A stretch of 20,000 nucleotides of DNA from an uncultured virus (IMG/VR IMGVR_UViG_3300036835_000208) (Duplodnaviria; Heunggongvirae; Uroviricota; Caudoviricetes), in IMG/VR virus record IMGVR_UViG_3300036835_000208, one strand, 5' to 3'. The position numbers and the translations under genes are program-made. Under the pieces are notes generated by a model. The model saw nothing but the letters and a program-made list of their open reading frames with translations, searched no databases and had not been told where the DNA came from. Below are positions 1 to 20,000 of the stretch, in pieces (position 1 is the first letter of the stretch; each line of letters starts with the position of its first letter).

Positions 1-5
1 CGACC

Positions 6-206
6 GGCTCCAGGAGGAGCCATACCGGCCGCCGTTCGATTGCCGTACAGCCGCGATGCGGCACGCTCCTGAAAACGGAGCCATGCTGCCTCGCTCTTGC
101 GCAAGTTGCTTCCCGTGTGAGTCATTCGTGAACTAGCTCCATTCCGGAGCTGCTCTCATTCAAGTCTCCCCCATGCCTGCGAATCGGCTCCATGCGGGAG
201 CCATGC
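6..206. repeat. Array of four short palindromes GCTCC-N4-7-GGAGC
   Basis: GGCTCC-agga-GGAGCC (6-21), GCTCC-tgaaaac-GGAGC (65-81), AGCTCC-attcc-GGAGCT (135-151), GGCTCC-atgcg-GGAGCC (186-202). Three continue as GGAGCCAT. Unique sequence lies between them. Confidence 0.7.
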
Positions 207-337
207 AAAACGCACACATCAGGGGATTACCGATTAGTGCGCTGGAGTCCTAACGGCCGTGAGGCGGTTTCGTGAATCCCTTGCGGGGCACTTGACGTCC
301 TCCAGCTATGTCCGCCCCGCGCCTGCGAGGCAGGCAG

Positions 338-365
338 AGCTTACACCCTGCACAGGAAATTGCAA
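338..365 (-). promoter_or_regulatory. Possible leftward sigma70-type promoter
   Basis: Minus strand reads TTGCAA-16 nt-TAAGCT. It is divergent from the promoter at 408-436. Confidence 0.35.
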
Positions 366-407
366 GCCCTACCGTCGCGGGCGCAATTATCGGGACAGTC
401 TAATTTC

Positions 408-436
408 TTGACAGACGGGCTCGGGGCTGTTACCGT
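408..436 (+). promoter_or_regulatory. Rightward sigma70/SigA-type promoter
   Basis: TTGACA (408-413), 17-nt spacer, TACCGT (431-436), with an extended -10 TG. A TGTAATT box follows at 451-457, as in the early promoters. Confidence 0.75.
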
Positions 437-442
437 TAGCCG

Positions 443-1130
443 CAGCATGATGTAATTAGTAGCGGTAAGTAGCGGGTCGGATTAGAGCGCAGGATTATAA
501 TTACAATCTATAGCAGATTGTTTTTGTATTCCTGCAGGGATTGGCCGGGACTATCGCCAGCTCAATTCCATCCCATTAATTACATCATCTCAGCGAAATA
601 CGGGTTTGGCAAATTGAGCCACCCGGGAGCGGGTCGCCCTGACACCAGCCAGACACCGGAATTTTTGCTCAATTTTTTGGGCCTCGGCCGGAGAGGAGGG
701 ATGCTCGGCAACGTGGAGGCCTGGTCTGCCGCGCGGACAGGGGAGAGAACCCACGTGGACTCTCCTCTCCAGTCGTCTGGCCCGCTTACGATCCTAGCAG
801 CTCTCTGTGCATTCCTCTTGCGTCGGCGCGTCGGCAGTTGTGGAGCTAGGATCACCTGGCCCGGAGGCTGAGGGAGCTTCCTGTAGTTATCTGTACCAAT
901 ACGGCCAGTATCCCGGTGCGCGGATGACACAGGAGGCTCTCTGAGCCCCTGCGAGGCCCCGGGGGTAGGTCTGACTAGGGTTCGACCTACGATCGCCTGA
1001 GAATGGCTCCTGTGCCCGTACAGAGGCATATTCCCGTGACTGCTCAGACTTGGCGCTCGGAGCGGCGCGGCGTCAGAATTCGAGACCGACGTTAATACCG
1101 ACGCCGATCCCAGGGCAGGCAATTAACTAG
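443..1130 (+). ncRNA. Candidate large structured non-coding RNA (~690 nt), family not recognised
   Basis: Begins at the predicted TSS of the 408-436 promoter and lacks a convincing long ORF. At least eight helices tile the region, e.g. 447-460/575-588, 611-619/667-675, 790-798/845-853, 871-884/929-942, 965-971/984-990, 1068-1074/1100-1106. Their G-U wobbles work on the plus strand. The 3' boundary is approximate. Confidence 0.5.
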
Positions 1131-1131
1131 A

Positions 1132-1176
1132 GGAAAAGCAAAGAGCCCCGGGATGTGAGTCCCGAGGCTCTCGCTT
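1132..1176 (-). terminator. Intrinsic terminator closing the minus-strand early operon (possibly bidirectional)
   Basis: Minus strand: GAGAGCCTCGGGA-ctcaca-TCCCGGGGCTCT followed by TTGCTTTTCC, about 100 nt downstream of the last minus-strand gene. Confidence 0.75.
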
Positions 1177-1276
1177 GTGACTTACCCGGACGGTCTCAGC
1201 CGTTAATGGTGCCGGGTCATCACGCTCCGATATGGGGATAGCCGCATCGGAACTTTGACACACACAGGAAGAACCT

Positions 1277-1771
1277 TCACAGTAGCACAGGCTGGAAGAT
1301 AGCGGCGACCGTAACTCTCAGTACATTCTTTTTCAGCGGCGTCACTCGATGTTCCCACTGGCTAGGAAACACTACTAGGTCTCCATAAATAGCAGGACAG
1401 AGAGTAGGCATCCTGGCAATCGGGTTTCTTCTCGGTTTCTTTATTTGTAGCGCGCCGCCGTCTGTCTTGTAATCAAGGTTGCTGAGAAAGAGCGTGGCGC
1501 TGAGTGTGTCCGGCCTGCCTTCCCTATGCCATCCAAAGTCATGGCTCTGGCGCGTGAGGATGTGAACCCTGCAGCCGCCGACGCCTGACATCAGCTCCAT
1601 CGGATGATCGGCCAGCGTGGAGGCGATACCCTCCAGAGTCGGCGCGAGCTGTTCCCACCAGGGGATACTCGTACGGTCTCGCATCTCGGGCTTGTCACCT
1701 GGCTTCAGATCCTCGGCCAGCCAGCCATCGGAAACAAAATTGATAAGCGGAGCAAGAGTCAGTCGGATCAT
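1277..1771 (-). CDS. 2OG-Fe(II) oxygenase (prolyl-4-hydroxylase/PKHD-like)
   Basis: FGWHRE (Hx[D/E]), LSATLFL, GGAL, GDLVVFPS-WEHRVTP (distal His) and a downstream R-x-T. ATGA-coupled to the upstream gene. Confidence 0.85.
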   Translation of the reverse strand: MIRLTLAPLINFVSDGWLAEDLKPGDKPEMRDRTSIPWWEQLAPTLEGIASTLADHPMELMSGVGGCRVHILTRQSHDFGWHREGRPDTLSATLFLSNLDYKTDGGALQIKKPRRNPIARMPTLCPAIYGDLVVFPSQWEHRVTPLKKNVLRVTVAAIFQPVLL

Positions 1772-1950
1772 CTTTTTTCCTCGGTCGCCTTATCCTGCTC
1801 CTCTTTCCAGATCCGTGCCCGTAAACGCTCGCCCGCTTCCCATTGCCGTATCTGCTGCTCCCTACTTGGGCCAATGATCCCAAGCAAGAGCACAATACCA
1901 ATACCTACAAATACGACCAAGAAGATCATGTCATAAACAATTCCCATCAC
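1768..1950 (-). CDS. Small single-pass membrane protein
   Basis: Hydrophobic IFLVVFVGIGIVLLLGIIG followed by a charged helix; abuts both neighbours. Confidence 0.7.
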   Translation of the reverse strand: MMGIVYDMIFLVVFVGIGIVLLLGIIGPSREQQIRQWEAGERLRARIWKEEQDKATEEKR

Positions 1951-2193
1951 TCAGTTCACCGGCCTTGCGATGATTGCATCGGCCTCTTGCTCAGACCGGA
2001 TGCGCAGGATTACTGCCTCTGCTGTTTTCACAGACATCTTAGTGCCAAGTTGAAAACCGACCTCATACATCTGTCTGTCTGGAGTAATGACAAGAGCAGC
2101 CATCGGGGCCAAGAAGGATTGCACATTCTTGAACTCTACGATGTACTCTCCATCCCCGTACATATAACCGCCTAGATAATTTACCGTTGCCAT
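1951..2193 (-). CDS. Hypothetical early protein
   Basis: 80-aa ORF whose ATG directly follows AGGGGATAGC and its own promoter. Confidence 0.75.
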   Translation of the reverse strand: MATVNYLGGYMYGDGEYIVEFKNVQSFLAPMAALVITPDRQMYEVGFQLGTKMSVKTAEAVILRIRSEQEADAIIARPVN

Positions 2194-2227
2194 GCTATCC
2201 CCTTTGGTCGAATTACCTTATAGCCCT

Positions 2228-2256
2228 ACGGTAGCATAATTACATCTAGCTGTCAG
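2228..2256 (-). promoter_or_regulatory. Early promoter cassette, copy 1
   Basis: CTGACA-17 nt (containing TGTAATT)-TACCGT, then GGTAATT and AGGGGATAGC-ATG. Confidence 0.65.
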
Positions 2257-2590
2257 CCTGAACGTAGTAGGTCTGACCAAGAAACTCCACAGTCATGTAA
2301 TCCCTCTTCAGCGCGTCGGCTGCTGCTTCCCAGTCAATATGATAGAGCGGCCACCCGATTTCCCTAGGAACAGCACCGATGTCCTCGGCTAGCTCTTGCG
2401 CATACTCCGTGAAATAGTCCTCCCGGATCAAAGTTGCCCCGTCGTACCAGTCCGGGATACCATCGTCAATCAGAGATTCGATTGCCTGCAACCGCTCACG
2501 TTCCTCCTCCCCAAGATCATCCTTATCCTGGAGAAGCAGATTCAATTCGTCAATCAGACACCGGCTGTCAATAATCCTATCGTCAGTCAT
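2246..2590 (-). CDS. ArdA-like antirestriction (DNA mimic) protein
   Basis: Start reassigned to MTDDRIID after AGGGGATAGC. Very acidic. FTEYAQELAED...HIDWEAAADALKRDY..VEFLGQTYY resembles the ArdA C-terminal signature. Confidence 0.7.
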   Translation of the reverse strand: MTDDRIIDSRCLIDELNLLLQDKDDLGEEERERLQAIESLIDDGIPDWYDGATLIREDYFTEYAQELAEDIGAVPREIGWPLYHIDWEAAADALKRDYMTVEFLGQTYYVQADS

Positions 2591-2633
2591 TTTGCTATCC
2601 CCTCTCGTTCGCTGATTACATCTTACTCGCTCT

Positions 2634-2662
2634 AGGATACACAATTACACTTTACCTGTCAA
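2634..2662 (-). promoter_or_regulatory. Early promoter cassette, copy 2
   Basis: TTGACA-ggtaaagTGTAATTgtg-TATCCT (17-nt spacer), then TGTAATC and AGGGGATAGC. Confidence 0.8.
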
Positions 2663-2820
2663 GACTCCTCGCGCGGCTGTACTGCGACAAATTCCCAAGG
2701 GCTACCGTAGACGTGACTCAGTGCGTCGCCATCGCTCTCTGCAACCTCCTCCTCACTGAATGGCCCGTACAGCGTCAGACCGTCAAAGGCATTACCGACT
2801 GCCAAAATATAATCCTTCAT
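2659..2820 (-). CDS. 53-aa acidic hypothetical protein (not in the ORF track)
   Basis: AGGGGATAGCAAA-ATG; MKDYILAVGNAFDGLTLYGPFSEEEVAESDGDALSHVYGSPWEFVAVQPREES; fills the intergenic gap exactly. Confidence 0.75.
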   Translation of the reverse strand: MKDYILAVGNAFDGLTLYGPFSEEEVAESDGDALSHVYGSPWEFVAVQPREES

Positions 2821-2834
2821 TTTGCTATCCCCTT

Positions 2835-3287
2835 TCAGGCCCGAACCCAGGCGTCGAATTCATTTATATAAACAGATTCAATCATCTCTACAGGAATGTA
2901 ATCGGCAGTAGCGCGAGCATAGCGCTCGAAGCGTCTCCACCTTGCCAGGTCGATCGCATCCCAATCCTCCACATCGCTGAGACCGGCTACCGCAGCCCAG
3001 CCTCCAGAACGGCCCTCACTGTAGACTTTGACACTATTATCGGGCCAGATTTCCTCGGCCTCCTGCTGAAGATCCTCCCACCTGTACTCACAGGTGCCCC
3101 AAAAGAGCGAATCAATCTGCTCCTCACTTACATGCTGTTCGATCCACTTCTGTGTGAAGTGAGGATTGGCATTCGGGTTTTCCTTCTGCCACTTGGGCAA
3201 GCCCGACCACAAACCGCTATGCACCTTCACGTTCGCGGCAGGCATCCCGCTGCGTGAGTCAACGTCCTGTTTCGTATACGTCCGCAT
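2835..3287 (-). CDS. Hypothetical phage early protein with GRSGGW motif
   Basis: Start reassigned to MRTYTKQ after AGGGGATAGC; Trp- and acid-rich; SEGRSGGW motif. Confidence 0.75.
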   Translation of the reverse strand: MRTYTKQDVDSRSGMPAANVKVHSGLWSGLPKWQKENPNANPHFTQKWIEQHVSEEQIDSLFWGTCEYRWEDLQQEAEEIWPDNSVKVYSEGRSGGWAAVAGLSDVEDWDAIDLARWRRFERYARATADYIPVEMIESVYINEFDAWVRA

Positions 3288-3498
3288 TTTTGCTATCCCC
3301 TCTCTCAAACCGCGCAGTGAGAATATCGTTCTCATTGTTAATTGGAAGCCCTGGGTCAGCCAGGCTGAAGCCAGCCGCAGGAGTTACATAGAAAATACTA
3401 CGCTCTCCTAGCTTGTCCCAAGACAGGACAACAAAACCGACAGGCGTCTCTACTAGCACCTGCTCCCGGGGCTCTGTGAGCTTAACAGTTACGGCCAT
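3259..3498 (-). CDS. Hypothetical protein
   Basis: Start reassigned to MAVTVKL, preceded by GAGGGTGGGATAAC (motif variant); beta-rich composition. Confidence 0.6.
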   Translation of the reverse strand: MAVTVKLTEPREQVLVETPVGFVVLSWDKLGERSIFYVTPAAGFSLADPGLPINNENDILTARFERGDSKNADVYETGR

Positions 3499-3503
3499 TT
3501 CAG

Positions 3504-3740
3504 TTATCCCACCCTCTCGAACGGCGACGAGAAATGCAGCAGCGCACCGGGAGGGAACGGGGCCTGTAGATCCTCCCCAAACCATTCCTGGAGCCGCTCA
3601 AGCGTATCGGGCTCCTCGTCCACGTCTATGCGCGTATCTGTCTCGAAGCAGTGAATCAGGTAGGTATTCACGAACCCATGCTTCCACGCTGCATCAAACG
3701 CTACGCGCTTATTTCCTTTTACAATCAGTGACCTTCTCAC
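3504..3740 (-). CDS. Hypothetical early protein
   Basis: GTG start one base after AGGGGATAGC, directly downstream of promoter cassette copy 3. Confidence 0.75.
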   Translation of the reverse strand: MRRSLIVKGNKRVAFDAAWKHGFVNTYLIHCFETDTRIDVDEEPDTLERLQEWFGEDLQAPFPPGALLHFSSPFERVG

Positions 3741-3776
3741 GGCTATCCCCTCTCACTCGAATTACACACTGAGCGG

Positions 3777-3805
3777 AGTCTACAGAATTACACTTCACCT
3801 GTCAA
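3777..3805 (-). promoter_or_regulatory. Early promoter cassette, copy 3
   Basis: TTGACA-ggtgaagTGTAATTctg-TAGACT (17-nt spacer), then TGTAATT and AGGGGATAGC; near-identical to 2634-2662. Confidence 0.8.
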
Positions 3806-3818
3806 GCCCGTGCTATCG

Positions 3819-4841
3819 TCACCGTGTCCAGCTATAGGCTCGACTCGGGTGAAGCAGTAGCGGGAGACTTTCATCTCCTACTATTGTTTCCTCGATCCAA
3901 ACCTGCCTATGCATCTTCAGAGAGGGATAAAATTGATTGCGCCAATGACCGACACGATAGTGGCGATAGTGCAGCTCGCGTTTTCCCTCACCATTTTCTT
4001 TCGGTATGCGTACTGATTCTCGCCGCAGTCTGACCACGAGCACGCCCAGGTTCTCCACATCCCGGCGGATGGCACGCTTCCTGACACCGCGTGGTGCATC
4101 AATTTTTTGGACGACTGCGACCTTCTGAGCCATCATCCGGAAGAAGGTCTGCAGCGTGGCCCAGAGGCCCGCGTAATACTGCCTGAAGGCAGGATCGACA
4201 AGACGGCCCAAGCGATCTCCAGTCTCCGGGAGCGCATCCACCACCGCCTGTGTATCTGCCATCTCCTGCTCGAAGCTGAGACCAAAGGTGAGCTGCGTAT
4301 GGTGGAACAGAGACCACTTTGTCTCACCTGCCCACGCTCCACCCATCTTTTTCAATTCAAGATATGGCTCCAGGAAGTCATCCAGGCCGACATCATCGTC
4401 GTGACTGTAAATAGAGAAATGGACGCCATCACGTTCTTTGCCAGTGCCCATATCGACTGCGCGCGTATGCGCCCAAGCGATAGCTCTCGCAGCGGCGCGG
4501 CCCGCATAGCTATCGTAAACAATCAGAGGCGACCCATCCCCGGGGGTACCGAGGATGGCAAACCCGGGGGCGATGAAGAGGTCGGATTCCACGAACGGCT
4601 CGGGCTGGAAGCTCTCAGCGGCGTGAACGATCAGATCCTTGACCTCACCGGATATCCACATCGGAGCCCCGTATTTCATTTTGCCAGCTTCCAAAGCACA
4701 CATCACCTCGGGCTCCAGAGCAGCGCAGCCGTACTTTTCTAAATTACTCTTTTGCCAGCCAGTAGCAAAACTATGGCCCGGCTTGCTAGTCCAGAACTGA
4801 GCCAGCTCGGTCTTGGCATCCAGTGCGTCGTACCAACTCAT
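3819..4841 (-). CDS. 340-aa phage protein with C-terminal H-x-R-x-GHWR-x-Q motif
   Basis: Long ORF with AGGGGATAGCA-ATG; C-terminus HYRHYRVGHWRNQFYPSLKMHRQVWIEETIVG. Confidence 0.8.
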   Translation of the reverse strand: MSWYDALDAKTELAQFWTSKPGHSFATGWQKSNLEKYGCAALEPEVMCALEAGKMKYGAPMWISGEVKDLIVHAAESFQPEPFVESDLFIAPGFAILGTPGDGSPLIVYDSYAGRAAARAIAWAHTRAVDMGTGKERDGVHFSIYSHDDDVGLDDFLEPYLELKKMGGAWAGETKWSLFHHTQLTFGLSFEQEMADTQAVVDALPETGDRLGRLVDPAFRQYYAGLWATLQTFFRMMAQKVAVVQKIDAPRGVRKRAIRRDVENLGVLVVRLRRESVRIPKENGEGKRELHYRHYRVGHWRNQFYPSLKMHRQVWIEETIVGDESLPLLLHPSRAYSWTR

Positions 4842-4859
4842 TGCTATCCCCTTTTGAAA

Positions 4860-5042
4860 TTAAGCCCTGCGGAAGAAAATCTTAGCCAGCTCATCGGCCT
4901 GTGCCTTGGCGATGTTGAGCCCGAAGGTCAGCCGACGTAGATGGGCCATCGCCGGATCATCCAGCTTGGGGTCGTGCGGTACGGTTCGGTCGTACCACTC
5001 CTGCATGGACTCTTGCTCCGTGGCCCATTCGTAATCGCTCAC
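4860..5042 (-). CDS. Hypothetical protein
   Basis: 60 aa; GTGA overlap with the upstream stop; GGTGA-like RBS. Confidence 0.65.
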   Translation of the reverse strand: MSDYEWATEQESMQEWYDRTVPHDPKLDDPAMAHLRRLTFGLNIAKAQADELAKIFFRRA

Positions 5043-5329
5043 GTTCGTGTCACCTGCTTAATCGGTACCGTGCGCTCGTCAACTGGTTCCACCACAATTA
5101 CACTCAGTTTCGTCTCCTTTGTATTTGTCGGCTCGAACAGCAGAGTTAGATTCGCACCCTCCAGGGCATGATCGTCACATAGGTATGCGTTGCTTTCCGG
5201 TGCAAACATGGCAGCAGTCTTGCTCTTGTCCGGGTGCCCGTTATGCCAGACCCGACAGCGAACACCGATCCGGTTTTTCCCTTCTCGGGCACAGTTGTGG
5301 ACAATACAGAACGGATAACTGTCACTCAT
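5039..5329 (-). CDS. Small putative Zn-binding protein
   Basis: C-x4-C near the N-terminus and C-x2-H (LCDDH); RBS GAGGGAG. Confidence 0.7.
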   Translation of the reverse strand: MSDSYPFCIVHNCAREGKNRIGVRCRVWHNGHPDKSKTAAMFAPESNAYLCDDHALEGANLTLLFEPTNTKETKLSVIVVEPVDERTVPIKQVTRT

Positions 5330-5612
5330 ACTCCCTCATCTTTCTCCGTTGCGCTAGCTCGTCTGGCATCGGATCAGGAATGGTCGGGTCAGGATGATTG
5401 AACTCCCAATCCCGCATCCATATTTCCATTATCTCGTTTATTTCCTCTTGCCGTCTACCCTCACGGAGCGGAGCCAAGCACCAATTATTTACAGCTACCC
5501 CGATTCCGACGATGACTGGTAGCACGAGCCAACAGAGCGCAGCATCCCATGCGCTGTAGGCCAGCATCGTGATTAGACCGGCGATCCAGAACATCCACAG
5601 AAGTATTTTCAT
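5322..5612 (-). CDS. Two-helix membrane protein
   Basis: Probable start MKILLWMFW; two hydrophobic segments, then an acidic/Pro-rich tail. The start is uncertain (no clear RBS). Confidence 0.6.
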   Translation of the reverse strand: MKILLWMFWIAGLITMLAYSAWDAALCWLVLPVIVGIGVAVNNWCLAPLREGRRQEEINEIMEIWMRDWEFNHPDPTIPDPMPDELAQRRKMREYE

Positions 5613-5642
5613 TTTTGTAAATATGCTATCACTAGGATAGTT

Positions 5643-5678
5643 GGAGGGGGCGGAAAAAGATGCTATCCGCCCCACTCC
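5643..5678 (-). terminator. GC-rich hairpin directly after the stop of the basic protein (possible terminator without U-tract)
   Basis: GGAG-t-GGGGCGGA...TCCGCCCC-CTCC, 12-bp stem. Confidence 0.5.
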
Positions 5679-6494
5679 CTACTTCTTCGCTGTCCGCTTC
5701 GGCGGTCTCGTCGCCTTGGCAGGCTTGCGACCCACAGGCTTGCGGGCCGGTGCGCGTGACTCAGGCTTGGCTGCTGCTGCCACTCGCTGAGCCCTGGCCT
5801 TGCCACCGAAATTCGGATTCTTCTTGTGCTGCCCGGTCTTGAGAGCGAAATCCCAGGCCGTGCGAGCGATGCGATAGCGGAGATAATTCTCCTTCTCCTC
5901 CTTCGAGCGCAGCTCGCCATTCGCCTTCCGTGGCCCGACAAACCCGAACTCGATCAGCTCCCGGCCGGGATATTCCTCCATGATGTACTGGAGCGTCTTT
6001 TCCCGATCGCCCTTGTAGAACTTGAGGGCGTCGAACATGATCTCGACTGCCGAACCCTGCCTCGGCTTCCAGCCACCGCCCGGGCCAGTCGTGCGCTCCC
6101 AGTCGATATCCGTGAGCATGTTGCGGTAGGTAATGCCGTTGTCGCTAGCCGTAGCCATGCTCCTCGATTGACGCTTGGCCGGAGACGGCGCAGACTTCGG
6201 CTTGGCCTTGGCCGCAACCGGAGCCTGCCGCTTCTTCGGCTTCCTCGTCGCCGGGGCTGTACGGGCCGCAGGACTCGCCACAGGGGCCTCCTGCTTCGTG
6301 CGCTTGGCCGGTGCAGTCTGCTTCTTCTTGACAGGCACTCTCGATGTCACCTCCTCCACGTGTCGTTGTCCATTTTGAAACTGCGAGATCAGCTCTCGCA
6401 GCTCCTCCTCCGTGCTGGCAACCCGCAGGGCTCCGACAGGAATCCCCATCATCCTCGCCCGCAGTCTCAGTGTTGCCGTGTCCTCGTTCTTCAT
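5679..6494 (-). CDS. Basic Lys/Ala/Pro-rich (histone H1-like tails) putative DNA-binding protein
   Basis: Two PAKR/PAAR/KPK-rich low-complexity segments flank a helical globular domain; has its own promoter. Confidence 0.7.
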   Translation of the reverse strand: MKNEDTATLRLRARMMGIPVGALRVASTEEELRELISQFQNGQRHVEEVTSRVPVKKKQTAPAKRTKQEAPVASPAARTAPATRKPKKRQAPVAAKAKPKSAPSPAKRQSRSMATASDNGITYRNMLTDIDWERTTGPGGGWKPRQGSAVEIMFDALKFYKGDREKTLQYIMEEYPGRELIEFGFVGPRKANGELRSKEEKENYLRYRIARTAWDFALKTGQHKKNPNFGGKARAQRVAAAAKPESRAPARKPVGRKPAKATRPPKRTAKK

Positions 6495-6500
6495 TTTCTC

Positions 6501-6529
6501 AGGCTAGCAGCCAGGGTGATAATTGTCAA
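6501..6529 (-). promoter_or_regulatory. Promoter for a leaderless mRNA
   Basis: TTGACA-17 nt-TAGCCT with extended -10 TG; ATG lies 6 nt after the -10; no SD. Confidence 0.75.
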
Positions 6530-6855
6530 ACCCTCTGAGCCTTTTTCAGAACGACGAATATTTCCCCCATGCCACGCTCGGGATCGAGCTTCTCCAGCCG
6601 GGCCTGCTGTACCTTTCTGGTACCATTATCTAGCCCCCCGGCGAGCACAGCAGCCACCTGCCTGCGCAGGTAGCCGACGAAATACCTCTGACGCAAGCGG
6701 TCATCAACGACCATCACCTTGATCGCATTCTCGTCATGCGGATTCTCAGGTTGCCGCTCCAGGACGGCATGAAGTGGCACGAGCTGAGCCAGCTTCTCCT
6801 GATCCTCTTTTTTCAAGTGGTGATTGACGCCGACAACATCGAAGCTAACGCCCAT
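6526..6855 (-). CDS. Stand-alone HIRAN domain protein
   Basis: FDVVGVNHH, LERQPENPHDENAIKV and VGYLRR are HIRAN signature motifs. Confidence 0.85.
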   Translation of the reverse strand: MGVSFDVVGVNHHLKKEDQEKLAQLVPLHAVLERQPENPHDENAIKVMVVDDRLRQRYFVGYLRRQVAAVLAGGLDNGTRKVQQARLEKLDPERGMGEIFVVLKKAQRV

Positions 6856-7267
6856 AACGCCTTCCTATTTTCATAGTCGCGAATATCTCCTCGATCTCCT
6901 CAACCTGCTCCGGGCTCCAGAGCCGTACCTGTAGCTCGCCGCACTGCACCCGGGAAGCGTGCGGGAGTCTGCCCTGCCTGTCCAGCTTGCGAATCCAGGT
7001 AATGTCCTTGCCGACGATCTTGGACAGCTCAGCCACAGTTACATAGTCCTGGAACTTGGCCGGTTTGAAGTAGGACATATCGCGGACGCCATTGAAGGTC
7101 TCACTGTTCCGTTGCCACTCCCGCCTGCGACAGCGTTCGTGATTATTACACATATATTCCCAGGTACCATTCTCCAGCTTGACCGAATGGAATGCACGGA
7201 CACCGACACGCCCGCAGCGAATACACTCCTTCTCTACGTACTCAATGTATCGACGGTTGTTCCGCAT
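6845..7267 (-). CDS. Zn-finger plus MerR/Xis-type winged-HTH DNA-binding protein
   Basis: CIRCG...CNNHERC, then YVTVAELSKIVGKDITWIRKLDRQGRLP...RLWSPEQVEEI (MerR-like HTH and wing). Confidence 0.75.
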   Translation of the reverse strand: MRNNRRYIEYVEKECIRCGRVGVRAFHSVKLENGTWEYMCNNHERCRRREWQRNSETFNGVRDMSYFKPAKFQDYVTVAELSKIVGKDITWIRKLDRQGRLPHASRVQCGELQVRLWSPEQVEEIEEIFATMKIGRRYGR

Positions 7268-7751
7268 TGAACACTCGAATGTACGGGGCCTTCATTCGCT
7301 CGTAGTAGGCCGGAGCCAGATCCTCCGTCGCTACCAATCCCTCCTCAACTGCCTCCAGGATTTTCTCCGGGTCAGCCACTCGCTTGGTCAGCATCAAGAA
7401 GGTCGCCTTGTCAAAGATCGACTTCAGCGACCTCTTACCGGGAGGATCTACCGGCACGTCATCATCCTCGGCAATCCACACGCGCTCCGCTGTAGCCTCG
7501 ATCAACCGTGCGTGCTTGCCCGGGCCTGCCTCGATGCGGGACGTGTCCGTCTCCACCATGTAGGCGGTCAGAGAGCTACGCATGACCTTGACTTGCTCAC
7601 GCTTGTCGAGCAGCCCGGACTGTCTTTCGATCTCAGCAATTTCATCTTGTAGAATACCTAACTTCACGGCCAGGGCCTCAGCTTGACGCTTGCTGAGACC
7701 CTTCTTCTTTGCTCGTACAGCCATCTTACCCTCCTCGGACTTGACTACCAT
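7242..7751 (-). CDS. Hypothetical coiled-coil phage protein (possibly Gam/gp157-like)
   Basis: N-terminal coiled coil; D-x-EKILEAVEEG motif. Two in-frame ATGs (7751, 7724) both have strong GGAGG SDs. The family assignment is tentative. Confidence 0.65.
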   Translation of the reverse strand: MVVKSEEGKMAVRAKKKGLSKRQAEALAVKLGILQDEIAEIERQSGLLDKREQVKVMRSSLTAYMVETDTSRIEAGPGKHARLIEATAERVWIAEDDDVPVDPPGKRSLKSIFDKATFLMLTKRVADPEKILEAVEEGLVATEDLAPAYYERMKAPYIRVFNAEQPSIH

Positions 7752-7978
7752 TCTCCCTCCTCCGCGATCGGTGCTTCCTTGAGCATCCGGCGCAGGGCAC
7801 GGAAGCGCTCATGCATCCGGCGCAGGTCATAAGCGAGACGACTGGCCTCGATGCCCTCCGGCTGCTCGCGTAGCTCCAGCCAGTCAGCCAACTCGTCGGC
7901 AAGGCGGATCGTTACCTCCAGCCGGTCGAGCACCTGACTGGTGCAGTTGTAGGCGACAACGGTTGCGTAACGGTTCAT
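7745..7978 (-). CDS. Hypothetical helical protein
   Basis: Start reassigned to MNRYAT, ATGA-coupled to the helicase stop. Confidence 0.65.
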   Translation of the reverse strand: MNRYATVVAYNCTSQVLDRLEVTIRLADELADWLELREQPEGIEASRLAYDLRRMHERFRALRRMLKEAPIAEEGEW

Positions 7979-9294
7979 CTCCAGACCAACTTTCGCTTGA
8001 TAATCGGAATCCGCAATTTGTGGTAAGTCTGCTTGCGCTGTTTCCATTGGAAATTGAGGACACCGATCCGTCTGTCTACGATGTCGAAGATCCTCGCGTT
8101 TTCTTTACCTGGGTGTTGGCGAAGCGTTCGTCCGATTTGCTGGACGATTCTTCCCTCATGCTTTCCAGGATATGTGAGCATGACTCTATTGCATCTTGGC
8201 ACATCGAGAGCTTCGTCTGCAAGCTGAGTAGCAAGGAGACATTTAATCCTGCCTTCTTTGAAATCTCGAAGGACTCGCCTTCGATCAGCCACTGAATGCT
8301 CTCCTGTAAGAACCTCAGCCGGGTATTGTAAATGATCAGCGATTCGTCTAAGGTGCTCAATTCTGCGGCTAAGAACGAGGATACTATTTCCCCCAGCAGT
8401 CTCTCTGTCGATGATATCTGCAATTAACCCATTCCTCCTCTCATCGGTAACCAGCGCGTTAAGCAGGTCGTGCCAATCCCAGCGACCACGATACGGGTAA
8501 CGAAAATCGGTATAGACCGGCTTTACCTTCAGCTCAATCGGGCTGGTAAATTTCTGTTTGTGAATGACCGGGCCAATCAGGATCGGCAGGTAGGGGTGCA
8601 AACCATCGGCCCGCTTGTCCGTGGCCGTGAATCCGAAGCGATAGTGAGCGGGCAGGTTATTGAGCACCTTCTCATACGTATCCGCAGCGGAGTGATGGCC
8701 TTCATCGACCACAACGGCTCCCCACTGAGCCCACCATTCGTCCGGCCTATTACCGAGCTGTCGGTGCAAGGTCTGAATCGTCCCGATCGTGATATGCCCG
8801 ACCGTCTTGCTCCCGGAAGCAATCACTCCAGGCTCAACCTCGGGCATCGAGTCACGGATGTAATCAAGCCACTGATTGAGAATATCCTTGGTGTGAACAA
8901 TTACCAAGGTGCGCGTGCGGGCTCTGGCAGCAAAGGCCAGGGCGATGTTAGACTTTCCGGTACCAGGGGGGCGCAGGATGATGCCCTGCTCGTAGCGGAG
9001 CATGGCGTCAACCGCATCTTTCTGGCCCGCAAACCTCTGATCCTTGGCCGTGTTGTCGAGCTGCACGTTGAAGCTCAGCGCGGGCAGGTTTGGCTTGCTG
9101 CGCTTGTCTATGTAATTAAGATCATCGACAAACTGCCAGGCTCCGCGTGGCATCTCAATCGCCGCACCGTAGTGCAAGCGGTAACAGGTACAGGTCTGAT
9201 CCCCCACGGGGAACGTGAGCTGTCGAAGCAGTTTTTTCCTTCGAGCCTCAGGCAACTCATTCCAGCCGAGGGTGATAATGCTATCTACTCGCAT
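7975..9294 (-). CDS. SF2 DExH helicase (UvsW/XPB/ResIII-like)
   Basis: Q motif (FAGQKDAV), PPGTGKS, VVVDEGHH, GFTAT, EALDVP, QQIGRTLR. Confidence 0.92.
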   Translation of the reverse strand: MRVDSIITLGWNELPEARRKKLLRQLTFPVGDQTCTCYRLHYGAAIEMPRGAWQFVDDLNYIDKRSKPNLPALSFNVQLDNTAKDQRFAGQKDAVDAMLRYEQGIILRPPGTGKSNIALAFAARARTRTLVIVHTKDILNQWLDYIRDSMPEVEPGVIASGSKTVGHITIGTIQTLHRQLGNRPDEWWAQWGAVVVDEGHHSAADTYEKVLNNLPAHYRFGFTATDKRADGLHPYLPILIGPVIHKQKFTSPIELKVKPVYTDFRYPYRGRWDWHDLLNALVTDERRNGLIADIIDRETAGGNSILVLSRRIEHLRRIADHLQYPAEVLTGEHSVADRRRVLRDFKEGRIKCLLATQLADEALDVPRCNRVMLTYPGKHEGRIVQQIGRTLRQHPGKENARIFDIVDRRIGVLNFQWKQRKQTYHKLRIPIIKRKLVWR

Positions 9295-9300
9295 GGGCCA

Positions 9301-9335
9301 AAAGTAGCAGTCTTAGAGATAGGTGTCAAGACTGC
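9301..9335 (-). promoter_or_regulatory. Leaderless promoter of the helicase operon with overlapping inverted repeat
   Basis: TTGACA (9329-9324)-17 nt-TACTTT (9306-9301) with extended -10 TG; ATG 6 nt later. Inverted repeat GCAGTCTT-N13-AAGACTGC at 9307-9335. Confidence 0.75.
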
Positions 9336-9346
9336 CCCGGGAAATT

Positions 9347-10069
9347 TTATTGCAGATAGTTTTCCTTCAGCCAGACTGCCATAGCGAGCGCGTCGTACCT
9401 GTCGTCAGGCTGTACCGGATTGGCATGACTTTCATCTGGCCGAGGAATCTTACCACGGGAAGTCAGGATCAGATCGGGGAAGTCAGGTACCTCCCGATCA
9501 AAGACATGCATGAAGGCGTAGCCAGGGTTGAGCAGAGCCCACTCCTTAGCCCGCCACTTACCCCGGCCATCGTGATTCCACTGCCTGTGACCGATGGTAA
9601 TTCCTAGCCCCTCAGCGACCAGCTTTCTCCACCACGTATTGTGAATCTGGTAGATGTTGCGGAAGCCGTATCGAATCAGCCCTGCCATCACTGCCCCACT
9701 GATCTCGGCCTGCTGCTTGAGCGCGCTGGACTGAAACTTCCCTCGACCAGCCATCCCCAACGGCCAGGGCTCCTCGATGGCGATGTAAATATCGCTAGCT
9801 TCAATCGTCGTGCGCAGATCGCCTTGCACGTCCAGGATCAGCTCGTGACTTCTTGCGCAGTCCAGCAGCCGGTCGAAGTAGTGATCCTCCTTCACCCACC
9901 TGCGGATCGCGAATGCCGGGCCGAGAGACTTCTGCAAAGTGGAATCGTAAGCCACAGCGGCTACAGCGAGGGAGGACATGCTTGTGTCGATTCCTACCCA
10001 CAATCCCTCTCTTTGCTTTGGCTTTTTCTTAACCGGCCTCGTTACATTTTGTGCAGAGTGGCGGGTCAT
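9347..10069 (-). CDS. ruvC: RuvC-like Holliday junction resolvase
   Basis: VGIDTS (D), IAIEEP (E) and DDRYDALAMA (DxxD) give the RNase H-fold catalytic set. Confidence 0.8.
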   Translation of the reverse strand: MTRHSAQNVTRPVKKKPKQREGLWVGIDTSMSSLAVAAVAYDSTLQKSLGPAFAIRRWVKEDHYFDRLLDCARSHELILDVQGDLRTTIEASDIYIAIEEPWPLGMAGRGKFQSSALKQQAEISGAVMAGLIRYGFRNIYQIHNTWWRKLVAEGLGITIGHRQWNHDGRGKWRAKEWALLNPGYAFMHVFDREVPDFPDLILTSRGKIPRPDESHANPVQPDDRYDALAMAVWLKENYLQ

Positions 10070-10259
10070 ATTTTCCCTCGACTACTCGGGTACCGGATTC
10101 TGCCCCATCCCCATACTTGATCGTGGTAGCGACAAAGCGAGCCCTGTCCACCGCATTCAGCCGGTCTAGCTCCATGCCGTACTCGTCACGGTAGAGACGC
10201 TGCAGGGTGTCGGCAATGATATTGATTACCTCGGCTGTCGCTACCTCAGTCGCCGCCAC
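10029..10259 (-). CDS. Hypothetical protein with C-terminal CxxC
   Basis: Start reassigned to GTG (VAATEV) after GGGGATAGG; ends PLCTKCNEAG. Confidence 0.55.
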   Translation of the reverse strand: MAATEVATAEVINIIADTLQRLYRDEYGMELDRLNAVDRARFVATTIKYGDGAESGTRVVEGKYDPPLCTKCNEAG

Positions 10260-10659
10260 GGAGCCTATCCCCACAGTTAACGCAATAGACCTTCGGGAAC
10301 TTGTAATTAGCAACCTTGACATCGAACAGGGCCAGGTCTTTGAGAATTTCAGTTGCGATAAAGAGAATGTTCTTGTCCTGAAACTCCAGATTGATGGGGA
10401 TGGCGACGGAAGGATTCCGTTTACCATTCGGAAAGATTCGGATGTAGCCAGAGCCCGCCGTCTTGAGACGATCACAGACCATATCCAAAATCCTGCGAGT
10501 CTCGCTGTCCTGAGCTTCGTAGGCCAGACGGGCTATCCGGTACCTGGCATTGGTGGCTTGCTCAAAAATTTCGAGCTGCTGCTTGATCACATCCTCGGGG
10601 ATGCGCTGCTTCTTCTTGACGATTTTGGTTTGCTTGGGCTTTTTCTTGACGGGCCTCAT
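10246..10659 (-). CDS. Hypothetical protein with basic N-tail and C-terminal CxxC
   Basis: 137-aa ORF in operon orientation; MRPVKKKPKQ N-terminus; YCVNCG. Confidence 0.7.
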   Translation of the reverse strand: MRPVKKKPKQTKIVKKKQRIPEDVIKQQLEIFEQATNARYRIARLAYEAQDSETRRILDMVCDRLKTAGSGYIRIFPNGKRNPSVAIPINLEFQDKNILFIATEILKDLALFDVKVANYKFPKVYCVNCGDRLRGGD

Positions 10660-10670
10660 GGTCAGAGATT

Positions 10671-11126
10671 CTAGTCCTTGGGGGCCACTTCCGCAAATCG
10701 GCGCGTCATCTCCCGGGAGGCAGCACGGAACAAATCTTCATAGCCCTTGAGCAGAGCGTCGAGCATCTCCGTTCGGGCCGAGGCTTCAAGGATCTGCTCC
10801 TCCAGCTTGGCGATGTTGGTATCGAGAGCCATCGCATCGTCCAGCTCATATTTTGTTTTGTAATCACCCTTGTGCAGATGTCGGTACTGAGCCTGCTCGA
10901 AACGGAGATCCCTTTGCAGAGCCGCCAGCTCCGTGGCGTAGCGAGCAGTGACAAACAGGGCGTGGGCGTGGCGAACGGCGTAGCGTGAGTGTACCGACCC
11001 GATTTCCCTGTTGTTCAAGCGCGTGAAGTCAAGAGGCACCGCATCATCCGTGGTGGCGATCTCATCGGGCGCGATTAACCCTTCGCTTTTTAGGAACAGC
11101 AATGCGGAATTTTTTGGGGTAGCCAC
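10671..11126 (-). CDS. Coiled-coil protein, putative UvsY-like recombination mediator
   Basis: All-helical protein ending in SREMTRR, located among RecA and nuclease genes. The start is uncertain (GTG 11126 preferred to limit overlap). Confidence 0.55.
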   Translation of the reverse strand: MATPKNSALLFLKSEGLIAPDEIATTDDAVPLDFTRLNNREIGSVHSRYAVRHAHALFVTARYATELAALQRDLRFEQAQYRHLHKGDYKTKYELDDAMALDTNIAKLEEQILEASARTEMLDALLKGYEDLFRAASREMTRRFAEVAPKD

Positions 11127-11955
11127 TGTCAGCAGGGGCTTCTTCAATGGCGCGGACTTCCCCCCGACAGTAGGTGCGGAAGGGACATGAGACAAATTGG
11201 GCTTGCGTGATCGACGTGCATTCCGGGTGAGGGATGGTATGGGCTTTGGCATGTTGCTCTAGCTCCTCGATTCGTTGGCGTACCTTCTTGCCGTTGACTC
11301 TCAGGCTCACCCTGTATTCGCACAGGGCCGCTGGGAAATCCGGTGTTGGGCCTGACTTGCGCTCGGCAATCAAGAAGGCCCCATCGACCTCACCGTGCAG
11401 GAGCGCGTAATCGGCAACCTGAATCTTGTACTGCTCCGACACGTCCTTGTCAGCGACCATTTGGAAATAGCGATCGTTGAGGTATTTGAAGTCAATGATG
11501 TAGCGACTGCCCTTGATGTCCACGACGGCATCAAGCGTACCGCTGTGTCCATCACCGCCTACCGGAAGCTCCGCACCGACCAGGCTCAGGTAACCCCGCT
11601 TGCTCAGTTGGTGCAGCCTGAGCTGGAGGCGCAGATGAGCCCAGGTGCCCGTCCAGAATAGATGCTTGGTCTCCGGGCGCACGACCTTGCTGACACCGAC
11701 GTTGTACTCCGCGTGATAGCGGCTAAGGAAGGTGCGCCTGCGGCATCCACCCAGGAGCGAGGGACTGTAGACGCGCGCCCGTTTCCTTTCCTTCTCCCGA
11801 CGTTTGTCCGCGCGCATCAGCTCGACCAGGAATTCCTGATCATCCTCATCCCAGTAGTCATAGTTGTAATTGGACAGATAGTCCTCGAACAGAGGGACGA
11901 TCACGCCCTTACGTTTTTGCTTCTGAGCCAACTGCTTCTCAACTTGGTTTCTCAT
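11062..11955 (-). CDS. Cas4-like PD-(D/E)XK exonuclease with probable Fe-S cluster
   Basis: SPSLLGGCRR, SGTLD, IIDFK, QVADY, and C-terminal ECT...SCPFRTYC. Confidence 0.85.
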   Translation of the reverse strand: MRNQVEKQLAQKQKRKGVIVPLFEDYLSNYNYDYWDEDDQEFLVELMRADKRREKERKRARVYSPSLLGGCRRRTFLSRYHAEYNVGVSKVVRPETKHLFWTGTWAHLRLQLRLHQLSKRGYLSLVGAELPVGGDGHSGTLDAVVDIKGSRYIIDFKYLNDRYFQMVADKDVSEQYKIQVADYALLHGEVDGAFLIAERKSGPTPDFPAALCEYRVSLRVNGKKVRQRIEELEQHAKAHTIPHPECTSITQAQFVSCPFRTYCRGEVRAIEEAPADSGYPKKFRIAVPKKRRVNRAR

Positions 11956-12340
11956 ACTCTCCCGGTTCGATCGGAGCGTCGATGCCTAGCCGTGCCTCTG
12001 CGTTGCGCAGCCGTGTCATCAGACTTTGAAAATCTGTCAGTCGAATGGTCATCAACTGAAGATCCTTGATGTCAATTTGCATGGCCGGTAGCAGTCCAGG
12101 AGGTGTGCGGTAGGCATCCGTGGTAATCCGCTTGAATTCATCATACTCGATCCGGTAGCCGGATGTCTGCGTATCCCTGGCCTCGATCAGGAAGCCGTAC
12201 AGCTTGCCGTCGCGCTTGAAGCGCCAGAGACGGCCACTAGCTATGCCCTGCTGTCCTCCCGTGGTGCGAGCCAGGCGTTCTTCCTGCCTGCGATGCCGCT
12301 GCTTGCGAGCACGCCGCCAGGGAGGCTCTACATCCGTCAC
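11939..12340 (-). CDS. Hjc-like (archaeal-type) resolvase-fold protein
   Basis: QEERLA...GG...ASG...KRD...FLIEAR pattern; the catalytic Lys is replaced by Arg. Confidence 0.65.
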   Translation of the reverse strand: MTDVEPPWRRARKQRHRRQEERLARTTGGQQGIASGRLWRFKRDGKLYGFLIEARDTQTSGYRIEYDEFKRITTDAYRTPPGLLPAMQIDIKDLQLMTIRLTDFQSLMTRLRNAEARLGIDAPIEPGEYEKPS

Positions 12341-12591
12341 GGTTTACCAGCCGGGTAGACCTGATTGCGCTTGCGCGAATCCTGATACTCGCTGAAGGTC
12401 TGCCGCTTCTGAAAGGAGAACACCTTGAAAATCTTGTCCTTGCAGCAAGCACCGACATCAGCATGGTGAGTGTAATTAGAATGGACGAGCTTGGTCACGC
12501 CGGGGATGGACGGGATCCAGTGCAGCTTGCCCACGATCGTGTCGGTCTCTCGCTTGCAGATGTCACAGCGCTTCACTATTTTCCTACTCAT
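12337..12591 (-). CDS. Small Zn-binding protein (possibly Lsr2-dimerisation-like)
   Basis: Start reassigned to MSRKIVKRCDIC with GGGAG SD; later DVGACC. Confidence 0.65.
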   Translation of the reverse strand: MSRKIVKRCDICKRETDTIVGKLHWIPSIPGVTKLVHSNYTHHADVGACCKDKIFKVFSFQKRQTFSEYQDSRKRNQVYPAGKP

Positions 12592-13630
12592 AGTCTCCCG
12601 CCCTCTCGGTGTTGGCCACAATCCCCGCAATCAACTCCTCCCCTAGGTGCGTCTGGCTCAGCCACATCTGGAATTTGCTTCTTGTCCCCTTCCACTGCTT
12701 TCCTGCGTCGTCGTCGTAGATATAGGTATTTCCTGAGAGGGTGATTAGCCCATCTTCCAGTCCAAGGTGAAGGATCTCGCTTGATTGGTCTATTCCTCCC
12801 ACATCCGAATCGAAGAGAAAACTACCTTCACGGTATGGTCGGGTTGACTTATCTTTTTCCACTCGACATTGAATCCAACGTGCAGTTGCCATGTCCCTTT
12901 GTACGAGCCGTCCATCTTTTGCAACGGGACGCTTAGCCTTAACGACCCCTCCCCGTCTGACCTCCACCCGGGTTGTAGCGTAAAATCGAAGGGCGCGGCC
13001 TCCAGATGTTGTTTTAGGGTTTCCAAAACGGACGCCAATGTTAGTACGTTCTTGGTTCGTCCAGAGGAAGAGAGTACGGCGGTTGACTGCTGTGATTCTT
13101 CTGAGGGCACGAGACATCATCCTCGCTTGTCCGGCGATCCTGTCCTCATCCCGTGGGTCGCGCTCCAATTCCTCCGCAGGGATGAGGGAGGCCACCGAGT
13201 CGATTGTAATAACCTCCAGGGATCTGTCCTCGGCATGCTTGGCCAAGGTCATCATCACCGCGATTGCTTCTTCAGCATTTGCCGGATGGAATGAAAGTAA
13301 ATCGTCGTCGCTTCCTCCCAGGTGTCTAAACCACCCGCCGTCGAAGGAATGTTCTGGATCGACAATGGCGCATAGATTCCCTCGTTGCTGTGAGAGGGCC
13401 ATAGTTCGATATGCAATATAAGACTTGCAGGCGTTTTCGTCTCCGAAAAGCTCAACGTGCCTGCCCAGAGCAAACCCTCCCCCTGTAATTCGGTCAAGAA
13501 CGAGAGAGCCAGTCGGAATACGAACGATCTCAAAACTCGGGTCTGATCCAAGTCGTACATCGGTACCCAGTGTTGAATTTATCTCACTGACCAGGCTCGC
13601 TGCTCTGCTCTGCTTCTTCTTGGTCGGCAT
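12584..13630 (-). CDS. recA: RecA recombinase
   Basis: IPTGSLVLD, Walker A GDENACKS, DPEH, Walker B TIDSVASL, QARMMSRALR, NQER, TSGGRALRFYATTR. Confidence 0.95.
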   Translation of the reverse strand: MPTKKKQSRAASLVSEINSTLGTDVRLGSDPSFEIVRIPTGSLVLDRITGGGFALGRHVELFGDENACKSYIAYRTMALSQQRGNLCAIVDPEHSFDGGWFRHLGGSDDDLLSFHPANAEEAIAVMMTLAKHAEDRSLEVITIDSVASLIPAEELERDPRDEDRIAGQARMMSRALRRITAVNRRTLFLWTNQERTNIGVRFGNPKTTSGGRALRFYATTRVEVRRGGVVKAKRPVAKDGRLVQRDMATARWIQCRVEKDKSTRPYREGSFLFDSDVGGIDQSSEILHLGLEDGLITLSGNTYIYDDDAGKQWKGTRSKFQMWLSQTHLGEELIAGIVANTERAGDYE

Positions 13631-13883
13631 CCCCGTCCCCCTTTAGCTCCGCCAACTCAGCCTCCAGTTGCTTGATCCGCTTTTTCCACTGCGCAAGTAT
13701 CTGAGCGTAAGGCGGCAGCCCCCTGGCCACCCGTTCTTGTCTCAGAATCTCCGTGTACTCTTCCTCGTGCAATGCAAGGAGCCGACGCCTGGCGGCATGA
13801 GTTGCCTGTAATGCATCATTGGGGGTACCAGCCCTCCAATAAATTTCTATCTCTTCGTCGTCATACGGAATCCCCATCATCAA
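13584..13883 (-). CDS. Hypothetical coiled-coil protein
   Basis: GGAGGAGG SD; C-terminal KKRIKQLEAELAELK. Confidence 0.7.
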   Translation of the reverse strand: MMMGIPYDDEEIEIYWRAGTPNDALQATHAARRRLLALHEEEYTEILRQERVARGLPPYAQILAQWKKRIKQLEAELAELKGDGDADQEEAEQSSEPGQ

Positions 13884-14241
13884 CCTCCTCCTCAGGGCCT
13901 TCTTTCAATCGCTCGGGACTAGGATCGGGTGGCAGCTCGGACTCAGCGGAAGTGACCGGCCTGCTCTCCCGTGCGGGATCAACGACCTCTACCTCCCGGC
14001 CGGAGATGTCGATGTTGACGACGTTCTGCGCGCCACCCTTGGCAGTCTGAGCAAATGAAAGCTTCTCGGCAGTGGTCTCAATCAGCACCAGGCCCATGAC
14101 CGGCTGCTTGGTATCCACCTCCTTGACTGTAATCAAGATTGGATCGTAGGGGCCGTTGTCGAGCCCAATGACTAAATTCCCCTCCTCGTTGTTGACTGTC
14201 GTCGCCGTGTATCCGATGTAGTGGTCAAGCTGAGGCTCCAT
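13861..14241 (-). CDS. Hypothetical protein
   Basis: Start reassigned to MEPQLDHY, overlapping the dnaE end; beta-rich with an acidic tail. Confidence 0.65.
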   Translation of the reverse strand: MEPQLDHYIGYTATTVNNEEGNLVIGLDNGPYDPILITVKEVDTKQPVMGLVLIETTAEKLSFAQTAKGGAQNVVNIDISGREVEVVDPARESRPVTSAESELPPDPSPERLKEGPEEEVDDGDSV

Positions 14242-17200
14242 TTTTCTTTTTTCCCTCCATTTTCCTGACGGCCATAGCCCTGACGATCGTCTCCTTGACT
14301 TCTTCCTCCACTCCCCAGACCTGGGGCTGGCCAGCATAGGAGCCGGTCACGGAGTAGAAGCGAAAGCCTTGCGGGCCGTCGTTGAGATAGGGCTGACGGA
14401 CTGCACCATCGAGACAGACCGCCTGCCCACTACATTTACGCGCTAGGTATTTGAGGATCTTGCAGTCGGTCTGCTTGGTCTCCGGACAGATGATGTGAAA
14501 TTTGATTCCGTTCTCATCGACCGCATCGAGCAGGTAGCTCTTGGCACTAGCCCAGATAGACGCCTTCAGCTCCAGCTTGGGCTCGTTGGGGATCCAGAAC
14601 AGCTTGGAGACCGACTCCATCTGTGCAGATAGCTCTAGATCGCGCTGTAAGCCTCTGTGACGCCACGCGGAGCCCTCCCTGGCCCTGGCAGCCACCTTCT
14701 TGGGCTTGAGCCCTCTCAGGGCCTCTGGCGTGTCCAGCAGGAAGCCCAGCAGAGCTAGCTGTACGTCGTCTCCGCCCTCTCCGGGTATGCCAAGAGACAC
14801 CAACGCCCCGGCGGCAGCAAGCTGTTCAATTCGGGCAGTGTTAACAGCACGGGAGCTTGTGCGGCTTTTGAGATCATCCAGATCAGCAAAGGGTTGTCCT
14901 CGCACAAGCTCAGATACTGCTCCAGGGCCGATTCCGTGGATCCTCGCCAGTCCCACTCGAATCTGACCTGTGCGTCGATCGAAGGAGAACCCAGATTGGC
15001 TGAAATTAACGTCCGGGCCAGCGAACTTAAAGCCTTCTCCCCTTGCTGCGGCAATGTATTTGTGTTTCTCGGGGTAAACGTCCAGGAGTGCAGTGAAAAA
15101 TTCGGCGGGATGTCGGCATCGTAGATATGCGGAGCGAACCGCCAGGAGACCATAGCTCGTGGCATGCCCCTTATTGAATCCATACCCCTGGAATGAGACG
15201 AGGAGCTTCCAGACTGCATGTGCCTGGCTCTCGTCCATGTGCGATCTTGCTCGTTCGAGAAAGACTGGCTCGATTTTGGCGAAGGCTGCTTTGGAATGCC
15301 TGCCCACCCCCTTCGACAATTTGATGGCCTGGTACAGCTCGTCTACCTCGGCATCGGACATGCCTACCGCATAGCCCAGCTCCATAGCCTGTTCCTGAAA
15401 TAGCGGGATGCCATGCGTCGGGCCGAGAATTTTCTTAGCAATCGGATGTGGGTAACGTACAACCTCCCGTCCATGCTTGCGTGCGTTAAACAGGTGATGT
15501 AGACCCGTCCGCACAAGCGCCGGGCGGTAAAGCGCAACGGAAGAAATAACGTCATCCACACTCTCGACTCCGACCTCGATACAGCCCAGCCTATTTTCCT
15601 TACCCTGTAATGTGAATACTCCTTCAGTCTTTCCGTCCCGTAGCATCTTAAAGGTATCGGGATCGTCCAGTGGAATATTCTCCAGGTCAAGCGGACTCTT
15701 TCCCAGTAGACCAAGGGCTCTCTTGACAACAGATAGAGTTCGTAGTCGTAGAAAATCACCTTTTACCAATCCGAAGTCATCGAGAGCATTCATGTCGTAT
15801 TGCGTGACCAGTGCGCCGGACGATGTAATCAGGTAGAGGGGGATCCACTGCCTGAGCGGTCGGTCTCTCGTCCCGAACAGCCAGCCGCAGGCATGTTGAC
15901 CGACCGAGCGAACGGAGTCAAACATCTCAGAGGCCAACTGGTACAGCTCCGGATAGTCAGCCTTCAGCACCTCGTAGGCGTCCGTCTCCGTCTCCACCAT
16001 GCCGGAGTCGATCATCTGCGGCAGGAGCTTGGCCAGGTCGTCCTGCTGCTCCTTGGGGATGCCCAGCGCGGAGGCCGCCGTCCTGAACGCTGAGCGGTTA
16101 GCCACTGTCCCCAGGTTGCAGATAGGAACGACCTGACCATCCCCTTCTAGCTCCTGCATCCGTGAAATCACGATCTGCATGAAATCTTCGTGGCGATCCT
16201 TCTCCACGTCGATGTCGATGTCGGGGAATTTCTTTCTGGCCGGATTGAAGAAGCGCGTGAAGGTCAGCCCGTATTCGATTGAGTCGATATCATGTATTCC
16301 GAGGGCATAGCAGAGGAGGGAGTTGGCTGCCGATCCCCTTGTGTTCGTGAGAATACCTTGAGCCCGTGCCGATTGAATGAAATCTGACATGAGCAAGAGA
16401 TAATGAGCAAACTCGCCCATACCTTCAAGCTCCAGTGCCAATCGTTCGGCTGCGATAGATCCGTGTTTGGCCACCAGGGCTGCCTGTCGATCTCTACACC
16501 TGCGCCGAATTTCTCGCTTGGGAAATTCGTAACCTGAAAACGGGATAGAGTAAGAGAACCTGTCCAACGGATCCAGCCTGATCTCTGCGTCATTGACAAT
16601 CGCGGCGATACTATCCAGTCCCTCACGCGGTAGTCCATCAGCGACACGCTCCATATCTCTCATGTAATTGCCGAAATAGGCGTAGTCCTTCAGGTACTCA
16701 GCCGTCATCTGTTCCTTGCTCTTGCCATAGTGGTCGTCGTCCCTGTGACGCCAGGCAGTAGCGCGCATGGCGATATGCGTCTTGCGCTGCCCTACACGCT
16801 GGAAGTGAGAGTCATTCGTAAAGACAATAGGCGTTCGTGAAACTCGCGCAACTTCGAGGAGTCCTGCTCGGATAGCTCGCTCACTCGCAAGCAGAGCGTC
16901 GTATGCAAGATGATCTCGTCCAGCCCACTTCGGAATTCGATGATTTTGTATTTCCACAAAGAAGTTGCTGAAGAGGGACTTAACGGCTCCAACATAAGCT
17001 CCGGCAACTGCGATGGCTGTTCCATTATCTGCCTCCAGGAGCATCTGATCCAGCTCTGAGCCCAGGCAACCGGAGAGCACGACGTTGTGATGCAGCGGGT
17101 GCGGAGCAGTATCGGCCATCTCCAGGAGACTGATGCGCGGACGGTAGTAGTAATTATCGCGGCTCATGGACGTTGTATTCCAGGCCACCAGATTCTCATA

Positions 17201-17497
17201 GCCCTCCCGTGAGAGGGCCAGGACAGTCAGGTGATAGGACTCAGTGCGCGTGGTCTTGTCCTTGACGCCGAGCAGCTCGTCAGGGACGACGTACATCTCA
17301 CAGCCCAGGATCGGCTTGATGCCATTTTCAACGCAGGCTTTGTAGAAGGTCGGAGCCGAGCAGATATGGCCGTGCTCGGTCAAGGCGGCAGCAGACCAGC
17401 CCAGCTCCTTCGCCCGCAGGACAACCTCCTTGGGACTACCCATGCCATCCAGCATCGAATAGGTGGAGTGGCAATGCAGGTCAATGTAATTGGTCAT
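14225..17497 (-). CDS. dnaE: DNA polymerase III alpha subunit (family C)
   Basis: PHP domain (LHCHSTYSMLDG, TEHG, GCE, NDSH), RGSAANS, FPDIDID, GLVKGDFL, ALYRP, YGFNKGHATSY, HhH GIG. Confidence 0.97.
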   Translation of the reverse strand: MTNYIDLHCHSTYSMLDGMGSPKEVVLRAKELGWSAAALTEHGHICSAPTFYKACVENGIKPILGCEMYVVPDELLGVKDKTTRTESYHLTVLALSREGYENLVAWNTTSMSRDNYYYRPRISLLEMADTAPHPLHHNVVLSGCLGSELDQMLLEADNGTAIAVAGAYVGAVKSLFSNFFVEIQNHRIPKWAGRDHLAYDALLASERAIRAGLLEVARVSRTPIVFTNDSHFQRVGQRKTHIAMRATAWRHRDDDHYGKSKEQMTAEYLKDYAYFGNYMRDMERVADGLPREGLDSIAAIVNDAEIRLDPLDRFSYSIPFSGYEFPKREIRRRCRDRQAALVAKHGSIAAERLALELEGMGEFAHYLLLMSDFIQSARAQGILTNTRGSAANSLLCYALGIHDIDSIEYGLTFTRFFNPARKKFPDIDIDVEKDRHEDFMQIVISRMQELEGDGQVVPICNLGTVANRSAFRTAASALGIPKEQQDDLAKLLPQMIDSGMVETETDAYEVLKADYPELYQLASEMFDSVRSVGQHACGWLFGTRDRPLRQWIPLYLITSSGALVTQYDMNALDDFGLVKGDFLRLRTLSVVKRALGLLGKSPLDLENIPLDDPDTFKMLRDGKTEGVFTLQGKENRLGCIEVGVESVDDVISSVALYRPALVRTGLHHLFNARKHGREVVRYPHPIAKKILGPTHGIPLFQEQAMELGYAVGMSDAEVDELYQAIKLSKGVGRHSKAAFAKIEPVFLERARSHMDESQAHAVWKLLVSFQGYGFNKGHATSYGLLAVRSAYLRCRHPAEFFTALLDVYPEKHKYIAAARGEGFKFAGPDVNFSQSGFSFDRRTGQIRVGLARIHGIGPGAVSELVRGQPFADLDDLKSRTSSRAVNTARIEQLAAAGALVSLGIPGEGGDDVQLALLGFLLDTPEALRGLKPKKVAARAREGSAWRHRGLQRDLELSAQMESVSKLFWIPNEPKLELKASIWASAKSYLLDAVDENGIKFHIICPETKQTDCKILKYLARKCSGQAVCLDGAVRQPYLNDGPQGFRFYSVTGSYAGQPQVWGVEEEVKETIVRAMAVRKMEGKKKNGASA

Positions 17498-17814
17498 GCG
17501 GCAATTTTTGCTGGGGTAGCATCCTTCAGACGTTGTAGGACACGAGCCTTGACGGCGACCGTAGCGGGCTTGGCTTCAATCAGCACCGACTCCCCGGTGC
17601 GCGGATTCCTGCCCTCTCTGGCCGGTTGCGCCGGACGGAGCTTGGACTCCACCTGTACCAGACCCAGGATCCTGAATCTATTACCATTGGAAATCTCATT
17701 AGCGGCCAGGCTGGCGTAGTGGTCGAGCACGTACTTGACATCGACCTGAGCGATGCCTGAGTCGTCCGCTATCCGCTTCACCTGCTGGCCATAGGTCATC
17801 ATCGGAGCTGCCAC
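17494..17814 (-). CDS. hup: HU/IHF-family DNA-binding protein
   Basis: AREGRNPRTGESVLIEAKPA arm and C-terminal LKDA; AAGGAGG SD; ATGA-coupled to dnaE. Confidence 0.92.
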   Translation of the reverse strand: MAAPMMTYGQQVKRIADDSGIAQVDVKYVLDHYASLAANEISNGNRFRILGLVQVESKLRPAQPAREGRNPRTGESVLIEAKPATVAVKARVLQRLKDATPAKIAA

Positions 17815-17839
17815 TGTCCCTCCTTCGCTGTAAGGTCTC

Positions 17840-17900
17840 CTGTGGCCACGGATGCCCTAGGGTTGTTCGGGAGATATACCCCGGGGCTCCGTGGCCTCAG
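17840..17900 (-). other. Long intergenic stem-loop upstream of HU
   Basis: GGCCACGGA/TCCGTGGCC plus GCCC-GGGGT/ACCCT-GGGC; about 21 pairs with a 14-nt loop. Confidence 0.65.
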
Positions 17901-17908
17901 CGGGCCTC

Positions 17909-18076
17909 CTAGCGGCCGTACTCGGGCCGCGTTTCCCGGTTGTCCTGCGACTGATCGCGCGGGGGAGTAGGAGAGATGATCTTGACGGGGGTCTCTCTGG
18001 CACCGCCGCCCACGATCGTCACTCCCTTGGGCCTGCCCGGTTGCCCGGTCAGAATTTTCACCTTCTGCTCGCTCAT
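17909..18076 (-). CDS. 55-aa hypothetical protein (not in the ORF track)
   Basis: ATGA overlap with the SSB stop; GGAGG SD; MSEQKVKILTGQPGRPKGVTIVGGGARETPVKIISPTPPRDQSQDNRETRPEYGR. Confidence 0.6.
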   Translation of the reverse strand: MSEQKVKILTGQPGRPKGVTIVGGGARETPVKIISPTPPRDQSQDNRETRPEYGR

Positions 18077-19131
18077 CGAGCCCTCCGTGCCCTGCGCCGT
18101 GCAGGCTTCTCACCATCGTCCTCGGACTCGGGAGCAGCACCGGCCATCTCGAAGGAGGTAATCACCCAATCTTCTTCCTCGTCCTGGATGGCCTGCAGGT
18201 TGACCATTACACCTTTGACCAGATCGTCGTAGTCAACCTCGACGCCTTCGCCCACGTAGAACTTGGTGGTCTTGCCGTTCAGCTTTACGGAGACGGTCTC
18301 ATTTTCTTCTGAGAAGGCAATGACAGCGTATTCTCCAGAGACTGCTGGTGCTTCTTCACTTTCCTCTTCTGTTTCTTCCTCAGACTCCTCTTCGTCATCG
18401 TCCTCCTCGTCGTCGTCCTCGTCAGCCTCGGAGTGCGTCATCTGAGTAGCATCGACATCGCTGTCCGCGTCCTCTTCTTCCTCAATTTCCTCTTCCTCGG
18501 CTACGGCCTGACCACGACGAGCACGAACGGGCACCTCTTCTTCCTCGATTTCGTCATCGCTGCTGTCGTCCTCCAGCGCCTCCATCGCTGCGATCCGCTC
18601 CATCTGAGCACGGAGCTGGCGCTGGACGAATGCCTCCAGATCCAATTCCTCGACCAGCGGCAGCAACTTTTTCATCTGCGTCTCGGTCAGCGGCTTCTCG
18701 TTGCGTGTGCGCACGGAGTAGTCGCCCTTGTCGGACAGGCGTTTGACCCTGACCTTCTTGCCCAGCAGCCCAGCCTCCTCCTCAGCCTCGGCAGCCAGCA
18801 TGTTAATTGTCTTGTTGCTGATGCCGAACAGCTTGAGCTGATCACCGGCCGCATTGTCCGGGTAGTACCAGACGGTGATGGCGCGCGTCCAGGGATTGTC
18901 ATTGATGCGGCAGAACGGGCAGTCATCCCCAGCACAGGGAACATTTTGCTTTACCGACTGATCCCAGTGCGAGTAATACTCGAAGTAGCCGGGGTTGTCG
19001 TCCAGCTCCGGGTCGGGCTCAAACATCGCATGAGCGACAAACTGCTCGTCCACCTTGAGCGATGTAAAAACGGACGGTCGCTTGCGATCTTCCTTGCTTC
19101 GTACCTTGCGAACCGTGAACTCACGGGCCAT
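18073..19131 (-). CDS. gp32-like single-stranded DNA-binding protein
   Basis: HW...PCAGDDCPFC Zn site as in T4 gp32; G..VRVKR....DYSV OB strands; long acidic tract; located between primase and polymerase. Confidence 0.8.
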   Translation of the reverse strand: MAREFTVRKVRSKEDRKRPSVFTSLKVDEQFVAHAMFEPDPELDDNPGYFEYYSHWDQSVKQNVPCAGDDCPFCRINDNPWTRAITVWYYPDNAAGDQLKLFGISNKTINMLAAEAEEEAGLLGKKVRVKRLSDKGDYSVRTRNEKPLTETQMKKLLPLVEELDLEAFVQRQLRAQMERIAAMEALEDDSSDDEIEEEEVPVRARRGQAVAEEEEIEEEEDADSDVDATQMTHSEADEDDDEEDDDEEESEEETEEESEEAPAVSGEYAVIAFSEENETVSVKLNGKTTKFYVGEGVEVDYDDLVKGVMVNLQAIQDEEEDWVITSFEMAGAAPESEDDGEKPARRRARRAR

Positions 19132-19528
19132 GTGTCACCTTTCCATAGTTAACTCTTCTTCCCCATTCCTTACGCCTTTCCTTATTACACGTTCGACAGA
19201 CACGCCTCCCTTCTAGTTGCAGGGTGTTCTCCTCGTCATACGGATGACCCTGTGGACAATGCGTTTTCGTAGCAGCACCACGCCGGATGTTCTCCGCAAG
19301 CGACACCGGCTCCAAATGTTCCGGATTACAACATAGGCGATTGCGACAGAGATGATCCAGTGTCATACCCTCGGGTATAGGGCCTGCCAACAACTCATAG
19401 GCAAACCGATGCGCCATTTCATATTCATGCACGGAGAGCCAGAAGCGTCCATAGCCACCAGCATTCACGCTAGCCTGCCATTCCCAGCACTCACCCACGG
19501 GTTCTATTTTGCTCCAGAACCGCTCCAC
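19121..19528 (-). CDS. Free-standing HNH endonuclease
   Basis: RFWSK, CWEW, GYGRF, AHR, LDHLCRNRLCCNPEHLEPV...EN, plus C-terminal THCPQGH...CRTC. Confidence 0.92.
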   Translation of the reverse strand: MERFWSKIEPVGECWEWQASVNAGGYGRFWLSVHEYEMAHRFAYELLAGPIPEGMTLDHLCRNRLCCNPEHLEPVSLAENIRRGAATKTHCPQGHPYDEENTLQLEGRRVCRTCNKERRKEWGRRVNYGKVTHGP

Positions 19529-19998
19529 TGCTTTCCCCTAACGATACGCCTCCAGACGCGGAGTGGAATAGCGCGATTAAGAGCGGCATCAATCTCCGCT
19601 CGATTACATTCTTGAGGGTCGGATCTTCCTGGAGGATAGCGAACGACAAAGGAAGGATACCGTCCGCAAACCATTCGCTCGGCAATTTCCACTCCTCGTA
19701 CCCCGGCGCTATCTCGGTCGAAGAATAGGTAAATCCGAGACGGACGCAGCATCCCGACAGTATGAGATTGAAACGCAGAGATACCAGTCCCAAGCGTGGC
19801 GACTGCGTTGTGATGTCCACACTGATGGAGCCAGATTGCGTCAAGGCACCCCTCCACAAGAATTAGTCCTAGTGATCTTACAAGAGAACGATCAGATTCG
19901 CAAGCCCCAAACAGCAGCCGCGACTTAGGATACTCGGTGTAGAGGTATTTGGGCTGGCGGTCTGAGACCGTGCGCTTGATCAGAAAGCGCGTGCTGCC
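19504..19998 (-). CDS. dnaG: DnaG-type DNA primase, TOPRIM domain (5' end outside the window)
   Basis: The frame is open to the window edge: PKYLY...KSRLLFG...ILVEGCLDA...AVATLGT...LFFDRDSAG...GRSDP. Confidence 0.9.
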   Translation of the reverse strand, partial: GSTRFLIKRTVSDRQPKYLYTEYPKSRLLFGACESDRSLVRSLGLILVEGCLDAIWLHQCGHHNAVATLGTGISAFQSHTVGMLRPSRIYLFFDRDSAGVRGVEIAERMVCGRYPSFVVRYPPGRSDPQECNRAEIDAALNRAIPLRVWRRIVRGKQWSGSGAK

Positions 19999-20000
19999 GC

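Follow-up and report, generated by a model that had tools for sequence, protein, structure and literature searches.

A candidate structured non-coding RNA behind an early-class promoter in a hypervariable accessory region of an uncultured soil phage

Genomic setting of the locus

The stretch of DNA analysed here (20,000 nt, referred to below as the window) belongs to an uncultured soil phage whose full genome measures about 70.8 kb, as judged from the longest contig encoding identical proteins. Positions 1-5456 of the window coincide with one end of an IMG/VR contig of 44 kb, at 99.96% identity (two differences). Nearly all genes are oriented on the minus strand, and their right-to-left order begins with a DnaE-type polymerase, a UvsX-like recombinase, a Cas4-like nuclease and a helicase, followed leftward by an ArdA-like protein, a 2OG-Fe(II) oxygenase (1277-1771) and a terminator (1172-1141). 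Left of the terminator lies a non-coding gap of about 1.15 kb within an otherwise densely coding genome, and further left the small genes, DUF932, a lambda-type gpA terminase and the structural genes. The element described below is located in a hypervariable accessory region separating the early/replication genes from the terminase/late genes, and adjoins the genes of the ArdA-like protein and the 2OG-Fe(II) oxygenase.

The cultured phages nearest to this phage share only about 28-32% identity in DnaE. The phage family itself is large (2,679 DnaE proteins at E <= 1e-50, best non-self identity 67%), and many of the corresponding contigs are 60-75 kb long. One related contig was binned in an Acidobacteria MAG, a weak hint at the host. 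Among relatives, the structural and replication modules are syntenic and the terminase-to-replication stretch is hypervariable; three relatives carry there an AAA_5 + DUF7192 cassette on the opposite strand, with long stretches lacking confident genes on either side of it. A decayed copy of this cassette was considered as the origin of the gap and rejected, since blastx of 126-1276 finds none. It should be added that the accessory region contains further inverted repeats.

The features of the gap are as follows (positions in the window; helices and pair probabilities are predicted):

386-414, minus strand: weaker, back-to-back promoter-like site, CTGTCA-17-GATAAT, 9/12 matches, directed toward the small minus-strand genes
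408-436, plus strand: early-class promoter, -35 TTGACA at 408-413, 17-nt spacer, TG at 428-429, -10 TACCGT at 431-436
444-591, plus strand: domain A, 14-bp AU-rich closing stem 447-460/575-588 with branched interior, pair probability 0.96-0.99
592-676, plus strand: small branched domain, helices 592-598/663-669, 604-610/648-654 and 621-625/630-634, probabilities 0.85-0.99, with a U6 run after it
677-961, plus strand: multi-branch domain closed by 679-686/952-959, pair probabilities 0.76-1.0, including helix 694-704/809-819, hairpin 739-768 and the long hairpin B
701-871, plus strand: 56-aa orphan ORF, GGAG 7 nt upstream of the ATG, start codon within a helix
862-950, plus strand: hairpin B, about 34 bp with G-U pairs
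962-1135, plus strand: 3' stretch without significant structure, site of strain differences
1136-1176 (stem 1141-1172): GC-rich hairpin common to both converging transcripts, pair probability 0.97

Promoter class and coding potential

The promoter motif TTGACA-N17-TAnnnT occurs at exactly five sites in 58.6 kb searched on both strands. All five have the 17-nt spacer, carry TG one or two bases before the -10 element and are intergenic, and only the site at 408-436 is on the plus strand. The minus-strand copies, at 9328, 6528, 3804 and 2661, are each followed by a gene starting 6-43 nt downstream. At two of them the ATG begins 6 nt past the -10 element, so that two early genes appear to be leaderless; the other two have leaders of 35-42 nt with GAGAGGGGATAGC in common. 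The motif is absent from the 38-kb late region. Its likeness to four intergenic copies that precede genes places 408-436 in the early promoter class of this phage, with transcription predicted from the sequence to start near 443-445. Downstream of it follow ATG-ATG-TAA and then the 14-bp stem from 447, and this is the sole copy of the motif without a gene after it. The preliminary description had named TTGACA-17-TACCGT as the only clear plus-strand promoter; the site is present and is the only plus-strand copy of the motif, but its -10 element is weak (fitting the TATAAT consensus at 3 of 6 positions) and a sigma-70 scanner did not report it. GGCTCC-N-GGAGCC hairpins were also considered as a promoter family and rejected, having just two copies.

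Coding potential was assessed with a codon-usage log-odds score trained on 11 long genes of the phage. A positive score together with a dip in GC at the second codon position (GC2) was obtained for the 11 training genes and for 9 out of 9 held-out genes; every ORF in 126-1276 scored negative and the GC2 dip was absent. The two long ORFs of the gap, 518-871 on the plus strand (117 aa) and 580-1122 on the minus strand (180 aa), have neither a Pfam nor a PHROG family. The 180-aa ORF returned zero library matches, and the sole match of the 117-aa ORF, among 1.84 billion representatives, was an identical predicted protein of 56 aa. This corresponds to the ORF at 701-871, with a codon score of -0.07 to -0.13 and GC of 0.61/0.63/0.67 by codon position, without the GC2 dip. 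Its AGGAGGG-AUG is paired in helix 694-704/809-819 with a probability of 0.94, and its peptide has a hydrophobic stretch of about 12 residues followed by RRR.

Furthermore, assemblies of other strains differ in the gap: two lack C1109 and one has an additional G after 697. Such one-base indels interrupt both long ORFs; the inserted G falls just upstream of the ATG at 701 and leaves the 56-aa ORF intact. Negative codon usage, the broken long ORFs and the lack of a conserved ORF all agree with the earlier view that the region holds no convincing gene; the finding of a conserved ORF had been named there as a refuting outcome.

Predicted fold, strain variants and homologue searches

The ten helices put forward in the preliminary description all pair exactly (90 bp, with 6 G-U pairs and 0 mismatches), and their imperfect positions behave as had been proposed, all 6 non-Watson-Crick pairs being plus-strand G-U. 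When the ensemble of 444-1176 is computed for the plus strand, 7 of the 10 have a mean pair probability of at least 0.76; the helices 611-619/667-675, 790-798/845-853 and 1068-1074/1100-1106 are out-competed (0.02 or less). Contrary to what had been suggested, helices do not cover the region from one end to the other, since 960-1130 is no more structured than shuffled sequence.

Native folding was compared with dinucleotide shuffles on each strand, a check that had been recommended at the outset. The z-scores were:

436-1180: plus -9.8, minus -4.3 (20 shuffles)
444-1130: plus -5.6, minus -1.9 (50 shuffles)
444-960 (core): plus -7.1, minus -2.2 (50 shuffles)
443-590: plus -6.8, minus -5.5 (200 shuffles)
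590-676: plus -3.1, minus -1.6 (200 shuffles)
677-961: plus -4.75, minus -0.49 (40 shuffles)
862-950: plus -7.65, minus -2.66 (200 shuffles)
960-1130: plus -1.3, minus -1.4 (100 shuffles)

Folding thus exceeds chance, more so on the plus than on the minus strand. Of the 50 plus-strand shuffles, not one was as stable as the native sequence, either for 444-960 or for 444-1130, and six control windows of 745 nt in coding regions gave z from +0.9 to -2.7. In a local scan of both strands of the 58.6 kb, 863-950 on the plus strand ranked 2 and 444-591 on the plus strand ranked 12; other isolated hairpins, having z between -6 and -8.5, occur in and between genes elsewhere in the genome. What is unusual here is the clustering of hairpins, their common strand preference and their non-coding setting. 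Domain A, the minus-strand fold of which is almost as good (-5.5), could be an inverted repeat at the level of DNA; within its hairpin 489-535 lies the 40-mer with the highest AT content in the 58.6 kb (494-533, GC 0.23). It should also be added that the plus strand of 451-750 is richer in G than in C (skew +0.127), opposite to the flanking minus-strand genes, which agrees with the sense-strand bias of the other transcripts of this phage.

At the 3' side, the preliminary description had the RNA converging on a terminator at 1132-1176. A hairpin is indeed located there, but the terminator function belongs to the other strand: the scanner reported 1141-1172 as an intrinsic terminator on the minus strand only, where its T-run lies and where it closes the oxygenase operon. 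The plus strand has no U-tract terminator, the tail after the hairpin being TCGCTTGTGACTT.

A minor strain carries 5 SNPs in 1024-1063, of which one turns a predicted A-U pair into G-U and so preserves it, two disrupt predicted pairs and two lie at unpaired positions. As this segment is not reliably folded, the pattern is uninformative on structure. Six soil DNA runs contain 0.94-1.00 of the sampled words from the region, two of them being possible sources. Three soil metatranscriptome runs, picked for matching 1-1800, were compared with the window as assembled contigs. Short RNA contigs were found at 574-727 and 624-850 in two of the three runs (depth 2-3, strand undistinguished), running across the small domain at 592-676, and at about -39 to 149 in two runs; depth overall was 2-5, and none covered 1277-4500. 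Because the runs were picked by their matches to 1-1800, the lack of RNA contig cover elsewhere in the window proves nothing. The contigs over 574-850 are a weak hint at discrete RNAs, and DNA carry-over is a possible source of them.

Searches for known families agreed with the expectation of novelty: the 20-kb window had 0 Rfam matches at E <= 1, and 380-1200 compared with Rfam 15 at E <= 10 gave six chance-level matches, which scored 11.7-22.2 bits where the gathering scores are 45-75. ARAGORN found 0 tRNA or tmRNA genes in the window. The search for homologues proposed earlier, done with nhmmer, blastn and covariance models over related phage sequences, returned nothing but self. No homologue was present in a phage collection searched with distant blastn, in 8 related IMG/VR genomes (DnaE identity 52-59%), in 68 related metagenome loci collected via terminase alignment (500,829 bases) or in the one MAG contig of the Acidobacteria bin; the best blastn match among relatives had an E of 0.19, i.e. 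chance level. An exact 28-mer in IMG/VR led to the same phage only, two covariance models (of 444-591 and of 862-950) run over 989,320 bases found self only (best non-self E 0.06), and a search for a paralogue elsewhere in the genome gave short repeats only.

Neighbouring genes were also used as queries. The oxygenase has only two relatives among 5.8 billion proteins, at 58% identity and both on short contigs, and no loci related through it were found in viral or in metagenome contigs. The left-hand ORF retrieved self only, and the helicase retrieved relatives only at 21-32% identity along with short fragments of 25 residues. Moreover, the gaps upstream of the AAA_5 + DUF7192 cassette in relatives showed no structure on the strand of the cassette (z <= -4 in 0 of 62 windows). 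The helices are thus predicted from a single phage lineage.

Interpretation and comparison with known systems

The promoter class, the absent coding signal and a strand-specific stability concentrated in 444-960 are the observations to be explained. The early-class promoter probably drives a non-coding plus-strand RNA from about 444, with its core at 444-960 and specific to this phage lineage. The reading as a whole, a lineage-specific early structured ncRNA of a hypervariable accessory region, is given a probability of about 0.5. The proposal of a new large ncRNA is partly supported, by the promoter class, the absent coding signal, the plus-specific stability and the RNA contigs over 574-850, but not as an RNA of the GOLLD/ROOL kind. 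We infer the strand of the transcript, its ends, any processing and a function in trans as follows. The host RNA polymerase would initiate at 408-436, pointing against all neighbouring genes, and the core of the RNA beginning at about 444 would fold into three domains, a branched one of 148 nt at the 5' end, a small one in the middle and a multi-branch one of 285 nt. The transcript would extend to or beyond the hairpin at 1141-1172, giving a length of 0.5-0.73 kb, and the 5' stem, located right at the start, would together with the 3' hairpin shield its ends. The product would be a stable RNA made early and acting in trans, with its long near-perfect duplexes serving as a binding or processing platform (a substrate or decoy of RNase III type) for a host or defence factor. 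In the predicted fold, both hairpin B and the 14-bp closing stem of domain A resemble duplexes of the RNase III type. An accessory trans-acting RNA, decoy or scaffold, is favoured by the fast turnover of the region and by the adjoining ArdA-like gene, and we put forward the platform or decoy role tentatively, as less likely than not. Two narrower ideas were tried and rejected: a CsrA/RsmA sponge (22 GGA observed vs 17.6 +/- 3.1 in shuffles, mostly paired), and type I antitoxin-like pairing with the divergent mRNA, which was not above chance, 84 of 100 shuffles equalling it.

Four other explanations were weighed, all of them improbable. The one ranked highest is a cis-acting boundary or antisense RNA, which would pair or collide with minus-strand read-through across 1130-408 and silence the downstream genes early, so that the small genes, DUF932 and the terminase/late genes are kept off until the early promoters shut down. 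Precedent exists in the early antisense RNAs of PAK_P3, as described in PMC4933390. The element sits exactly between the early operon terminator (1172-1141, minus) and the next minus-strand genes, and its promoter is of the class that serves the early genes and is missing from the 38-kb late region. Nevertheless, none of the genes accepted by codon usage overlaps 444-1135, and the converging operon has just the hairpin 1136-1176 in common with it; strong self-folding is unnecessary for interference and would slow pairing, and complementarity to the divergent mRNA is within chance. Placed below it is an origin transcript comparable to T4 oriF/oriG, in which the RNA would hybridise as an R-loop at an AT-rich unwinding element 50-100 nt downstream of the promoter and prime the leading strand. 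Folding would be secondary there, or might instead tune hybrid formation, as it does in ColE1 RNA II. An early-class promoter followed by the most AT-rich 40-mer of the 58.6 kb, a local switch in the direction of transcription and a phage with its own DnaE polymerase, helicase and UvsX-like recombinase all fit such an origin. The AT-rich patch is, however, the paired apex of a stable hairpin and ranks only 5th-9th in AT-richness in windows of 60-150 nt, the strong plus-specific structure extending over a further 400 nt is not required by an R-loop, and iterons or repeats were not found (AATTACA was rejected as an iteron, its 39 copies being spread genome-wide).

Lower again in probability comes a structured mRNA for the 56-aa ORF, the ribosome-binding site of which would be kept closed by a 257-nt leader and helix 694-704/809-819 until processing or refolding. 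The well-placed GGAG and its high pairing probability, the presence of the ORF as a predicted protein in a public library, the strain insertion after 697 that spares it and the hydrophobic stretch followed by RRR are in favour of this mRNA; against them stand the negative codon score and absent GC2 dip, when 20 of 20 accepted genes are positive with the dip, a sole library match that is an identical sequence, the shortness of the hydrophobic stretch and the lack of Pfam and PHROG matches. The lowest probability is assigned to the absence of any RNA function, with the hairpins being inverted repeats in DNA (protein sites or recombination scars) or chance products in decaying DNA, and the promoter a leftover. 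The hypervariability of the region in relatives, the presence there of other inverted repeats, the nearly equal stability of domain A on the minus strand, comparable hairpins elsewhere in the genome and a conservation not going beyond strains are compatible with this, but the asymmetry of 677-961 (-4.75 plus vs -0.49 minus) and the 6 of 6 wobble positions favouring the plus strand speak against it. Moreover, the promoter is intact and of an active class, and 1.15 kb stays non-coding and nearly unchanged in the six soil DNA runs.

Returning to the early structured ncRNA, few large structured phage RNAs such as GOLLD and ROOL are known and they belong to the least understood RNAs, and the candidate is a concrete target for Northern blot, SHAPE and cryo-EM via in vitro transcription, for which a cultured host is unnecessary. 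Its singleton status limits generality, and its value hinges on experiment or deeper sequence mining. There is a low probability that it represents an unseen class of large, independent phage RNA, made from an early host-type promoter in the anti-defence/accessory island and using its long duplex domains as a decoy or trap for a host nuclease or immune sensor, or else a structured RNA-II-like primer defining the origin of a DnaE-encoding phage family. By-products of the analysis that may be of more immediate use in annotating this soil phage family of about 70 kb are the five-member early promoter family, the two apparently leaderless genes and a small-gene cassette that RNase III may process.

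Among known systems, type I toxin mRNAs (hok-like) are long structured transcripts that come from a dedicated promoter, contain a small ORF and hide the ribosome-binding site in a helix. The candidate resembles them in the sequestered ribosome-binding site of its 56-aa ORF (helix 694-704/809-819, probability 0.94), but it has no convincing membrane helix, no antisense partner or homologue was identified, and the codon usage of the ORF is unlike that of the phage's genes. GOLLD and ROOL are, in the description given in PMC12286853, non-coding phage and prophage RNAs of hundreds of nt, of unknown function and often beside tRNA islands. The candidate is likewise phage-encoded, hundreds of nt long and without coding capacity. 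Beyond this, the comparison made in the preliminary description is not supported: the candidate has no Rfam match and no tRNA genes in the window, its predicted fold consists of a few long simple hairpins whereas theirs is ornate and pseudoknotted, and it is a singleton lineage in contrast to a widespread family.

The minimal oriF and oriG of T4 are outlined in PMC3016281 as a promoter with an AT-rich downstream element, and here, too, a promoter (408-436) directly precedes an A+T-rich element (494-533), near a local direction switch; the phage likewise encodes its own replisome and a recombinase resembling UvsX. In T4, however, the minimal origin spans about 100 bp and does not need transcript structure, as opposed to 500 nt of plus-specific structure in the candidate, and its promoter is activator-dependent whereas that of the candidate is sigma-70-like. 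Finally, PAK_P3 produces early antisense RNAs, 12 of which exceed 300 bp and which are proposed in PMC4933390 as silencers of late structural genes. According to that account, all but one of 20 lie in genes and their structure is unremarkable, whereas the candidate is wholly intergenic and its main feature is predicted stability; ncRNA candidates of virulent Pseudomonas phages are reported as conserved within genera, unlike the present one, which was not found in relatives. Nevertheless, as far as PMC4933390 and PMC10914365 describe the RNAs of PAK_P3, phiKZ and LUZ19, the candidate would share with them a start site of its own opposite to the genes, early expression as suggested by its promoter class, and, with some of them, a length above 300 nt.

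Small genes and inverted repeats left of the gap

To the left of the gap, the region without a credible gene at 126-1276, a 158-aa open reading frame is probably spurious. Three small minus-strand genes extending from 125 to -412 (position 8202 of L010, a locus of the same phage; negative positions lie left of the window start) are better candidates:

125 to -33, minus strand: 52-aa gene; the related phage G004 has a 50-aa homologue of 39% identity (blastx E 1e-6)
-30 to -134, minus strand: gene for a strongly hydrophobic 34-aa peptide, with an AGGAG Shine-Dalgarno sequence
-131 to -412, minus strand: 93-aa candidate small gene

The segment that carries the small genes and DUF932 is flanked by two inverted repeats, one of which is nested in the other:

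Window 145-181 with L010 8151-8187: inner inverted repeat, 37 nt, 86%
Window 196-216 with L010 6679-6699: other inverted repeat of the nested pair, 21 nt, 100%

RNA contigs assembled from two soil metatranscriptome runs both end at 147-149, on the border of the inner repeat. Such ends would be compatible with a long-range duplex being processed by RNase III. Another reading is an inversion, suggested by the relative L098, where the orientation of DUF932 relative to the terminase is reversed.

Minus-strand early promoters

Four early promoters on the minus strand constitute one family, each consisting of TTGACA, a 17-nt spacer, TG and TAnnnT:

9328-9300, minus strand: early promoter
6528-6500, minus strand: early promoter
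3804-3776, minus strand: early promoter
2661-2633, minus strand: early promoter

Two of the four, those of the helicase gene and of a 271-aa gene, have the ATG only 6 nt past the -10 element, and both genes therefore appear to be leaderless. The leader GAGAGGGGATAGC is common to the other two.

Second gene-poor stretch and stable hairpins

Upstream of the terminase genes, L010 5730-7060 (window -2884 to -1554) is another stretch without a confident gene, roughly 1.3 kb long and with AT-rich patches inside it; a gpA-type terminase would be expected to have a cos site, which may be located here. A plus-strand gene of 100 aa, given as part of this stretch, is possibly present at L010 5427-5729. 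Very stable local hairpins were found elsewhere, probably representing either bidirectional terminators or palindromes between genes:

G001 (44-kb contig of the same phage) 22947-23055, window -15667 to -15559: z -8.55 plus, -6.65 minus
Window 17824-17915: z -6.8 plus, -6.1 minus

Strain variation and related phages

A minor strain in the soil DNA run X6 (depth 9.5 vs ~32) showed 17 differences within 1783-1969 and a joint skipping 1969-2194, by which the 80-aa gene at 1951-2193 is removed. The 70.8-kb contig L128, with a 55%-identical terminase, was binned in an uncultured Acidobacteria MAG, a weak hint at the host phylum.

At the position of the gap, three relatives carry an opposite-strand cassette of an AAA_5 (MoxR-like) ATPase and DUF7192, with 1.8-2.5 kb lacking a confident gene upstream of it:

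L032 16162-18467, plus strand: AAA_5 and DUF7192 cassette
L045 14597-16858, plus strand: AAA_5 and DUF7192 cassette
L035 2971-5580, minus strand: AAA_5 and DUF7192 cassette

In the relative G010, the equivalent hypervariable region harbours a full-length tmRNA gene (L051 11205-11556, minus strand; 57.6 bits, E 1e-19).
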